This document shows positions 1 through 64,000 of a stretch of 64,000 bases of DNA, in pieces. Position 1 is the first letter of the stretch. Every line of letters begins with the position of its first letter. The stretch lies in the IMG/VR virus record IMGVR_UViG_3300050821_002105; one strand, given 5' to 3'. The notes beneath the pieces were generated by a model. It was not told the origin of the DNA. It saw only the letters and a list, made by a program, of their open reading frames with translations, and searched no databases. The position numbers were made by a program, and so were the translations under genes. The DNA is from an uncultured virus (IMG/VR IMGVR_UViG_3300050821_002105). Lineage: Duplodnaviria; Heunggongvirae; Uroviricota; Caudoviricetes.

Positions 1-315
1 TGTAGGTCGCCTTCCGCTCAACCACGATCTCGCCGCTGACGACGCGCATGTGGCGCACAGCGGTGATGCCGTCGCCTGCAAAGCGGAGAGTGCGATCAGG
101 CCACAGCAGTTTGCGGACCGAATCAGCCCCGTCCTCTAACTCCTTGACCTGCTCTTTCGTCAGGAAACTGGGACCCATTTATCGGGCCTCCACGGTGCCG
201 CCGAACAGTTCGGCCCTCTCGTCTGCTTCGGCGCGATCCCAAAATGGCCCCGTCTCTACGGGTCCATGCTCGTCCGACCAGACGACGAAATAAACTTTCT
301 CGATCATCTCAGACA

Positions 316-831
316 CTAGTATCCACTTCCACAACTTGACAATGACGGTTCTGGGTTTCCATCTGCGTATCCATAGTAACGAACAGCAAAGGCAACTCCA
401 GCTTCAATCTGTTCCACAGGGGTCGCTTCGGACATATATGGAGGGTCGCTTGGAGTTTTGAACATATTCCACGTCGCCTGTAGCCACCCCAGTCCACCGT
501 AGTAGGTCGGCCCCTCGACGTACCAGTTGCCTTGTTCCTCACACCAGTCAACATGCGTCCAGATCTCCGTCTGATACGGGGTCGGCAATGGGGACATAGG
601 TACTGCCACTGGCGCGCTCAATGGCGTCGGCAATGGAGCGGCTGGCATCATCGGTGAGAGCAGGATCATAGGGGTATACGGTGCAATCCTCTGCCCAATG
701 AGAGAGGCAGGTGTATGCTGGATCCAGCGTGCCGTGTTCACAGTAGCGGAAGACGACTGTAGGAACAATCCCGATAGACATAACAAAATTCCGATTAGAA
801 GTATACTTATATAAAGTTTTAGACGGCTCAT
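316..831 (-). CDS. Secreted Rpf-like (resuscitation-promoting factor) lytic transglycosylase
   Basis: Signal peptide, Pro-rich linker, then WTHVDWCEEQGNW...YYGGLGWLQATW...EATPVEQI matching the Rpf core (W..xAxCESGGNW...YYGGLQF..TW...ASREEQI); AAGGAGG RBS. Confidence 0.8.
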   Translation of the reverse strand: MSRLKLYISILLIGILLCLSGLFLQSSSATVNTARWIQHTPASLIGQRIAPYTPMILLSPMMPAAPLPTPLSAPVAVPMSPLPTPYQTEIWTHVDWCEEQGNWYVEGPTYYGGLGWLQATWNMFKTPSDPPYMSEATPVEQIEAGVAFAVRYYGYADGNPEPSLSSCGSGY

Positions 832-972
832 TTGGCAGCCTCCTTACGTTAGAACCTGTAGGCTCTTTCTTGGGTTGGTTGATTCGATGAGCCGTTTTTT
901 ATTTACAACTCTATCTTATAGACTATCTAATTTTTTATGGAAATCCTCCTGTCTCATGGGGGTTCTCGTGTA

Positions 973-1311
973 TCACTCGTAGCCTTCCTCTCTACGAATC
1001 AATCCAGCTTCTGCTAGCGTGCAGACGTTCTCGATGGCATATACCGCATCGGCCACTAGGTCTAGCGCTGCTTGCTGTTCGTCATCTTCTGGTAGCGGAC
1101 CGGACTTTAAGTAGCCGACCACTACACTATGAAAGACAGAACATATCTCGTAGATGCGATGCAACTCTTGATCGCGCTGCGCTATATAACCATCTAGTTC
1201 TGCTAGCTTAGCCGCAGCTTGATCCATAAGCGCATCCTTCTCTTCCTGCGAAGTGGTGGTGCGTCCGTTATGTTCAATGATCTTACTCATTAGTTGGAAC
1301 ATCCTTTTCAT
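973..1311 (-). CDS. Hypothetical protein
   Basis: ORF in minus-strand gene run. Confidence 0.5.
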   Translation of the reverse strand: MKRMFQLMSKIIEHNGRTTTSQEEKDALMDQAAAKLAELDGYIAQRDQELHRIYEICSVFHSVVVGYLKSGPLPEDDEQQAALDLVADAVYAIENVCTLAEAGLIRREEGYE

Positions 1312-1425
1312 CGAAAGTCTTTAGCTTAACAGCAGAGTCCATCTTGTCAATCTTAAATCCAATGGTTGTCCTCTTGTAGTTGCTGTCACCTTCGGAGGAT
1401 GCCGGGATATACAACGTGGGTTCAC

Positions 1426-1872
1426 TCATTGGTTGGCCTCTGGATCACAATGCGAGCAGTAAACCCTACCCTTACCTGTCACCTGGAGATCACAATCGGG
1501 TTCATCAGGACATTTCATCCAATGATTCCCAGCGTCATCATGGATCATTAACTCGTCCACCTGTGTTTGTGTAAGAGCTTCAGTCGTCTTTGGTTCTACG
1601 CACGTCCAGACCGTGCCATTGTCCTCGATTTTTTGCGCCTCGTAAGGTCGCGCCACGCGTTCATTAAATTCATCAAGAGCGCCGATCATCACACCCTGTA
1701 TGTGGTCAATCGTTGCATAGCTCACTCCATGTGTCTCCATGTAGGCATTCAACAAACGACAGACAACATAATTGAGTTTAGCTGGTAAGAATATACCCGC
1801 CACTAGATCATTGGTTAGAATACGCAATCCCGGTTCTAGCTCTGGTCGTTGTTCTGACGATATGTAGGGCAT
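1426..1872 (-). CDS. Conserved phage protein (MPYI...LNY...PYE.KI..NG family)
   Basis: Motif pattern common in phage nucleotide-metabolism regions; start moved to MPYISS. Confidence 0.6.
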   Translation of the reverse strand: MPYISSEQRPELEPGLRILTNDLVAGIFLPAKLNYVVCRLLNAYMETHGVSYATIDHIQGVMIGALDEFNERVARPYEAQKIEDNGTVWTCVEPKTTEALTQTQVDELMIHDDAGNHWMKCPDEPDCDLQVTGKGRVYCSHCDPEANQ

Positions 1873-1894
1873 TAGTCTCGTCCGTCCAGGGGCC

Positions 1895-2263
1895 TCACAA
1901 TGCTTTACCTCCGTGGCGATACGGGCGCTTCTGATTGTATGCCATCTTCGCTTCATACTCAGCTTCTAGATCCACGCCATAGCGCTTACAATAGTGTAGT
2001 AGCCGAATAAGGACATCGGCAAACTCAGACGGCACGCCTTCTGGTTTGTTGTCACCGTACTGTTGAAAGTATGCCGACTTCAGGATGTTGCCTTCAACTT
2101 CATAAAATGGAATGATTCCATTGATTCTGAATGCCTCTAGCGCCTCGCTAACCTCACTGTGTAGAAGCGCGCAAGAGTCACCGAATGTATCCTTTGATGG
2201 TTCCCAGCCCTTACCTTCGGCCCAGGTGAATACCTCATCTGCCATTTCAGCTAAAGATTTCAT
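1895..2263 (-). CDS. MazG-like nucleotide pyrophosphohydrolase
   Basis: ALLHSEVSEALEAFR...KPEGVPSEFADVLIR...KMAYNQKRPYRHGGK. Confidence 0.85.
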   Translation of the reverse strand: MKSLAEMADEVFTWAEGKGWEPSKDTFGDSCALLHSEVSEALEAFRINGIIPFYEVEGNILKSAYFQQYGDNKPEGVPSEFADVLIRLLHYCKRYGVDLEAEYEAKMAYNQKRPYRHGGKAL

Positions 2264-2303
2264 ACGTTCATTCTAACATATGTTCTAGGATTTGTCAAGT
2301 GAA

Positions 2304-3506
2304 TCACACGAACGTGCCAGCGAATAGCCACACCGGATCGAACACCATTGACTTCGGCCAGCCCAAACCGGGAATACGATTAGGACGCCATTCTTCCACG
2401 TCAATCATCATTTCGTTCTCTTTGTGGCGAGCTAATCCAAGCCCAACCTCAGGCCACTGAGAAAAATATGCTGACCCCTGTGGATCTATCCCCTCACCTT
2501 TCGACGTGTGCGCCTCCACGATCAAACCAAACTCATACTTGGTCCGCATCTGATCCAGAACATCTAGAAACTCAGCGGCTGCATCTTCCCAGGACTCACC
2601 ATGCAAACCCTTGGCTCCCATCTTGTAAGCTGGACCCATAACTACCAGGTCAGGCTGATGAATCGCTACCTCACGCTGGAACACAGTACGTTCACGCCGA
2701 GATCTCAGATTCATACCTCCTGGCTGGCGCACGATTTTGAACCTCTCTTCATCGTGATCCTTGCTAGCGCGGCCAAGCGTGTTATGTAGCGTTTTCATCA
2801 TAGCAATGATGTTCTCATCGGGGTTCTCGGCGTCGAAGGATAGCACCCTGATCGGTTCCATCTCTCGGTGTGAGAATGGATGCAACCCCTGTGAGGCACA
2901 GTAGCCTATCATTTTCGTGAAGGTTGACTTCCCGGCGCCTGGCCTGCCAGTAATAATAGCACGGTAGTTCTGGCGCATCAGGTCAGGGATGATGATCGGA
3001 CTGCCTTCGCCGCGTTCCTCCATCTCCATCAACTCTTTCACCGTGACGGCCTTCTGTGTGATGTCACTGCTACCCAGACTGGTGAGGGTGCGGATAAGCT
3101 GATCCGATACCTCGAACGGATCCACGCCTTCAGCCACATCGCCCAGCCCTTGTTGCGCTGCCTTCATCACGTCACGAGCGATCTTGCATCGTTCGACGGC
3201 CTTAGCGTACTGATAAACCGCAGTTAACGTGGGAACTTGGCCGATGAATTTCACCAGAAGTGGACCCACTGAGTCGTCAGCAATACCCTGGTCGGCCATC
3301 TTCGATACTACCGTCACTGCGTCAATGGGTTCGCCATGCTCATATAAGTCCTGTATAGCAGCGAAGATACTGCCGTTCAACGGGCGATAGAAGTCGCCGG
3401 GAGTCAGGATCTCTAAAGCGGGTTCACATGCCTCCCGTTTGAGCAGGCAACAGCCCAGGACGGATTCCTCCGCGGCTAGATCGTGTGGAATGGTCAGTGA
3501 TGGCAT
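2304..3506 (-). CDS. DnaB-like helicase (DnaB N-domain + RecA-fold ATPase)
   Basis: PHDLAAEESVLG...DFY...IF.AI..L...PIDAVTV; Walker A GRPGAGKS. Confidence 0.85.
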   Translation of the reverse strand: MPSLTIPHDLAAEESVLGCCLLKREACEPALEILTPGDFYRPLNGSIFAAIQDLYEHGEPIDAVTVVSKMADQGIADDSVGPLLVKFIGQVPTLTAVYQYAKAVERCKIARDVMKAAQQGLGDVAEGVDPFEVSDQLIRTLTSLGSSDITQKAVTVKELMEMEERGEGSPIIIPDLMRQNYRAIITGRPGAGKSTFTKMIGYCASQGLHPFSHREMEPIRVLSFDAENPDENIIAMMKTLHNTLGRASKDHDEERFKIVRQPGGMNLRSRRERTVFQREVAIHQPDLVVMGPAYKMGAKGLHGESWEDAAAEFLDVLDQMRTKYEFGLIVEAHTSKGEGIDPQGSAYFSQWPEVGLGLARHKENEMMIDVEEWRPNRIPGLGWPKSMVFDPVWLFAGTFV

Positions 3507-3766
3507 CGGCAGAATCCTCTGATTGGTGCTTAATTTCAATTCTCAGGCTCTCTAGGGTCACTTCTGGTATCGAGATACCATCGAGGGCATTTTCGGGGCT
3601 TAGAACGGATTCTAGCGGCCCTTCAAAGTTGGGGCAAGCAGCGGTGCTGGTGCAGTTTGAGCAGCAGACCCTCCTACCACCGGGATATTCAGGTACGAAT
3701 CCGCAGGTCCAGCACTGTTTTACTAGCCCACATTCGATCTCCATAGCTATGATATGCGCTTGCATG

Positions 3767-4597
3767 TTATCCCATCCAGGGAAAAGCCACTGATGGGTGC
3801 TGTGGTTGTGGATAATCCGTGAATCCTTCGCGAAAAGGATGATACCATACTCCATTCTCTTCGAAGTCGGCCACCAATTTATTGTAGACAGACTGCGTTA
3901 ACAACCTGTAATCCCAGGTCAGGGCATTCCAGTCGTTTGTCCAGTCTTTCTCGGCTAGCGCTGGCTGAACATCAGGGTTGAACTGCGACCAGTTTTTCAG
4001 CAGGCCCGTAACGGTAAAAGTTAGATCAGGCCACCTAGTTTTATAGAGATCCGCCCTGATCATAATCTCGTCGGGAGTCGGAGCCGGGTCCATCTCTTTC
4101 AGAATCTTCGTCATCTTACGGACTGGCCCTAGCTCGAAGTCGTTGTTCTCGGTCCAGTCGATGCCAGCTACCTCACAGAGAGTTTCAAAGATGAGATCGC
4201 GACGCTTTGCGTCAACATGATTCTTTTTACTTTCTTTAATACAATTAGTATAGGGGGCGGAATCTGTCGCAGATTTCCTATTTGCCTGTCGCAGATTTCC
4301 TATTTCATCTGTCGCAGATTTCCTATTTCCGTCAAGCAATCGGTAGACTGGGTGCTTCTTCCCAACCCCTGTTTCGACTATCTCTAGGTAGCCATCATCA
4401 ACCATCTGCTTCACGGCAGAGCGAACGGTTCTCGTAGAACACTTCGCCTTTACCGCGATGGTTTCTTGGTTAGCCCACAGTAGGTGATCGTTGCCCTCGT
4501 TGGCCCATGAAGCCAGGACAAGATGAATGACGCGCTCGGTACCGGTGTATGGTGAGTGGTCTAACACCCATCCAGATTCCTTGAAGCTCAATTGCAT
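3767..4597 (-). CDS. HTH replication initiator (lambda O-like)
   Basis: N-terminal wHTH (QETIAVKAKCSTRTVRSAVKQM), internal iterons, upstream of helicase. Confidence 0.75.
   Translation of the reverse strand: MQLSFKESGWVLDHSPYTGTERVIHLVLASWANEGNDHLLWANQETIAVKAKCSTRTVRSAVKQMVDDGYLEIVETGVGKKHPVYRLLDGNRKSATDEIGNLRQANRKSATDSAPYTNCIKESKKNHVDAKRRDLIFETLCEVAGIDWTENNDFELGPVRKMTKILKEMDPAPTPDEIMIRADLYKTRWPDLTFTVTGLLKNWSQFNPDVQPALAEKDWTNDWNALTWDYRLLTQSVYNKLVADFEENGVWYHPFREGFTDYPQPQHPSVAFPWMG
4264..4328. repeat. Three 20-bp iterons CTGTCGCAGATTTCCTATTT, putative origin
   Basis: Exact copies at 4264, 4286 and 4309 inside the initiator gene, next to an AT-rich stretch (about 4220-4250). Confidence 0.8.
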
Positions 4598-4890
4598 ATC
4601 TCCAGTGCTAGTTTCATATCATCAGGAATTTTGTGCGCCTCGCTTTTCTGATTTTGAGATGGAAACTCTTTTTCGATGGCGATTGCTTCAGCCAGTTCGG
4701 CTTCTTCCCTAGAAGTGAAGTCTTCTAGGGTGATACTGACTACGCTGTTCCACCAGGCAGCCTTTCTAGAATGGCTTGTGCAGCGGTCTGCAAAGTTACT
4801 TGTAACCCCTACATATAGAAGGTTACAATCATGGTCATAGTGCTTATAGACAATGTGTTGGTATGGCAACTCATTGGAATGATTACTCAT
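4588..4890 (-). CDS. GIY-YIG nuclease family protein
   Basis: VYKHYD...LLYVGVT...R...H...AE..AI..E.P..N. Confidence 0.8.
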   Translation of the reverse strand: MSNHSNELPYQHIVYKHYDHDCNLLYVGVTSNFADRCTSHSRKAAWWNSVVSITLEDFTSREEAELAEAIAIEKEFPSQNQKSEAHKIPDDMKLALEICN

Positions 4891-5133
4891 ACTACTCGCC
4901 CTTCAATAGCCAGGTTTCTCGCCACGTCAGTTCTTCACCCCGCTCGCGCTTCTCGCGTGCCTTGTCGGCCTCTTCGTCCAGTTTCTTAGAGTGGACGCTA
5001 TGCTCTGGCCTTTTGAAATTTACGCTGCCATATTTGCCTGTCAAATTGGTGACCCTCCGTTTTTCTCGTTGATGTATCTCCAGAAGACTAGTAATGCTAT
5101 CAAGAATATGATGAGTACGATAGTCATTGGCCG

Positions 5134-5547
5134 TTATTCATCCTCGCTATCTTTCTTGACGTTGCGTTTCAATATCTTCGTAGTCAACCAGTCGGGCGGA
5201 AAGCTACGAAACTCCTTCGTCTGAGCCTGGCCGGACACGGGGCCACCAATCACGGTAACGTGCGACAATACATCATCAATCAAACGAAACGATTCTATAA
5301 CAAACTCGCCAGCTACATCTTTGATGCCACACCGGTCACCAGCTTTCCAGCCGTTCCACTCATAGATTTTTATGATTCCCATAGCCATCATCTGTGCTTC
5401 AACAGCAGCAGCAGACTTAGCATCAGCTTTCGGTGACAACTTCATTCCTTTCGAGGCTGGATAACATTCGCACGGCGGTCCGTTGACCTTCATCAAGGAG
5501 CATCGTCCACATGGCATCTTCTTCGTCTTTTTTCGGGTGCGGGACAA
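5134..5547 (-). CDS. Hypothetical protein
   Basis: ORF in gene run. Confidence 0.5.
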   Translation of the reverse strand: MSRTRKKTKKMPCGRCSLMKVNGPPCECYPASKGMKLSPKADAKSAAAVEAQMMAMGIIKIYEWNGWKAGDRCGIKDVAGEFVIESFRLIDDVLSHVTVIGGPVSGQAQTKEFRSFPPDWLTTKILKRNVKKDSEDE

Positions 5548-5851
5548 TCGGACGTACTCCCCTCATGCGGATCTTCTCAATCGTTTCGTGGATTGCATCA
5601 GCGATTGCTACAGCATAGATCATACGCAATGCTGACTCTATCGTAATCGGATGATGCCCAGGCCACTGTGGGTGAGCGTGCAGCCGCAACATGGCGTCGA
5701 TCATCTTACCTGGCTGATCTATGTCTTCACGGCGAGGGAAGAACCACTCCGTGGTACCCTGTTCGTCATCATAGTACATGCCGAACTGTTCTCCGTCATA
5801 GGTAACGTCAGCAGCCCACTCCTGTATATCGTGAATCTCCCCTCGTTTCAT
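5423..5851 (-). CDS. Hypothetical protein (leaderless)
   Basis: TTGACA...TATAAT directly upstream of ATG. Confidence 0.5.
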   Translation of the reverse strand: MKRGEIHDIQEWAADVTYDGEQFGMYYDDEQGTTEWFFPRREDIDQPGKMIDAMLRLHAHPQWPGHHPITIESALRMIYAVAIADAIHETIEKIRMRGVRPIVPHPKKDEEDAMWTMLLDEGQRTAVRMLSSLERNEVVTES

Positions 5852-6089
5852 AGCGGACATTATAGCAGGTCAGCGGCCTAATGTCAAGCAGCTTCTGAAA
5901 TCTTGTTCCGAACGCTTGACTTTCCCAGGTCAATATGTTAAAGTACCGACGTTGCTAGTAACTCATGGGAGATTGTGAAGGAAGGCGACTACCGGGGTGG
6001 ACTCGGGTGGAGGTTGCTGGCGTTCGACTGGGTTGTCGCTCGCACTCTAACAGAATCTAAATCTAACAGAAAAGGAGGCAACAGTCAAG

Positions 6090-6248
6090 ATGTGGAAGGA
6101 ATATACGAAGGAATACACATGGGATGACGTGTCTACTGCGCGAGACGAAGGATACTCTGACGGCCATGAAGATGGCTATGAAAAGGGATACTCTATGGGT
6201 TACGCCGAGGGTTACGACGATGGCGCCGCTGCCGGTGAGTTCAGTTAA
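6090..6248 (+). CDS. Small acidic protein with GY..G repeats (52 aa)
   Basis: AAAGGAGG RBS; DEGYSDGHEDGYEKGYSMGYAEGYDDG. Confidence 0.6.
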   Translation: MWKEYTKEYTWDDVSTARDEGYSDGHEDGYEKGYSMGYAEGYDDGAAAGEFS

Positions 6249-6265
6249 GGAGGAATAGATTAAAT

Positions 6266-6637
6266 ATGGATAGTAACCATTTGGTTGCGAAGATCGTCGG
6301 TGGCGTGCTTGCGTTCATCGTGCTGGTCGGCGTGATCTCGTTCGTAGGTTGGGATGTGGGCTGGTGGTTCAGCAATCAGAACGTGAACCGTCAGGCGCTT
6401 CAGTTCCAACACAGCTATGGTACGCAGAGCGCGTACATTGAAGAGGTAAACCAGGAGATCAACGAGTTTAACGCGTTGCAGACGCAGATCGTTGACCCTT
6501 CTACGGCGCCCGCAGAGAAGAACGCGCTAGTTGCACAACAGCAGGCAATCGTGAACCAAGCGTGCGGCCAGGTTGGCGAGATTAGCATCACCATTCCAAC
6601 CAATGAAAAGTCTTGGGCTAACCAATACTGTTCGTAA
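6266..6637 (+). CDS. Membrane-anchored protein
   Basis: AGGAGG RBS, N-terminal TM helix. Confidence 0.65.
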   Translation: MDSNHLVAKIVGGVLAFIVLVGVISFVGWDVGWWFSNQNVNRQALQFQHSYGTQSAYIEEVNQEINEFNALQTQIVDPSTAPAEKNALVAQQQAIVNQACGQVGEISITIPTNEKSWANQYCS

Positions 6638-6652
6638 AAGAAAGGATTACAG

Positions 6653-7285
6653 TTGCGATTTAACAGGAGCAAGATTGCGAAGTATGCGTCAGTAGCAGGA
6701 GTCGGAGCAGTCCTGGCAGTGGGTATTCCCATTGTGTCGGGTGCAGATTCGATTTCAGCTATTGTGAATGATCAGATCACGTCTGGTCGTGCGTTGACGC
6801 AGCTTCAACAGGCACAACCATCGCCAACGTTCAAGTGGAGTCAGGAACGTGAGTCTCTGATTGATATTGAACGTATGCAGGCCAACTCCACGCAGACGAC
6901 CAGCTTTGGTTTTAACCAGGGTGACGCAACTCCCGTGTGGTCCTGTCCTAGCATCGGGGTGCCGATTGCGGCAGATACGGAACTGACCAACCCCGATCAG
7001 GTCTACAACCCTGGTGACGTATACAACGGTCAGGACAACGTGCTTCCACAGGTTGACCCAACTGGTATCTACCAGGGCACCACCACTGGCACCTATGTTG
7101 TGTGCGTGGCACCTAACGGCACCACCTACCTTCAATATTGGGAGGGCTTTGTTGATGCCGTAACTGGTGCGGCCACATTCAACACTGCCACCAACTCTAT
7201 CAGCCTTGTCGGACCTTCAACGATTAACGTGAAGACCAGAGTGGGCACTGACAACAGCAGTCATCTGAAGAAGGGAAAGAAGTAG
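6653..7285 (+). CDS. Secreted/membrane protein
   Basis: Signal peptide-like N-terminus, RBS. Confidence 0.65.
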   Translation: MRFNRSKIAKYASVAGVGAVLAVGIPIVSGADSISAIVNDQITSGRALTQLQQAQPSPTFKWSQERESLIDIERMQANSTQTTSFGFNQGDATPVWSCPSIGVPIAADTELTNPDQVYNPGDVYNGQDNVLPQVDPTGIYQGTTTGTYVVCVAPNGTTYLQYWEGFVDAVTGAATFNTATNSISLVGPSTINVKTRVGTDNSSHLKKGKK

Positions 7286-7587
7286 TCCGTGGCAACATAC
7301 CGATACCCCACAACGGTTCGTAACTGCACCGGATCTCCCATCACGGAGTATGTGGTGGAGACTGAAAACGGTAATCTGGCAGACTTGCTAGCAGCGGCGA
7401 GCGATTGGGTGAGAGATCATCCGAATGACTACGTTGCTGATATTAGCAAGATTACCTGCGCTGGAGAAGGCGAAACCTACTTCCCAGATTACCTGTCGCT
7501 TATCGTTCACACTTCCAACCCTGGTAAGTCAGATCGCGTAACTTATCGTTAGGCCGATTTTTCCGGCGAAAAACGAAAGTCTCGCAT

Positions 7588-7642
7588 TCGAACATTAGTT
7601 CAGGTATTAAGCCTTGACAAGTGTTCAGAAGTGTGATATAGT
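7588..7642 (+). promoter_or_regulatory. recA promoter with LexA-type SOS box
   Basis: TCGAACATTAGTTC (7588-7601), TTGACA 7614, 17 bp spacer, TATAGT 7637. Confidence 0.7.
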
Positions 7643-7762
7643 GAAGTCATAGGCTCCCCGGAGGGGGTTTCGGAGGAACAGCACACCTAGATACGCAGTT
7701 CGGCTCGTCGCAATTCTAGGGTGAAGCGGATCGAAACGTGAGATCCGCCATTCAGGAGTAAT

Positions 7763-8764
7763 ATGCCCAAAACGCCAAGCTATTCGCTAGAAACGGCGAT
7801 GGCCGATATTGATAAGGAGTATGGAACCGGTGCCATTTTTCGTATGGGCGAAGATCCAGATTTCGGCATAGATTGTGTATCGACTGGAATCTTACCTCTC
7901 GATATTGCGCTTGGCAAACGTGGCGGATTACCGTTAGGCCGTTTTACGGAAATCTACGGTCCACAGGGATCAGGCAAAACAACCATCGTGCTTTCCGCGA
8001 TTGCCCTAGCGCAGGCTAAGGGCAACACCTGTGCCTTCATCGACGCAGAACACGCCATTGATCCAACCTATGCCGCAGCGATTGGTGTCAACGTAGATGA
8101 GTTGCTTATTGCCCAGCCGGATACCGGCGAAGAGGCGTTTACGGCTATTGAGAAGCTAGCTAGAACCGGCGAAGTGTCGATCATCGGTGTTGACTCGGTG
8201 GCGGCTCTTTTGCCAAGATCCATGATTGAAGGCAACTATGGTGAAGCATTTGTCGGGATGCACCCTAAATTTATGTCTCAGTCGCTAGGAAAGCTGAAGG
8301 GCGTTGCATCAGGCGGCTCTACCGCTATAGTCTTCATCAACCAGTTGCGTGAATCCATCGGCAAGCAGTTTGGTTCGCCAGAATACACCCCAGGTGGGAA
8401 AGCGCTAGGTTACTATTCTAGTGTGCGCCTAGATGTCAGACGCATCGAAACCCTCAAAGATAGCGATGGGGCGTTCGCTAATCGCACTAGAGTCAAAGTT
8501 GTGAAAAACAAGGTTGGTATACCATACAAAATGTGCGAGTTCGATCTTGAATACGGTGTGGGTATCCCGAGGGAGGGGTGTTTGATAGACTTAGGCATTA
8601 CCTATGGCCTCGTAATACAGAACGGTTCATGGTTCGCTACCGCAGACGGAGAGAAGCTCGGTCAGGGCCGCAGTAATGCCATGCACGCTCTATTCGAAAA
8701 CACTCAACTGGCAACAGAGCTAGAAGGCAACATACGAGAGGCAGCGTTCGGTGAAGGTTCCTGA
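7763..8764 (+). CDS. recA: RecA recombinase
   Basis: GPQGSGKTT, AFIDAEHAIDP, IAQPDTGEEA, VDSVAALLP, FINQLRE, GGKAL.YYSSVRLDVRR. Confidence 0.97.
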   Translation: MPKTPSYSLETAMADIDKEYGTGAIFRMGEDPDFGIDCVSTGILPLDIALGKRGGLPLGRFTEIYGPQGSGKTTIVLSAIALAQAKGNTCAFIDAEHAIDPTYAAAIGVNVDELLIAQPDTGEEAFTAIEKLARTGEVSIIGVDSVAALLPRSMIEGNYGEAFVGMHPKFMSQSLGKLKGVASGGSTAIVFINQLRESIGKQFGSPEYTPGGKALGYYSSVRLDVRRIETLKDSDGAFANRTRVKVVKNKVGIPYKMCEFDLEYGVGIPREGCLIDLGITYGLVIQNGSWFATADGEKLGQGRSNAMHALFENTQLATELEGNIREAAFGEGS

Positions 8765-8910
8765 TTTCATTCCCACAGTAAAATCTCCGAGAGGCAAGGG
8801 GCCTCGAACAAAGAAAAAGATGCGCGCCAAGAAAGAAGCGCAGCTATGGGAAGCCATACTAGATGGTTATCAGGCCGAGACTAGCGCCATACACAACCAG
8901 AAGAAGCACG

Positions 8911-9120
8911 ATGACGACTGAGCGCATATCCGCAGCAGATCAAGTCCTACATGCAATTCGTGTCTACAGCGAACGTCCATATGGACCCACGCGCCGAGAG
9001 ATACAAGGAATCACCGGATTGCCGCTAGGGACGATTCAGGAGGTAGTGAAGAGGCTTGCAGACGAAGGCAAGATCCACTACGTCGAAAAGGTCGCACGAT
9101 CAATAAGGATCAAGGAATGA
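8911..9120 (+). CDS. Small wHTH protein (LexA DNA-binding-domain-like)
   Basis: YGPTRREIQGITG...TIQEVVKRL..EGKI...ARSIRI. Confidence 0.65.
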   Translation: MTTERISAADQVLHAIRVYSERPYGPTRREIQGITGLPLGTIQEVVKRLADEGKIHYVEKVARSIRIKE

Positions 9121-10166
9121 TCGACATAGCAGAACGTTGTCACATTATATCGGCATGGCCGGATGCTCAGTCGCGTGACGAATGGGTACAGTCCCGCACA
9201 AAGGGACTAGGTGGTTCGGATATCGGTTCCATTCTTGGCGTGAATAAGTACAAGAGTGCCTTAGAGGTATGGGTTGAGAAGACTGGGGCCGTCAAGGCTG
9301 AAGAGATTGACAATGAGGCTATTCGCTGGGGCAATCGACTAGAGCGTCCAGTAGCTGAAGAGTTTGCACACCGTCAGAACCTCGCTGTAGTGTCGTGGCC
9401 GGTAACGTTACGCATGAAGTTACACGAATGGGCTATTGCTAACTTGGACTTTCTGATCGTAGAACCAAGCGACAGATTCCCAGCGGGTCAAGTGACAGAC
9501 TGGGAAACGACAGAAGTACCACCCGGTATCGCCGCCATTCTTGAAATCAAAACATCTGGTATTGGTTCTTACGGCAAGCCGGAAGAATGGGGAGATGATG
9601 ACAATCCGACTTACCCGATATCCTACGAGTATCAATGTAGGCACTACTCTAATGTTTCTGGAATCAGGGAAGTCTACCTTGTTGCTCTCGTCGCGGGGCG
9701 GGGACTCACTATTCGTAAGCTACCCGTGGACGCCGAACTATCTAACTATCTCTTCTTACGGGCTGAACATTTCTGGACTGACTGTGTTCTCGCGGAAAAT
9801 CCCCCCACCCCCGACCACACCGACAGCGCCGCGGAAGTCCTTAAAACGTTATACCCCAAGCCGGTGGAGGAAAAGGAGTACGAAGGCGGCGGATCGCTAG
9901 ATGGCCTGTGGAGCGACCTACGGCAAGCCAAGGTTGATTTCGATGTTGCCGAGAAGCACAAGAAAGAGCTAAGAAACAAGATCGTCGCCCTTATCGGTGA
10001 CGCTGAGTACGGCACGGTCTATGGTAATAGGGTTTGCAGTTTCAAGGGTGGCGACTCCATCGAATGGTTTGATGAGAAGTCTTTCGCTCGTGACAATCCG
10101 AAGCTATACGCTCAGTACCGCCGCACGCGTCCCGGTCATAGGAGTCTCAGGGAGGTTAAGGGATAA
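9117..10166 (+). CDS. YqaJ/RecE-like exonuclease
   Basis: W...R..GLGGSDIGSILG.NKY, WG.RLE, ANLD, LEIKT, Y.YQ..HY. Confidence 0.9.
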   Translation: MIDIAERCHIISAWPDAQSRDEWVQSRTKGLGGSDIGSILGVNKYKSALEVWVEKTGAVKAEEIDNEAIRWGNRLERPVAEEFAHRQNLAVVSWPVTLRMKLHEWAIANLDFLIVEPSDRFPAGQVTDWETTEVPPGIAAILEIKTSGIGSYGKPEEWGDDDNPTYPISYEYQCRHYSNVSGIREVYLVALVAGRGLTIRKLPVDAELSNYLFLRAEHFWTDCVLAENPPTPDHTDSAAEVLKTLYPKPVEEKEYEGGGSLDGLWSDLRQAKVDFDVAEKHKKELRNKIVALIGDAEYGTVYGNRVCSFKGGDSIEWFDEKSFARDNPKLYAQYRRTRPGHRSLREVKG

Positions 10167-10386
10167 TGTTAGTTGCAACAGTCGAAGTCTGGCCGGGAGG
10201 AAGAGTTCTAGAACGGAGAGTTATAGGAACCCTCACTCTAGCAAATGTGTCTAATCTAGCGGAGGTTTCGGAGTACGAAGGCTACTTAGATAGTTGCCCC
10301 GTTAGTATTCCCCATCATCGTCGTGCCGATGGGGCATGGAGTCTAGTAAAGAAAGCAATAGAAGACTACGAAGGAGCAGTCCAAGA

Positions 10387-11157
10387 ATGAATGAAGCACA
10401 AGCAGCGTTGCTGCTGGACCCGTTTGCGCCCGAGAGCGTGGGTCAGAAGCCCAAGAAGAACAAGCAGACCGGAGAAACGGTTTGGTTGGATTACGTTGGT
10501 CATGCTGAAGTTACGGAGCGTCTATGTCTGGTAGATCCAGAATGGACCTACGACTTCTTTGCAGTGGGCGACGATGGTGGACCGCTGATTCGCACAAGCG
10601 ATGATGGAAAGACTGCCGAGCTATGGATCAATCTGACAGTAGCTGGCATCACTCGTCCTGGTGTTGGAACGGTCAGCACCGAAGCCTGGTCAGGTGAGGT
10701 TGCAAAGGAACTGATCTCTGACGCTCTCCGTAACGCCGCCATGCGCTTTGGTGTAGCGTTGGACCTATGGAAGAAGCACGCTCCGATTGGACAGCCACAG
10801 GTCGCTACGTCTGCTTTTGTCCCAGGTTCCCAGGCATCTCCAGCGCCGTCACAAGATCACCCTGCACGCAATAGCGGTCCGATCACACAGGGTCAGAGTC
10901 GCAACCTCTATCGTCTGTGGCACCACGTTCTGAAGTTGGACAAAGTTGAGTACCTAGAGCAGATTCTGATTGCTACCGGCCTGGGGATTCAGGACGACCG
11001 CACGCTAGATTCGAAGTCGGCCTCTATGGTGATTCGTCACCTGAAGGAGATGGCTGGCGAGCCGGTAGATGATGTTCAGAGCGCCCCGACAGTCGGGAAC
11101 AACTCTGATGGTGATCCAGGCCCGCAAGAGCCTAGCTGGAATCAGGAGCCGTTCTAA
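10387..11157 (+). CDS. Rad52/Sak-like single-strand annealing protein
   Basis: LDYVGHAEVTERL..VDP.W...KELISDALRNAAMRFGVALDLW; acidic tail ending EPF; adjacent to exonuclease. Confidence 0.8.
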   Translation: MNEAQAALLLDPFAPESVGQKPKKNKQTGETVWLDYVGHAEVTERLCLVDPEWTYDFFAVGDDGGPLIRTSDDGKTAELWINLTVAGITRPGVGTVSTEAWSGEVAKELISDALRNAAMRFGVALDLWKKHAPIGQPQVATSAFVPGSQASPAPSQDHPARNSGPITQGQSRNLYRLWHHVLKLDKVEYLEQILIATGLGIQDDRTLDSKSASMVIRHLKEMAGEPVDDVQSAPTVGNNSDGDPGPQEPSWNQEPF

Positions 11158-11158
11158 G

Positions 11159-11461
11159 ATGCCAATCTACCGAAGGAAAGGACCAAAGGTGGAGGCGCGC
11201 CAGTTTATTAACGAACCTAGTAGCAATGGTGTCGAATTGGCTCAATGGTGCGGTGGCAAATTTATGGGAGAGATTACCTCTGAGGGTTCTCGTTACTTTA
11301 TCGTCGTACCCGATTCTTCTCCTAGTCCTAGTTACACAAGTCACGCAGCGCCGGGGGACTGGATCTTATCACAGGATCACCATTTCACTGTTTCAAGTGA
11401 TGCCCTTTTCCTGACTCTACATGAAGGTCCAATAGCAGATGAGACAGCAAATGGTGACTGA
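11159..11461 (+). CDS. Conserved phage protein (YRRK..VEA.QF family)
   Basis: Motif plus PGDWI. Confidence 0.55.
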   Translation: MPIYRRKGPKVEARQFINEPSSNGVELAQWCGGKFMGEITSEGSRYFIVVPDSSPSPSYTSHAAPGDWILSQDHHFTVSSDALFLTLHEGPIADETANGD

Positions 11462-12231
11462 AGTTGGCCGAGCGAAACGCACTGGATGGGTTGTACACAA
11501 GTTTGAAGACATCACCCGTGAAGATACCGCGCACAAGCTGGCTGAAGCATGGCTACAGGTCAACGCTGGCAATTTCAAGTTTAAGAGCATGGTAGTAGAG
11601 GGCGGCATCGTCTATATAGCGGGAGTATTGTTTTAATGAGTCCAGAAGAAGGCCCACTTACACCAGACCGCATTGCAGCGGGTATCCAATACTACATTCG
11701 TAAGCTGTCTGAAGCTACGGATGCCTACTCTGTCGCGTCCGACAAGAAGGCAGAGACTAAGGCCGAGCTTCAAATCCAAGAAGCCAAGAGTCGCACTTAT
11801 TTCCGTTCAGAGGTAACGAAAGACTGGGAGCGGCGTCCCACAGAGCAGCAAGTCGAAGACTACTGCACTATTGAATGTGAAGAGGAACTGAAGGCCAAGC
11901 TACATGCGGAAGCCAGAGAAGAAGCACTGAAGATTAGCGTGCGATCTCTACAAAGTCGCCTTGACGGCACACGCTCTTTGGGTGCGAGCCTCAGGAGTAA
12001 TCTTGACTGACGGCCGCGGACTACCAGAAGCCTCATGTGATAATCCAATCGCGGCGGTGTACCTAGAGCGAACTGTACAGATACAAGCTGACACCATTGA
12101 GAAGCAGCAGGTACTGATTGGCTTGATGCAGCAAACGATAGACGAGCAAGCGCGTATCATAGATCAATTAAAAGAAGAGAAGGATTCCCTTACATGGGAG
12201 ATCCAAGAGATGAACTAGGAAGGAGAATACA

Positions 12232-12564
12232 ATGAGCATCTTTAGACCTAAGACATTCAATCCGTACCGGGAGGCGCTTAAAATCTTGGACAACGGGAAC
12301 CACTGGGGTCAAGGCTGGGGCAGAGAGGAAGTGGACTGTATGGTATCAGCTATGGGCTTCGTCAGCGAGAGCTACTACGGTAACGCCAGCCTGTTGACCA
12401 ACGGCACTCTGCTGCTACCGGAACGTATAGCAGCAGAACTCTTTCCCGATAGATGTGACAAGAGTGCAGCGCTCTGGGTTTTTAACGATCACAAGGATAC
12501 CACCTTCGAAGATGTGAGAGTGGTGTTCGAGAGAGCAGCAGTTGAGTATGATTCGAGGGTATGA
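12232..12564 (+). CDS. DUF6197-like phage protein
   Basis: W.QG...C...AM...FNDH..TTFEDV..VF. Confidence 0.55.
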   Translation: MSIFRPKTFNPYREALKILDNGNHWGQGWGREEVDCMVSAMGFVSESYYGNASLLTNGTLLLPERIAAELFPDRCDKSAALWVFNDHKDTTFEDVRVVFERAAVEYDSRV

Positions 12565-12896
12565 AACGGGGAACACTAAAGCATGGTAATAAGAAACTCC
12601 AAACCCGTAAAACGCTAAAGGCATCTAAGCGCCCCATTTCTGGCACATCAAAGCGGATAGACAAATATGAGCGAGAATTCCTCAGAGTCAGACCAGACAT
12701 ACTGGACCGTGACCGAGATAGGTGCAGGGTTAGAGTCGATGGTTGCTGGCGGCGAGCGCAGCACGTCCACCACATTCTACCGCGATCTCGGGGAGGATCA
12801 AACGATCCGAGTAATTTGCTATCCATCTGTCTTTGGTGCCACCAATATGTACATGAGAATCGTAAGTGGTCCGAGGAAAAAGGGTTTCTAGCTTGA
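12561..12896 (+). CDS. HNH endonuclease
   Basis: HVHHILPRSRGG...NLLSICLWCHQYVH. Confidence 0.85.
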   Translation: MKRGTLKHGNKKLQTRKTLKASKRPISGTSKRIDKYEREFLRVRPDILDRDRDRCRVRVDGCWRRAQHVHHILPRSRGGSNDPSNLLSICLWCHQYVHENRKWSEEKGFLA

Positions 12897-13606
12897 CTTA
12901 TGGCTCAGACTCTGCTATGATGGTAGGTATGACCGACTTGCCTAAGCTAACCCCAGATCAGGGTTGGCCCTTAACCGAAGAAATACCAGTTCACACCGAT
13001 GACGATCCTGTCTGCGTAGCTCATACGCGGTGGTTTCCGTGTCTGACACCGGATCACCGCTATGACAGTCCTAACAGGAATTGCATGGTGGTCAGGGACC
13101 ATCGCTGCGCTGAGATCCTACGCCAGTATCATCAAGGCGAGGCAACTCTTGGTCAGACTAACGTAGCGCTGGCAAAAGAGCTAAAGAGGGGCCTAGCAGT
13201 CAAAGTGGTCAAGAATGAAGGAGTGATAGCGTGAACAGCCCATTCCGGTTCAGTAATCTGGTTCTGATTATCGGTTGGATATTGTTCATTGATGCAATCA
13301 TTCTTGGATTTATCGGCGCAACCTCCATCTTTAATGTTGTGTGGATCATAGCGTTGTGTGTTGGGGTACTCGGCTTTGCTGTCGAGACTCACCAGAACGC
13401 CTGGGAAGCGATGCAACTATGGTTTGGCTAATCGTCGGCCTTGGACTTCCGTGTGCCATGATCCTAACTGCCGCTTTGGCGTATGACTATTACAGTCCAA
13501 AAGCAGGAGCGCCACCTACGCCGATACCATTCGTGACCATGTGCGTGCTTCTCTTCCCCGTCTTCCTGCCCATCCTGGTAGGTATCGAATTCTCTAGGAG
13601 ACTTCT

Positions 13607-14158
13607 GTGACCGCAATCGCTGGTGTGGAATATGACGGAGGGGTAGTCATAGGGGGGGATTCGGCTAGCACGGATTCTCGTTTTGGCAGGATGCAGGCTA
13701 TCGCTCCGAAGGTCTGGGAATCAGGAGAGTGGGTTTTCGGAGGTTGCGGTAGCTGGCGAATGATGCAACTAGTTCAATACAATCTAGATCTACCTAACAT
13801 CCCTGACGGTGAAGATGATATGGACAAGTTTCTAGCATCAACCTTCACGGATGCCTTGCGATCTGTCTTGGTAGATTCTGGTGTAGTCTATTCAAAGAAC
13901 GCCGTCGAGGATCTTCTGGGAGACTTTTTGATTGGGATTCGCGGCTCTCTCTATCTTCTGCAAGAGGATTTCTCGTTTGTGCGAAGTGCTGGCGGTTATT
14001 GGGCTACCGGGTGTGGCTATGATCTGGCCCTAGGGGCGCTATATGCCACAGAAGCCCTAGATCCCCATGACCGAGTAGAAATTGCCTTAGAGGCAGCCGC
14101 AGAACACAATGGGGCTGTTATGGCTCCGTTCACTATCATAGATAAGCCGAATGGCTGA
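13607..14158 (+). CDS. HslV/proteasome-beta-like Ntn protease
   Basis: N-terminal (M)T nucleophile, GGDSA, K, ATGCG...ALGAL. Confidence 0.75.
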   Translation: MTAIAGVEYDGGVVIGGDSASTDSRFGRMQAIAPKVWESGEWVFGGCGSWRMMQLVQYNLDLPNIPDGEDDMDKFLASTFTDALRSVLVDSGVVYSKNAVEDLLGDFLIGIRGSLYLLQEDFSFVRSAGGYWATGCGYDLALGALYATEALDPHDRVEIALEAAAEHNGAVMAPFTIIDKPNG

Positions 14159-14909
14159 TTGGGATGACGATCTATGCCAAGCCTGGCGTATCCTCAACGG
14201 AGACAGGCCGATCCCAGGAAGCGCTGATCGCGAGGCTGACAAGTGTGGCGCAGAGTTACGAAACAGAGCCATCCGAGAGCTTGAAGACTTCCTTGATCTC
14301 TCTCGCCAAACAAGTCCAAAACGTTATTGCAAAAGAGTGGCAGGAGAAGGAACCCGACACCTTGGGTTCGGTCCCTGTAAGAGGCATTTAGGAAATATGG
14401 CCAATATAGAGAAACGCTATCTACCAATGGCAGCCGGAAGAGATCTCAGCACCCTAGCAGAGCTATGGGATGAGCCGGTGGGCCTAGATCCTGTACCTGT
14501 TGAGGCAGCACGCCTGGTTCTAAAGATGAAGAAGACGATGCTTGTGCTGGAACAGTTGGCGATTGAGTTGAACCAGCTAGAGGCAGAAGACAACCACGGA
14601 CGCCTACAAGCTAGACCAATCATGGAAATGTGGGAACGCAGCCAAGAGCGCTTCGCTGACATTATGAAGTTCGCGCTGAAGTACGATCTCTCTGAGAGGC
14701 GTCTACAGTTGCAGGAGCAGCAGGCCAAAGACGTTGGTACCGCAATCCTTCGAGTGGTCATGGACCCGACGTTACAACTAACAGACGACCAGCTAGATAA
14801 GATCCGCATGAACCTTGCTAGCGAGATGGCGTTACTGTCAGATACCTTAAAGCCAGACTGGATGAAAGACGAGTTTGACGTAGTAGACGTGGACGTAGAT
14901 GATGACTGA
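14151..14909 (+). CDS. Probable terminase small subunit
   Basis: CKRVAGEGTRHLGFGPCKRHLG Zn motif followed by helical oligomerisation region, as in actinophage TerS. Confidence 0.55.
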   Translation: MADWDDDLCQAWRILNGDRPIPGSADREADKCGAELRNRAIRELEDFLDLSRQTSPKRYCKRVAGEGTRHLGFGPCKRHLGNMANIEKRYLPMAAGRDLSTLAELWDEPVGLDPVPVEAARLVLKMKKTMLVLEQLAIELNQLEAEDNHGRLQARPIMEMWERSQERFADIMKFALKYDLSERRLQLQEQQAKDVGTAILRVVMDPTLQLTDDQLDKIRMNLASEMALLSDTLKPDWMKDEFDVVDVDVDDD

Positions 14910-16774
14910 AAACGAGAACTTTCCGACGAGGGGGCGCATTATCCACACCCCGCCCTCACCCCCGCCCCCGCCCCACCATTGTGACCCCTACGGTGCGGTA
15001 GGAAGCATGCCAGACGGCACACAGTGGGCTTGCGACGTGTGCAACCGAGTGTGGATTTGCGCCAGCGAGTGGGAATCTGAGTATGGATTTAGCGGCGGTT
15101 CGTGGTGTCCCCCGAGATGGATGCCACTGGTTCGTCGTACTGGGTGGTTCAAGCGAGAAGCCGTTTTCGACGGAAGGTCACCCTGTGGTTGAAATCCCCG
15201 ACATTACGACAAAGAGCCGCGACTACACATACATTCCGATAATCAGTCCCGTTCTGACCTGGCTATTTGGTAAGTGGTTCGCCATGTGGGGATGGGGGCT
15301 TGATGAACATGGTAATCTGGTAAAGAAAAGTAAAGAACCAAACAAAGGAGCAACAACATGACAACTGGCGATGGATACCCATTCGCTATTCCCACCTGGA
15401 CGCTCAGCGAAAGTGTTCCGGCGCTCACAGATAAAGACGCCTTGGACTATCTGACGTTTGTGTTGGGCGACCAGGCCAGCAGCGCCGGATACGTTTACGA
15501 GGCTGCCGCTCTGACCGTGCTGCGGACGGGGCGCACCATTACGCCCGTGACCGGCGACTAATGCCACCCATTAACGACATCTTCGTCCTGCTGAGCATTA
15601 TGGCTGCCGTTGGTGTGTCTATTTGGTATGGTATTAAGGCGTTCGTATGGTGGGCAACGAAGTACGGCGACTAATGCCGCTAATGCCACCACCCCAAAAA
15701 GTAAAGTACGGTGAGTTGTAAGGTGAGGCGCATGTACGATATAGATAACGTTCCGTGTCCGAACCCGGAACAGCACCCAGGACGGTCACTTGACATTAAG
15801 GGTGGAAGTGTGATAGAGTTGCCATACGAAGTCGTAGGGCACCTTCCAGGTAGCTATACTACGTTTTGTGAAGCGTGTCAACATTGGATCCAGCTAGAGG
15901 TCCGTGGAGACATAATAATTTGAAGGGAGAATGATCTCATGCCACTTTTCGAAGTGATCGTAACCGAAACTCGGAGTTTCTATGTTGACGCTCCTGGCTT
16001 CGGTGAAGCCCAGAGCTACGCCGACAATTGTTGGCATGAATACGATTGTGACGACCTAGTTGTTGAGATTTGGGCAACGGTCAAGCCCTACAACAATTCT
16101 ACTGTAGCAGTCGTGACGGATCCAACCCAACTGCCCGAGTATCTTACCGGATCTGAATGGATTGAGCAGAATGGGTAAGAAAAAGGACAAGAAGCGCATA
16201 GTCGAACGCACGCATGGACAGATCCTACAGCGTGCAGCTAGACTCACAACCGCCATAGATAACAGCGTAGAGGATTTTTCTGCTGCTCAGTCGTGGCTGT
16301 TCTTACAGATTCTGAACGAATACATCCAAGATCGCCTGGACAGCCTGATAACCGACCACATAACCGACCATATTAGTTAAGTTCTTTGCCGGGTGGGTTT
16401 CCTTTCCCTTTCCTTAGCCCATCGCTGGCAAGCGGCACACTCGCAGGCCCTCGTTCGTCGTCTCCCTTTCTCCGACGTTTCGGGGGTCGTGCCGCGTCTG
16501 GGGGTTGACATTGGGATCTAGATATGGTAAAATGGCTCCATGACTGAGGAACAGAATGTCGAAGAGAAGCAAGAAAAGAAGATGGTGCATCCTATCCAAA
16601 GTATGCACTGGACTGTTCGCCGTCACCGGTTGACGCCAATCTGGCGCTGGTCTGTGAATGTTGATGGTGCCGTCAATGCAGGATGGGGTTTGGGCCGCAG
16701 ATCAGCCACACGACAAGCTGAACAGGTTCTTCGTATGTGGCACCTACAAATTGCGACGATTGGAACGATGTTCT

Positions 16775-17185
16775 ATGTTTAAGTCGAAGTTTAAGTCGAA
16801 CGTGATGGATCCAGAACTGAAGCAGAAGTGGATTGATGCCCTATTGAGCGGGCATTACCACCAAGGAAACGGCAGTCTTCGTAATGCAAACGACGAATTC
16901 TGCTGCCTAGGAGTCCTAGCCGATCTCGTTGAACCAGATGGATGGGAGGCGATCCCCAGCGTGATCACGCCCGGAACCTGTGGTTACGAATTCAGGGGCG
17001 AACCCAACTGTGAGTTCCTACCCGAAGACCTTGCAAAGGCACTCGGCCTGACGAGAGCCAAGCAAGAGTGGCTTGCTGCGATGAACGACGGCGGCACTTG
17101 GCATGATGCGGATACTCTGGAGGGTCACGATGAAAACAAGCTTTCGTTTGAACAGATCGCTGCGCGCATTCAGAAAGAACTGTGA
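16775..17185 (+). CDS. Conserved phage protein (KWI.AL.SG.Y.QG...CCLGV...ND)
   Basis: Motif pattern recurrent in phages. Confidence 0.6.
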   Translation: MFKSKFKSNVMDPELKQKWIDALLSGHYHQGNGSLRNANDEFCCLGVLADLVEPDGWEAIPSVITPGTCGYEFRGEPNCEFLPEDLAKALGLTRAKQEWLAAMNDGGTWHDADTLEGHDENKLSFEQIAARIQKEL

Positions 17186-17655
17186 TGGAGAGCTACGCTG
17201 TCATTATCGCTATATTGATGGCCTTAATCCTAATCCTAGCAGCGGTGCTGACGTTTGCCGCCACTCCGAACCGTAACTCGGTTGATAACCAAACGTGCTT
17301 CTCGGTACACCATGTAATGTCTGGGAATTCAGCGGTCATGTACTTTGACGGACACACCTATGATAACGTTATTATCAAAGAATGTCCAACGAACTGATGA
17401 CAACTGCCATGAATGATCCGAACTATCCGCATATAGCACGCATTGCCAATAAGATCGTAGCAGACGCAGAGGCATGGGTTAATGATCGTCACGCACACCC
17501 ATCGGCATTCTCTGGCGATACGATGGTAGACACGGATAGGGTGAAGTTCTACGATCAGGATGCTGACGTTATGGTAGATCCAACGGAGTCCCTGTGGTAC
17601 AGAATGCGTTGGGCCTGGGACGTACTAAGAGGGAGATATTGATTTCTGTTGCCAA

Positions 17656-17763
17656 TTGGCTCAGATTCATACACGGGTGTGTTGGTTTTTTCCAACAATT
17701 TGGCTTGAATTCATACACACCCCTGTTGGCGATTTTGGCCGCAATTGGCTTGAATTCATACTC
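17656..17763 (+). repeat. Repeat triplet TTGGC(TCAG/TTGA)ATTCATAC, module 1
   Basis: Copies at 17656, 17700 and 17745. Confidence 0.85.
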
Positions 17764-18505
17764 ACACCATTGCGCCAAACTCCATAGCCCCGCCGTTCCT
17801 CATGTACCCACCGAATCCGCTATATCCTAGCGGATTGGTAGGGATTGTCTGGTTTGGTTAGACGAACCAAACTATCGACCGGTCGGTACAAAATGCAAAA
17901 ATGCAGCACCCCCACCGCGACCCCGGTTAAGGTTGTCGCGTTAGTATGGCGCTGCTAGAAGTTAGCGGTAATATCGGGCTTTGTGATATACGCTCCTTTC
18001 GTGAGGAAGCCACCAGAGTACCACGCGGGCCGCTCGAAGTCAAGCGAGAACGTTAAAAGTTTAGAGTTTTATCCTTTATATTACTCAACTAAATTTTGGG
18101 CGCGTTCCCCTCCCCCCTCCCCCGGTTCCGGTTGGAGATGATCGGTTACTGTTCCTGCCTCTAGCATGACAGTTTTTGTCGCGGAAGTCAAGCAGAAATT
18201 CCAGAAACTTTTCGCTTGCATCCGGTAGGGCTATACTGTATAGTACCCGCATGGCACGAATGACTTACAAGGCTAGCGGCGACAAATACTGCGAGGGTCC
18301 GTGTGAGTGCTGCTCTATTGGCAACCGCGACCGCAAGAGTCGCCGCATCGCCAAGAAGATGCAGAAGCGCCGCGAGCGCCGCTCATGGGAGAAGGAGCGC
18401 CGCCAGGAGTCCAAAGAAATCTAAGAAAAAGGCTTGACTTTCGGGTGGGAATCCTTTAAGGTGGACTCAATCACGAAACGCCGAACGAACGAAAGGGACG
18501 GAAAC

Positions 18506-19666
18506 GTGACGATGGTAGAGGAAGAAGTCGCGACCAACGCGTGTTGTGGCTCTGAGATTGACGATTGGGCAGCGTGCGAACACTGTGGCGCCTGTGAGTC
18601 GTGCCATAATGTCTGCGAGGTCTGCGAGGACTGTACCGCGTCCCCGGCTTGCTCATGTTGCACTGACTGTTATCAGCTTTACTGTGAGTGCTGCGGCGTG
18701 TGCGGTAACGCTCCTGATATGTGCGAGTGCTGCCGAGAGTGCTGCGGCGGCGAGGACCACTACTGTCCGGAGTGTGACGGTTACACTTGTAGCGGGTGCT
18801 ATTGCACCAGCGAGAACATGCTGGGTTATGGTGAGGTTCCGGACTTTGTAGAGTACCGTGGAATTGACGGCACAATTCTGCTGGACTGTTACCACGGATA
18901 CCCGCCCGCTCCCGACTGCCAGCCGTACTTTGGCATGGAGTTGGAGGTTGAAGCGGTGCATGGTGACCAGTCAACTATCGTAGACATTTGGAACGATAGC
19001 GGTCATGGATGGTGTACCTATGACGGTAGTTTGTCGCGTGGGGCTGAGTGCAAGACGCACCCTACCGTTTATGAGAAGCTGCGGATATGGTTGCCTCCGG
19101 TGCTGCCTAAGCTGCGTGAGGCGGGCGCTAGGGCGTGGGGGTATGACTCCTGCGGATTGCACTTGCACCTGTCGCGTGCGTCGTTTAAGTCCCCTAGTCA
19201 CCAATGGCGGTTCTCCTACCTTCATGTTAGGGCGTTCCGGCGTGAGCTTATTCAGCTTGCTGGGCGCGAATCGCATTACGCTCAGTTCCCTGGTGCGGGT
19301 CGCACTGAGGCTCGGCCCTATGACACCGAAACGCCTATGCAGATTGTAGCCGGTAAGACGTACAAAACGGCTCGCGAGGTTGCGGTTAACGTGAACGAGG
19401 AAACCATAGAGTTGCGATTCTGGAAGGGTAATCTGAACCCCGTCTACGTTGTCGGGGCGATTGCGCTGGAACACGCACTGTGGCAGTATTCGCGGGTGCT
19501 GAATTCCAGAGACATTCAGGACACCGATTGGGACGCGTTCTCAACATGGGCAGCAGAAAACCTGTCGTTGGAACAGTTTAACGACATTCTCGCACTTTGC
19601 GACAACCGTAACGTGCGGTTCATGGGGACGGTCTTTGCAGGCCGTACCGGAAAGGGAAACGAATAG
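18506..19666 (+). CDS. Amidoligase (COOH-NH2 ligase type 2) with Cys-rich N-terminus
   Basis: FGMELEVE, DGSL, E..THP, SCGLHLHLSR, TIELRFWKG; start moved to GTG after GAAAGGGA RBS. Confidence 0.8.
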   Translation: MTMVEEEVATNACCGSEIDDWAACEHCGACESCHNVCEVCEDCTASPACSCCTDCYQLYCECCGVCGNAPDMCECCRECCGGEDHYCPECDGYTCSGCYCTSENMLGYGEVPDFVEYRGIDGTILLDCYHGYPPAPDCQPYFGMELEVEAVHGDQSTIVDIWNDSGHGWCTYDGSLSRGAECKTHPTVYEKLRIWLPPVLPKLREAGARAWGYDSCGLHLHLSRASFKSPSHQWRFSYLHVRAFRRELIQLAGRESHYAQFPGAGRTEARPYDTETPMQIVAGKTYKTAREVAVNVNEETIELRFWKGNLNPVYVVGAIALEHALWQYSRVLNSRDIQDTDWDAFSTWAAENLSLEQFNDILALCDNRNVRFMGTVFAGRTGKGNE

Positions 19667-19667
19667 T

Positions 19668-20576
19668 ATGTGCGTAATCATTGCCTGTCCACCGGGAAGA
19701 TTCCCGAAGTGGGACAACATCGTAGACGCTACATGGGAGAATCCTGACGGTAGCGGCTGGGTCATGCAGACGCCTAATGGGCTAGAGGTTTTTCGTAGCG
19801 CGTTGGACGTGGATAGCGTTATTAGTTCGTTCTGGACAGCGCGCGACGCCTACCCCAACGGCTGGGCCGTGTGGCACAGTCGGCTGGCTACTAGCGGCGG
19901 CATCAACGACGTGAACACTCACCCGTTTGAGATTCCCGGCAAGCCGTGGGCGCTGGTCCACAATGGCGTTCTACCGTTGGACGACGGACCTTTTAGGTCA
20001 GACCGTTCCGACAGTCGGATTCTGGCAGAGGATCATATCGCTAACCAGTCGTGGAAGCAGCTAAGGCGCAACGAGGATGCTATCGAGAACTGGCTGGGTA
20101 ACGATAAGGTGGTGCTGATTTCAGGGCGTCAAGAGCGCGGCGGTAACGTTATGATCCTGAATGAGCATATCGGCAAATGGGACCCATTTGACCAATGCTG
20201 GTACTCGCATCCGCTCTACGGTTGGCCTATGCGCCGCACTGCGTCGGCTCCTACCGCTGCGGACCTTGACGAATACGATTGGGAAAAGCAGGACATGTCA
20301 GATGACATTATCCGGCGTCACCTTGACGGAGAGACTTACGTTGACGACACCGGCCACACGCTCTGCGTTTACTGTGATGAAGTCCTAGACGATTGCCTAT
20401 GTTGGGATGACATTGACGACGCGGAAGTCGTGGACGATGACGACGACAGCACTTGGACGGCTGACGATGAAGCCGATTATGCGGCACTGTTTGACCAGGC
20501 GGAAGCGCGAGCTATTGCGAAGCAGTCTCTAGGTGAACCGCGATATGGCGGCTGGACCAACACTATCGACCGGTGA
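19668..20576 (+). CDS. Class II glutamine amidotransferase with acidic C-tail
   Basis: MC start, NPDGSG, HSRLATSG, NTHPF, HNGVL, SDS. Confidence 0.88.
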   Translation: MCVIIACPPGRFPKWDNIVDATWENPDGSGWVMQTPNGLEVFRSALDVDSVISSFWTARDAYPNGWAVWHSRLATSGGINDVNTHPFEIPGKPWALVHNGVLPLDDGPFRSDRSDSRILAEDHIANQSWKQLRRNEDAIENWLGNDKVVLISGRQERGGNVMILNEHIGKWDPFDQCWYSHPLYGWPMRRTASAPTAADLDEYDWEKQDMSDDIIRRHLDGETYVDDTGHTLCVYCDEVLDDCLCWDDIDDAEVVDDDDDSTWTADDEADYAALFDQAEARAIAKQSLGEPRYGGWTNTIDR

Positions 20577-21648
20577 CGAAAGGAGAAGGCAACATGCAGC
20601 GAAATTGGGAAGTGTTTCACACACCAGACGGCGATAACGTTAGGGTCATCCATGAAGGCCACAAGCAGCGCCGTTTGACTAAGCGCGAGATGCGAGCGAT
20701 TGCCTCTATGGGTAGCACCACACGAAAGGGACAAGAGCAATGAGAATCAGCGAAAGGGATGCCAGGGTGGCGCTAGAGGCTACTGCGAGGCTCTGTGACA
20801 GCCTCACGGACGACCTGCGGCAGTACGGACCAGACAGTCGCCTAAGCGGCGCCCTGGTGGAAGCAAAGCAAGTGCGAGAGAGCCTCAGTAGAAAGGTAGG
20901 AGAGGGATGAGACAAGATCCAGAACAATACGTTATCGTTATCGACCATGTGCCCGGTCAGGGCTGGGAAGCTCATATCGATCATGCAGATATAGACGCGT
21001 CCGTTGGCTGGGAATCCACCGACCCTATAACGTTACTGGCCGCGGTGGCTAGGGATCTAGTCATCAATGGGGACATTCGAGACACGAACTGGGCCGCACA
21101 CTGGGGTAGCTGGTAAAAGAATTTCCAGATTAGGACTTGACAACCAGAGCGAGAAGGATTAACCTTCTCATATGGAACACAACAGAGCCGGAACAACGAT
21201 AGACAAGGGAGTCACGGTCAGAAAATGTAAGTGCGGAGCGCAGTTTCGTGGAACCTCTGAGGATTCCGCAAATAAGCGTCACGCTCATATCCTGACCATG
21301 TGGCACCTGGAGCTTATCGTTCATCCTGAAACCCTGTTTGACTTGGAAGGAGGAGGGTAGTGGCAACGTACATATACATGCTGGACGATGGGATTAACAC
21401 TACCTCTCGCGAGTGCGAGAGTGACGCAGCAGCCATGCTGGCCGGTTCTGACTGGTCCTGGCAGGGTCGCATCGTTAAGGTGTCTCGCTTCGCCCGTTGT
21501 GCGTTTACCGGTAGCGTATTCTACGCCCATGTTGGATACGCCGAGAGCAATGAGGGAGAAAATGAAAACTTGGATTAGGTACTTGACATTGCGACTGGTC
21601 GCTGATATTGTGGCCTATATCGCAATCTAACGAAAGGGACAAACAGAA

Positions 21649-21786
21649 ATGCGTTACACCGATTTGACTGAGGATTTGGTTGAGGTCTATCCTGGTGGAT
21701 ACACCGGGGATGAGTTGGCTGACCTGGAAATGTTGGAGGATGAGATTGAGGCAGAGGGGGGCGATTTTTTCAACTTTGACGACTGA
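21649..21786 (+). CDS. 45-aa highly acidic protein
   Basis: Own promoter (TTGACA 21583) and GAAAGGGA RBS; 16 D/E versus 1 R. Confidence 0.6.
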   Translation: MRYTDLTEDLVEVYPGGYTGDELADLEMLEDEIEAEGGDFFNFDD

Positions 21787-21800
21787 AACACTAAAAGCCG

Positions 21801-22029
21801 GGAGGCTAGGGTCTAGGACTAGACAAGATGGGCGAGAGTCGTGGCAGTATGTCCTACACACCCCACGCCCTAGCCTCCTACAGTGATAACCGTAATAGGG
21901 TCTACGTTGGACCAACGGGGCGGTTCGATTCCGCTCCACCTAAGGGTGAGTGGGCGACTTGGCTACACTCCTAACCTGGCAAGCTGTGTAGGTAAGCTAG
22001 GGACAGCGTAGAGCCTATTAGGGTTATCA
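21801..22029 (+). ncRNA. Unidentified structured RNA with a T-loop hairpin
   Basis: 11-bp stem 21801/21868; long stem 21884-21907/22007-22029; GGGGCGG-TTCGATT-CCGCTCC. Confidence 0.6.
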
Positions 22030-24111
22030 GGACAGAAAAGGAGCAACCCTATATGAGCATCGTAGAGCTAGAGCAGGACGGTAACGAATTTCGTCTGGTC
22101 AATCCTGACGACTTGCCTATTAAGTTGCGGGAAATGATTACACAGAATAATGTGCGGCACGTTAGCGACGACTTTACGGCTGGGATTATCTCTGGTCGGA
22201 TCGAAGCATTTAGCTATGTGCTGGAACTATTGGGAGAGGAAGAATGACCATGCGAGGGAACTGGGATGCTAACCCAGATGGAAGCATCGACCCAGACGAC
22301 GAAACGGAACGGGACGGAATCGCAGTAAAGAATCTGGTGGTTGGGGATATTGTGGACGTTTCTGCTGATCCTCACTATCTCGCTGGGCCGTGGCCGCGGG
22401 TGACTTTGCAGGAGGTTATCGGCATAACGGACGTAGTTCATTCAGCGGAATTGCGTTATGTATATTACGCTACCGGTTCTGCTGTAGTCACCTACCCGAT
22501 GAACTACGAGACAGGGCGGCTTAGTGATTACGACTGGGACAACACACTAACACCGGAGCAGCGGGAAAGGTTGGACCCGACGACGTGCTAACTCTAAGAG
22601 AGAGACTAGAGCAGGCCAATATAGAAAGGGAAACGAAAAATGGTAGAGCTTGAATTGACGCAAGACGAGTTGGAGACAGTGCTAATGGCGCTGGGTAACC
22701 GTATTGACTACTGTGACGAGGCTGGAAAGCCCTATGAGCAGTCCACTACGCCATTCTGGCACGGCCAGCGTGACGAGGCTAAGACTCTCTCTGACCGGCT
22801 GGAAGGCGACTATCGGGCGCTGGTGACAGCATGAGTCGCTACGCTGTCACGGACGACGGTGGAGGGTTTACGGTGCGTGACACGGTAGAGCATCGTTTCA
22901 TTGCACACTACCCGCAGCGTGCTATCGCTGAAACGCTGGCTGACTCCTTGGAGCAGCTAGAAAATTCTTTGGCGAATGTTCCGAAAAGACTTGACAGGCG
23001 AACCGAAATCGTTTAAGGTTCTTATCAGAGCCGGAACTACCGGACAGGAAAGGAAAAGATGAACGCAAACCAGGACAAGATCGACACGCTAAAGGGGATT
23101 CTTGACGACCTTGGCGCCTTTGCTCTGGCTGAGATTAAGGCTATCGAGGTTCGTGGGACCGCCACCAACGGCGATCAGATTGCCATTGACGCTCTGACTG
23201 AGGCTGGTATGAACATCTTCCTTGCTATCGCCACCTATGGCGTCATGGGCGAGCCTGACGAGGGCGCAGAGCGCGAGGTTGACGAGAACGACCCGAACAA
23301 GGATTTCTAACGTTCGCGACAGGGTGAGGCTGGGAACAAATGCCTGTAAGTCCTCACCCTGTCACCCGATACAAGAAAGGAAAAACAAAATGGTAACCAC
23401 TACGCAAGCAGCGCGAGCGTGGAACGGTGTTGACGCTTACATTGCTGGTCTGCTGGGTCATGCGGTCGATGAAAACGACGGCAATATTGCCAATGACCTG
23501 CATACCCTGGCGCAATTTATTTATGAGGCTGACGTTCTTGACGTGGCCGCTGGCCTAGCCAACATCGGATAAGGGAGATAACGTTATGAAAGAAAACTGG
23601 ATGGATGACGTAATTCCGGCAGCTATAAATGCGGCAGACGATTATGCCTTCTCTTTGGGCCGACTGAGGTATGACGTGCAAAGGGGAGATAGGTCGATTA
23701 TCGGAGCAATCATGGAGGCCTTTGCTATGGGCTATGAGCTAGGAGACTTCTATACGTTGCACGCGGAGGAACAGATTGCCGCCGAACGTCGGCCGCGGAT
23801 AGTGAGGTATCGTGAGCGACCTTAAAGAATGTCCTTGCGGGGAACTGTTTAGTGATTACGAAGAATGGCAACATCTAGACGGCACAAACAGAATGGAGTG
23901 CTTGTCTCAGATGGTAGATAGCAAGACAGAAGACAGGCGAATGAGAGACTTTGAGAGCCTGTCAGACGATGACCTAACGGACTTACAAATTGCTGTTAGG
24001 TTAGCCGAAGGGGCTTATGGTCCTCACTCGTTCGGAGCGTACAACATGCACATACTGTTAAACAGATTGGTGGATGAAGCGCACGCTAGAGAGCAGAGTT
24101 TTGGCAGCAGT

Positions 24112-24199
24112 TTGGCTCAGATTCATACACACTAGCTGGCTTGAATTCATACAGACCTATGTTCACGATTTTACGCAAAATTGGCTTGAATTCATACAC
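24112..24199 (+). repeat. Repeat triplet TTGGC(TCAG/TTGA)ATTCATAC, module 2
   Basis: Copies at 24112, 24136 and 24181; same variant order as module 1. Confidence 0.85.
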
Positions 24200-24878
24200 A
24201 CCCGCATGGTCCCAAACGGTCGTTCGTTGGGGTGGTCCTTGACCTACCTCAACCTCTGCATCCTCAGTATCTGAGTCCTCAGTATCTGACTGTGCAACTA
24301 TCGACCGTTCGGTCCAAAAACTACCGTGCGGCTATACGGAACTTTCGTTCCGTTTCTCCCCTTGCATCATCGCGCCGCGGACCCCGGTTGTCTGCCTGGC
24401 AATTCTGCCAACATTTATGTACCGACCGGTACAGTGTGCCCGCTTGAAAACTTGCGAGTTTTAGTTGTCAATATGCTCGCGATAGTTAGCAACGGGCTGG
24501 CACCGAAACTTAAGGTCACCCGAATATTTGGATACCCTAACTTTCTAGGGTGCCTGCCGCGGCCAGAGTGGCCGCGTGTCGGCCCTGGTCGGACGGTTCG
24601 CCGCGCCAGAATGGGCCGGATTTTGGGCCGAAACACTGGTTGCTGACTGAAAAACAGTACCCTTGCAACCGTTCTGCCACCATTTGGCAACCGTTTGGCA
24701 ACCAAAAAGGCCATTCGCTGCCCTGGTAGCGCGGCCAGGTTGCCACGAGAGGCCCCTGATTCTCGTTCTCTGCCACGCTAAGGCCCTGACAACGTGAGAG
24801 TGTTCCGCGGACCATTCAGGGCTTTAGAACGGAAACCAGTGCTATAAACCCCTATTGCACAAACATACGTTCGCCCTT

Positions 24879-25057
24879 CTGACCAGGGAAAAGGTCTTTG
24901 ACCAGGGATTATGTAGTTCGCGCTGGCACTACACAGTTAGATAGTCTCACTCTAGGCACAAAATGGCACGTTATCCCTGGTCAGTAGCTTATTTGCGAAA
25001 TAGGCGAAATTTCTTTTACCCTCCTGACCTGGCACTATGTAAGTTATCCCTGGTCAG
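24879..25057. repeat. TGACCAGGG motif cluster, left
   Basis: Direct and inverted copies at 24879, 24898, 24975, 25024 and 25048. Confidence 0.75.
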
Positions 25058-25369
25058 AGCGTTGCAAACAGAATTGCGAACATATCTGGCAGACAGTAGG
25101 TTCACTGGTGCAGGAGGTCAGGCACGGGTAACTTGAATCGGCCTGGCGGGTAAATCCCCTGGTTAACGTTGCCGTTTGATGCGCGTGATGGGGTAGCCCA
25201 CTAGTCAGGGGTAACCGTAGGGACAACCCCACCGCGCCGAGTACCGGCCCGGTTACCCTGTTCTAGTGATACTTGCAAATCCTCGCGGCCAGGAAAAAAT
25301 AGGGCCGAATCTTTTTTCTTATTCGACTACTAACGCAATTACTCACAACTACTGAAAGGAAAACCCAAA

Positions 25370-26644
25370 ATGCTTATTCGTCATAACGTGCGCGATTCTG
25401 CCCGTAATGGTGGCGGAACATGGGCGCATGATTCGGAGCAAATCGACGTTAATGGCGTTTACGTTTCTGGTTCTCAGGAGCGTTTCATAACGTCCGAAAC
25501 GCGCCGCTGCCCGGCGACTGACACGAACGGCAACGTTTGCAACGGTTACGGAAAACTAGTGAAGCTTCGCGACGGTTTGGCGCGTGCTGACCACCCCATC
25601 GGGTCAGTCATGCAGCCTGAACATTTGGCGCGCCCGCTCTACCGTGAAACGGTAGTTCGCGAGAATGTCGAAACGATCATTCCCGACGAAATCGACGTTC
25701 CGCCGACACCCGTTGCACCGGTAACGTCCGACGTTCCCGCCGATATGGCGCCCGTTTGGGACGCTCTGAAAATTGGTCAGGGTATCGACGCGGCCGTTAG
25801 TGGCGCGGTGGGAAACTTGCGCGACGAAATGGCCGCGGAAATGCAGAAGATGGTTGACGGAATTTCGGTTCCGACAACATGGGAAATTGTCAGGCATGAC
25901 GTTCCCACCGTTACCATTTCCGGCGCACACTACGCTTTCGCTGAGTGTCTGAATTGGTTGTCCGCACTTGACGCTAAGGGACGCCCGCGGAACTTGTACC
26001 TCGTAGGCCCTGCCGGATGCGGCAAAACCTCTTTGGCTGAGGATTTGGCCGCGGCGCTAGGGCGCGAATTTCGCTTTACTGGTCAGGTTCTCTCAGAGCA
26101 TCAAGTCATGGGCTTTGTCGATGCAGCCGGGAACTATCACACAACGCCATTTCGCGACGCTTTCGAGAATGGCGGGCTTTGGTTGGGAGATGAATTCGAC
26201 TCCTGGTCACCCGAAGCTGCCCTGGCAATGAACGCGGCCCTTGCTAATGGCGTGGCGACGTTTCCCGACTCACCTATTCCCGTAAAGCGTCACGCTGACA
26301 CTTTGCTTATCGTGGCCGCGAACACTTACGGGAATGGCGCGGACCGGCAATACGTTGGCCGGAACGTTATGGATAAGGCCAGCCTGTCGCGTTTCGTTGC
26401 CGTGCCGTTGGATTATGACTCGGCAATAGAAACGGCTATCGCTGGTTCGCACACCGACGCGCTGAGCGTTGTGCGTAAGGTCCGCGAGAACGCGGCACGG
26501 CTACAGTCCACCATCATTGCCGGAACACGCGAGTTGGAACATATCGTCGCCTGGTTGAATTCTGGTCACGATATGGCAACGGCGGTCAACCGTGTTTTGC
26601 GTCAAGATTTGTCCGACGCTGAGTGGCAGAAAGTGAGTGCGTGA
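25370..26644 (+). CDS. MoxR/CbbQ-type AAA+ ATPase
   Basis: GPAGCGKT, GGLWLGDEFD, AANTYGNGADRQYVGRNVMDKA.LSRF. Confidence 0.85.
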   Translation: MLIRHNVRDSARNGGGTWAHDSEQIDVNGVYVSGSQERFITSETRRCPATDTNGNVCNGYGKLVKLRDGLARADHPIGSVMQPEHLARPLYRETVVRENVETIIPDEIDVPPTPVAPVTSDVPADMAPVWDALKIGQGIDAAVSGAVGNLRDEMAAEMQKMVDGISVPTTWEIVRHDVPTVTISGAHYAFAECLNWLSALDAKGRPRNLYLVGPAGCGKTSLAEDLAAALGREFRFTGQVLSEHQVMGFVDAAGNYHTTPFRDAFENGGLWLGDEFDSWSPEAALAMNAALANGVATFPDSPIPVKRHADTLLIVAANTYGNGADRQYVGRNVMDKASLSRFVAVPLDYDSAIETAIAGSHTDALSVVRKVRENAARLQSTIIAGTRELEHIVAWLNSGHDMATAVNRVLRQDLSDAEWQKVSA

Positions 26645-27503
26645 GATGGTTACTTATTACAGTGACTTTCCCGACATTGACTCAGTGTTAGCCCTACTGG
26701 CGCAAGATGCGCCCGCAGGGTCAGGCCATGAATCTCGCAAGGACCGGCAAACGGAAGAGTGGGATTTGTCCACCGGGTATGCGGGCGCCATTGCCGCATA
26801 CACCGGTGGCTGGTCCGAGGGTGCTCAGAAAGTCTACGAATTGGCAGAAACGATAAGGCCGCCGCGGCCCCTTGCAACGCGGACCGCGTTCCATTCGTCG
26901 GTGGCTGGTGCGTTTCCCAACGTAGGCGCATTTCTGGCGGGCAACCCAAAAAGCATGTACGCAGTGAGTAAGAAAACCGCGCAGGGCCGCCCGTTCGTTC
27001 ACCTTGCCATTCCCGTTGGGTTCGCGTGGTCGGTCAATGCAGAACACGCGTTTAACCGTGGTTGCGCGCTGGTTGCGCTAATCGACGCGCTAGAAACGGC
27101 AGGATGCCGCGTCAAGGTCACCGCGTTAATCGTGACTGACCGCGCTCCTGCTTCTGCGCATTTCGTGGCGCGTTTCGGTGTCAAGGATTACGGCGACCGT
27201 TTAGATGTTGACCAAATTATTTTCACGGTCGCCCATCCTGCATTTTTCCGCCGAATTGGGTTTGCCATTTTTGAACGCTCAGAACATGCGGCGGTCAGGG
27301 CAGAATCGACTCGCGGTTACGGGCTATTTGGCATGTCGGACGCGGCAGACGAAATCGCGATACCCGACGAACCCAACGTGACTACCGTGCGATTTCCGCG
27401 GCTAATGCCAGATGCGAAAGGAACTCCCGAAAAGTTCCTAGCTGAAATGGTGGCCGTGTTGCCTGAATCCCTGGCAGTCGAAATTGACGGGAGCAACCAG
27501 TGA
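26637..27503 (+). CDS. VWA-like partner of the AAA ATPase
   Basis: G..PNVGAFLAGNP..M, RG.A..ALID.LE..G.RV, HPAFFRR; coupled to the AAA gene. Confidence 0.6.
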   Translation: MREMVTYYSDFPDIDSVLALLAQDAPAGSGHESRKDRQTEEWDLSTGYAGAIAAYTGGWSEGAQKVYELAETIRPPRPLATRTAFHSSVAGAFPNVGAFLAGNPKSMYAVSKKTAQGRPFVHLAIPVGFAWSVNAEHAFNRGCALVALIDALETAGCRVKVTALIVTDRAPASAHFVARFGVKDYGDRLDVDQIIFTVAHPAFFRRIGFAIFERSEHAAVRAESTRGYGLFGMSDAADEIAIPDEPNVTTVRFPRLMPDAKGTPEKFLAEMVAVLPESLAVEIDGSNQ

Positions 27504-28513
27504 GCGAGGTAACGGTAACGGGTGAGCAGTCGGCGCCCGTTACCGTTCTCGCATCATCTGACCGGTGCATCATCTTGCACGCGCTAGCGACAGAAATTGA
27601 GAACCAGAAACACGAACAAACACGCGTTAAGTTTCAGGGGAACGCGTGGCATGGCAGGCAACACACAATCGACCAGTGCCAACGTCTCAGTGTGCAACTA
27701 GGCGCGGCTAGCTGGTCCCAAACAGAAAGTGAGAGAACCAGTGATTGAAGAGATAGTTACCTCCCCGGCTATCGGTTGCCGTGAGTGGCGGGACGCGTTC
27801 ATTCCCGCCATGTACCGCGGCGCCGCTGGGGAACTGAGAATGTCCACTAATGACCGCGGCTATCAGTCGTTCGCTTTTCGTCCGCGTTGCCAGGGTGGCT
27901 GGTGGACAGTCAAGCGTGACGATGTTTCATTTTTCTAACCAAACACACAAAACCAGAAAGGTAAAAACATGACTACCAATACCGTGAGCTTTGCCGATAT
28001 GGCCGAAGCCGCCGACCGGGCTGGTCGACGCGCCGAACGTCAAGGAGACAGGGAAATGGCCGCGTATGAATTTGGCCGCGCTAGTGCGTACCGTTTCGCG
28101 GCAGAAATGAGGGAAACCGCGGTGTATGAAGCGGGCCGCGCTAGCGCGGAAGCAGTGATCGCACTGGCGAGGTTGGCGGTATGACTACTCTTATCGGTTG
28201 GCTTGTCGGCCACCACCACCTAGCGTTTCTAGTGACTCCTGGCAGTGCTGGCAACGTGGCAAACATCATGCACCGCTACTGCCAGATACATCACCAGATG
28301 TTCGCGAACGCGGCCTACAAAACTGGTCACGTTCTCTATTGCTATCGGAAGGGGTAAACCGTGTCACCTGACTATTGCGAGAATTGCCCGTTATGCGAAC
28401 GCGAACGGAAACAGTCACCGCCAGTGCCAGAAATGGCAAAGCAAGAAAGACCAGAGTTGTCAAACGGTAAAAGCCCATTTGACTTTTTCCGACCCTAGTT
28501 TCAAACGTTAAAA

Positions 28514-28545
28514 GGTTCCGGGCCGAAATGGTCCGGGCCTTTTTT
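28514..28545 (+). terminator. Intrinsic terminator
   Basis: GGTTCCGGGCC-GAAAT-GGTCCGGGCC followed by a T run. Confidence 0.75.
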
Positions 28546-28684
28546 CGTGTCCCAAACCCTACTAATCCGGTAGAGAAACTCGAGATTCTGAGTCGGCCAG
28601 CCTGTCTAACGGTCGTTTGGTCAGCTAGCAGTGAACCTAGCTGGCACGGTTGACAGGGTGACCAGAGAACCAGGGACCGCAGGA

Positions 28685-29142
28685 CTGACCAGGGCCGAGA
28701 CTGACCTAGCCTAGAACTCCACCAGTACCCTCTAGAATCGTTTCTAAGGTAGGTCTAGCACCAATCTAGGGTAATTCACCCCACACCACTACTCCACTAG
28801 GGAAAACACTCTACACTGCCACCAGACACCGCTATATGGCTATCTAAGACAACGCACCACTACACCAGGCACAACTAGACCAGGCAACCAGGCTGACCAG
28901 GGACAGCACAACCAGGCTATGCAATAGTATGCAGAGCAGTGCATAAGTATGCAGTATAACTATGCAACACAGTGCATATATGCAGGTTACTACTGCGTTC
29001 ATCCTGGAGTTTGTCAGTCTCGCACGCTGACCAGGGATTACACGCTCTCTGCCGTGGTGGGGAGGTCGGGGGTATCTACCGTGCCAGGAGTACCAGCGGT
29101 GCGAACGTTACCCGGCGCGTGAGCGAAGCTGCCTGACCAGGG
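28685..29142 (+). repeat. CTGACCAGGG motif cluster, right
   Basis: Copies at 28685, 28893, 29027 and 29133. Confidence 0.75.
28920..28984. promoter_or_regulatory. Tandem ARG-box-like palindromes
   Basis: TGCAATAGTATGCA, TGCATAAGTATGCA, AGTATAACTATGCA, TGCATATATGCA. Confidence 0.55.
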
Positions 29143-29283
29143 AGTATGCACATAGCAGGGATTATGTACCTCGCATTGCAACGGTAGTAGCATTACACAC
29201 GCTAGTCGATTGTTTGAAAAGCGTAATATCAGCAGCACGACGGCGGTGTCCACACGCTCTATTTTCGACTTTCCCGTGCGGAA

Positions 29284-29328
29284 GAACAAGTGTTCACTCT
29301 TGACACAGGACTACTGTTCTGTTATACT
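29284..29328 (+). promoter_or_regulatory. SOS box plus SigA promoter
   Basis: GAACAAGTGTTC, TTGACA 29300, 17 bp spacer, TATACT 29323, ATG 6 nt later. Confidence 0.7.
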
Positions 29329-29334
29329 GGCTGC

Positions 29335-29763
29335 ATGTTGACTGCTATTGTTGTCGCCGGGGCTTCACTAGTCTTTCTGTTTTTCTACTCTACTATCGGG
29401 GTTGCTGCCCACAAGATAGCTCGGGAGAAATATACTAGGGTTCAACCGCCGTGGGGTTTAGGTTGTAGTGATTGTCAGAATGGTCAACATAGGGGTAGGG
29501 CTTGTTTCCACTGGGAAAGGAATCAAAAGTGGGAGCACTTGCAACGAGTGTTGTCATGGGGTTTGGCTGTCGCGTGGCCTCTCGTTTTGAGTGGACTAGT
29601 TGCTGCTAAGTGCGCTCTGTTTGCTGCTAGGGGGCCTAGAAGGCTTGGTGGAGCACTGGCTGATCAGGCATTAGGCCGAGAGCATCAAAGTCGAAAGAGT
29701 GCCCTTCAGCGGCTGTCTCCAGAGGAACTGCGGGCGCTGGAAATCGAGTGTGGGCTAACGTGA
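29335..29763 (+). CDS. Membrane protein
   Basis: Two hydrophobic segments; leaderless start. Confidence 0.55.
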   Translation: MLTAIVVAGASLVFLFFYSTIGVAAHKIAREKYTRVQPPWGLGCSDCQNGQHRGRACFHWERNQKWEHLQRVLSWGLAVAWPLVLSGLVAAKCALFAARGPRRLGGALADQALGREHQSRKSALQRLSPEELRALEIECGLT

Positions 29764-32700
29764 CTGAATACGATGAGTTCGTAGAAAAGTATTGTGATGG
29801 CAACACGCCCACTGCTGCTCAGGAGGCAGCAATACGATCCTGGTTGGATTATCCAGATGGACACCTAATCTGGCTCTCTGGCCGCGGCGGCGGGAAGTCC
29901 ACCTGTCTAAAGTGGCTGGCTAAGGCTGCTGACGACGCTCACCTATTGCCGCGGTTTGACAATATGAACCTTCCAAAGGCTTGACTTCTTGATGGGGATC
30001 TGCTAGAATGGCTACACAACGAAAGGAGCCAGATTGGCTATGAAAGAGAAGTACCTATACTATGGATACTCTGATGTGGAAGATCCGAGCGTTTTGGGTC
30101 TAGAGGATCAGGCTCATGCTTACCCCTCTCTAGCGGCGCTTCAGCGTGCCCTGAAGGGCGAGACTGGCATAAGCTGTTTCCGCCTGAAGGTGGAGGTTAC
30201 TGAAGCCGTTGAGATCGACAGGAAGGGCAAGGTGCTCTCCTAATGGCTACAGCATCCAAGCATAAGATAGAGATCAGTCCGGAGAGGATTGAAGTTATCC
30301 CGGCAGTTGTCGAAACGAGCTATCTTCTAGAGCTAAACCAGAAGGAAGCTGAAACCCTGCTCCATCTAGTGGGCATGATTTCTGGCACTTCAGATGCGAG
30401 GACGGCCACAAGCGCCATATACTACGCATTAGACGCTGCTGGGGTTTTCGATGAGCCATATCATCGCTCTCCCTATACAAAGAAAGCGCGCGCCTTAGCG
30501 GGTATTATGTTTAACTACCACGACGTGGGACTATAAGTGCTATCACAGCATGAGCTACAAGACAATCATGTTAGATTTCACGGATGGGATTGGAAGGGCC
30601 AACCGAATATTGAGCGCATGATGCAGGACCAACGTCATGGTTGTTTCATGTACCTAAATCAAGTCCCCGATTCCCGTAGCGACCAGTATGTGATATTTAT
30701 GAGTGACTTTCCACTAGATCCAGTGGAAGCCCAATACATCTACGACCGTTGGGATTGGCAATACGAGGAAGATCAAGGGAGGGCATAATGGACAAAGATC
30801 AAGAGTATCACCTACGGCAGCTTCAGAACGCCCGCAACGCCCTGGCGAAGTCTCTACCTGAGATTATCGGAATGCCCGGTAATGGGGTTGAGGCTCGCTA
30901 TGTGGCCGCTGTACAAGCCGAGTATGACTACCGTGAGCTACTAGGAGAAAGCGGCATTATGCGCGGCAAGCGGAAGTATCAGCGTCGATGAGAAACAAGA
31001 GAGCCATTGTTCATCTGACCTGGCACGCTACTGTGTTGTTGAATGTTACAGAAGATTTTGAACCGGACAACACTAAAATTGGCTACGGGTTAACACTCGG
31101 ACAGTTGGAGACCGCGTGGCGCAGGGCTGAAGAATCTCGGATGCAACAGTTCCATGATGGAATCGACATACACCGAGGAAGACTCGCGGTTTCTGGCTGG
31201 ACTAAGAACGAAAGGTATTATCCGGACTGATGGAACTAGAACTAGCATTAGACAAAGCTGAGGATCTGTTTCGAGCAGCCGAAGAGTGCCGGGACTGGCA
31301 TTGGGAGCAGCAACTCATGGCTAAAATCCCACAGGGACCACACACGCGTCCGAACATCTGTTCTAATGCGTGACGGAACCTATATAGTAGAAACCCCATA
31401 CCTCAACGCGTCCTTCACCATCTTAGAAGGCAAGATGATAGGTTGCGCTCCGATCCTTCGTAAAAAAATATCTTACTGGAAAACCCAAGCCCGATGGATC
31501 TGTGAAGTGACTGAAGCTGACTGCTTGACTTCTGAGTGAGGATATGGTAGGATGATCACATGGAAGGTATGACCAGTCTGACACCATCCGAAGCCATCGT
31601 GACGGCTATTCAGGTTAGCGGAAAGACGAAAGAGCAGGTGTCTGCTCTAACGTTCTTCCTATTCGGTAAGCACCGATTCTCTGAACTGACCGTGCCCCAG
31701 CAATGGACGCTAGTGTGCTGCGTTGAGCCATCATCAGATGGACCCTACGGATTTAGCATGAAGCCGTTCGATGACTGACAGAATTAAGATAATCACTTAT
31801 GGTCGCGGGCCGCAAGTGAGAAGTGCGCCGATCAGCGCGTTGCAAGTGGTGGTGGACCGCTTCGCTACTTCGCGATTCCGGGTGCTGTTTAATACGAAGC
31901 ATCGAGCGTTGATCTGGGCCTGGACACCGAAGTCTGAGCGTAAGTGAGGTTCTGGAAGCGCAAGTCGCGCTGCGAGAGAAAGGAAGCACCTGTGGCTAAA
32001 CAAGTGACGGTAACAAGGGACGTAGGGGTTAACGAACCACACAACTTCTTGCATCGACCCGTGGCCGAGGGCGAAGTGTTCTATAAGTGTGATCTTCCTA
32101 CCTATGGGTGCATCAACTATGATGGCGGGATTGCTTTGACCGAGCAACCGGGTGAATACCCATTCTTTGAGTTTCCCAGAGACGCCATAGAATGATAGCG
32201 TTGCTTCTCGCTAATAATAACCAAACGCTAGGCGAGTTGCAGGTCATCTTAATCTGCGTGGCTATTATTGTGTGTGTTGGTGGTACGCTGGGCTTTCTGT
32301 TGTTGCGCCGTGAAGTACCGCCATACTGGTATCCGCGCCCGCGCCGGGTTTTGAAGGATGATCGGGAGAAGGTCAAGATCTATAGGCTGCACAAGCGCCA
32401 TCCTGAGATCTTTGGTGCAGATCCGGCGACTCCGCATAAAGTGATAGAATATCCCCCCAAGAAGGTTGACACGCCGCCTCAGACCTGATATAATGATCCT
32501 ATGTTGAAAATCTATGGTTGTAGTGACGATCTGGTAGAACTAGAGGGAGATATTAACGACGAGTTCTACATGCCGACAAATGACTCAGCCTACCTGGGAC
32601 TTTCGAACGGCACGCTATTGAGCATAGTGTACGACGCCGATGGATTATGGCGTATTCGAGTCTTGGCTACTAGTGAAGATACGCAAGTAGGAGATATCAA

Positions 32701-33026
32701 GATTATCCCTGCACCACCAAACGACGACGACCAGTATTCGGATGTTGCGATTGTGGACGGCACCATTACATGGGTCGCATTCGGAAACGAGTGTGCCAAG
32801 CAGTGACTTACAACCTAGCTGAGATGTTAATCGCACAGAGGATGCGCGATATTCTATCCCGTGATGACAGGCGCAACTCTCGTTGGTGTGTGCCTAGGCT
32901 TTACCCTGGCGAGACTCGTCCAGTAACCAACTGGAGTCCCACCAGTCACTCATTCCTTCCCGGTCAAACGCGCTCAGAGAAGCGCAAGGGTGTGAAGCTA
33001 GCTCGTAGGGCTTACTTGGAATCGGT

Positions 33027-33425
33027 ATGGAAGACTCAGTAGGATACGACACCGAGCGCTATGACGCTGAGATCCGTTTAGATCGGGCGATGATCCCTGA
33101 ATACTCATCTGTCAATCTGGCGCAGTTTTTCGGATGTCATCCTCGTACCATGCGAAAAGCGGTCGCTAGTGGCAGGATTCCAGCCCCGGCCCTATTGGGA
33201 TGGGGGAATCGTCCTCATGTGTGGACCAAGGAACAAGTGATCACGATGATAGCAGAAGACAGCTATCCTAAGACGAAAGACAACTTGCCACACGCCAGAG
33301 AACACGGTACGGTAAAGGGAGCGTACCAACATCAGAGACGCCATGAGCCATCGTGTGAGCCTTGTCGTCTAGCCCTCTACGAGCGCAGACAGGAGAAGAG
33401 TGAACGCAGTAGAACTGTACGCTGA
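33027..33425 (+). CDS. HTH protein with HGT..Y..H...C..C Zn motif
   Basis: Excisionase-like HTH plus HGTVKGAYQH...CEPC. Confidence 0.55.
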   Translation: MEDSVGYDTERYDAEIRLDRAMIPEYSSVNLAQFFGCHPRTMRKAVASGRIPAPALLGWGNRPHVWTKEQVITMIAEDSYPKTKDNLPHAREHGTVKGAYQHQRRHEPSCEPCRLALYERRQEKSERSRTVR

Positions 33426-34299
33426 TGTCTTGCTAAAGGCCGTGCAGTCTATTCCTGGCTGGGATAGATCTGTCATGCACACCCAGCCGTCCGTCCAAGA
33501 CGCATGGGCCACGACAATAAGAGTAGACTTTGTTTGTCCGCACGGACAGACAGTACCATGCACTCGGGTGGTGGGGCAGGCGCTGACTGGGTACGGTGTT
33601 GCAGAGCAGGCCAAGATGGACTTTGCTAGGATGGTGTACGACTGTGTTCTGGCTCACACTGGTTGGCCGGTGACGATTAATTTTCTCCCAGCGACGCCAC
33701 CTATCATGTATGGGCTACCGGATGAGCCGACCGTCGTGACATACAATGGCCTTCCTGTGTGGAAAGACTTTAAGACATCTCAGACATCTAAGATGTCGTT
33801 TACACCGCTCAAAGCTGAAGGCCCCCACGTTACCAAGCTGCTAACTGGCGTCACGGCTACATATGGATATGGCGACGGTGATCCCAACGGTGATCCCAAC
33901 ATGGCCTCTAAGAAGATCCCGGCGTTATTTCCACAACTAGCCCACGACGACGTTTCGTGTCCTGGTTTTAGCGACGGCGCAGGTCTGAGCACAGAGGGGA
34001 TCACGCCGTTCCTGTGTCAGCTTAGCGCAAGCCCGCTGGGCCTGATAACCCACCTGAATGATGATCATCACTGGACAAGAGAAGCAATAGCCGATTGGCT
34101 AGAAACACTAGATCGCGACATCACGTTACATCAAAAACCAAACAAGGAGGAAAACCCCTATGCCAACAACAACATTCAAGTCAAATTCACCGTTGACACC
34201 GGAGCCCTACAGTCCGCTCTCGTCGGAATTAATGCCGACATCGGAAAACAACTCTCAGGCGCTGCTGAACTCATCAGCGGCGACGATGGAGGCAATTGA
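33400..34299 (+). CDS. Hypothetical protein (HLND.H.WTREAIADW motif)
   Basis: Recurrent phage motif. Confidence 0.55.
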   Translation: MNAVELYADVLLKAVQSIPGWDRSVMHTQPSVQDAWATTIRVDFVCPHGQTVPCTRVVGQALTGYGVAEQAKMDFARMVYDCVLAHTGWPVTINFLPATPPIMYGLPDEPTVVTYNGLPVWKDFKTSQTSKMSFTPLKAEGPHVTKLLTGVTATYGYGDGDPNGDPNMASKKIPALFPQLAHDDVSCPGFSDGAGLSTEGITPFLCQLSASPLGLITHLNDDHHWTREAIADWLETLDRDITLHQKPNKEENPYANNNIQVKFTVDTGALQSALVGINADIGKQLSGAAELISGDDGGN

Positions 34300-34517
34300 C
34301 GAAGCGCTGGCAACTAACGTTGTCCCAGTTAAGACTATGGCCGACAAGCCGTACACTCTGGCTGATGCTATCCGCGAAGGCGCCATGTACTCTGAGCAGA
34401 CAACCGGAGCGTGGCACCGTAACGGTATGACGTGTGCGCTGGGTGCAGCTTACGATGGTCTGAAGGCTCGCGGCCTGGTCGATTGACAAACGGCGCGTAA
34501 TCTGCTATAATAGCTGT

Positions 34518-35075
34518 ATGAGCGAGTCGGTTTGGTTCACTAGTGACACACATTTCGGCCATCGCGGCATCCTAACGCTTGGTCATGGTCGTCCGTTCGA
34601 TTCCGTAGAGGAAATGGACGAGGCCATGATTGAGCGTTGGAACGCTATGGTCAAGCCATCTGACCGCATCTATCACCTTGGCGACTTCTCTTTCCACGGA
34701 AGGCAGAAGACTAGAGAGGTTGTTGGTCGGTTGAATGGACGCAAGTTCTTCGTTCGCGGGAATCACGATAGTGTGATGGACGGCATGGACTGGGCATTCG
34801 AGGCTGTCTACGAGTACAAGGAGATCAAGTATGGATTCCCCAATGCCTCAGAACAGCGCCGTATTGTCCTCTTTCATTTTCCGATCCAAAGCTGGCACCA
34901 AGTGGGCAGAGGATCTTGGCACTTACACGGTCACTGTCATGGCAACCTCCCACAGACCGAGATGGCTAGACAGGACGTGGGAGTTGACACCCATGACTTC
35001 TACCCCTGGCATGTTGATGAAATCGCGGAAGCTATGAAAGATAGGATAGGACTACCAGGAGATCACCACGGATGA
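34518..35075 (+). CDS. Calcineurin-like metallophosphoesterase
   Basis: SDTHFGH, HLGDF, GNHD, HGHCH. Confidence 0.9.
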   Translation: MSESVWFTSDTHFGHRGILTLGHGRPFDSVEEMDEAMIERWNAMVKPSDRIYHLGDFSFHGRQKTREVVGRLNGRKFFVRGNHDSVMDGMDWAFEAVYEYKEIKYGFPNASEQRRIVLFHFPIQSWHQVGRGSWHLHGHCHGNLPQTEMARQDVGVDTHDFYPWHVDEIAEAMKDRIGLPGDHHG

Positions 35076-35379
35076 AGGAGCTAGAGGCCCTAAGGGCAGA
35101 GTTGGATGATCTTCGTGAGCCGTCCGAGTGGGAGACGATGAGAGATATTAATCGTCGTAACCAGGATTTCTTTGTGAAGTTGGCAGAAGCGATGATCCGT
35201 CAGATTGAAATGACACAACTAGCGTTTCCTGGTACTATTCTTCAGGAGATAATCGCCATTGAAAATAAAGTTGGTATCAACAACTCGGATGACCCCGAAT
35301 CGCTGGATTACAGGATTAGGCAACTAGAGCGAAAGACGAATGGATTGAATACGTTGGCTATCGGCATCATGGAGAGCCT

Positions 35380-35772
35380 GTGATCCCCCTGTTTGTTTAT
35401 GGCACTCTGCGCCCCGGTTTCCGCCTATGGAGTCTGATCGCACCCGCTGTGTGTGTAGCTGAGCCTGCGTTCGCGGCCGGTGCTCTCTATCATCTCCCTG
35501 GTCGCTCTGACCGTGATCCGGTGTACCCTCTAGCCGACTTTCATCAGGAAGGCTGGATCAGTGGCGACGTTCTGTGGGTCGATCCGACCATGAAGGAGTA
35601 CGAATATGTCGAAGAAATGGAACTATCTTCTGGCTACACTAAAGCGGTAATCCCAATTATGTGTGACAGCCATGAAGAACCGGTGATCGGTTATGGTTTC
35701 CATTACTGGGGCGTGAAGGGTCCGAAGATCGAAGAAGGTGAGTGGGCCTGGAACTGGGAGACAGTTCAGTGA
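35380..35772 (+). CDS. Gamma-glutamylcyclotransferase (AIG2-like)
   Basis: LFVYGTLRPG, YP, G, E...GY. Confidence 0.85.
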   Translation: MIPLFVYGTLRPGFRLWSLIAPAVCVAEPAFAAGALYHLPGRSDRDPVYPLADFHQEGWISGDVLWVDPTMKEYEYVEEMELSSGYTKAVIPIMCDSHEEPVIGYGFHYWGVKGPKIEEGEWAWNWETVQ

Positions 35773-35970
35773 AGCATATCCAAGAATGGAGGGTGACCGG
35801 TAGTTGGATTCGTGGTGACATTATTATTAGATTGGGAGACTCCGATTGGAGTGACTCATCACACAAGGCGCCATTCACGATCTGGTGTTCGGCGGCGCAA
35901 CCCCTACCCTTGACTAAGGTCGGTCTAAATTCCTTGATCGAAGCACTAGAAGAAGCTAGAGCATCTTTAA

Positions 35971-36567
35971 ATGACTGACGAAATACGAGCAATAGGAGAC
36001 TGGCGCACGAACGGGGAAATGATAGCCGACGTAGCTGCTTTAGGGTATATCGAGGGTAAGGTATTGGACTTGACTTACGGGGAAGGTGCTTTTTGGACCG
36101 AATGGTGTCCAGACGTTCTCATAGAGAACGATCTGCATAAAGGCGCAGAATGGATGCACCATGAAGATTTCCGTGCTACTTCGTTTGCCTCTGGAGCATA
36201 TGATACGGTAGTCTTTGACCCCCCTTATAAGATGGGTGGTACTCCGTCTAGTGAGAAAATGGACAAGGCTTATGGTACAGAGGAATACCGGTCCCGTATC
36301 GAGATTCTGTCTCTCTTGGTCGGTGGAATTGCCGAAGCGGCGCGTCTGAGCAATAAGTGGGTACTGGTTAAGTGTCAGGATCAGGTGAGCAGCGGAGAAG
36401 TGCGTTGGCAAACCCAAACGGCGGTTGATACCGCCAGGGCGCTTGGTATGAGGCTCTTTGACTCTTTTATGTTGCCTGGTGGCCGTCCACAGCCTGCTGG
36501 CACGCAACAAAAGCACGCTAGGCGTAATTATTCTAGTCTACTGGTGTTCCGTCACGGAAGGGCTTGA
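35971..36567 (+). CDS. DNA amino-methyltransferase
   Basis: VLDLTYGEGAFW, VVFDPPY, VKCQD. Confidence 0.8.
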   Translation: MTDEIRAIGDWRTNGEMIADVAALGYIEGKVLDLTYGEGAFWTEWCPDVLIENDLHKGAEWMHHEDFRATSFASGAYDTVVFDPPYKMGGTPSSEKMDKAYGTEEYRSRIEILSLLVGGIAEAARLSNKWVLVKCQDQVSSGEVRWQTQTAVDTARALGMRLFDSFMLPGGRPQPAGTQQKHARRNYSSLLVFRHGRA

Positions 36568-36598
36568 CTTTAGAGCGGATTCGTGATATTATGTGTTC

Positions 36599-37486
36599 AT
36601 GGTTATCATGCCGAGGGAGACGGCAACCCCAGTAGAGTTAGTCGAGCAGACGGTAGCAGGTTTCCTTCTTGGATATGGTCCAAACACTCGTTGCGCCTAT
36701 CAGTCTGACCTTGAATGCTTCTTTGTCTTCTGCGAGGGGGTCCAGACACCCCCCCAGGATGCGACGAGAGGCACTTTAAATGCGTTCTCAGCCTGGATGA
36801 GAGAAGTGAGGGGATATTCTGCCTCCACAGTCGCCAGGCGCCTCACAGCGGTTTCAAGCTGGTTTCGCTATCTGCTCATTGAGGGCTATGTTGACCGAAA
36901 CCCTATGGAGCACGTTCGTCGTCCAAAGGTTGGCGATGATTCCGCATCGACCGGACTGACAAAAGATGAGCTAAACGACCTTCAGATATACGCTTACATC
37001 GAATCTGCTCAGACCTGTGCTCTAATTATGCTGCTTTCGAACAACGGATTGCGGATTTCGGAAGCCTTGAATCTGGATGTCGAGGATTTGAGGGTCGAAC
37101 GAGGCTACAACATCGTGGAAATCACCCGAAAAGGAGGAAAAACGGCTCTAGTGCCACTCAATAACGTGACTTACGCTGCTATTATGGACCATCTGAACGG
37201 TAGAACCACGGGACCGATCTTTCTGGCTCCCCACGGTGGTCGTCTGGACCGTTTTCGTGCTTACAAGCTGATCCGGAAGTTAGCGAAGAAGGCTGGACTC
37301 GATGAGTCGCTTCATCCCCACGACCTGAGGGCCACTTTCGTTACTATGGCGCTGGAAGCTGGCGCTCCGCTTCAGGACGTACAGGACGCAGTGGGTCACG
37401 CCGACCCGCGGACCACACAACGCTACAATTCCCGACGCAATCGTTTGGAGAACAATCCAACATTCTTGCTAGGGGGTGGACAATGA
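36599..37486 (+). CDS. Tyrosine recombinase (XerC/D-like)
   Basis: GLRISEA, KGGK, HPHDLR, GHADPRTT.RY; SAM-like N-domain. Confidence 0.92.
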   Translation: MVIMPRETATPVELVEQTVAGFLLGYGPNTRCAYQSDLECFFVFCEGVQTPPQDATRGTLNAFSAWMREVRGYSASTVARRLTAVSSWFRYLLIEGYVDRNPMEHVRRPKVGDDSASTGLTKDELNDLQIYAYIESAQTCALIMLLSNNGLRISEALNLDVEDLRVERGYNIVEITRKGGKTALVPLNNVTYAAIMDHLNGRTTGPIFLAPHGGRLDRFRAYKLIRKLAKKAGLDESLHPHDLRATFVTMALEAGAPLQDVQDAVGHADPRTTQRYNSRRNRLENNPTFLLGGGQ

Positions 37487-38754
37487 GCGAAGGAGACGTT
37501 ACGGGAGACGAACTGAGCCTACTAGATAAGAGTCGCGGCACGCTGTCAAAGGCGCTGGGGCTGTATCTGACCAGCAAGGCAATCTACGCCACCGGCAAGC
37601 AGGCATATGTCTGGGCGCAGAACAAGCGCACCTATAGCATCACGGTAGCCGGAAACGATATGGTATATCCGTTTCTTCACGACTGGATTCTGGATCGCCT
37701 GCCTGACGAACGCCGCAGGTCACTGACGGCTGAATCCGAGTACGAATACGGTACCGCTGTCAATGAATATGGTGACGCACTGACTACTTCAGCGAAGATC
37801 AGGCTTCGTTATGATGGCGCCCGCGTTCATAAGCTGGACGTTGATGGCTATCAGGTAGAGGTTTCTGTAGGCCAGCGCGACGATATGCCTAAAGAGTCGC
37901 ATCTGGTCGGGCGCCATCGCGAAAAGATCTACATACGAGCAAAGAGCCGCGAGGGTCGTGATGCTGTAGTCGCTCTTCTGAACAAGCTGGTAGAAGGGGC
38001 CGTTAAAGGCAACAGAACACCTAAGGTCAACATGGTGGCCCGCTGGGGAGATTGGCAGCCGCGTTCTGACCTTCCGGTGCGTCCCATCGAGTCCGTGATC
38101 CTTCGTGACGGTCAGAGGGAAGCTCTGGTAGCCGACTTCGAAGACTTCTTGGAGTCGGAGAGGTTCTATAACGAGCGCGCCATGCCGTGGCATCGTGGCT
38201 ACTTATTCTACGGACCGCCAGGAACCGGGAAGACTAGTGCGGCTAAGGCCATCGCTGCCCACCTGGGCCTGGACCTGTACTATATGTCGCTGGGTGATAG
38301 CAAGAGCGACCACGACATCATGGGTCTGATTACCTCAGTTCCGGCGCGCTCTATCCTACTGTTGGAGGATATCGACGTGTTCCATGTGGCTACGTCCCGC
38401 GACGAGAGCAAAGACACGCCATCGCTGTCGTCTTTGCTGAACGCCTTGGACGGCGTGACTACTCCACACGGTATCATTACCATTATGACTACTAACGATA
38501 TTAGCGTGTTAGATGAAGCGCTGATCCGGCCCGGACGAGTAGACCGTAAGGAATATTTCGACGTGGCGGATAATGACCAGGGCGAGAGGATCTTTGAGTG
38601 GTTCTACGGACAGAAGCCCAACAATCGACTGATCCGAGATGGTCACGGCATCGCGCCTGCTGAACTGCTTGACATCATGCACGCTAACAAGCATGATGCC
38701 GAGTGCGCCGTGAGACAGATTCGCAAGTCTCCACTATTGACAGGAGGGATCTAA
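37483..38754 (+). CDS. BCS1-like AAA ATPase
   Basis: PWHRGYLFYGPPGTGKTS, LLEDID, LLNALDG, MTTN, DEALIRPGRVD. Confidence 0.85.
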   Translation: MSEGDVTGDELSLLDKSRGTLSKALGLYLTSKAIYATGKQAYVWAQNKRTYSITVAGNDMVYPFLHDWILDRLPDERRRSLTAESEYEYGTAVNEYGDALTTSAKIRLRYDGARVHKLDVDGYQVEVSVGQRDDMPKESHLVGRHREKIYIRAKSREGRDAVVALLNKLVEGAVKGNRTPKVNMVARWGDWQPRSDLPVRPIESVILRDGQREALVADFEDFLESERFYNERAMPWHRGYLFYGPPGTGKTSAAKAIAAHLGLDLYYMSLGDSKSDHDIMGLITSVPARSILLLEDIDVFHVATSRDESKDTPSLSSLLNALDGVTTPHGIITIMTTNDISVLDEALIRPGRVDRKEYFDVADNDQGERIFEWFYGQKPNNRLIRDGHGIAPAELLDIMHANKHDAECAVRQIRKSPLLTGGI

Positions 38755-39516
38755 GATGGAATGTGTTAATGAATACAGCGATCCAATGTTCGATTTCGAC
38801 CGCGAAGAAGCGGCCCATGCTCAACTTGTATACCAGGTAAAACGCATCAGGGATCTAGAAGAGGCGCTAAGAGACTGCATGAATTGGCTCAGTGAATATC
38901 CAGAGAACGACTACGGATTTCGACCAACTGGAGTAGAGCGTATTATTGTCGATGCTGGCAAGGTGTTGGATGGTTAACCTTCCATGAGCCTCCCTGAGTT
39001 CTACAAACTGGAATATTCTGAAGGATGCCGGTACTGCAAGAATCAGACCTGGCTAGCGGACGAGAGGGGAGCGGCGCATCCGTGTTGCATCCTCTGGATA
39101 GAGCAGATGGGGTCGAAAACGTGTATAGCATGTAGAGCATCCGAAGCCATGCAAAATAGCTGGCGGGGTTGACAAGCTCCCTGGAATATGATAGGATAGA
39201 CGTATGTTAACATTACTCTTAGTCGTATACGGTGTGAGTGCCGCGCTGTATGCGTTCCGCATGATTTTGAAATACTTCCAATACCTTGAAGGCCAGATCC
39301 GAAACGGTACCATCATCACCAACGGTATCGCTGCTGGGCTGATTTGGCCGTTGACACTCCTTCTAGACGGTCTGCGTGGAATATGGGAAGAAATCGGTCC
39401 GGTGAAGATCATTGAAGCACCGCAGGCCCATTTCCATGACGGCGACACGCTTCCTATGCCCGTACCACCGCAGTCCGTAGCTGAGATCCTGAACAACAAC
39501 ACCCTGGAGAACCTGA

Positions 39517-40440
39517 GTGAACCTCACTAACATTGACAGCGCTTGGGTTGATGCTAAGGTGGCCGAGGGGTTGCGTATATGCACCCAACCGGTTCCAAAG
39601 CCCCGCATTTACCTAGCAGGCCCCATGAGCGGTTGCGTGCTACTCAACTTCCCGGCTTTCGATGAGGCCCGAGACTGGCTCAACGGTATCGGCTGGAACG
39701 CCATCTCGCCCGCTGATCTAGACAGGAACCGCGGCATAGATCCGGCTCAACCATTGCCCGATTGGTTCACGCTCGAAGACGCTCTACATCTTGACTTCCA
39801 TGAGATCACTCACCCTGACTGCCATGATATAGCGCTTCTTCCGCTGTGGGCCTACAGCGATGGCTCTAAGAAAGAGGTCCGCACCGCTATGGACGTTGGG
39901 CATAGTGTTTATCTGTATTGCCCCGAGGGTATCGCCCATAATCTTGATAAGAGACTGGTTCCGATCTCTCACGATGAAGTGAGGCACACCATCGAAGCAG
40001 TGGAAGCACAAGAGAAGGCCGATGCGGCGTTCTTCGACCAGGCCGCTAAGTCTGGTTCATCAGAATACCATTTCGAAGATGGAGAGTGGCGCGAGACTTC
40101 TCCAACTGGAGGCCAGAAAGGCAAGAAGCTTGCTCAACTCGGCGCCGTTGATCCAGGGGCGCTTTTAGAATTGGCGAAAGTAGCGGGATTCGGCACGGAG
40201 AAATACGAAAGATACAATTTCCTTAAGGGTTATGACTACTCTTTAACCTTTGATGCCTGTATGCGCCATCTGTTGCAATTTTGGTCTGGCGAAAACTTGG
40301 ACGCAGAAACCGGCCTGTATCATACAGCGGCTGCTGCGTGGCACTGCCTCACAATGACGTCATTCTTATTGCATGGACTCGGAACAGATAACAGACCGTT
40401 CGCTGGGGTCGAAGATCTACACCAAAGGACATCAGCATGA
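39517..40440 (+). CDS. DUF4406 (NDT-like) fused to dATP/dGTP diphosphohydrolase (DUF5664-like)
   Basis: IYLAGPMSG...NFPAF; TGGQKGKK...FG.EKY.RYN..KG...RHL..FW.GE..D.ETGL.H. Confidence 0.75.
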   Translation: MNLTNIDSAWVDAKVAEGLRICTQPVPKPRIYLAGPMSGCVLLNFPAFDEARDWLNGIGWNAISPADLDRNRGIDPAQPLPDWFTLEDALHLDFHEITHPDCHDIALLPLWAYSDGSKKEVRTAMDVGHSVYLYCPEGIAHNLDKRLVPISHDEVRHTIEAVEAQEKADAAFFDQAAKSGSSEYHFEDGEWRETSPTGGQKGKKLAQLGAVDPGALLELAKVAGFGTEKYERYNFLKGYDYSLTFDACMRHLLQFWSGENLDAETGLYHTAAAAWHCLTMTSFLLHGLGTDNRPFAGVEDLHQRTSA

Positions 40441-41067
40441 AGCGCTCTAAGAAGCTACAGAGGCGAGCGGCGGAACGGCTGAAGCGATACGAGGATATGA
40501 TGAAGGATCCGCGTATCAGCAACACCTGGAAGCACAGCAGTAATCCTCCAGGGAGCAACAAGAAGTCATAGAGAAAGGGGACAAACATGAAGGTGGCACA
40601 CTACAGACTAGAAGATGGGGATGATGTTCCGGAATTGACTTTCCAGGGGCGCTCGTTAGAAATCCTCCATCGTCAGTACGATCCAGTTGGAAAGCTGCTT
40701 CACCTGTGGATAGCGGAGCCTACCCATGAGTGACACCCGCGATCACGGCCACTGGTGGGAATACGCTGTTGGATATGCCGTCTGGCGTCAATGGCGTTGG
40801 AACCATTACTACAACAAGATGCACAAGCATCAGACGGCTCCCACAGCGAAAGAGCCTGGGTATCCAACCTGGATAGCGATGGGTTTTATCGTAACGCTAC
40901 TGTTTCTGTTCCCACTTTACTGTTTCTGGGGTGTGCCATTCTTGGTGGCGTTCTGGTTTTTCTGTGACGCTGCCACATGGTTAATCGTGGCCGGTGGCTG
41001 CATGAGTCGATACAAGGAGAAGAAATATGCCCGACAGACACCCCGTTAACTTGAGCGGCAGATTTCA

Positions 41068-41430
41068 GTGAGTAAGACGCGCCGTACCGGTACTGACCAT
41101 GAGAACCAGACACGAGACTATCTCAACGCTAATGGTTTCGGCGTAGAGAGAGAAGCGTTCTCGTCCCCCTTAGGAGATCTGAAAGGTGCGCCAGCAACCA
41201 TTGAGTGCAAGTCGCACAAGCATATCACTCTTAGTGACTTCTTGGAGCAGACGAAGCGCTCGGACGCTCGCACAGGCCATGATATGCCCATTGTGGTAGT
41301 CAAGCGCAGGCAGCACAACATTAAGGACGCGTACTTTGTAACCGACCTAGAACATGGGGCGCGGTTGCTGAAGGCGTATCAGATCTGTCTAGAGATCGGA
41401 TTATTGGAGGAAGGAGCAACTGATGGCTGA
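41068..41430 (+). CDS. Holliday junction resolvase (PD-D/ExK)
   Basis: G..HE...YL...G, GDL, IECK. Confidence 0.7.
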   Translation: MSKTRRTGTDHENQTRDYLNANGFGVEREAFSSPLGDLKGAPATIECKSHKHITLSDFLEQTKRSDARTGHDMPIVVVKRRQHNIKDAYFVTDLEHGARLLKAYQICLEIGLLEEGATDG

Positions 41431-41569
41431 CTTTATAGACGAACGCTCGGAAGATCAAACGCCAGAAAGGATTCAGGAGCGTCTGGACGCCATAGACGAG
41501 ATGTTGAATGAGCTTGTCATAGCGCCTCGTCCTAAGATCGTCCGAGTACAGACAACTAGGAACGTAGCG

Positions 41570-42255
41570 TGATTGAAGATGCAGTAGTGTATCACTCGCC
41601 TTACCCTATTGCTGGGGTAAGGCCATTCTTCGTTCTGACGAATGAAGATCAGGTCAACTATTTCGAGTCGTGCGGCGGCGCGCCAGAGGCAGAGTTAATC
41701 ACTTGGGCCGCTCAGTTTCTAGACCCCTACAGAGAGTTTCTAGACATCGGATCTCATGTAGGCACCTGGGGCATCACTTATGCCCTTAGAGGGCACGCCA
41801 AGGTGGTCTGCTACGAAGCAAACCCCCAGATCGCCAAGCTGTGCAATGCTGGCTTTGCACTCAATGGCATGGCGAACAAGTGCAAGGACTACGGTATCTG
41901 GCATGAGAACGATCTGATGCCGCTAATGTTCCCCTACCGTGACGGCGGCGGCGGATCTGTGGTAAGAGATTTTAGCGAGTCAGGGTATGGCACTACGGCT
42001 ACCATGAAGTCACTAGACCAGTTTGCTCACACTCCAGGCTTCATCAAGATTGATGTAGAAGGAGCAGAATTGAATGTCCTACAGGGCGCCACACAGACGA
42101 TCCTACTAGATCATCCAACAATTCTGTTCGAGTGCTGGGCCGATGAACGCGGGCAACGCAAAGAGGATCTGTTCCGCTACCTGAATGACGAGCTTGAATA
42201 TGGCGCAGTTAACGTTACCGGGTGGCCCGAGATGTATCTTGCAGAACCCCTTTAG
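41570..42255 (+). CDS. FkbM-family methyltransferase
   Basis: FLDIGSHVG, YEAN, FIKIDVEGAE.NVL.GA. Confidence 0.85.
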
Positions 42256-42522
42256 ATGACTAAAGTAGTTCATTGTAAGCGAGAACAGTTTGATGTCTAC
42301 ATCGGACGGCCCTCAAAGTGGGGCAATCCTTTTCAGATAGGCACTGATGGGACAAGGGAGGAAGTCGTCCACAGGTATCGAGAGTGGATACTGCTTCAAC
42401 CGGATTTGATTGCTGCGCTCATTCCTGAGCTAGCAGATAGAACGCTTGGGTGTTGGTGCGCTCCAAAGCTTTGTCATGGGGACGTGTTGGCTCGCCTTTG
42501 TGATTACGGATCGCTCATTTAG
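42256..42522 (+). CDS. DUF4326 protein
   Basis: YIGRPSKWGNPF...LGCWCAP..CHGDVL. Confidence 0.85.
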   Translation: MTKVVHCKREQFDVYIGRPSKWGNPFQIGTDGTREEVVHRYREWILLQPDLIAALIPELADRTLGCWCAPKLCHGDVLARLCDYGSLI

Positions 42523-42857
42523 GTACATTCAGATATTTATACCAATTGGATTGTTGTGATGTGGTTGGCTGAACCCAAGTGATAAAAGTAACCGCCGAAA
42601 CCGTACAATATCAAGATGGAAAGATTCTGGCATCCGGACACGTTGACGTCAACACCACAATGCAACTTTGGTCGTTTCGTCCAGTTGTGATGAAGGTGAA
42701 AATCCCGAATCGTTTCAAGCGCGTGCGCATGCACCTGTGTTCTCTAGTCGTGTCCGACCTGAACGGAGGCGTTCCCGGAACGTGGACCGCTCAGGATACG
42801 GACAGCTACGAGCGTCAGCTAGGGCTTATCCCTTAGGCCACCGAGCCGCTGGTACAT

Positions 42858-43448
42858 TCAGATATTTGTACCAGTTAGGCTGAACGACTCCAGATAGTCG
42901 GCCATTCCCCGCAATCGTTTGGAGTCATCGCTGAAGTTGCCCGCGCCAACGTTACAGGTAACGCACAAGATTCCTCGCACGCAGTTACCGCAACTATCGT
43001 CCCCTTGACAGCAGGCATGATCGTGGTCTATGTGACAACTCCCGAGATTTTCGGGGTTAATAGCCTCATCGCAACCAGGATTGGCGCAGTGATAATCTTG
43101 CGAATCGGCCATTTCTAGACACTGCTCCCATGAGATATTATACTTACGCTTAACGTGGTTCTTGCGCGAACAAAGCTTACAGTGCGAATTTTTGTTTGCC
43201 CTAGCCTGTCCCCGTCGTGGCTTCGTATCTCCAAAGTCGTCTTTGTATTTGAACTGTTTACAGCCAGGACACCAGATATTATCTGAACCGTCATATCTTA
43301 CGGCCTTAACGAAGTACGGATCACCGTAGTTTCGTACTCGGGTGTAGTGCATTCCACACATTCCGAGAGCAAAACGGGGACTATTGCCATAGGTGCTATC
43401 GCAACCGTCTACTTTGCAGACGGTATCGGGTGTGTATCGGGTTCTCAT
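42858..43448 (-). CDS. Endonuclease VII-family HNH nuclease
   Basis: HIDHDH..C...CG.CVRGILC..CN..G. Confidence 0.85.
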   Translation of the reverse strand: MRTRYTPDTVCKVDGCDSTYGNSPRFALGMCGMHYTRVRNYGDPYFVKAVRYDGSDNIWCPGCKQFKYKDDFGDTKPRRGQARANKNSHCKLCSRKNHVKRKYNISWEQCLEMADSQDYHCANPGCDEAINPENLGSCHIDHDHACCQGDDSCGNCVRGILCVTCNVGAGNFSDDSKRLRGMADYLESFSLTGTNI

Positions 43449-44002
43449 TGCTGAACACCTTTGAACAAATATTTCGTCCAGTTGTCCTGATTGGCGTGGA
43501 CGAGAACCCTAGCTAGAGCACCCGTAGGACGCCACTGTTGCATCTCGGGCGACCACACGCGACCGTTGATTTCCCAGCCCATCTCAGCGGGAGTCCGGTT
43601 ACCCTTCTTGTGGTTACAGGCGCGACACGCAGCCACTACGTTCTCCCAGGTATTCGGACCACCTTGGGCCTTGGGAATAACGTGATCTACAGTTGTAGCC
43701 CGTCCCTGACATAGACCTGGACGCTGGTAAGCACAGATGTGCCGATCTCGCGCACAGACGTTACGAGGGGTAAGAGGAAGAGAGCGAGGACGCGTACCGT
43801 GGGCGTGTTTGGGTTTATGATAACGAGTCTGCTGGATCACAGAGGGGATCTCAACTTCCATAGAAGGAGATCTACACATCTTGCCGGTGCCCTCTAGCAT
43901 CACGGCTTTACCCTGCATTATGTCCCAGATCGCATCTTCGGCGCTACATACTTCGACTGGCTGTCCTGACACAGATAGAACTAAACATCTACCAAGGCTC
44001 AC
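43445..44002 (-). CDS. HNH endonuclease (McrA-like)
   Basis: RD...CAY...TVDHVIPK..GG..TWENVVAAC..CN..K. Confidence 0.88.
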   Translation of the reverse strand: MSLGRCLVLSVSGQPVEVCSAEDAIWDIMQGKAVMLEGTGKMCRSPSMEVEIPSVIQQTRYHKPKHAHGTRPRSLPLTPRNVCARDRHICAYQRPGLCQGRATTVDHVIPKAQGGPNTWENVVAACRACNHKKGNRTPAEMGWEINGRVWSPEMQQWRPTGALARVLVHANQDNWTKYLFKGVQQ

Positions 44003-44018
44003 CGTCGTTTCGTCTTCA

Positions 44019-44103
44019 TGGTACTCCCTATCGGATTCGAACCGATAAGCCCTAAGGCGGTGACGTTTAAGGCCACTGTGTTTCCCAGTTTCACCAAGGG
44101 AGC
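44019..44103 (-). tRNA. tRNA-Leu(TAA)
   Basis: Cloverleaf, long V arm, CCA. Confidence 0.85.
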
Positions 44104-44154
44104 GTGATTATGTTTCATGCTGTAGTATACCATACATAAGTGGTACTGTCAAGA

Positions 44155-44225
44155 TGGAGCCACACTTCGGTGTCGATCCGAACCGCCTGCGGTACGAAGG
44201 CAGGGTCTAGACTGCTAGGTGTGAC
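44155..44225 (-). tRNA. tRNA-Thr(CGT), reduced D arm
   Basis: GTCACAC/GTGTGGC acceptor, loop TTCGTAC, CCA. Confidence 0.65.
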
Positions 44226-44229
44226 GTAG

Positions 44230-44307
44230 TACAAGCGGCGGGGATCGAACCCGCAAAACCTGATATTTTGAGTATCAGAGGTATACCATATTTCCCATCA
44301 CGCTTGC
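44230..44307 (-). tRNA. tRNA-Leu(CAA), short V arm
   Basis: CTGATA-CTCAAAA-TATCAG; TTCGATC T-loop. Confidence 0.75.
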
Positions 44308-44555
44308 TCGATAAAAATACATTCTCCTGGGCACTCTTCTGCTGCTTCTTGTACTGCGTCTGCTAGGTCGTCAGGAAACGATGCCAGACCATCATGCATA
44401 CGCAGCTTGGGATGGCCGTTCTCGTCAAAGCCGGTATCGCCTTGTTCTCTGACGTAAGCCAAGCCGTCATCAGACATAACGAATACAGAAGGAACGATCT
44501 CGCAGCAGAGTCCATCGCCGGTACACAGGTCCTGGTCAATCCAGACCTTAGACAT
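44298..44555 (-). CDS. Ferredoxin (3Fe-4S/4Fe-4S)
   Basis: KVWIDQDLCTGDGLC.EI.P.VF...DDGLAYV...AAEECPGECIFIE. Confidence 0.92.
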   Translation of the reverse strand: MSKVWIDQDLCTGDGLCCEIVPSVFVMSDDGLAYVREQGDTGFDENGHPKLRMHDGLASFPDDLADAVQEAAEECPGECIFIEQA

Positions 44556-44866
44556 TCAAGCCCCATGGAGACTCTTCCTCTAGTGCCGCCATTTGTCCCA
44601 GGATGGAGTCAGGCGCATAACAACAAGGGGCGAAGTGCTTCATGCTGCTCCAGACGTGGCAGTTGCAGGTGCAGCTTCCGTATCTGGTTGGGCAATCTGA
44701 GTTATCGTTAGCTTCAAACATTAGAGCGGCGCTCCTTCGCAACAAGTGTCCCTGAAGCCACAGTTAGGACAACGATAATGGGCGTGTTCTGGAACCATCT
44801 CGTAGTCACAGAATGGACAGTCAACGTATCGTCTGGCTTTGACTGTGGTTGGTTCGTCTTTCATAA

Positions 44867-44941
44867 TGGCCCTTCCGGCAGGAATTGCACCCGCATAGAT
44901 AGCTTAGAAGGCTATCGTCCTATCTGTTGAACGACGGAAGG
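44867..44941 (-). tRNA. tRNA-Arg(TCT)
   Basis: Cloverleaf, CCA. Confidence 0.85.
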
Positions 44942-44945
44942 AAAG

Positions 44946-45084
44946 TGGCCAGGCCAAAGGGAGTCGAACCCCTTGTCGCGCGTGGGCTTAGCCCGCCTCT
45001 CACCGCTAGCCTCACGATGGATTGCGTGCAGCCTATGACACCCACAACGGCCAGGCAGTGCTGGATGCCATTCCGGGCACCTGA
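44946..45084 (-). ncRNA. About 140-nt tRNA-like RNA (T arm + CCA, no normal anticodon arm)
   Basis: AAGGGG-TTCGACT-CCCTT...CCTGGCCA end; multi-hairpin body. Confidence 0.55.
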
Positions 45085-45089
45085 AAAAA

Positions 45090-45177
45090 TGGAGGCAGGG
45101 GTGAGGACTTGAACCCCACAAGGGCAGTTACGCCCCTAGCTTATGAGACTAGTTAGCCACCGCGGCTCGTCCCTGCA
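45090..45177 (-). tRNA. Atypical tRNA(CAT) with long variable arm
   Basis: CTAGT-CTCATAA-GCTAG; V arm GGGC-GTAACT-GCCC; 6-bp T stem; CCA. Confidence 0.65.
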
Positions 45178-45179
45178 AG

Positions 45180-45251
45180 TCGCTATACTCGGTTACGATC
45201 CGAGACTCAATCCTTATGAGAGATTGCAGGTTACCAAACCAATCTACAGCG
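45180..45251 (-). tRNA. tRNA(CAT) Met/Ile2, divergent
   Basis: AATCT-CTCATAA-GGATT; CGCTGTA/TATAGCG acceptor. Confidence 0.65.
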
Positions 45252-45599
45252 TTATTCTTCGACCCACTTACCATTGACCCTAACCTCTATTTTGAGGTTT
45301 TTGGTATCTAGTTCACGGGCTACTTCTTGTTCTATTGACTCTTCCCTTGCCGCATCTGCTTCTTTATCGTGAAGCCATGCAAGGAATCTAAATGATTTAG
45401 CCATCCTCCTTAGTGCTTCTCGGCGGTTATGAAGTTGGTCACGATGGGTTCGTGATTCTCCTACGGCACCGGACTCACGATGGATGACTCTAGCCCCAGA
45501 AGATTTTTTATTCTGCGCCTGTCCACCTTTGCCACCGGCACGAAAAAACTGCCATTCTAGGTCCGAACCTCCAATGGACATCATTTTTTCTCTTGGCAT
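45252..45599 (-). CDS. RF-1 domain peptidyl-tRNA hydrolase (ArfB-like)
   Basis: FFRAGGKGGQAQNK...R.Q..NR..A. Confidence 0.88.
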   Translation of the reverse strand: MPREKMMSIGGSDLEWQFFRAGGKGGQAQNKKSSGARVIHRESGAVGESRTHRDQLHNRREALRRMAKSFRFLAWLHDKEADAAREESIEQEVARELDTKNLKIEVRVNGKWVEE

Positions 45600-45945
45600 A
45601 ATTACGCTTTCTAAGAACTGGTACGCGTTGTTGCTACTACTATTCCGTCTTCTTCTGTGTAGGTGAAGTGAGGTGGCCTATCGTACCACATATGACCAGG
45701 AGTATTAGGTGGAACGGAAACGACCGAATGACAAAGGATATAGAACTCCACGTTCTTTAGATGGCGCTCTATACGCTCTAGCCGGTTATCGGTCATCGCT
45801 AGTTTCTCTGTATGGAAACTTTCCTATGTTGCGGAGCGAATACTGCCACACCTTCCACATTGGAATCTGATCCTTCTTCGGGCTACAGGTGGGACACGCC
45901 CCTCTGTCGCCCTGTTTTGTGTTGTCTAGCTCTTTAGCGATTGCT

Positions 45946-46251
45946 TTACTCATCGAACAGGTCTTCTAGGTCAACGTCAACCAGTTCCGCCAGACGCTTA
46001 ATCAGAGCCACCTTCTCTTCGACCTCACAGTCTTTTTGACCTGTTTCCTCATCGTAGAGCTTAGCTGCCTTCAGGAGCTTCTTCAGTGCCTCTAGTTCCG
46101 CCTTCAGCTTGTCTAGCTCTTGGCGAGTAGGAGGGTTAACATCTATGATGACGTTAGGGCTGTATGGTGGTGTGGTGTAAGGAACCACCCACGGCTCCTG
46201 AATAGGGTAGCGCCTACTCCAGTCGTCACCTACAAAACTTACTGTACACAT
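45946..46251 (-). CDS. Conserved phage protein (MCTVS..GD)
   Basis: GGAGG RBS; coiled-coil C-terminus. Confidence 0.6.
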   Translation of the reverse strand: MCTVSFVGDDWSRRYPIQEPWVVPYTTPPYSPNVIIDVNPPTRQELDKLKAELEALKKLLKAAKLYDEETGQKDCEVEEKVALIKRLAELVDVDLEDLFDE

Positions 46252-46394
46252 ACATCCTCCATAATCTTCTCCACAACGCCCTGAAGCGCTGGATCTACTT
46301 TGACCGGCTTACACTGAGCGATCAATTCCAGGAGCACCCTACGGCGCTCTGGATTCTCGTCTAGTCGTAGTCCAATCTTCATCTTGCTCCTAAA

Positions 46395-46472
46395 TGGGGT
46401 GACGGAGGGGACTCGAACCCCCTACCTACTAGGGCCACGACCTAGTGCTTCGACCACTTTAGCTTCCGCCAC
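46395..46472 (-). tRNA. tRNA-His(GTG)
   Basis: Cloverleaf, C73, CCA. Confidence 0.85.
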
Positions 46473-46512
46473 ATCTATAGCTTAACATGGATCTCTCCAT
46501 TTGTCAAGCCGT

Positions 46513-46586
46513 TGGTACTCCCTGCCAGAATCGAACTGACACTAACAGGATGTAAGCCTGTTACACTACCATTATGTTAAGGGAGC
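46513..46586 (-). tRNA. tRNA-Val(TAC)
   Basis: Cloverleaf, CCA. Confidence 0.85.
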
Positions 46587-46587
46587 A

Positions 46588-46664
46588 TGGTGCAGGCGAC
46601 AGGAATCGAACCCGCTTTTGTCAGCTTAAAAGGCTGCTGCAACACCAAATTTTGCTACACCTGC
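46588..46664 (-). tRNA. tRNA-Lys(TTT)
   Basis: Cloverleaf, CCA. Confidence 0.85.
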
Positions 46665-46665
46665 A

Positions 46666-46741
46666 TGGTTGGGGCACCCGGCGTCGATCCGAGTCTAATA
46701 CGTTATCAGCGTATTGTGCGAACCACCTACACTATACCCCA
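46666..46741 (-). tRNA. tRNA-Ile(GAT)
   Basis: Cloverleaf, CCA. Confidence 0.85.
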
Positions 46742-46742
46742 C

Positions 46743-46817
46743 TGGTGTTACCGGCAGGAATCGAACCCGCGTATCCGCCTCTTCAGGGCGGCGCTACACC
46801 GTCTCAGCTACGGCAAC
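46743..46817 (-). tRNA. tRNA-Phe(GAA)
   Basis: Cloverleaf, CCA. Confidence 0.88.
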
Positions 46818-46818
46818 A

Positions 46819-46892
46819 TGGTACGGGAGACAGGTGTTGAGCCTGCTAAGGCTAGTTAATAAGACTGGCTGGGGTACCGACCCCGCTCCCGC
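46819..46892 (-). tRNA. tRNA-Ile(TAT), atypical
   Basis: Loop CTTATTA; short D arm; CCA. Confidence 0.65.
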
Positions 46893-47226
46893 ACGGCTAA
46901 TCTTCTTCTTGGTCCATCTCGATCTGAAGGGTTTGGTTCCATCCTTCGCAGTGTGCGGCGATTGAAGCATAGAACTCAGCCGACTCAGCTACCGTTAAAA
47001 GTAACGCATCACAGCCGACTTCATCAATAGCGTCAATCGCTCCTTCAATGAGATTGTCTAGCTTGTCCTCCGTCATGGTTCCTCCTAGTAGTAGCGGTCT
47101 AGAACGTCTATCGCCTCATGGCAAGCGTTCTCAACTCTTGCCGCAGCAGCAGCAAGATAATCTAACGCTATCCACAAAACGGTTCTTACGAGCATATCTG
47201 CATTATAACAGATGGACTCGATGATG

Positions 47227-47475
47227 TCAAGCCCCCGCAGTCTTCTTGCTGCTGGACAAAGCGCCTACAACGCGACGAGCCTCTAGAACCACTGCCGACA
47301 CAGCAGTAGACACGGCTACGATGATTGCTGTTTCTGGTCCTGCAATGTGCAGAGAGGATGCAGCATTTTCCACGACGGCCAGTACGGCACCTACGGATGC
47401 ACCTACGGATGCGATGTCGGCCGCGATGACCTTGACATCAGACTTCAGCGTATTGAGAGTAACACTCGTACTCAT
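47227..47475 (-). CDS. Small two-TM membrane protein (holin-like)
   Basis: AAGGAG RBS; hydrophobic helices, basic tail. Confidence 0.5.
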   Translation of the reverse strand: MSTSVTLNTLKSDVKVIAADIASVGASVGAVLAVVENAASSLHIAGPETAIIVAVSTAVSAVVLEARRVVGALSSSKKTAGA

Positions 47476-47656
47476 ATCGTTTCTCCTTCTGGGAGTTTGT
47501 ATTCAATCTTTGGGCTACGATAGCCGATTGGGTAATGCTTGTCTACGAAAGCGTTGAAAGCGGTCAAGTATGGTTTTACTCGAAATTGCCACTCAGCAAA
47601 ACTTTCGTCTTCTTGTGGGATTCTGCTATCTGCGATTGACATTGAATCTCCTTAGG

Positions 47657-47731
47657 TGGAGCCACCAGTAGGACTTGAACCCACTTCACGACGGTACAAA
47701 GGTCGGGTTTTACCAGGTAAACTATGGTGAC
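47657..47731 (-). tRNA. tRNA-Thr(TGT)
   Basis: Cloverleaf, CCA. Confidence 0.8.
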
Positions 47732-47732
47732 G

Positions 47733-47805
47733 TGGCTCCCAGCCTAGGACTCGGACCTAGACGAACAGCTTCAAAGGCTGCTGTGCTACCTTACACTAGC
47801 CGGGA
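47733..47805 (-). tRNA. tRNA-Gln(TTG)
   Basis: Cloverleaf, U1-A72, CCA. Confidence 0.85.
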
Positions 47806-47806
47806 A

Positions 47807-47881
47807 TGGAGTGGATAAGGAGATTCGAACTCCTGACTTCAACTTGGAAGGATGACGTGATAGCCACTTCACTATACCCAC
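47807..47881 (-). tRNA. tRNA-Gly(TCC)
   Basis: Cloverleaf, U73, CCA. Confidence 0.88.
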
Positions 47882-47885
47882 ATTG

Positions 47886-48470
47886 TTATGCTATTGCTGC
47901 TAATTCCGCGGGGAACTGTTGGTACACGTCCCCCGTTATTTTTCCTCCACCAGACAGAAGCCCGTAAGCATACAGTCCGGAGCAGATCCATGTTCCGTCA
48001 CGTCTGAAATCCACTCGAATGAACTTAGGCGTTAAAACGTTAAACGCGATACTTAGGATTGTAAGGAAACCATACTTCGTTCCTAGTTGGCTTCTTAGCA
48101 TAGTTAAGATTTCCTGACGATCTTGCTCCCATGCTTGGTTAGTTCCGACCACTCTAGGAAATGCCGACAGAGAGATGATCTCGTACTGCCCACCATGTTC
48201 GCTCAGAAGTTGTGTGTTATACACCCCACGTCCCTGAGCCTGTCCAAGATACCAGTCCACCACCTTTCCGGAATCGTCCCTTACAGGGCGATCTAGCCAT
48301 GCAACATGACTCCATGTAGTGTACTTGCCGTATCCGCGGATCTTCTGGCCCAGACGAATCGCCCAACCCACAAACCCCGGCGACGTACAAAAAACACAAT
48401 CTCCAGCCTGAGCCTGAGATAACGGTATCGTGGGAACCCCAACGTAAGCTAGAGTCTGTGAGTAGAGCAA
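47886..48470 (-). CDS. Permuted papain-like NlpC/P60 amidase (YiiX/YebB-like)
   Basis: GDCVF...IR..Q...WSHVA early, ICSGL late. Confidence 0.75.
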   Translation of the reverse strand: MLYSQTLAYVGVPTIPLSQAQAGDCVFCTSPGFVGWAIRLGQKIRGYGKYTTWSHVAWLDRPVRDDSGKVVDWYLGQAQGRGVYNTQLLSEHGGQYEIISLSAFPRVVGTNQAWEQDRQEILTMLRSQLGTKYGFLTILSIAFNVLTPKFIRVDFRRDGTWICSGLYAYGLLSGGGKITGDVYQQFPAELAAIA

Positions 48471-48491
48471 TTGTTTCTCCTATAAATAAAA

Positions 48492-48565
48492 TGGAGGGAC
48501 ATACGGGAATCGAACCCGTGCTTTCAGCATGGCAAGCTGACGTACTGCCTCTGTACCAATATCCC
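48492..48565 (-). tRNA. tRNA-Gly(GCC)
   Basis: Cloverleaf, CCA. Confidence 0.85.
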
Positions 48566-48568
48566 ACT

Positions 48569-48642
48569 TGGAGGCGCCGACCAGATTTGCACTGGTGTGA
48601 CTCGTTTTGCAGACGAGCAGTTCACTACTCACCCACGGCGCC
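48569..48642 (-). tRNA. tRNA-Cys(GCA)
   Basis: Cloverleaf, U73, CCA. Confidence 0.85.
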
Positions 48643-48643
48643 G

Positions 48644-48717
48644 TGGCTCCCCGCCCAGGTAACGCTCCCGGTTCTCTTCGTTAACAGCGAAGCATGTGGC
48701 TTTCACACCGGCAGGGA
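48644..48717 (-). tRNA. tRNA-Asn(GTT)
   Basis: CTTCG-CTGTTAA-CGAAG; divergent T-loop; CCA. Confidence 0.75.
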
Positions 48718-48787
48718 ATACGATGGTTGATAACGCAGGCCATCGCTGCGGCGCCGTTCTAGATCCGGGGTGGCTGGCTTACCCCCG

Positions 48788-48858
48788 TACCGATATCGGG
48801 GATTGAACCCGAACTGCATGGCTGAGAACCATGTGGACTACCATTATCCTATACCGGC
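48788..48858 (-). tRNA. tRNA-Glu(CTC)
   Basis: Cloverleaf, no encoded CCA. Confidence 0.85.
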
Positions 48859-48878
48859 TTGTGTTGCTTTGACTTGCT

Positions 48879-48955
48879 TGGTACTCCGTAGGGGCGACGA
48901 TCCCCTTCTATCACCTTGAAAGGGTGAGGAACTAACCAACGTATTCTAACGGAGC
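48879..48955 (-). tRNA. tRNA-Glu(TTC)
   Basis: Cloverleaf, CCA. Confidence 0.82.
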
Positions 48956-49119
48956 ATGGCCGGATTGAAAGGTGCCTGAACTGTGCCGTTGGAACGAACA
49001 GGAGCTACCTGTTCTCACCCATCTTTGGACGCTGATCTTTGCACAAACGTCACGCCCTATGATCTCCGGACCTGCTTGACCATAGAGCTATTATATCACA
49101 ACCATCTCTGGTTGTCAAG

Positions 49120-49204
49120 AGGAAAGCGGGGTTCCCGCCACCCAGACGATTTCTCGCCCCACCTACTTTCCAGATAGGGCCGACACTCTGCCGGTTCACT
49201 TTCC
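49120..49204 (-). tRNA. tRNA-Ser(GGA), 8/4 fold
   Basis: Acceptor GGAAAGTG/CGCTTTCC; T stem GGGT/ACCC; long V arm. Confidence 0.75.
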
Positions 49205-49205
49205 G

Positions 49206-49292
49206 TGGAGGAAGGCAGCCCACACGATGAGCACGCCGTTAAGCGCCGTCTGTATTCAAAGCAGCGTCAGGAACCTTCCTGATTTACCTTCC
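49206..49292 (-). tRNA. tRNA-Ser(TGA), 8/4 fold
   Basis: GGAAGGTA/TGCCTTCC; T stem GCTC/GGGC; extended D stem; CCA. Confidence 0.72.
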
Positions 49293-49551
49293 CGGTTACT
49301 GTTGCGGAATCACCACCAGCTAGTTGTGCTGGTACCGGATCTCCACTGACCCTACTGGTAGCAATCAGCTTCTTCAAATTCTTTACCTCTTCAATCGTGT
49401 CGTCAAGGCGTCCATCTACATGAACCTCAACGCGAGCAATAGCGTTATCGCGCTCTCTTCCTTTTTGATCCTGCTTGTTCAATCGGTAGATGATGTATGG
49501 ACCGATCAACGCCGTGAAAACTGCGCTGATAATGATTAGGGCTATCTCCAT
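49267..49551 (-). CDS. Single-TM membrane protein
   Basis: N-terminal TM plus coiled coil. Confidence 0.55.
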   Translation of the reverse strand: MEIALIIISAVFTALIGPYIIYRLNKQDQKGRERDNAIARVEVHVDGRLDDTIEEVKNLKKLIATSRVSGDPVPAQLAGGDSATVTGKVNQEGS

Positions 49552-49581
49552 GAGATCCCCACTTCTGTTCCCCTTCGTGAG

Positions 49582-49667
49582 AGGAAAGCCCCGGTCCCGC
49601 CCCGGATCCCCCTAAGGGAACGTGTAGGTTTCGAATCTACCCTGGCCGCTTCACCAGTTGACTTTCC
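49582..49667 (-). tRNA. tRNA-Ser(CGA), 8/4 fold
   Basis: GGAAAGTC/GGCTTTCC; T stem CCGG/CCGG; long V arm. Confidence 0.75.
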
Positions 49668-50000
49668 GCAGGTTTACCAAACCCAATGTACCGGATGCCA
49701 TATGGTCCAGAATTGCAAGATGAATGCAATCACAAACAACATCATTCCGGCGTATCCGATATCATTTTCCTTGTGCCACTTGTAGCCAAAGACAGCAACA
49801 GCAGCGATGGAGACGAATAGAGCAACAACTTGCATGACGCGTCCTTTCCTACAGTTTCCCCCGCGAATGTCCGAATACGATGATGGCTAGCACGACGATG
49901 GCGGCTATCCAAACGAACGGAGTTGTAATGAAGCCAAAGATGGCGAAGAGAATCAGTAGTAGGATTAAGAAAATGAGCATGATTGCTCCTTTGTTGCAAC

Positions 50001-50089
50001 TGGAGGATAGCGGGTGACTTGAACACCACCCGCCGAAAACGGGCGCATTGCTTAGCAGGCAAGCCTTACCCCTTGTAAGTTCACTATCC
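50001..50089 (-). tRNA. tRNA-Ser(GCT), 8/4 fold
   Basis: GGATAGTG/CGCTATCC; GGTG-TTCAAGT-CACC; CCA. Confidence 0.8.
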
Positions 50090-50091
50090 AT

Positions 50092-50197
50092 AAACCCCGA
50101 GTTGTGCCACCATTACACTAAGTCCACCGCTTCTGATCGGTCCCGATCAATTGTCTAGACCGCGGTGGGCCGGAATCGAACCGGTCCTACTCGGTTT
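50092..50197 (-). ncRNA. Circularly permuted tRNA mimic 1 (YrlA-like topology)
   Basis: 5' stem, T arm, closed acceptor stem, D arm, 3' stem. Confidence 0.7.
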
Positions 50198-50198
50198 G

Positions 50199-50272
50199 CC
50201 TCGCATATAGGATTCGAACCTACGCTGACTCGGTTTAGGAAACCGACGCTCTATCCACTGAGCTAATGCGAG
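50199..50272 (-). tRNA. tRNA-Arg(CCT)
   Basis: Canonical cloverleaf. Confidence 0.9.
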
Positions 50273-50279
50273 AAGAAAC

Positions 50280-50434
50280 TGGGTGGCCGGTGGGGTGTCA
50301 ATACCGTGGGTCGTCATGCAGACTCGAAAATCCGACAATCTAGAGTATCCCCTAGCGGACACGGCTTTCCCATCCTCCGTTTACGGCGCCAGCGCCCCAT
50401 GACCGGGCCTAGCTAACCTCTGTCCCTACCACCC
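50280..50434 (-). ncRNA. Unidentified structured RNA, about 155 nt
   Basis: Closing helix GGGTGGT/GCCACCC; fills the gap between two tRNAs. Confidence 0.5.
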
Positions 50435-50438
50435 AAAC

Positions 50439-50512
50439 TGGAGCCGCCATTGGGAATCGGACCCAAACTACTTCCATACCAAGGAAGAACACTACCATTA
50501 TGCGATGGCGAC
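50439..50512 (-). tRNA. tRNA-Thr(GGT)
   Basis: Cloverleaf, CCA. Confidence 0.85.
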
Positions 50513-50569
50513 AAAATCAACGGGCCGCTGCCTGCTGCGCTTGTGGCGTCAGCGACGGCACCTACCCGA

Positions 50570-50642
50570 TGGCGCTGTGACTGGGATTCGGACCCAGGAG
50601 GCAGAGATTCGGACTCTCTACTGATAATCCACTTCTCACAGC
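50570..50642 (-). tRNA. tRNA-Arg(CCG), degenerate D arm
   Basis: AGAGA-GTCCGAA-TCTCT; CCA. Confidence 0.65.
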
Positions 50643-50643
50643 A

Positions 50644-50718
50644 TGGCGTTCCCTGCCGGGGATGATCCGACCCTAAGGATTTCGTAGATCCTTGTGCGAT
50701 CCAATACACTAAGGGAAC
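50644..50718 (-). tRNA. tRNA-Arg(ACG)
   Basis: Cloverleaf, CCA. Confidence 0.8.
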
Positions 50719-50719
50719 A

Positions 50720-50794
50720 TGGCGACCTATGGGAGAGTCGGACTCCCTCTTCAAGCGTGACAAGCTTGCGTGACTACCGCTACACTAATAGGCC
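50720..50794 (-). tRNA. tRNA-Asp(GTC)
   Basis: Cloverleaf, G73, CCA. Confidence 0.87.
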
Positions 50795-50810
50795 ATGATT
50801 TGTTGCTAAG

Positions 50811-50882
50811 TTCCGGTGCCAGGCTTCGAACCCAGACTACGAGCGCCAGAAGCTCGCGTGCTACCGATTACACTACTCCGGA
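50811..50882 (-). tRNA. tRNA-Gln(CTG)
   Basis: Cloverleaf. Confidence 0.85.
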
Positions 50883-50917
50883 AAGTGAGATAGAGGCTGG
50901 CGACTTTACCAGTTTGT

Positions 50918-51409
50918 CTACCCGCGTATGATTTTGCCTTTATTACGACCAGCAAAAGTCGGCGTTTGAGAATGACAGTTAGGGCACAAAAATCGTAGAT
51001 TCTCAGGTTTGTTATTCCAAGAGTTTCCATCAATATGATCTATGTGCAGAACGATTGACTCACCTAGCCAATGCGATCTTATCGGACAACCCTTGGTCGC
51101 ACATTCATAGGTCCGACCTATGCTCAGTAGATCCCGAGTTAGGATATCGGAGCCTATGCGGGGCGCTCCTTCTTCTGATACCAATCGTTCGGCAGTTGAA
51201 CGCCTGGATCTGTAAGGCTGTTTTGGTTTTGCTTTAACCCAGAAATGAGAAACATCTATTTCGTATTGTGCGATTTTTTGAGTAATGCGGGTGTTGTTGA
51301 CTCCGTTAGACGGAATACCCAGCGCACGCAAAACATCAGCGTATGAATAACATGATGATACTACTCTACGGATGGCCGTTTCGCTATGATCGTATTTCCT
51401 GATAACCAT
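50918..51409 (-). CDS. HNH homing endonuclease
   Basis: LHIDHIDGNSWNN.PENLRFLCPNCHSQT.T. Confidence 0.9.
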   Translation of the reverse strand: MVIRKYDHSETAIRRVVSSCYSYADVLRALGIPSNGVNNTRITQKIAQYEIDVSHFWVKAKPKQPYRSRRSTAERLVSEEGAPRIGSDILTRDLLSIGRTYECATKGCPIRSHWLGESIVLHIDHIDGNSWNNKPENLRFLCPNCHSQTPTFAGRNKGKIIRG

Positions 51410-51498
51410 TTTCTGCTCCTGTCTCAACCCAGGAAAGGGTGGGCATTGGGTGGTTGAGCACCCGCCGCCCGTGATTTTGAGCATCTCAACATGCTGAG

Positions 51499-51864
51499 TG
51501 GAGCTAGCGGGTACTGCCCCCGCGTCTTTCGGGCCTCTACTACATTGTCACAATCATTTCCGTCTTTCCGGTTTGTCATGTTGCAGGGGTGACGTTGCCG
51601 CCACTGTTCCACCACTGACTTTTATTGTCGGAAGTCAGAAACCGGACTTTAGGGATCTTGGATTGCAAGGCGTCCCTAGCCCCGGCTGCCGCTTTTAAGC
51701 GGATACGAGAACCTTAGATCCTACCTGAGACAGATAGAAAGCGGCTTCGTCAGCGATACCGAACGTAGTGTTGTCGGTTGTTTCATGTGCGCTTATTAAC
51801 GTGACCTCGCATCACGGATTGTCAATATAGGGTCAGTCATCGAAATCGAATCTTGTTTAGCCCC
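51499..51864 (-). ncRNA. ssrA: tmRNA
   Basis: 5' GGGGCTAAACAAGATTCGA; 3' GACGCGGGGGCAGTACCCGCTAGCTCCA with G3:U70; 366 nt; tag ORF 51775-51695. Confidence 0.92.
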
Positions 51865-51933
51865 ATGAAAAACGAAGCACATGCGCCTTTGGGTAACCGC
51901 TAGCAGTAGCCTCCGGGTGTCCACTTCGTTACG

Positions 51934-52005
51934 TCGGATACCTGGGTGCTGCCCCCAGTATTTCGTGATCCCAAATCACGCGGATTGCTGTCTTCCTCGT
52001 ACCCG
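51934..52005 (-). tRNA. tRNA-Pro(TGG)
   Basis: C1-G72; CGTGA-TTTGGGA-TCACG; T-loop GGCAGCA. Confidence 0.75.
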
Positions 52006-52006
52006 G

Positions 52007-52080
52007 TGGTCCCTCATCTCGGTGCTGCCCCGAGGATTCGACTTTAAGAGAGTCGCTGTTTCCTGTTAACGTAATGAGGG
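52007..52080 (-). tRNA. tRNA-Lys(CTT)
   Basis: CGACT-CTCTTAA-AGTCG; T-loop GGCAGCA; CCA. Confidence 0.75.
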
Positions 52081-52081
52081 T

Positions 52082-52165
52082 TGGTACTCCTGACAGGATT
52101 TGAACCTGCAATCCGAGGAACTAGATTCTAAGTCTAGCGCGTTTTCCGAGTTTCGCCACAGGAGC
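52082..52165 (-). tRNA. tRNA-Leu(TAG)
   Basis: Cloverleaf, long V arm, CCA. Confidence 0.9.
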
Positions 52166-52232
52166 ATGTGGGCAGTTTACCGTCATGCCCAGGACTCCTA
52201 GCGGTATCAGCAGGGTCTTCGCAAGCCTTAGT

Positions 52233-52307
52233 TGGTGGAGGTACTGGTAGTCGAAACCAGATTTCAAGTGTGCAAGACTAGTGTAATCGCCATTATACGA
52301 TACCCCC
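52233..52307 (-). tRNA. tRNA-Ala(TGC)
   Basis: G3:U70, CCA. Confidence 0.85.
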
Positions 52308-52361
52308 ATGTTGCACAGACTCCGGACTTAGCCGTAAGGACCGTCTGTGCATCTTAGCCCA

Positions 52362-52448
52362 TTAAAAGCGCCAGCGTGTTGCCGTTACACTATCCCAGCC
52401 CACATGGGTAGGGAGCGAGATTCGAACTCGCAATACTGGCTAGATTTA
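52362..52448 (-). ncRNA. Circularly permuted tRNA mimic 2 (YrlA-like topology)
   Basis: GCCAGT, GCGAG-TTCGAAT-CTCGC, closed acceptor stem, TAGTGTAACGGCAACAC, GCTGGC. Confidence 0.72.
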
Positions 52449-52450
52449 GG

Positions 52451-52687
52451 TGGGTGGCGGGATTGGCTACCCGCAACGTAGGACTCAGAGTTGCCTATGA
52501 TTGGTTACCTACGAACTACCTAGTTCTGCTTGTCGATTTTCAACCCTTGCAAGGGGTTTTACTACCCTATCCCTCAGGCGCTAGCCCACCAGTCAAGCGT
52601 AGTTTTCCTCCGACCTAAGCGTGTATTATCCCCCAGCCTGAGCTATAAGGATTCTTCTACCACACCCTATGGGTTGCCGTCGCTACC
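52451..52687 (-). ncRNA. Unidentified structured RNA, about 237 nt, with own promoter
   Basis: Closing helix GGGTAGCG/CGCCACCC; TTGACA...TAAGGT just upstream. Confidence 0.55.
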
Positions 52688-52730
52688 CAAATCAATTACA
52701 ACCTTAACACATTTCGCTCTGGTTGTCAAG

Positions 52731-52814
52731 TCCGTCGTGTAGGGATCGAACCTACCGTGTTACTAGAACGCCAGATTTACAGTCTGGTGCCACCACCATT
52801 GGGGCCTACGACGG
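52731..52814 (-). tRNA. tRNA-Tyr(GTA) with C1-G72
   Basis: CCAGA-CTGTAAA-TCTGG; long V arm. Confidence 0.82.
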
Positions 52815-52978
52815 ATGAGTGGGTGGTTGCCTGGCCCTCTTAACGAGGCAGATGCCGCTCCCACTTATTCATGGTATTTATCTATGATTCCTGCCTCTGG
52901 GGCTGCCAGGCGGTTTTCTCTGTCAATGTGCATATAGGTCAGCCGAAGCTGAACAGAAGGTTAAAAACCCTCTCTGAG

Positions 52979-53049
52979 CGGGGAATGAGCTAATCGAAAA
53001 CTCGCTAACGGGTTTGGAAGCCGTTGTACTACCACTATACGAATTCCCC
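52979..53049 (-). tRNA. tRNA-Trp(CCA)
   Basis: Cloverleaf, G73. Confidence 0.8.
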
Positions 53050-53276
53050 AAGGAACGCTACTATAACATAGTTGCCGCTGAATGTCAAGCCCCCGGAAAG
53101 ATTTCTTTCCTTTTACAATCCGGTTGCCGACAAAACAAGTATAGCACATGCAACCCCTATTTGTCAATAGGTAGAGGCAATATTTTTATTACGATCATGT
53201 TAACGCAGCCTGAGATTCACCTTAGCATAAAACGTCCAGCTTGTCAACCCTTTTTCTACAAATCCCATAAACTTAC

Positions 53277-53336
53277 TTGACAAATCAGTATTTCCCTGCT
53301 ATACTGCCATAGAGCACATAAGTGGAACATATGTTC
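53277..53336 (+). promoter_or_regulatory. SigA promoter followed by SOS box
   Basis: TTGACA 53277, TATACT 53300, GAACATATGTTC 53325-53336. Confidence 0.7.
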
Positions 53337-53349
53337 ACGGGGATGGTAT

Positions 53350-53955
53350 ATGCCGCACAAGATTAGCAAGGGCGTTCAGAATAGAGTCACTGGTATCGTC
53401 AAGCAGCTAGACAATATAGCAAAGTACATAGGACTGATTGATGAGCCGCAAATCACCGAGCTACTCAGGCGAGCGTCTATCGGGTCCACTCCGGATGGAT
53501 TTGGTCCCGGCAAATCCCTTGGAGAAGGTGGTGGGCGCGGTGGGTCCACGGAGGACGGCATCTCTCGGCCTACTGAGTCTATGGCGCTCAATCAGCGCCG
53601 AACTGTAGACCCGGTAAAGGCACAAGCGAAGAAGATCCAAGACTGGATTTGGAACGCTGAAGCCGATTTAGCTGACGCGGTGGACGCTTTAAAGTATATA
53701 AACATCCAGCTAGAAGAAGAAAAAGAACGTCCGACAACAGTTCCATGCCTTGTTTGTCAGTTGCTTCCCGCCACCAAGAGAGGAATGTGTGATAGCGATT
53801 ATCACGATTGGTGGAAGCACGGAAAGCCTGACTTTCAGGCATGGGTTTTCTTTAAAACAAAGCAGCGAAATCAAGAGAACCTACTGCTGGTTTCTGAATG
53901 TCCACCCCCTAGTGATGGCAATAAGGCCATCCGCGGACCCCACAAAGCAAAGTAG
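53350..53955 (+). CDS. Hypothetical Zn-finger protein upstream of late genes
   Basis: CLVC...RGMCDSDY..W. Confidence 0.6.
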   Translation: MPHKISKGVQNRVTGIVKQLDNIAKYIGLIDEPQITELLRRASIGSTPDGFGPGKSLGEGGGRGGSTEDGISRPTESMALNQRRTVDPVKAQAKKIQDWIWNAEADLADAVDALKYINIQLEEEKERPTTVPCLVCQLLPATKRGMCDSDYHDWWKHGKPDFQAWVFFKTKQRNQENLLLVSECPPPSDGNKAIRGPHKAK

Positions 53956-54756
53956 GTGGTAACACTCTTATGACGCTTAAAGTTACCAGGCAAATCTCGA
54001 GTTTCGCCAGGTCAGCAGCTTATTTGGATCTCGACTTGACAGATGGTGTAAACTTACTTTTAGATATCACTTTAATGGACTTTTATGTCTAACGACAACG
54101 TTCGGCCATCCGAAAAGGATCTACGTCTTGTTGGCTTTAACCGCCACCAAATGAATGTATTGGCTCAATTGCCAGATGACGTTGTGCAAGAAGCATACTA
54201 TACACAGCTAGAACTTCTTATGAGTGGTAACGATATAACGCTAGATTTCTAGCACATGCAAGTGGAGGAACACTTTGCCTGATCCAGAAGAGTTCAAATT
54301 CGAAGATATGTTTGACGACTCTGATGTTACGTCTGTGGTTGGAGATGCCGAAATCGCCCTGCGTAAGCAGATGGGTGATGACAACTTCGAAAAGATGATG
54401 CACTATCAGCGTGCTACTGCTGACAATGATCTGGCGCTCACACAGGGCCACATTGATAGAGTAAACGCTGTTGCTAGAGTATGGACGGCTGTAGAGCAGT
54501 CCATTAAGGTTGCCGCGGCCTTAGCTGTGGCCTGGTCGATTTATTCTTGGACTCTTGGGCGCATCTTTAAGTAACGACCCGGAGTGCAGCCTTGAAGACT
54601 GCAAGCATCCGGCAGAATACGCTATTTATCCAGATCGCTTTCGGCGCATTGAGTTGGCCGTCTACCTCTGCACGCCACATCGCGATACGGCAAACGAGCG
54701 CGTCGTCGGCAAGCAAGAGCTATACCAGGTGGCGTGTCAGATGATAAGAGAAAGCC

Positions 54757-57333
54757 TTGGCTACAGCTAAAAAGAAGCGCGCCCCCGATCATTTCAGCAA
54801 TGTCCTTACTGAGACGATCAACCCTAGCGTTATAGATGCCTTCACTCCCTTAGGATACAACCCCACACCTAAGCAGAAAATCTTTCACGATCTTTCTCAA
54901 CAGAAGGTTCACGCTATCCTTTACGGTGGCGCCCGAGCCGGTGGCAAGAGTTGCGCCATGACGATGGAGGCGATCCATTGTGCTGTAAACTTTCCCGGCA
55001 TGAAGATCCTCTGCCTCCGACGCACTTACCCAGAGCTAGAAGAGTCTTTCCTAGCTGAGCTAAAGAAGCGTCAGTACGCTGCCCCGCTGGGTGGCAAGTG
55101 GAACCAGACAGACAAGAAGCTTAGGTTTGCCAACGGCTCTGAGATAAACTTCTCCTACGCCGAGACAGAGATCGACATCTCCCGCATCCTTGGTGGTGAA
55201 TACCAACTCATCGAGATTGATGAGGCTTCTAGAACGCTCCCTATCATCATAAAGCACTCCGAAGAGAACCTGCGATCTGGAAGCCCAGCCATTCCGGTGA
55301 TGGGACTACGGCTTGCTACAAATCCCGGAGGCACCGGGCACTGTCTACCATATGGTGACGTTCTAACCCCCAATGGTTGGCGTCGAATTGAAGACATTAC
55401 TACAGGTGATCCAGTATACACCGTGCGACCTGATGGCGTGATGGTCGAAACCACCGTATCTAGGACGTTCGAATACGACTGGGATGATGACATAATTGAA
55501 GTCAACGCTCGCGGGCTTTCTATGGCGATGACTCCAAATCATAGAGTGGCGAAGGTTGGCGGCACAAAGACCAATCAAAAGACAAAATTCTCGTTGGTCC
55601 CTTTTGAAGAACTCCCCGGTCAGGCTACCATCTTGCGTTCTGTAGAGTGGCAAGGCAAGCCGTTGCCATCGTTCACTCCAGATCCAATAGAGACAAGAAA
55701 GCGCAAGTTGGAACAACCAGCAACGCTTTCTGGTGATCTATTTGCAGAACTCTTGGGCTGGTACCTATCAGAAGGTTCGGTAGTACGCTCTGGTCCAAAG
55801 GCTTTCGACATAGCTCAATCGAAACCAGACGGCAGAGACGCGATACAGAAGCTTCTAGATAGGTGTGGGCTTCAAGGGACTTGGGGTGAAAAGTCAGTAA
55901 GGATTTACGCTGCTGATTGGTGGTGGTATTTCTCGCAGTTTGGTTATTCCTATGAGAAATTTATTCCTGACTGGGTAAAGGCTGGGAGTCGAGAAGATCT
56001 TCAGATTCTCCTGAACGCGCTCATGGCTGGTGATGGGCACTGGCAGTCTAGAACTGGTGGTGCATACTATACGATCTCTAGACAATTAGCCGACGATGTT
56101 GCAGAGATAGCCGTCAAACTCGGCTATCTAGTGTTAGTAACTGAGTTTCAGAGGCCAGATAGAGTTGGTCCTAGTTTTACTGTAAACATTAAGAAGGTAT
56201 TGTCTGGGGGGAGTGAACTCCTTACTGGGAATCATCTTTACGACGTAAAGACAATGACCCAGCGTTCTTCTAACATTAGAAGAAACCATTATACTGGTAA
56301 GGTCTACTGTCTTGGCATAGATGATACCGAGACGTTTATCGTTAGACAAAACGGATCAGTCTGGGTAAGCGGCAACAGTTATCTCAAAGAACGTTTCATC
56401 AAGCCAACAGAGCGCGGTCAGCATCTCGCTATCGACGCCGTTGGACGCCGAGTGGCGTTTATCCCTGCGCTCTACACAGACAACCCGTACATCAATCAAG
56501 AACAGTACAAGCAACAGCTTGACGCGATTGATGATCCTGCTCGTCGTGCTGCTATGCGTGACGGCGACTGGGACGCCCAGGTTGGTCAGTTCTTCGAACA
56601 GTGGAGTCATTTCAAGCACGTTATCGACAGACATTGGGATCTCCCGATGGAGTGGCAACGTTACTGTGGTATTGACTACGGTGTTCACGCTCCATATGCC
56701 GCCGTCTGGGCGGCTGTAGATAACGATGGCAGAATGTGGGTTTACCGTGAGCAGTATGCTCGCGGTGTAGATGCGCGTTCACAAGCCATGAATATTCTCG
56801 AAGCCGAAGAAGCTGCTGGCGAGTACGAAGTGATACGAGTTGCCGACCCTTCCATGTGGGGCAATCGTGGCACGCCAATGAGTATTGCTGATGTGTATGG
56901 CTTAGAGGGTTGTGGCATCATGCAAGCTGACAACAACCGTCCTAACGGTTGGGCGCGGTGCCACCACTTCTTAAATGATGGACCAGCTTGCGAATATCAC
57001 ACCGAGATGGGCTGGGAAGAGTGCCCAATGATGCACGTCTTCGGTGATGAGTGTCCTAGCTTTGTGGAAACAGTTCCAGAGCTACCGCGCCATCCGCTCA
57101 ACCCAGACGACGCCGAGACTAAGAACGTAGAGGACCACATCCCAGACGCCTGGCGTTACCTCTGCATGACCGCTGGAACCAGCGGTGGACCTGTTATTTA
57201 CGACAATGACGCAAGGGAGGCTACGTCAGCGGACGTGCGCCAACTCCACGAAGAAGAAGGCGCAGCCTACATGCCAGAAAGCGCTAGGCAAATAGGCCCC
57301 TTCGTGGTTGGCGACTTGCGAATGAACCTCTGA
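54757..57333 (+). CDS. terL: Terminase large subunit (intein-containing)
   Basis: YGGARAGGKS, IDEA, ATNPGG, DNPY, GIDYG, ADPSMW, EDH.PDAWRY. Confidence 0.95.
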   Translation: MATAKKKRAPDHFSNVLTETINPSVIDAFTPLGYNPTPKQKIFHDLSQQKVHAILYGGARAGGKSCAMTMEAIHCAVNFPGMKILCLRRTYPELEESFLAELKKRQYAAPLGGKWNQTDKKLRFANGSEINFSYAETEIDISRILGGEYQLIEIDEASRTLPIIIKHSEENLRSGSPAIPVMGLRLATNPGGTGHCLPYGDVLTPNGWRRIEDITTGDPVYTVRPDGVMVETTVSRTFEYDWDDDIIEVNARGLSMAMTPNHRVAKVGGTKTNQKTKFSLVPFEELPGQATILRSVEWQGKPLPSFTPDPIETRKRKLEQPATLSGDLFAELLGWYLSEGSVVRSGPKAFDIAQSKPDGRDAIQKLLDRCGLQGTWGEKSVRIYAADWWWYFSQFGYSYEKFIPDWVKAGSREDLQILLNALMAGDGHWQSRTGGAYYTISRQLADDVAEIAVKLGYLVLVTEFQRPDRVGPSFTVNIKKVLSGGSELLTGNHLYDVKTMTQRSSNIRRNHYTGKVYCLGIDDTETFIVRQNGSVWVSGNSYLKERFIKPTERGQHLAIDAVGRRVAFIPALYTDNPYINQEQYKQQLDAIDDPARRAAMRDGDWDAQVGQFFEQWSHFKHVIDRHWDLPMEWQRYCGIDYGVHAPYAAVWAAVDNDGRMWVYREQYARGVDARSQAMNILEAEEAAGEYEVIRVADPSMWGNRGTPMSIADVYGLEGCGIMQADNNRPNGWARCHHFLNDGPACEYHTEMGWEECPMMHVFGDECPSFVETVPELPRHPLNPDDAETKNVEDHIPDAWRYLCMTAGTSGGPVIYDNDAREATSADVRQLHEEEGAAYMPESARQIGPFVVGDLRMNL
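55342..56376 (+). mobile_element. Intein with LAGLIDADG endonuclease (345 aa)
   Basis: H|CLPYGDVLT...MTPNH...LLGWYLSEGS...ALMAGDG...VYCL...VSGN|S. Confidence 0.92.
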
Positions 57334-57343
57334 CGGAGCACGA

Positions 57344-58855
57344 ATGGCCCTGATTAAGCTAAGCCGCGAAATCTCTGAGGCTACTATTTCGACGCCCTCT
57401 GGCGCTGCTGTGGCCCCAACGGGTCGCCGTGGTTGGGTTCCAGGGATTCCAATCGGTGGTTCAACAGAATCGAATCCAGGCCAGTCAACTACGGCTGGCG
57501 CCTTGACGCGTGCGTCCTGGATGACGCAGTTATTCCAGTCTTACCTAGCCTGCACTTATGTATCAGATTGCATTGACGTTATCGCCCGTACTATTACGGC
57601 TGGTGGCGTGCAGGTTGTTCCAAACAATATGTCGCTGGAGGGGGATACCATCCCTACCCCTCCACCCGCCGTACAGGCTGTCCAGCAGCTTCTTGAATAC
57701 ATCAATGATGAGGAAGACACCCGCCAGCTTATGCGTGGTGTGGTGACTGATCTTCTGGTATTCGGTGATTCGTTCACTGAAATCGTGTATCTTAACAAGA
57801 AGCCGATAGCATTGTACCCACTGGATCCGAGCACAATGGATGTGCTGGCTGACGAGCATGGCACAGTGTTAGGATACCACCAGACTATGGGTACAGGTAG
57901 GGAGCAAGATTTCCTGCCGCACCAGGTCATCCACGTTAAGATGGACGCGCCTGGGTCTGGGCTGTACGGTGTTTCGCCAATCCAGAAGAACTACGTTCCA
58001 ATCACGAACTATCTTTTCACCGCTGGATTGATCCAAGAGACAATGAAGCGTGGCGACCCATCTAGGTTGCACGTTGACTGGCCTATCGCTCTGCCTATCT
58101 CCGTTCAGGAACGCTTGCAGCAGCAGTACCAGTTTAAGAATCTTGGTGCGAAAAACATCGGCAACCTCTTTGAGACAAAGGGACAGACCGGCGTTCAGGA
58201 ACTTGGAACCAACAAGCTTAGCGACTGGAAGATGATTCTTATCACTTGCCGTGATGAGATCATTTCTGGACTTGGCGTACCACCATCAAAAGTGGGGGTT
58301 ATCGAATCTGCAAACATCGGTGGTGGTCAGGGTACTTCTCAGGACCGTTCGTTCCGAGTAAACACTTGTGGACCAATTGCTGAGTTGGTGCTTGAAAAGT
58401 TCAGCTTCCGCCTTCTGTACCAGTGCTACAACGTGAACGACTGGCACCTGAAGTTTGGTGAAGTTGACTGGCGTGACGACCTGACTATTGAGCAGATTCG
58501 CGATATGCGTCTGCGTAATGGTAGCTGGCTATTGAACCGCTACCGTACCGACATTGGCGAGCCACCAACCGAAGGTGGAGATGTTGCCGTGCTGGTTGAC
58601 CGTCAGAATCTTGTTGCATGGCGTGATATGTCTGACCTGTCCGCTGCTAACCTAGCCGCCATTATGGCGCAAAGCGCACAGTCTGATGCTGCTGGTGTTG
58701 GTGGAGCGAAGACCGCACCCCAGCCTGGCGATCCACCAGAGAGTCCAAAGCCTACTGAGCACATTCCGTTTGACCACTTGGCCTATCGGGATGACTGGGA
58801 AGCCTGGAGAGAGGCCCGCAAAGAGTTAGCAATTGAGGAACTGCTAGGGAATTAA
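57344..58855 (+). CDS. Portal protein (HK97-like)
   Basis: DLLVFGDSF.E, LYPLDP, VIH, YGVSPI, GVPP.KVG; follows TerL. Confidence 0.92.
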   Translation: MALIKLSREISEATISTPSGAAVAPTGRRGWVPGIPIGGSTESNPGQSTTAGALTRASWMTQLFQSYLACTYVSDCIDVIARTITAGGVQVVPNNMSLEGDTIPTPPPAVQAVQQLLEYINDEEDTRQLMRGVVTDLLVFGDSFTEIVYLNKKPIALYPLDPSTMDVLADEHGTVLGYHQTMGTGREQDFLPHQVIHVKMDAPGSGLYGVSPIQKNYVPITNYLFTAGLIQETMKRGDPSRLHVDWPIALPISVQERLQQQYQFKNLGAKNIGNLFETKGQTGVQELGTNKLSDWKMILITCRDEIISGLGVPPSKVGVIESANIGGGQGTSQDRSFRVNTCGPIAELVLEKFSFRLLYQCYNVNDWHLKFGEVDWRDDLTIEQIRDMRLRNGSWLLNRYRTDIGEPPTEGGDVAVLVDRQNLVAWRDMSDLSAANLAAIMAQSAQSDAAGVGGAKTAPQPGDPPESPKPTEHIPFDHLAYRDDWEAWREARKELAIEELLGN

Positions 58856-59017
58856 ATGCCAACACAGGCCCAAGAAGAGACTGGTTACCTATACCCCGTA
58901 GTCGGTGATCCCGTTTACGGCATTAACGGTGGTCCAGTTGAGGGACCAGTTGGCACCTTGGGTGTTCCTTTGACTGCCGCTGCTGCCGCTGCTCTCATCC
59001 AAAAGGAAGTGGGCTAG

Positions 59018-59485
59018 GTGGCGAAGCCGCTTACATCTAAGCAGCGTGCAGCCGATCTAGCCAACTTAGCGAAAGCCCGTGCTGCACTTCGAACGAAGCC
59101 TCGGACACCGGCTCAGGTAGCCGCTTCAGCTAAGAATCTAACGCTGTCCAGAACGCGAGTACGCAGCACCAAGTCGGTTGCATCCGCTGCCGCTAGGCGT
59201 CACGTTAGTTCTGCTGGTATGTCCCGCTACGGCGGTGTTTTGGGACGCGCTCCTATCGGTGGGCGTCACGTTACCGACACTTTAACTGTTTCCTTCGCCC
59301 ACCGTAAGCCTACTGGAATCAACAAGAAGTTCCAGAAGCGCATCTCTTCTACGATCTACGACCAGAGGGGCAAGTGGGAAGCAAGCAGAGTCCACCACTT
59401 CAAGAAGCGTCTACGCCAGCGCAAGCCGCGCCGTTCGCATCTGAAGCATTGGCGCACAAGACGCCGCAGTATCGGCCCGAAGTAA
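59018..59485 (+). CDS. Highly basic Arg/Lys-rich protein
   Basis: Composition; position in head module. Confidence 0.55.
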   Translation: MAKPLTSKQRAADLANLAKARAALRTKPRTPAQVAASAKNLTLSRTRVRSTKSVASAAARRHVSSAGMSRYGGVLGRAPIGGRHVTDTLTVSFAHRKPTGINKKFQKRISSTIYDQRGKWEASRVHHFKKRLRQRKPRRSHLKHWRTRRRSIGPK

Positions 59486-60357
59486 CAGAAGCATTCGCTC
59501 ATGGCTACTCGGAATGGTTTGCTTTCCCATCTCCGAGAGCCAAGCGAGAGCATGATTTTTTGCTTGGTTATCCCGTTCCACCTGGGTTTGTAGAAGCCCG
59601 CGGCGGGATGCATGGCCTTGTAGACAAGCTCTACATGCGTAAAGATCACATTGAGCATTCTTTATTCTTAGCTATCATAGCTTGGTGTAAGAAGTTCTCT
59701 ACGGTTGTCAACGCTGCCGTGCTAGAGAAGATTCTACGGGATGACTCAGAGAAGGACAAGAAGGGTTCAGCCTTAGCGTCCCTGACGGCCACCCTCAGTC
59801 ACGAACCGACGCTCAGCAGACAACTTAGAGGGATTCTCTCTTCTCATGCTGCCACAGCAGCAGCAGAGGGCACTGTAGCCGCTGGAGCGGTCATTAACAA
59901 GAAGGCTGGGGTCGCTGTCCCAGACCTAGACGATCAGTACAAGAAAGAGCACACAGCGGTTGTCAAGTCTGGTGTCCACACAAACGGAGTGGATGCTACG
60001 GCTACCTTAGTGCTTTCAGGAATAGCGGGCGATCTCGCTCGCCAGATTCCAGGCCAAAAATACGACGGCCAGACGAGCGACAACATTCAAGGCTCTGTAA
60101 GCGCTGTAGTAGCGGCTGGACTCGGGGCGTCCCTATATGCCGAGATGGCTACGCACAGCATCTACGCCGCCGCCCAACTACAACAGATAGCCGATGCTGG
60201 CGAACGAGTGGACTTTATCACAGTAGGTGATGGCCGGGTTTGCCAGGATTGCGAAGATGCTGAAGCTGGAAGTCCGTACACCATAGACGCCGCTCCTTCT
60301 ATCCCACAGCATGTGGGATGCCGCTGTTGGTACGGAGCAGCAGGCGCAATTAGTTAG
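59374..60357 (+). CDS. MuF-like minor head protein
   Basis: C-terminal GDGRVC..C...P.HVGCRC. Confidence 0.7.
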   Translation: MGSKQSPPLQEASTPAQAAPFASEALAHKTPQYRPEVTEAFAHGYSEWFAFPSPRAKREHDFLLGYPVPPGFVEARGGMHGLVDKLYMRKDHIEHSLFLAIIAWCKKFSTVVNAAVLEKILRDDSEKDKKGSALASLTATLSHEPTLSRQLRGILSSHAATAAAEGTVAAGAVINKKAGVAVPDLDDQYKKEHTAVVKSGVHTNGVDATATLVLSGIAGDLARQIPGQKYDGQTSDNIQGSVSAVVAAGLGASLYAEMATHSIYAAAQLQQIADAGERVDFITVGDGRVCQDCEDAEAGSPYTIDAAPSIPQHVGCRCWYGAAGAIS

Positions 60358-60368
60358 GAGTTGTTTAG

Positions 60369-62150
60369 ATGGGCAAGGCTCGCGTAGCGACCATTAAGGG
60401 AACCTTCCTTGTTCCCACAGTAAGCAAGAATCGCAGAATGTATACAGTGGAGAATATCGGTAACGCCGTTTCCCGTATGCAGAAGCGCTTGACCGGGAAC
60501 GACGGATTACCGTTGACGATGTTCCCCTCTCACAGCACGGCAGATACCGACAACGCCTTGATGACCATCGGCAAGATTACTAAGGTGGCGCAAGAAGCGG
60601 ATGGTTCCGCTACCTTCGAGGCAGACATTGCAGACACTACTGCTGGTCGCGATATGGCAACCTTGGTTGATCCAAGCAACCCATTCGTGAAGGGTCTTTC
60701 GATCCGCGGCGCGTGGATGGCTGAACCTAAGACAGTCGAAGCAGAAGACGGCAAGGATGCTACTACGGCGTCTGATCTTGATGTGTTCGGCATTGACTGG
60801 ACCGGTCGCCCTGGAGTTGAAGGTGCTCAGATCACTGACGCCAAGCTCTACGAATCCGTTGGTCTTCCTGTATACGATGGTTTCATCTTCGAGTCCGCAG
60901 ACGGCGAGGCTTTCTTTGATGAGGCGACCGAAGAGGATGACCACAAAAATCGCAACCTTTCTGAAGTAGCTGACGCTCTGCGTAACGCAGCCGATCTGCT
61001 TTCCGAAGCGGGGGATGCCCCAGGCGACGGCAGCAAGCCATACGGTAATGTGACTTACGCCGACCCCGGCTATCAGAAGGACAAGAAGAAGCGCTATCCG
61101 ATGGATACCGCTGCTCACGTCCGCGCTGCATGGGCTTACATCAGTAAGGCTAAGAACGCTGGAGCGTATACCGCTCAGCAGCTTGCTCGCGTTAAGAGCA
61201 AGATCAAGTCTGCCGCTGGCAAGTTCAAGATAGACATCAGTGAAGACGTTACAATGCTTCCTCTTCAAGAAGCAATGGAAGTCTATGAGGCTTACGCTTC
61301 GATGTGCATCTACAATGCCGATGGAAACATTAGCGCAAGTGGTTCCGCTGATGCGGATGAGATCCAGAACCTTGCACGTCGCATCGCTTTTGCAGCAATC
61401 TCTGGTATCAACGCTCTAGATCCTGATAACGACGACGACATTGACCTGACGGCGCCATCAGGAGAAGCAGCACCAGTCCCAGATGACAACAATATGGAAG
61501 GTTCCCAGGTGTGCCCTGAGTGCTCCGAAGCGGACATTCCACCAAACTTTATGTTCTGCCCTCAGTGTGGAGCATCCTTAGCAAATGATGAGTCTTCAGA
61601 GGAAGAGTCCGAAGAAGAAACCACTAATACAGAGAGTGAGGAAGCCATCGTGGCTGACGAAACTACAACTACAGAGGCAGAGACGACAGAAGAGTCGGCT
61701 TCAACCTCAGAGACGCCAGCCGCAGCGCCAGCTATCACAATGACTGCTGACCAACTGACGGCTCTTGTAACTGGTGCTGTTGAAGCAGCGGTAAAGGCTG
61801 CTACGCCTGCTCCCGTTACTGAGACTGAGCCACAGGAAAGCGCAGAAGAGGCAGCCCTAAAGGCGCTTGTTGCGTCTATCCGTGAGGAAGAGAAGACAAG
61901 GGCAGACAACGAGGCACTGGAGGCCGTTCGTGCCGCTGGCCTTGTTCCTGGTCCTTCCGGTCTACAGGCTGGCGCACGCGCTGGTCAGTTCTCAACTCCA
62001 GTGGCCGAGGCAGGCAAGATCCCTTCCGCTCAGGAGCTATCTGAGATGAGCGAAGAGGATTACCTAGCCAACACATATGAGGCGCTTGCGGCTCACCCAG
62101 GTTGGTCACGTCTGATGAACCGTGCTGATGCACACGCTCGCGGCTTCTAA
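60369..62150 (+). CDS. Prohead protease/scaffold with inserted DUF6582-like domain
   Basis: SKNRRMY, H, GLSIRG, IDWTGRPGV; KPYG.V.YADPG...RYP.DT..HVRAAW; acidic scaffold tail. Confidence 0.82.
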   Translation: MGKARVATIKGTFLVPTVSKNRRMYTVENIGNAVSRMQKRLTGNDGLPLTMFPSHSTADTDNALMTIGKITKVAQEADGSATFEADIADTTAGRDMATLVDPSNPFVKGLSIRGAWMAEPKTVEAEDGKDATTASDLDVFGIDWTGRPGVEGAQITDAKLYESVGLPVYDGFIFESADGEAFFDEATEEDDHKNRNLSEVADALRNAADLLSEAGDAPGDGSKPYGNVTYADPGYQKDKKKRYPMDTAAHVRAAWAYISKAKNAGAYTAQQLARVKSKIKSAAGKFKIDISEDVTMLPLQEAMEVYEAYASMCIYNADGNISASGSADADEIQNLARRIAFAAISGINALDPDNDDDIDLTAPSGEAAPVPDDNNMEGSQVCPECSEADIPPNFMFCPQCGASLANDESSEEESEEETTNTESEEAIVADETTTTEAETTEESASTSETPAAAPAITMTADQLTALVTGAVEAAVKAATPAPVTETEPQESAEEAALKALVASIREEEKTRADNEALEAVRAAGLVPGPSGLQAGARAGQFSTPVAEAGKIPSAQELSEMSEEDYLANTYEALAAHPGWSRLMNRADAHARGF

Positions 62151-62198
62151 GTAACACTTTCCATACATTCCTCCGATTCTTGAAAGGATCACTCCCTA

Positions 62199-63593
62199 AT
62201 GGCTACCCCTCTTGAAGAGGCGCTTACAGCGGTAGGCGCACAAGCGCTTATCCAGAAGCGTATTGACCCTAACTTGCTGGAGTACCAGCGCCGTTACGCT
62301 CCACTTGTGCGTACACTGCCTACTACACCTTGGAACTCCACGGTGTACTACTTCAACAACCGCACGCAGCAGCCTTCCGGTGGTTTCGTAACTGACGGTG
62401 GCGCACGCGCTGTGACCACTTCGACGTACAACCAGAACCTATACCCAATCAAGCTCTTGCAGGTTGTGGGTGCAGTGACTGGTTACGCTCAGGCTGTGAC
62501 CGCAGACCTGATCGGCAACTTGCGCGCCAAGGAAATCATGGGCGCCGCAAAGCGTCTGTACTGGTCGGTTGAGAACGCTATCTGCTGGGGCAACGCTACC
62601 GCTACCGCTGGTGGCCCATACCCTCAGTTCGACGGCCTTGACACCATCGCTAACGTTTACTCCGGTTCGACGCAGAACGCCATCAACTTCCAGGGTGGCG
62701 CATTCGACCTGGGTGCTCTTGACCAACTGATTGACCTGGTTGAGAACAACGTTTCCGAGGATGTTTGCAACAGCGAGTGGATGTTCGTCCTTTCGCCAAC
62801 CGCTGTTAGCCGTCTGGCTCAGTTGTTCACCAACCAGCAACGCTTCGTTGACGAGGTTGAGGTTGCAACTGGTCTGATCGTTCCTTCCTACCGTAACGTT
62901 CCACTTGTGAAGACGAACTTCTTGTCTCCACGCGGTTCTGCTATGAGCGCCATCACGGCTGCTGGAGTTAGCTCCGGTGGTGCGCTGGCGAACGGCACCT
63001 ACTACTACTACGTTTCGTTCATTGTGGACGTGAACGGTGAGTCTCAGGTGCAGCAGCTAGAGGTTAACGCCTCCGTTACTGGCAACGGTGTCATCACGCT
63101 GTCCTTCACGCCTCCTACCGGCTTCGAAAATGGTGTGCCTCTGTCCTACAAGGTTTACCGTGGCACGTCGTCCGGTGCGGAGTCTCTGCTTGGATACGTT
63201 GATGCTAACGTTAGCCCAACTCAGGGTCAGGCTCAGCCTTCTGACATCGTTCAGGCAAACCAGATCATCGACAACGGTGTAACGCTGATTCCTCAGTACA
63301 GCGTTGGAAGCGTGCAGAATGCCTCTAACCCGGCTACCTACGCTGCGATTGGTGAGAACTCCAATGAGTTCCCTCTAAACACCAACTCGGGTCAGAAGGT
63401 ATACCTGATCGCACGCAACTCGGACTACATCATGCGTCCTTACGTTCGTGAGTTCACGCCAGTTGACGTGTACCCAACCACTGCTTCGCCTGACTCGTTG
63501 CCATTCGCAACGGTAACGGACACCACGCTTGCCGTGCGTGCTCCTAAGTACATGGGCAAGCTGGCTAACACCACCGTAAGCCTGTCCAGCTAA
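62199..63593 (+). CDS. Major capsid protein with beta-rich insertion
   Basis: Position; FDGL; terminal LAVRAPK..G.L; strong codon bias; downstream hairpin. Confidence 0.88.
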   Translation: MATPLEEALTAVGAQALIQKRIDPNLLEYQRRYAPLVRTLPTTPWNSTVYYFNNRTQQPSGGFVTDGGARAVTTSTYNQNLYPIKLLQVVGAVTGYAQAVTADLIGNLRAKEIMGAAKRLYWSVENAICWGNATATAGGPYPQFDGLDTIANVYSGSTQNAINFQGGAFDLGALDQLIDLVENNVSEDVCNSEWMFVLSPTAVSRLAQLFTNQQRFVDEVEVATGLIVPSYRNVPLVKTNFLSPRGSAMSAITAAGVSSGGALANGTYYYYVSFIVDVNGESQVQQLEVNASVTGNGVITLSFTPPTGFENGVPLSYKVYRGTSSGAESLLGYVDANVSPTQGQAQPSDIVQANQIIDNGVTLIPQYSVGSVQNASNPATYAAIGENSNEFPLNTNSGQKVYLIARNSDYIMRPYVREFTPVDVYPTTASPDSLPFATVTDTTLAVRAPKYMGKLANTTVSLSS

Positions 63594-63611
63594 GGCTGAC
63601 GACACTTTCTG

Positions 63612-63668
63612 GGACAGGGGTAGAGCGTAGCCGTTCCTCCGACCCTCTACCCCTGTCCTGGAATTTAT
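63612..63668 (+). terminator. Hairpin/terminator after the capsid gene
   Basis: GGACAGGGGTAGAG...CTCTACCCCTGTCC. Confidence 0.7.
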
Positions 63669-63682
63669 TGGAGGAACAATAA

Positions 63683-64000
63683 ATGAGCGACAAAGTACAG
63701 TTAACAAGCGCTGGTGCCCCAAATGGCATTGACGAGTATCACTGGGAACACACGGATTCGGTTGTGGCTGTTCCCCAGGAAGTAGCAGTGCAACTGTTGC
63801 GTATTCCAGGTGGCGGCTATGCTGTAGTTGAAGCATACAAGGCACTTCCGGTTCCATCTGCACCACCGGCTTTTGCACAAAAGGCTGAAGCACCGGCAAA
63901 GAAGGCACCGGGTCGCCCCAAGAAGGCCGCTGCATCCCCAGAAGAAGACAAGCCATCGTTGGTGGCAGCGCTGGGGTTGGTAGAGAACAAGGCAGGATAG
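63683..64000 (+). CDS. Hypothetical virion-module protein
   Basis: GGAGG RBS after capsid. Confidence 0.6.
   Translation: MSDKVQLTSAGAPNGIDEYHWEHTDSVVAVPQEVAVQLLRIPGGGYAVVEAYKALPVPSAPPAFAQKAEAPAKKAPGRPKKAAASPEEDKPSLVAALGLVENKAG

What the first reader, a model, noticed from the sequence alone, without database searches (positions are those of the whole stretch)
50092..50197. Second permuted tRNA mimic with an expanded acceptor-end insert
Seen: AAACCGAGT, T arm (CCGG TTCGATT CCGG), CCACCGC [insert containing the TGATCGG/CCGATCA hairpin] GCGGTGG, D arm (TAGTGTAATGGTGGCAC), ACTCGGGGTTT. It has the same topology as the 52.4-kb RNA but a different sequence, so two members occur in one genome. Its first 9 nt equal the anticodon 3' strand of the adjacent tRNA-Arg(CCT). 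Inference: a family of permuted tRNA mimics, or permuted precursors/spare halves for repair by ligation.
Basis: partly seen in the sequence, partly recalled or inferred. Interest (0 to 1): 0.78.

Follow-up and report, generated by a model that had tools for sequence, protein, structure and literature searches.

The report
Permuted tRNA mimic in phage array
A soil phage carries, in the exact gap between two of its tRNA genes, a small RNA gene built from the parts of a tRNA in rotated order; this is the design of the tRNA-like half of bacterial Y RNAs, but here it lacks the part that binds their Ro protein partner.

Summary
On the minus strand at 50090-50197 lie, in order: a terminal stem, a T arm, a closed 7-bp acceptor-like stem with a 31-nt insert, UA, and a D arm. 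This is a circularly permuted cloverleaf. It fills the whole interval between tRNA-Arg(CCU) and a tRNA-Ser(GCU) that default tools missed. A second copy (e2, 52367-52443) has the same design. The architecture equals the core of YrlA (Rfam RF02553), the tRNA-like domain of bacterial and phage Y RNAs, which the literature already calls circularly permuted tRNAs. A genuine phage YrlA (Bxz1) also has an expanded acceptor insert. e1 and e2 differ in three ways: no Ro-binding handle, no Ro/TROVE gene in 64 kb, and a position as slots in a tRNA array. Similar handle-less units occur in other phage tRNA arrays, including two apparently complete genomes without Ro. One has four units, two of which lack any acceptor stem. 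True tandem-tRNA junctions never showed both perfect stems (0 of 62). Weak points: no diverged orthologue of e1 exists in the collections searched, model-fitted covariation failed its control, and expression evidence is only suggestive. Verdict: a new variant of a known kind. The ligation or spare-halves idea is not supported.

The parts
50090..50197 (-). e1: whole permuted tRNA-like element, the exact interval between two tRNA genes
50189..50194 (-). closing stem, 5' strand CCGAGU (AAA at 50195-50197 can extend it)
   Evidence: MFE; pairs with 50097-50102
50185..50188 (-). 4-nt linker AGGA, the variable-loop equivalent
50170..50184 (-). T arm CCGG-UUCGAUU-CCGG
50162..50168 (-). acceptor-like stem, 3'-strand equivalent CCACCGC
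   Evidence: 7/7 Watson-Crick with 50124-50130
50131..50161 (-). 31-nt insert closing the acceptor-like stem; internal hairpin at 50134-50149
   Evidence: analogous insert in Bxz1 YrlA
50124..50130 (-). acceptor-like stem, 5'-strand equivalent GCGGUGG
50104..50123 (-). ACU bulge, U8-A9 equivalent, and D arm GUGU-AAUGGUG-GCAC
50092..50102 (-). closing stem, 3' strand ACUCGG, then GG bulge and UUU
50198..50272 (-). tRNA-Arg(CCU), immediately 5' of e1; no encoded CCA; shares AAACCGAGU with the start of e1
50001..50089 (-). tRNA-Ser(GCU), class II, ends U-CCA, immediately 3' of e1; missed by default ARAGORN and Rfam
   Evidence: MFE cloverleaf, z -2.1; ARAGORN at 90% threshold; not reported by Rfam
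52367..52443 (-). e2: second permuted tRNA-like element (closing GCCAG/CUGGC, T arm GCGAG-UUCGAAU-CUCGC, short closed acceptor-like hairpin with 2x2 internal loop, UA, D arm GUGU-AACGGCA-ACAC)

Best explanation
e1 is a gene for a circularly permuted tRNA mimic of the YrlA type. A terminal stem stands where the anticodon stem would be. Then come a 4-nt linker, a canonical T arm, an acceptor-like stem closed into a hairpin (7 bp plus a 31-nt insert), U8-A9, and a canonical D arm. Unlike described YrlA RNAs it has no outer stem with a Ro/Rsr-binding handle, and it sits as one slot in a phage tRNA array. Shown: the sequence and fold; the exact placement between tRNA-Arg(CCU) and tRNA-Ser(GCU); a second copy in the same array; similar handle-less units in other phage tRNA arrays, including Ro-less genomes; and identity of architecture with the RF02553 core. 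Inferred: it is co-transcribed with the array. It is released as an RNA of about 108 nt by the enzymes that mature its neighbours (RNase P at the 5' end of tRNA-Ser, 3'-end processing of tRNA-Arg). It folds into the tRNA L-shape through the D-loop/T-loop elbow. It acts in trans by occupying or recruiting a protein that recognises the tRNA elbow and upper half, as a decoy or tether, like the effector-binding domain of YrlA but independent of Ro. Because its acceptor-like stem is 7 bp, it may also be cut there by RNase P, as M. smegmatis YrlA is. The partner and the benefit to the phage are unknown.
For: Fold and parts. Slot: ARAGORN tRNA-Arg 50198-50272 and, at 90% threshold, tRNA-Ser 50001-50089, with nothing called inside e1 at 80% (cloverleaf). 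No minus-strand promoter- or terminator-like site between e1 and its neighbours. Same architecture as RF02553 positions 24-84: closing stem, 4-nt linker, T arm, abutting AS hairpin, UA, D arm, closing stem. Papers: YrlA has T-AS-D order and a closed acceptor stem, 'circularly permuted tRNAs', and a 7-bp AS makes it an RNase P substrate (passages read). The Bxz1 YrlA upstream of gp220 (TROVE + vWA_Ro60) has an AS stem with an expanded insert and hairpin. Not a junction: 0 of 62 true junctions have both perfect stems, and e1 does. Neither half is a near-copy of any of 26 window tRNAs. Family: model R1, built without e1 or e2, ranks them top two in the window. Units with different but paired closing stems occur in other phage arrays, often 0-11 nt from tRNAs. 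Ro independence: G013 (146.9 kb, terminal repeats, estimated 100% complete) has 4 units and G015 (527 kb, estimated 100%) has 2, with no TROVE in either. Two G013 units keep the T arm, D arm and closing stem but have no acceptor stem, which points to the elbow as the conserved core. Contigs from RNA libraries of two runs bridge e1 with 0 differences (X2 49630-50557, X3 50001-50460).
Against: No diverged orthologue of e1 or e2 was found: viral and metagenome scans returned only identical copies, so conservation of e1 itself is untested. MFE z-score is only -1.47. Model-fitted covariation is not discriminating: 87.9% paired in 13 units against 84.1% in 33 score-selected tRNA junctions run the same way. 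Pattern-bearing junctions reach 30-48 bits with R1, as high as e1. Complementarity of the two halves could be inherited from a tandem duplicate of one tRNA without selection. e1 has a 3-nt bulge (ACU) between acceptor strand and U8, a 4-bp T stem with an A.C position, and no obvious 15:48 pair. RF02553 gives no hit at E<=10. RNA-library contigs may contain DNA, and contigs cannot show ends. The window is only part of a genome, so a Ro gene elsewhere cannot be excluded.
Confidence: 0.55

Rival explanations
1. Evolutionary debris: e1 is the inner part (3' half, spacer, 5' half) of a tandem duplicate of one tRNA gene whose outer halves were lost. The pairing of its halves is inherited, not selected, and the RNA has no function.
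For: Tandem duplication followed by truncation is the simplest route to a circular permutation. The 9-nt identity with the adjacent tRNA-Arg(CCU) hints at recombination among tRNA genes. HNH and endonuclease VII genes lie in the array. No orthologue shows conservation. Covariation statistics failed their control. The MFE z-score is weak. e1 has irregularities: an ACU bulge and a 4-bp T stem.
Against: Both outer halves would have to be removed exactly at the anticodon loop, leaving 0-2 nt to the neighbouring tRNAs. This would have to happen twice in one genome (e1, e2) and again in unrelated phages. The acceptor strands are joined by tetraloop-sized loops in several members, with no discriminator, CCA or spacer. 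Acceptor-less units in a head-to-tail array in G013 cannot arise that way. All 13 stem pairs of e1 and the canonical T and D loops are intact. Neither half resembles any resident tRNA beyond universal motifs. The same design is functional in YrlA.
Confidence: 0.25
2. A canonical Ro-dependent Y RNA: e1 is the tRNA-like module of a YrlA that works with a Ro/Rsr protein encoded outside the 64-kb window or by the host.
For: All 5 of 5 contigs with the V-arm form of this RNA (same D arm) encode TROVE near the RNA. In Ro-positive phages the modules lie at the edge of tRNA arrays. The window is a partial genome. One simple-form unit (L026) lies directly upstream of a DUF2828+DUF7788 protein auto-named 'RNA-binding protein'.
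Against: There is no GNCGAAN0-1G and no phage-type CGGWUAYC handle next to e1 or e2 on their strand. The flanking tRNAs leave no room for an outer handle stem. No TROVE among all window ORFs of 300 aa or more, and no significant TROVE hit by tblastn (a weak test). Two apparently complete phage genomes with such units lack TROVE, DUF2828 and the L026 protein.
Confidence: 0.12
3. A permuted or split tRNA gene: the two halves are matured and joined (circle intermediate or ligation), or held together after RNase P cleavage, to give a working or spare tRNA.
For: 3' half upstream of 5' half, as in permuted tRNA genes of a red alga (recalled, not read). A perfect 7-bp acceptor stem. M. smegmatis YrlA is cut by RNase P and receives CCA.
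Against: Joining the ends gives an 11-13-nt loop with no anticodon-loop signature. No CCA follows the acceptor 3' strand. There is a 3-nt bulge before U8. e2 has a mismatched acceptor, and two G013 units have none. No ligase, RtcB or CCA-adding enzyme in the window. ARAGORN, which also detects permuted tmRNA, calls nothing here. No joined form appeared among RNA-library contigs (table 5).
Confidence: 0.04

Closest known systems
YrlA (Y RNA-like A; Rfam RF02553), tRNA-like effector domain of bacterial and mycobacteriophage Y RNAs
   Same: Order of parts: stem in place of the anticodon stem, short linker, T arm, closed acceptor-like hairpin abutting the T stem, UA, D arm. Canonical T and D loop motifs. 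Variable-length acceptor hairpin, expanded with an internal hairpin in Bxz1. Described as circularly permuted tRNAs.
   Different: No outer stem with a GNCGAA or CGGUUAYC Ro-binding handle. No Ro/TROVE gene within 4 kb, or anywhere in the 64-kb window. D-arm sequence GUGUAAUGGUGGCAC instead of the near-invariant GCUCAnnnGGUAGAGC. No RF02553 hit at E<=10. Located as a slot inside a tRNA array.
M. smegmatis YrlA (RNase P-cleaved, CCA-tailed form)
   Same: 7-bp acceptor-like stem, the feature that paper names as the determinant of RNase P cleavage.
   Different: Cleavage of e1 is only predicted. e1 has a 31-nt insert and a 3-nt bulge, and no Rsr association.
Circularly permuted tRNA genes of Cyanidioschyzon merolae (recalled; seen only as titles of reviews in the listing)
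   Same: 3' half encoded upstream of 5' half.
   Different: Those yield functional tRNAs with anticodon loops through a circular intermediate. e1 cannot form a 7-nt anticodon loop and has no CCA or discriminator context.
Two-piece (permuted) tmRNA (Rfam RF04321)
   Same: T arm and acceptor 3' strand encoded upstream of the acceptor 5' strand.
   Different: No mRNA-like tag domain. No RF04321 hit on e1. The phage has its own one-piece tmRNA at 51496-51864.
tRNA-like processing signals (plant mitochondrial t-elements; start of abstract seen in the listing) and the small stable RNAs of the T4 tRNA cluster (recalled)
   Same: Non-tRNA RNAs embedded among tRNA genes or transcripts and cut out by tRNA-processing enzymes.
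   Different: No sequence or model relation. R1 finds nothing in T4 or T5.

Membership tests
YrlA (RF02553 / Chen et al. 2014) | tRNA-like domain with T arm, closed acceptor-like stem-loop and D arm in that order, closed by a stem in place of the anticodon stem | tested here: met
   MFE fold; same layout as RF02553 positions 24-84; paper passages
YrlA (RF02553 / Chen et al. 2014) | Match to the Rfam covariance model at its gathering score (69 bits) | tested here: not met
   No hit even at E<=10. Caveat: the positive control Bxz1 reaches only 32.5 bits and Ro-linked metagenomic loci 31-47 bits, so the model is insensitive to phage members
YrlA (RF02553 / Chen et al. 2014) | GNCGAAN0-1G Rsr-binding motif near the 5' end (phage form CGGUUAYC in Bxz1) | tested here: not met
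   No such motif on the minus strand next to e1 or e2; the 5' end of e1 abuts tRNA-Arg
YrlA (RF02553 / Chen et al. 2014) | Encoded within about 4 kb of a Ro60/TROVE gene on the same strand | tested here: not met
   No TROVE among 51 ORFs, including all of 300 aa or more, in the 64-kb window; tblastn with 9 TROVE-locus proteins shows nothing significant for TROVE. The rest of the genome is not available
YrlA (RF02553 / Chen et al. 2014) | Near-invariant T and D stem-loop sequences | tested here: inconclusive
   T loop UUCGAUU fits. D arm GUGU-AAUGGUG-GCAC differs from the consensus GCUC-AnnnGGUA-GAGC, but Ro-linked phage RNAs with the e1-type D arm exist
YrlA (RF02553 / Chen et al. 2014) | Binding by Rsr; modification by TruB/DusA | not testable with these tools
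   Needs experiments
Canonical tRNA | Cloverleaf in standard order with anticodon loop, detectable by ARAGORN or Rfam RF00005 | tested here: not met
   No call inside 50090-50197 at default or at 80% thresholds
Permuted tRNA gene (C. merolae type) | 3' half upstream of 5' half | tested here: met
Permuted tRNA gene (C. merolae type) | Joining the transcript ends restores a 7-nt anticodon loop | tested here: not met
   The ends ...ACUCGGGGUUU(AU) and (C)AAACCGAGU... would give an 11-13-nt loop (sequence)
Permuted tRNA gene (C. merolae type) | Joining machinery available (ligase) | tested here: not met
   No RNA ligase or RtcB in Pfam scan of 51 ORFs or PHROGs scan of 73 ORFs of the window; host enzymes unknown
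Two-piece tmRNA (RF04321) | Model match and tag-encoding domain | tested here: not met
   No RF04321 or tmRNA hit on e1; ARAGORN finds no tmRNA there

The most novel reading that the evidence does not exclude
Phages carry a Ro-independent family of circularly permuted tRNA-elbow mimics. They are embedded as slots or tandem arrays in the phages' tRNA clusters and cut out by the host's tRNA-processing enzymes. They act as decoys or recruiters for a protein that recognises the tRNA elbow, for example a tRNA-targeting defence nuclease, a modification enzyme or RNase P. YrlA Y RNAs would then be the same module fused to a Ro handle, and phage tRNA arrays the place where such modules arise.
Probability: 0.3. 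Interest if true: 0.8.

Novelty: new variant of a known kind. Interest (0 to 1): 0.58.

Why it matters
The tRNA-like domain of YrlA is thought to bind an unknown factor (abstract). That question has been open since 2014. If handle-less copies of the module work on their own in phages that have no Ro, the module has a Ro-independent partner. Small, multi-copy phage versions, including acceptor-less ones that reduce it to the elbow, would then be simple baits to find that partner. It would also mean that automated tRNA annotation of phage arrays overlooks a class of non-decoding tRNA-shaped RNAs. If instead these are debris, they still record how circularly permuted tRNA-like genes arise in fast-evolving tRNA arrays.

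Tried and rejected
1. Close relatives of the phage or of e1 and e2:
- The phage collection by blastn found nothing.
- Portal-based locus search returned only the identical 23-kb record.
- e1- and e2-specific patterns in viral contigs returned self only.
- In metagenome contigs, 8 loci came back: 2 identical copies of e1 and 6 that were tandem tRNAs or other arrangements.
- Portal tblastn against cultured phages gave 11 records at 21-29% identity, so no usable relative.

2. Model-fitted covariation as proof of structure was rejected, because the junction control scored almost as high.

3. The R1 score as a discriminator was rejected: pattern-bearing tandem junctions reach 30-48 bits.

4. R1 on T4, T5 and Bxz1 found nothing. 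The model is narrow, so this says little.

5. RF02553 on G001, G013 and G015 gave none, none and two weak hits. It also rings sub-threshold in 9 of 14 control genomes, so it is uninformative.

6. The family pattern in 185,579 prokaryotic genomes gave 3 hits, all tandem tRNAs (tRNA-SeC/tRNA-Arg calls) in Flavobacteriia.

7. DUF2828 as a hidden Ro-like partner: absent from G001, G013, G015, G008 and G009 (no positive control). The L026 protein was found only in its own contig and distantly in G010, 22 kb from that contig's element. It has no PDB relative by sequence.

8. The gap 51865-52081, which contains AGCGGUUACCC, folded without a convincing Y-RNA shape.

9. Laid contigs showed no variants, no joints at e1 and no defined ends. 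A part without cover is not interpreted.

10. The window's own assembly is not held, and earlier-findings look-up was empty.

11. Literature searches for Ro-independent permuted tRNA-like modules in phage tRNA arrays found none. This covers only the open library searched.

Full report
WHAT IS THERE. The window is part of an uncultured tailed phage from soil, 52% G+C. It encodes RecA, DnaB, an integrase, a terminase with a LAGLIDADG insert, a portal and a major head protein. Between 44.0 and 53.0 kb the minus strand carries 25 ARAGORN tRNAs, one more seen only by Rfam, and a tmRNA.

The finding lies inside this array. Read on the minus strand from 50197 to 50092, the sequence is: AAA-CCGAGU, AGGA, CCGG-UUCGAUU-CCGG, C, CCACCGC, a 31-nt insert with the hairpin UGAUCG-GGAC-CGAUCA, GCGGUGG, ACU, UA, GUGU-AAUGGUG-GCAC, A, ACUCGG-GG-UUU. 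The minimum-energy fold is a four-way junction: terminal stem, T arm, closed acceptor-like stem, D arm. The element at 52367-52443 (e2) has the same order of parts with other stem sequences.

IS IT MORE THAN CHANCE, OR MORE THAN A tRNA JUNCTION? Folding energy alone is not convincing (z -1.47, 24 of 200 shuffles as good; e2 z -2.72). The real danger is the one Chen et al. named: the T arm of one tRNA followed by the D arm of the next imitates this order.

- Of 114 distinct hits, 76 had both halves inside ARAGORN tRNAs and 16 had neither.
- I then scored all hits by one ungapped, fixed-register rule. 90 hits could be scored. Hits too near a locus end, or without a recognisable D-stem 3' strand, were dropped before the count, and their number was not printed.
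- Among 62 true junctions the 'closing' stem was 5/5 in 3, the 'acceptor' stem 7/7 in 2, and both in none.
- Among 15 hits with neither half in a tRNA the figures were 6, 9 and 3. The three were L026, L051 and e1.

Further points against a junction:
- ARAGORN calls nothing inside e1 even at 80% of its thresholds.
- Neither half of e1 or e2 resembles any of the 26 resident tRNAs beyond the universal loop motifs (best local scores 13-15 over 33-39 nt).

A SLOT IN THE ARRAY. The 3' flank of e1, which ORF listing shows as the start of an 80-codon frame, folds as a complete class-II cloverleaf with anticodon GCU and an encoded U-CCA end (z -2.1). ARAGORN calls it tRNA-Ser(GCU), 50001-50089, once its threshold is lowered to 90%. 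Rfam does not report it. e1 therefore fills the whole 108-nt interval between tRNA-Arg(CCU) (50198-50272) and this tRNA. No promoter- or terminator-like site on the minus strand separates them.

It follows by inference that the enzymes maturing the neighbours would set e1 free: RNase P at the 5' end of tRNA-Ser, and 3'-end processing of tRNA-Arg, which lacks an encoded CCA.

WHAT IT IS LIKE. The order T arm, closed acceptor-like stem-loop, D arm, with a stem in place of the anticodon arm, is that of YrlA. YrlA is the Y RNA found next to Ro60/Rsr genes in more than 250 bacteria and 22 phages (sections read). [quoted passage not shown] It also states that the 7-bp stem of M. smegmatis YrlA makes it an RNase P substrate (passages read).

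Rfam's YrlA model shows the same layout in its core, positions 24-84. Positions 1-23 and 85-114 form the outer stem with the GNCGAA Rsr-binding motif.

As a tool-derived comparator I located the Bxz1 YrlA: RF02553 32.5 bits at 129979-130055, upstream of gp220, which is TROVE + vWA_Ro60. Its acceptor-like stem CAGGUG/CGCCUG carries an expanded insert with an internal hairpin, as in e1. So the 'expanded acceptor-end insert' is not new either.

WHERE IT DIFFERS.
- e1 and e2 give no RF02553 hit at E<=10. This is weak evidence, since Bxz1 itself and Ro-linked metagenomic loci stay far below the gathering score.
- More telling, neither GNCGAAN0-1G nor the phage handle CGGWUAYC lies next to e1 or e2 on their strand, and the flanking tRNAs leave e1 no room for an outer stem.
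- No TROVE protein was found among 51 ORFs, including every ORF of 300 aa or more. tblastn with proteins from nine loci also found none, but its control showed phage TROVE proteins barely detect each other, so that test is weak.
- The window is a partial genome, so Ro elsewhere cannot be excluded.

THE FAMILY. Among the non-junction hits two architectures appear.

One has an extra stem-loop before the T arm, with a loop often CUACGGA (fitting the published YUAY), and a conserved ACGGWUACUUC-like motif upstream. All 5 of 5 contigs tested with this form encode TROVE near the RNA.

The other is the simple form of e1 and e2.
- TROVE was found in 0 of 5 contigs (all incomplete, 11-75%).
- In one search it was above cut-off in 0 of 5 (one weak 18.3-bit match in G016). 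Two of those five are estimated complete.
- G013 (146.9 kb, terminal repeats) has four units, three of them head to tail right after tRNA-Pro.
- G015 (527 kb) has two units abutting tRNA-Cys and tRNA-Pro.
- Two G013 units keep the closing stem, linker, T arm and D arm, but have only about 5 nt where the acceptor stem should be.
- Closing stems differ in nearly every unit yet pair: ACCGA/UCGGU, ACUGA/UCAGU, ACCGG/CCGGU, GCCAG/CUGGC, CGAGU/ACUCG, UGGAG/CUCUA, GAGAG/CUCUC, GACAA/UUGUC.
- Several units lie 0-11 nt from tRNAs. L136 sits between two tRNAs, L110 lies 1 nt after tRNA-Leu, and both G015 units abut tRNAs.

A model built from five such units, without e1 or e2, ranks e2 (41.8 bits) and e1 (40.0 bits) first in the window, against 27.6 bits for the best junction there.

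CAVEATS ON THAT EVIDENCE.
- The seeds were found with a pattern taken from e1 and e2, so the sequence part of the score is circular.
- In pattern-selected loci, junctions reach 30-48 bits.
- The formal pair count on 13 units gave 87.9% paired, closing stem 90.8%, and 0 of 500 shuffles as high. It is matched closely by 33 junction hits run the same way: 84.1% overall, closing stem 76.1%. I therefore do not count it as support.
- The units may have arisen independently from different tRNAs, in which case differing paired stems are inherited rather than compensatory.
- No diverged orthologue of e1 or e2 exists in the collections searched.

EXPRESSION. Three soil metatranscriptome runs hold the locus. 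Contigs with no differences bridge e1 and both neighbours in two of them (X2 49630-50557; X3 50001-50460). RNA libraries can contain DNA, and contigs show no ends, so this is compatible with transcription and no more. The region with e2 and the manA-like RNA lies in contigs of much higher word depth (X2 109.9, X3 54.4, against about 3-8 for neighbours). The tool warns that such figures cannot rank genes.

HOW IT MOST LIKELY WORKS. Shown: the design, the slot, and the family resemblance. Inferred:
- co-transcription with the array;
- excision by tRNA-processing enzymes;
- an L-shaped fold held by the D-loop/T-loop elbow (U8, A14, G18-G19, U54-U55-C56 and A58 equivalents are all present);
- action by binding a protein that recognises the upper half of tRNA.

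The acceptor-less units suggest the elbow is what matters. Its 7-bp stem makes e1 a candidate for RNase P cleavage inside the insert. What the partner is, and whether the RNA is a decoy, a tether or merely a processing spacer, cannot be decided here.

The spare-halves or ligation idea fails on the anticodon-loop geometry, on e2 and the acceptor-less units, and on the absence of a ligase.

VERDICT. e1 is a real, well-formed permuted tRNA mimic. It is a handle-less, array-embedded variant of the known YrlA design rather than a new kind of RNA. Function and selection remain unproven.

Noticed in passing
window 52447-52687 (-): A manA RNA (RF01745) match below gathering score but significant (41.8 vs 55.2 bits, E 1.5e-9), with conserved blocks and pseudoknot strands aligned. 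It lies inside the tRNA array directly 5' of e2, not in a 5' UTR as manA RNAs usually do, and in a soil phage rather than a marine or cyanophage setting.
   Followed up: partly
window 50001-50089 (-): A class-II tRNA-Ser(GCU) with encoded CCA, missed by default ARAGORN and by Rfam and called by ARAGORN at 90% threshold. The overlapping 80-codon ORF (49849-50091) is probably spurious; a short membrane protein with an AAGGAG ribosome-binding site seems to start near 49982.
   Followed up: yes
L156 1376-1558 and 1889-1965 (contig G013): Four permuted tRNA-like units after tRNA-Pro in an apparently complete 147-kb phage without Ro. Three are head to tail, and two of them lack any acceptor stem (T arm and D arm joined by about 5 nt).
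   Followed up: partly
L152 25-1479 (-) next to the unit at 1501-1574 (-) (contig G007): The best-scoring simple-form unit lies directly upstream, on the same strand, of a 484-aa DUF2828+DUF7788 protein. Its nearest viral Atlas clusters are auto-named 'RNA-binding protein' and some carry a vWA domain. This parallels Ro (TROVE+vWA) and may be an undescribed Ro-like partner.
   Followed up: partly
L034 918-979 and 1310-1422; L055 1152-1212; L100 413-522; L137 102-169; Bxz1 L174 2262-2744: Ro-encoding phage loci carry several tandem Y-RNA-like modules, often at the edge of a tRNA array. Bxz1 shows three RNAs, each with a CGGUUAYC motif and an outer stem ending CAUGUCUG.
   Followed up: partly
L034, L101 (V-arm loops); window 50644-50718 tRNA-Arg(ACG): The V-arm loop of Ro-linked phage RNAs (CUACGGA) differs by one base from the anticodon loop of tRNA-Arg(ACG) (CUACGAA). 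The 5' edge of simple-form units (RAACYGR) matches Arg-type anticodon arms. This suggests the family descends from an Arg tRNA.
   Followed up: no
L181, L182, L185 (metagenome contigs), around 401-470: After tRNA-Pro(CGG) comes a tRNA-like gene in which acceptor strand, D arm, a short linker and T arm follow each other with no anticodon arm.
   Followed up: no
L148 and L041: tRNA-like units with normal D and T arms but a 5-nt loop in the anticodon position; ARAGORN labels one 'tRNA-???'.
   Followed up: no
window 45252-45599 (-) and 51496-51864 (-): A small RF-1-domain protein (ArfB / peptidyl-tRNA-hydrolase-like) is encoded inside the tRNA array of a phage that also encodes its own tmRNA (48.2 bits, just above gathering score).
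   Followed up: no
window 54757-57333 (+): The large terminase is 858 aa with a LAGLIDADG domain in the middle, probably an intein. HNH and endonuclease VII genes are scattered through the tRNA array (42858-44002, 50918-51484).
   Followed up: no
window 51865-52081, 50273-50438, 50513-50643 (-): Further noncoding gaps of 130-220 nt in the array. The first contains AGCGGUUACCC, which resembles the phage Ro-handle motif, but folds without a clear Y-RNA shape (z -1.85).
   Followed up: partly

Follow-up and report, generated by a model that had tools for sequence, protein, structure and literature searches.

A divergent, enlarged manA-like RNA in the tRNA array of an uncultured phage from soil samples

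The tRNA array of an uncultured tailed phage encodes a structured non-coding RNA that, judged by its sequence, is a divergent and enlarged relative of the manA family (Rfam RF01745) rather than the first member of a new family. We place at roughly 75% the probability of the reading that we favor, in which this relative is carried by a phage of soil samples, is transcribed both from a promoter of its own and by read-through from upstream, and exists as a discrete, free RNA of ~240 nt. manA is an orphan RNA family; the accessible portions of the literature present it in 2010 as a candidate riboswitch and, in a 2026 preprint, as a builder of RNA-only cages. Its members were described as almost exclusively marine or cyanophage in the available text of the founding survey (Weinberg et al. 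2010, PMC2864571), whereas the RNA described here comes from sequencing runs labelled as soil. The accessible portions of the literature yielded no account of a soil or non-cyanophage manA variant.

The stretch of DNA analyzed, referred to here as the window, comprises 64,000 nucleotides of IMG/VR record IMGVR_UViG_3300050821_002105. Genes for a large terminase, portal, head protease, major head protein and DnaB-like helicase mark it as phage DNA, and it also encodes a UvsX-like recombinase, a RecE-like exonuclease and HNH endonucleases. Isolated phages offer no close counterpart to the head and packaging genes, and the head module is not T4-like; the most similar capsid from an isolate is that of Leptospira phage LE3/LE4, at 26% identity. 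ARAGORN places 25 tRNA genes on the minus strand between 44019 and 53049, and Rfam adds a 26th at 44230-44307. Within this array tRNA-Trp and tRNA-Tyr lie upstream of the RNA on the same strand, and the unit downstream of it includes a tRNA-Leu gene in addition to tRNA-Ala, the tmRNA and an HNH gene. The RNA and its neighbors, in the direction of transcription, are:

52730-52814, minus strand: tRNA-Tyr(GTA), the upstream neighbor of the RNA, 40 nt from it (ARAGORN).
52701-52729, minus strand: promoter-like site directly after the tRNA-Tyr 3' end, with TTGACA (52729-52724), a 17-nt spacer, TG (52709-52708) and TAAGGT (52706-52701).
52447-52689, minus strand: the manA-like RNA as a whole, ~241-243 nt (Rfam RF01745 and our own model R1).
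52405-52431, minus strand: tRNA 3'-half remnant read from the sequence, 15 nt after the RNA, GCGAG / UUCGAAU / CUCGC followed by UCCCUAC-C-CA.
52312-52399, minus strand: 88-nt tRNA-shaped element with a UUA "anticodon", of low confidence, drawn by ARAGORN at the relaxed -ps90 setting only.
52233-52307, minus strand: tRNA-Ala(TGC), the next intact downstream gene, 139 nt from the RNA (ARAGORN).
51496-51864, minus strand: tmRNA of the array, 48.2 bits, with the gathering cut-off at 47 (Rfam).

An earlier reading made from the sequence only had placed a discrete non-coding RNA at 52451-52687 and had been unable to assign it to any known class. The discrete non-coding element stands, on the minus strand, with boundaries that the covariance models move to 52447 on one side and to 52687 or 52689 on the other. 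The absence of a convincing open reading frame is likewise borne out, as the longest frames overlapping the RNA encode 70, 54 and 28 amino acids and have no Pfam match at E<=0.1. The conclusion that the RNA was novel and unassignable does not survive a cmscan search against Rfam, in which RF01745 aligns over its full model, positions 1-192, to 52447-52687 on the minus strand with 41.8 bits (E = 2.6e-9 in a 751-nt search and 3.9e-8 in the 11-kb array). This falls short of the gathering threshold, 55.2 bits, which is an operational cut-off; at gathering thresholds Rfam reports tRNAs and the tmRNA alone in the array and no manA, and the manA match is seen with E-value reporting. Because the full model aligns, the RNA in substance falls to a known Rfam family, which is the outcome that the sequence-only reading had itself named as counting against a novel RNA.

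A second model agrees with this assignment. Canonical manA RNAs were gathered from IMG/VR by motif patterns (Rfam scores 55-188 bits), and 27 of them were aligned and the Rfam consensus structure projected onto the alignment to give a covariance model, R1. Model R1 scores the RNA at 40.6 bits (E = 7.4e-10 in 214 kb) and sets its boundaries at 52447-52689; with filters off, the E-value is 3.8e-11, and the RNA is the sole match in the 11-kb array, the runner-up reaching 5.4 bits. In 955 kb from 80 loci of phages with related terminases, R1 returned no match at E<=0.1. The 3' end of the RNA provides a further link to the family, as the exact motif GGGTA-N3-9-AATCCCNCCNCCCACC occurs in six IMG/VR stretches, one of which is the phage studied here, and the other five all match manA, four of them at full length with 114-137 bits and the fifth as a contig-truncated partial match of 42.4 bits, below the cut-off.

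These results bear on the view that the RNA represents a novel family whose resemblance to manA is a sub-threshold chance match. The score beneath the gathering cut-off, the approximately one third of the molecule that is unaligned and the lack of close homologues in our searches would all be expected of such a family. We nevertheless regard it as highly improbable, and as already largely refuted, given E-values of 1e-8 to 1e-11 from two models, the lack of false matches in the 955 kb of control phage DNA, a rare 3' motif that is otherwise confined to manA-matching stretches, and a genomic context of the same kind as that of the manA family.

Searches for close relatives returned only identical copies of the RNA itself. 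A blastn search of 52300-52830 in distant mode against 50,697 phage records gave no match, and the nearest record (G001) carries the region unchanged, with no divergence. Querying with the single terminase sequence recovered the same contig only. An alignment-based terminase query yielded the 80 loci mentioned above; the five closest terminase-related records contain no manA match at E<=1, and the closest terminase relatives that carry tRNAs (L157 and L159) end at contig edges. A pattern specific to this variant, GGGTNTGNNNGAA-N165-195-AATCCNNCNNCCCAC, was found at two loci in viral contigs, the phage itself and a chance match in coding DNA (L238), and at 33 loci in metagenome contigs. Among these 33, nhmmer and blastn identified two copies that are 100% identical (L239 and L260), one canonical manA RNA (L266) and one weak variant (L246), and the remainder look like chance matches. 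Thus no diverged close homologue was found in these searches, the only other copies being 100% identical, which leaves the pairings within the variant-specific third of the molecule provisional.

The family structure itself is well determined. Over 48 distinct manA sequences, 87.7% of the cells are paired, compared with 63.0% in shuffles, and both-sided changes occur in 47 of the 55 family pairs; none of 500 shuffles reaches the observed values, and controls in which the structure was slid along the alignment are 40-48% paired. When the RNA is placed in the model-fitted family alignment, 35 of the 55 pairs are formed, four are non-pairs and 16 are gapped. Its elements, from the 5' to the 3' end, are:

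52670-52689, minus strand: P1 hairpin, UGGGUAGC / GACG loop / GCAACCCA, with 7 of 8 model pairs and one A-A.
52663-52667, minus strand: 5' strand GGGUG of the closing helix (the "pseudoknot" of Rfam), forming 5 of 5 pairs with CACCC at 52452-52456.
52623-52660, minus strand: P3 hairpin, with 2 of 2 outer pairs, followed by the conserved UAA.
52518-52620, minus strand: P4, GCUUAG (52620-52615) with CUAGGU (52523-52518), 6 of 6 pairs in the model alignment.
52477-52513, minus strand: P8, outer stem CGUAGG/CCUACG, with 6 of 6 outer pairs.
52452-52474, minus strand: P9 hairpin, GCGGG / UAGCCAAU / CCCGC, with 5 of 5 pairs, CACCC following directly.
52447-52451, minus strand: single-stranded 3' tail ACCUA, aligned to the unpaired tail aCcuu of the family.

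The elements that the RNA shares with manA lie in the core of the fold. The P1 loop, GACG, is of the GAYG type and equals the family consensus GAcg. The long-range GGGNN/NNCCC pairing that precedes the unpaired ACC tail is present as GGGUG/CACCC; this helix covaries within the family, where GGGAG/CUCCC, GGGUA/UACCC, GGGAA/UUCCC and GGGUG/CACCC all occur, and the GGGUG/CACCC type is also found in the canonical members L292, L277, L295 and L266. The outer pairs of P3 are G-C and U-A, which are compensatory with respect to the consensus A-U and C-G, and the MFE fold and the Rfam alignment add an inner stem, AUCCU/GGGAU, and an extra stem, UAGC/GCUG. Around P3, the junction block GUGaCUGAAUAA and UAAgGug of the family is recognizable here as GUGGUAGAAGAA and UAAUACAC, with several consensus letters changed. 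In P9, the arrangement GG-UA...AAU-CC before the 3' strand of the closing helix is kept, with a loop 3 nt shorter than that of the family, in which the motif GGUA..AAUCC..CCCAC is invariant.

The periphery is different. Within P4 lies a lineage-specific interior of 91 nt, in which only the motif UGGUGG and a UUGC-looped hairpin, CCCU/AGGG, can be identified; the model places the hairpin on P6. The arrangement found in the family, in which P4 encloses the three hairpins P5 (GUGGUG loop), P6 (GNRA loop) and P7 (ACCA loop), is not seen in the RNA: P5 and P7 are gapped or replaced, with a 54-nt insert where P5 belongs. In P8 the outer stem pairs and the inner family hairpin is unalignable (gapped); its place is filled by a 22-nt non-consensus segment that forms a different, GCAA-capped hairpin. 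In the model alignment the RNA keeps P1, the closing helix, P3 with the GAA..AA block and UAA, P4, outer P8, P9 and the 3' ACC tail, and has P5, P7 and inner P8 exchanged for ~50 nt of additional lineage-specific sequence, its ~241 nt comparing with ~176-218 nt in other manA members. Compared with manA as described in the available text of its first report (RF01745; PMC2864571), it shares the P1 GACG loop, GGGNN/NNCCC, the GUG...GAA.AA block, the UAA after P3, P4, outer P8, GGUA...AAUCC of P9, the ACC tail, the phage origin and the location in a tRNA array, and it differs in its sub-threshold score, greater length, own putative promoter and replaced P5, P7 and inner P8 loops (GUGGUG, ACCA and L8).

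P1, the closing helix, P8 and P9 all reappear in the minimum free energy (MFE) fold, which favors CUUAGG/CCUGAG over the register of P4 in the model. At -74.9, its energy is close to the average of -74.5 for shuffled sequences (z = -0.09), and the fold is not unusually stable. Several stems had been proposed from the sequence only, and they fared unequally. CGTAGG/CCTACG corresponds to the outer P8 of the family, with all six pairs formed, and CCCTT/AAGGG is the stem that R1 assigns to P6. GAACTA/TAGTTC is present in the MFE fold and competes there with the 3' strand of P4 in the model. CTCAGGC/GCCTGAG appears in neither the model nor the MFE fold. The proposed terminal helix, GGGTAGCG/CGCCACCC, is incompatible with three covarying helices of the family: GGUAGC forms part of P1 and CCCGC part of P9, and CACCC is the partner of GGGUG at 52667-52663.

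The replaced periphery is where manA RNAs are reported to make contact with one another. The preprint, in its accessible portion, describes manA RNAs that form octamers, decamers and a 60-mer cage, held together by the kissing loops L5-L7', L8-L9' and L3-L8' and an L6 GNRA-receptor contact, and reports that variants have a common core fold and variable peripheral helices (bioRxiv 10.64898/2026.07.01.735769). The phage RNA has the same core as these cage and decamer RNAs, but their L5-L7', L8-L9', L3-L8' and L6 interfaces, as given in that portion of the preprint, could not be located in it, and the known carriers of the kissing loops, P5 with its GUGGUG loop, P7 with its ACCA loop and inner P8, are unalignable. 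Complementarity between L9 and the P8 interior extends over 3 nt in the RNA, compared with 4-5 nt in most other members and a maximum of 8 nt. Across the family, L9 and the P8 interior of the same molecule average 4.98 nt of complementarity and mismatched pairs 4.21 nt, a weak signal, and the values for L5 against L7 are 3.43 vs 3.30; neither comparison is counted as evidence here. With a complement of just 3 nt for L9 and loops that are unrecognizable, self-assembly through the known interfaces is unsupported for this copy.

The 3' end of the RNA has a second affinity. The segment made up of P9, closing strand and tail yields a pattern, GGGT-N2-10-AATCCCNCCACCCACC, that has at least 120 matches in bacterial genomes, and among the 120 matches listed, 94 are the 3' ends of tRNA-His(GTG) genes called by ARAGORN. 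The last ~26 nt of the RNA resemble a tRNA T-arm, acceptor strand and discriminator, such that GCGGG-UAGCCAAU-CCCGC-CACCCAC-C differs from bacterial tRNA-His 3' ends essentially in its loop alone (8 vs 7 nt). The family-invariant GGU...AAUCC...CCCAC has the same layout as a tRNA 3' end. The likeness ends there: tRNA-His, unlike the RNA, has a cloverleaf and an anticodon arm, and the RNA has just five acceptor-like pairs. Neither default ARAGORN nor Rfam at E<=10 finds a tRNA (RF00005) cloverleaf on 52447-52689. A tRNA with a group-I-type or other long intron was considered and rejected, its only basis being an ARAGORN artefact at the 80% threshold that assumes a 185-nt intron. The 13 loci that match the pattern in viral contigs and its non-tRNA matches in genomes include nothing manA-like by R1, the best scoring 12 bits. 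We infer that the 3' end may be a mimic of, or a descendant from, a tRNA 3' domain, a possibility that would fit release by tRNA-processing enzymes.

The same likeness invites the interpretation that the element is functionless, degenerate or chimeric debris of tRNA genes, matching manA through a shared tRNA-like 3' end only. Besides the tRNA-His-like terminus and the 94 of 120 listed matches, this interpretation can call on the tRNA 3'-half remnant and tRNA-shaped pseudo-gene that come directly after the RNA, on the "tRNA" with a 185-nt intron that ARAGORN draws across it when introns are allowed, and on a weak similarity of 13 bits that the accessible part of the CMCompare study (PMC3692125) reports between the models for manA and tRNA. 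It is very unlikely, in our estimation, since the whole manA model is aligned, including P1, GGGUG..GAA..AA, P3 with UAA, P4 and P8, and not the 3' end only; since the default tRNA searches are negative; since the 3' end of the phage's own tRNA-His is different; and since the sequence is identical in independent assemblies and present in RNA libraries. As for the adjacent fragments, neither ARAGORN nor Rfam calls a tRNA at the 52405-52431 remnant, and the element at 52312-52399, which has two acceptor mismatches and a non-canonical T-loop and ends 4 nt before tRNA-Ala, has no Rfam tRNA match.

Proximity to tRNA genes is a general property of manA RNAs and is already in print: the CMCompare paper, in its accessible part, quotes Rfam to the effect that manA "occurs often adjacent to tRNAs" (PMC3692125). 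In the loci that we retrieved, which were chosen by RNA sequence pattern and not by tRNA content, a tRNA on the same strand lies no more than 5 nt away, on one side or both, in 26 of 54 R1 matches (six of the 54 being exact duplicates). The GGGTATG subtype accounts for 21 matches, each of them directly beside a tRNA, for the most part a tRNA-Arg(TCT) whose end coincides with the start of P1, and a tRNA often begins 0-1 nt past the tail. The phage RNA shares the phage or marine context, often beside tRNA genes, that goes with the family, lying as it does in a phage array of 25 tRNAs; unlike the flush subgroup, it is near its tRNA neighbors (40 nt and 139 nt) and not flush with them. A second sub-threshold variant, L246 (33.8 bits), has the same type of closing helix and the same tail as the RNA.

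The promoter proposed by the sequence-only reading, TTGACA/TAAGGT, is present with a 17-nt spacer and is one of 24 copies of TTGACA-N16-18-TANNNT in the window, compared with 1.39 expected; none of 100 shuffles reaches 24. Most copies have TG before the -10 element and their strand follows the local orientation of the genes, making this a plausible phage promoter. A generic promoter scan did not call the 52729-52701 site, which can be ascribed to a -10 element that matches at just three of six positions. Two better copies, at 53167 and 53088, precede tRNA-Trp. Given these stronger promoters and the tRNA-Trp and tRNA-Tyr genes upstream, the RNA, once described as standing at the head of a tRNA operon, heads a sub-unit with its own putative promoter and not the whole array.

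Ten public runs contain part of 51400-53200, seven of which are recorded as RNA, all labelled soil metagenome. Four RNA runs (X2, X3, X5 and X6) were examined as assembled contigs, which carry no strand, level or true ends and may include DNA. In X5 a 239-nt contig covers 52444-52682, its ends lying 3-5 nt from the model boundaries; in X3 a contig covers 52288-52679; in X2 a 1609-nt contig, 51167-52775, joins the RNA to tRNAs and the tmRNA; and X6 has no contig over the RNA. The contigs of X2 and X3 extend past the RNA 3' end. The tmRNA is covered by contigs in X3, X5 and X6; gaps in the contig cover of these three runs are given no weight as signs of absence. Contigs from two runs end at 52679 and 52682, 5-8 nt inside the predicted 5' end, which is a weak hint of an RNA end there. 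The proposal that the RNA is expressed together with tRNAs thus finds backing in these libraries, with one contig of the element alone and two that include downstream tRNAs or the tmRNA. This suggests that the element can exist as a discrete species and favors a free RNA, set loose along with the tRNAs, over a 5'-UTR switch.

A cis-acting role is the alternative with a published precedent, as Weinberg et al. (2010; PMC2864571), in the text available, class manA as a probable cis-regulator and 5'-UTR riboswitch candidate. Applied here, the RNA would be a riboswitch or leader that senses a metabolite and controls the downstream tRNA-Ala / tRNA-Leu / tmRNA / HNH unit, and it is indeed the first element behind the promoter-like site and is joined to downstream sequence in the X2 and X3 RNA contigs; L246, moreover, lies 44 nt upstream of a same-strand open reading frame of 106 amino acids with no tRNA nearby. 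We consider this role unlikely. The first open reading frame downstream is the HNH gene at 51484, reached after ~960 nt that are free of open reading frames, and past the element the minus strand shows no terminator-like site. The 26 of 54 family matches that are flush with same-strand tRNAs, some on both sides, leave no room for an expression platform. One RNA contig consists of the element alone, and the manA family has no known ligand.

The reading that we favor, a divergent manA relative acting as a free RNA, can be cast as a sequence of steps. Transcription would start at the sigma-70-like phage promoter at 52729-52701 and would be supplemented by read-through from the promoters of tRNA-Trp and tRNA-Tyr. 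Host tRNA-processing nucleases would then free a discrete RNA of ~240 nt from the tRNA-type sequences downstream; the same nucleases are the likely route of release for those canonical manA RNAs that directly adjoin tRNA genes on both sides. The product would be a free structured RNA, probably self-associating in the manner of the decamer and 60-mer-cage members, and not a 5'-UTR riboswitch. Small stable RNAs matured along with tRNAs are known from the tRNA cluster of phage T4, whose species 1 and 2 (rnaC/rnaD) are structured non-tRNA RNAs. They resemble the RNA studied here in being non-tRNA RNAs of a phage tRNA cluster; their sizes differ from it.

A diverged copy such as this one distinguishes the conserved features of an orphan family (its core, a tRNA-like 3' end and a location in tRNA arrays) from those that are free to vary, the peripheral helices that carry the known oligomer contacts. 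As a natural variant it could also be used in RNase P assays and in tests of assembly in vitro. A broader proposal, which we put forward tentatively and think rather unlikely, is that manA-type RNAs are widespread RNAs of phage tRNA arrays, neither riboswitches nor confined to cyanophages, in which a core is joined to a tRNA-like 3' handle, host maturation releases or stabilizes the RNA, and the freed RNA self-assembles or acts as a decoy for tRNA-directed host factors. If that proposal were true, the soil copy would show that the indispensable parts of such an RNA are the core and the tRNA-His-like 3' end, every peripheral helix having been exchanged.

Downstream of the manA-like RNA, the tRNA array holds two tRNA-like elements and a tmRNA, and nuclease genes flank or interrupt it:

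52405-52431, minus strand: tRNA 3'-half remnant (T-arm, acceptor 3' strand and CCA-like end)
52312-52399, minus strand: 88-nt tRNA-shaped element, reported by ARAGORN at -ps90 only
51496-51864, minus strand: phage-encoded tmRNA (Rfam score 48.2 bits, cut-off 47)
42858-44002 and 50918-51484, minus strand: three HNH or endonuclease-VII-type nuclease genes, flanking or interrupting the array

The remnant starts 15 nt downstream of the manA-like RNA and retains a canonical T-arm, GCGAG-UUCGAAU-CUCGC, without a 5' half. Its 3' strand, CCCUACCC, could also pair with the 5' GGGUAG of the manA-like RNA. The tRNA-shaped element, which ends 4 nt before tRNA-Ala begins, carries UUA in the anticodon loop (which would read UAA), a long variable arm, two acceptor mismatches and a non-canonical T-loop, and the Rfam tRNA model found no match on it. 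This element is probably not a suppressor but a pseudo-tRNA or decoy. ARAGORN made no call for the tmRNA, which lies within the tRNA array and is covered at 51498-51885 by assembled contigs from three soil-labelled libraries that are on record as RNA but may contain DNA. The array also includes several ORF-poor gaps of 0.5-1.2 kb (for example 45252-46394, 46818-47656 and 48956-50197).

Additional manA-like RNAs were found on other contigs. Two of these, the loci L129 (from contig G008:C1; RNAs at 1501-1694 and 1920-2058) and L266 (1498-1715 and 2646-2784, the latter incomplete at the end of the fetched locus), bear a second, shorter copy of about 139 nt, a few hundred nt away from the full-length RNA on the same contig and scoring 54 and 32 bits, respectively, with R1, a covariance model built from 27 canonical manA RNAs. 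A third locus, L246, holds a second sub-threshold variant:

L246 933-1156, plus strand: manA variant (R1 33.8 bits, E 7e-8)

This 224-nt RNA (GC 56%) has the GGGUG/CACCC helix and the CCACCCACCUA end in common with the manA-like RNA of the window. No tRNA was found at this locus; a 106-aa ORF starts 44 nt downstream of the variant, and a terminase-like gene adjoins. Among the bacterial-genome matches listed for a pattern taken from the 3' motif of the window RNA (L296-L415), tRNA-His genes from MAGs of Acidobacteriota (Terriglobia), Bryobacteraceae and Dehalococcoidia were strongly enriched, which may simply reflect these bacteria's own tRNA-His sequence.

The large terminase gene of the window also appears to be interrupted:

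54757-57333, plus strand: large terminase (TerL), 858 aa

Because this protein contains a LAGLIDADG homing-endonuclease domain (PF14528), and its closest relatives (about 485-517 aa, 55-72% identity) align to the TerL flanks alone, it looks like a TerL with an inserted intein.

Finally, TTGACA-N16-18-(TG)-TANNNT occurs 24 times in the window against 1.39 expected, on strands that match gene orientation. Example copies are:

53138-53167, minus strand
53060-53088, minus strand
53277-53305, plus strand
49090-49118, minus strand

Three copies, at 21137, 49090 and 52701, share the longer TTGACAACCAGAG. The overrepresentation and orientation of the 24 sites suggest a putative promoter motif used phage-wide.
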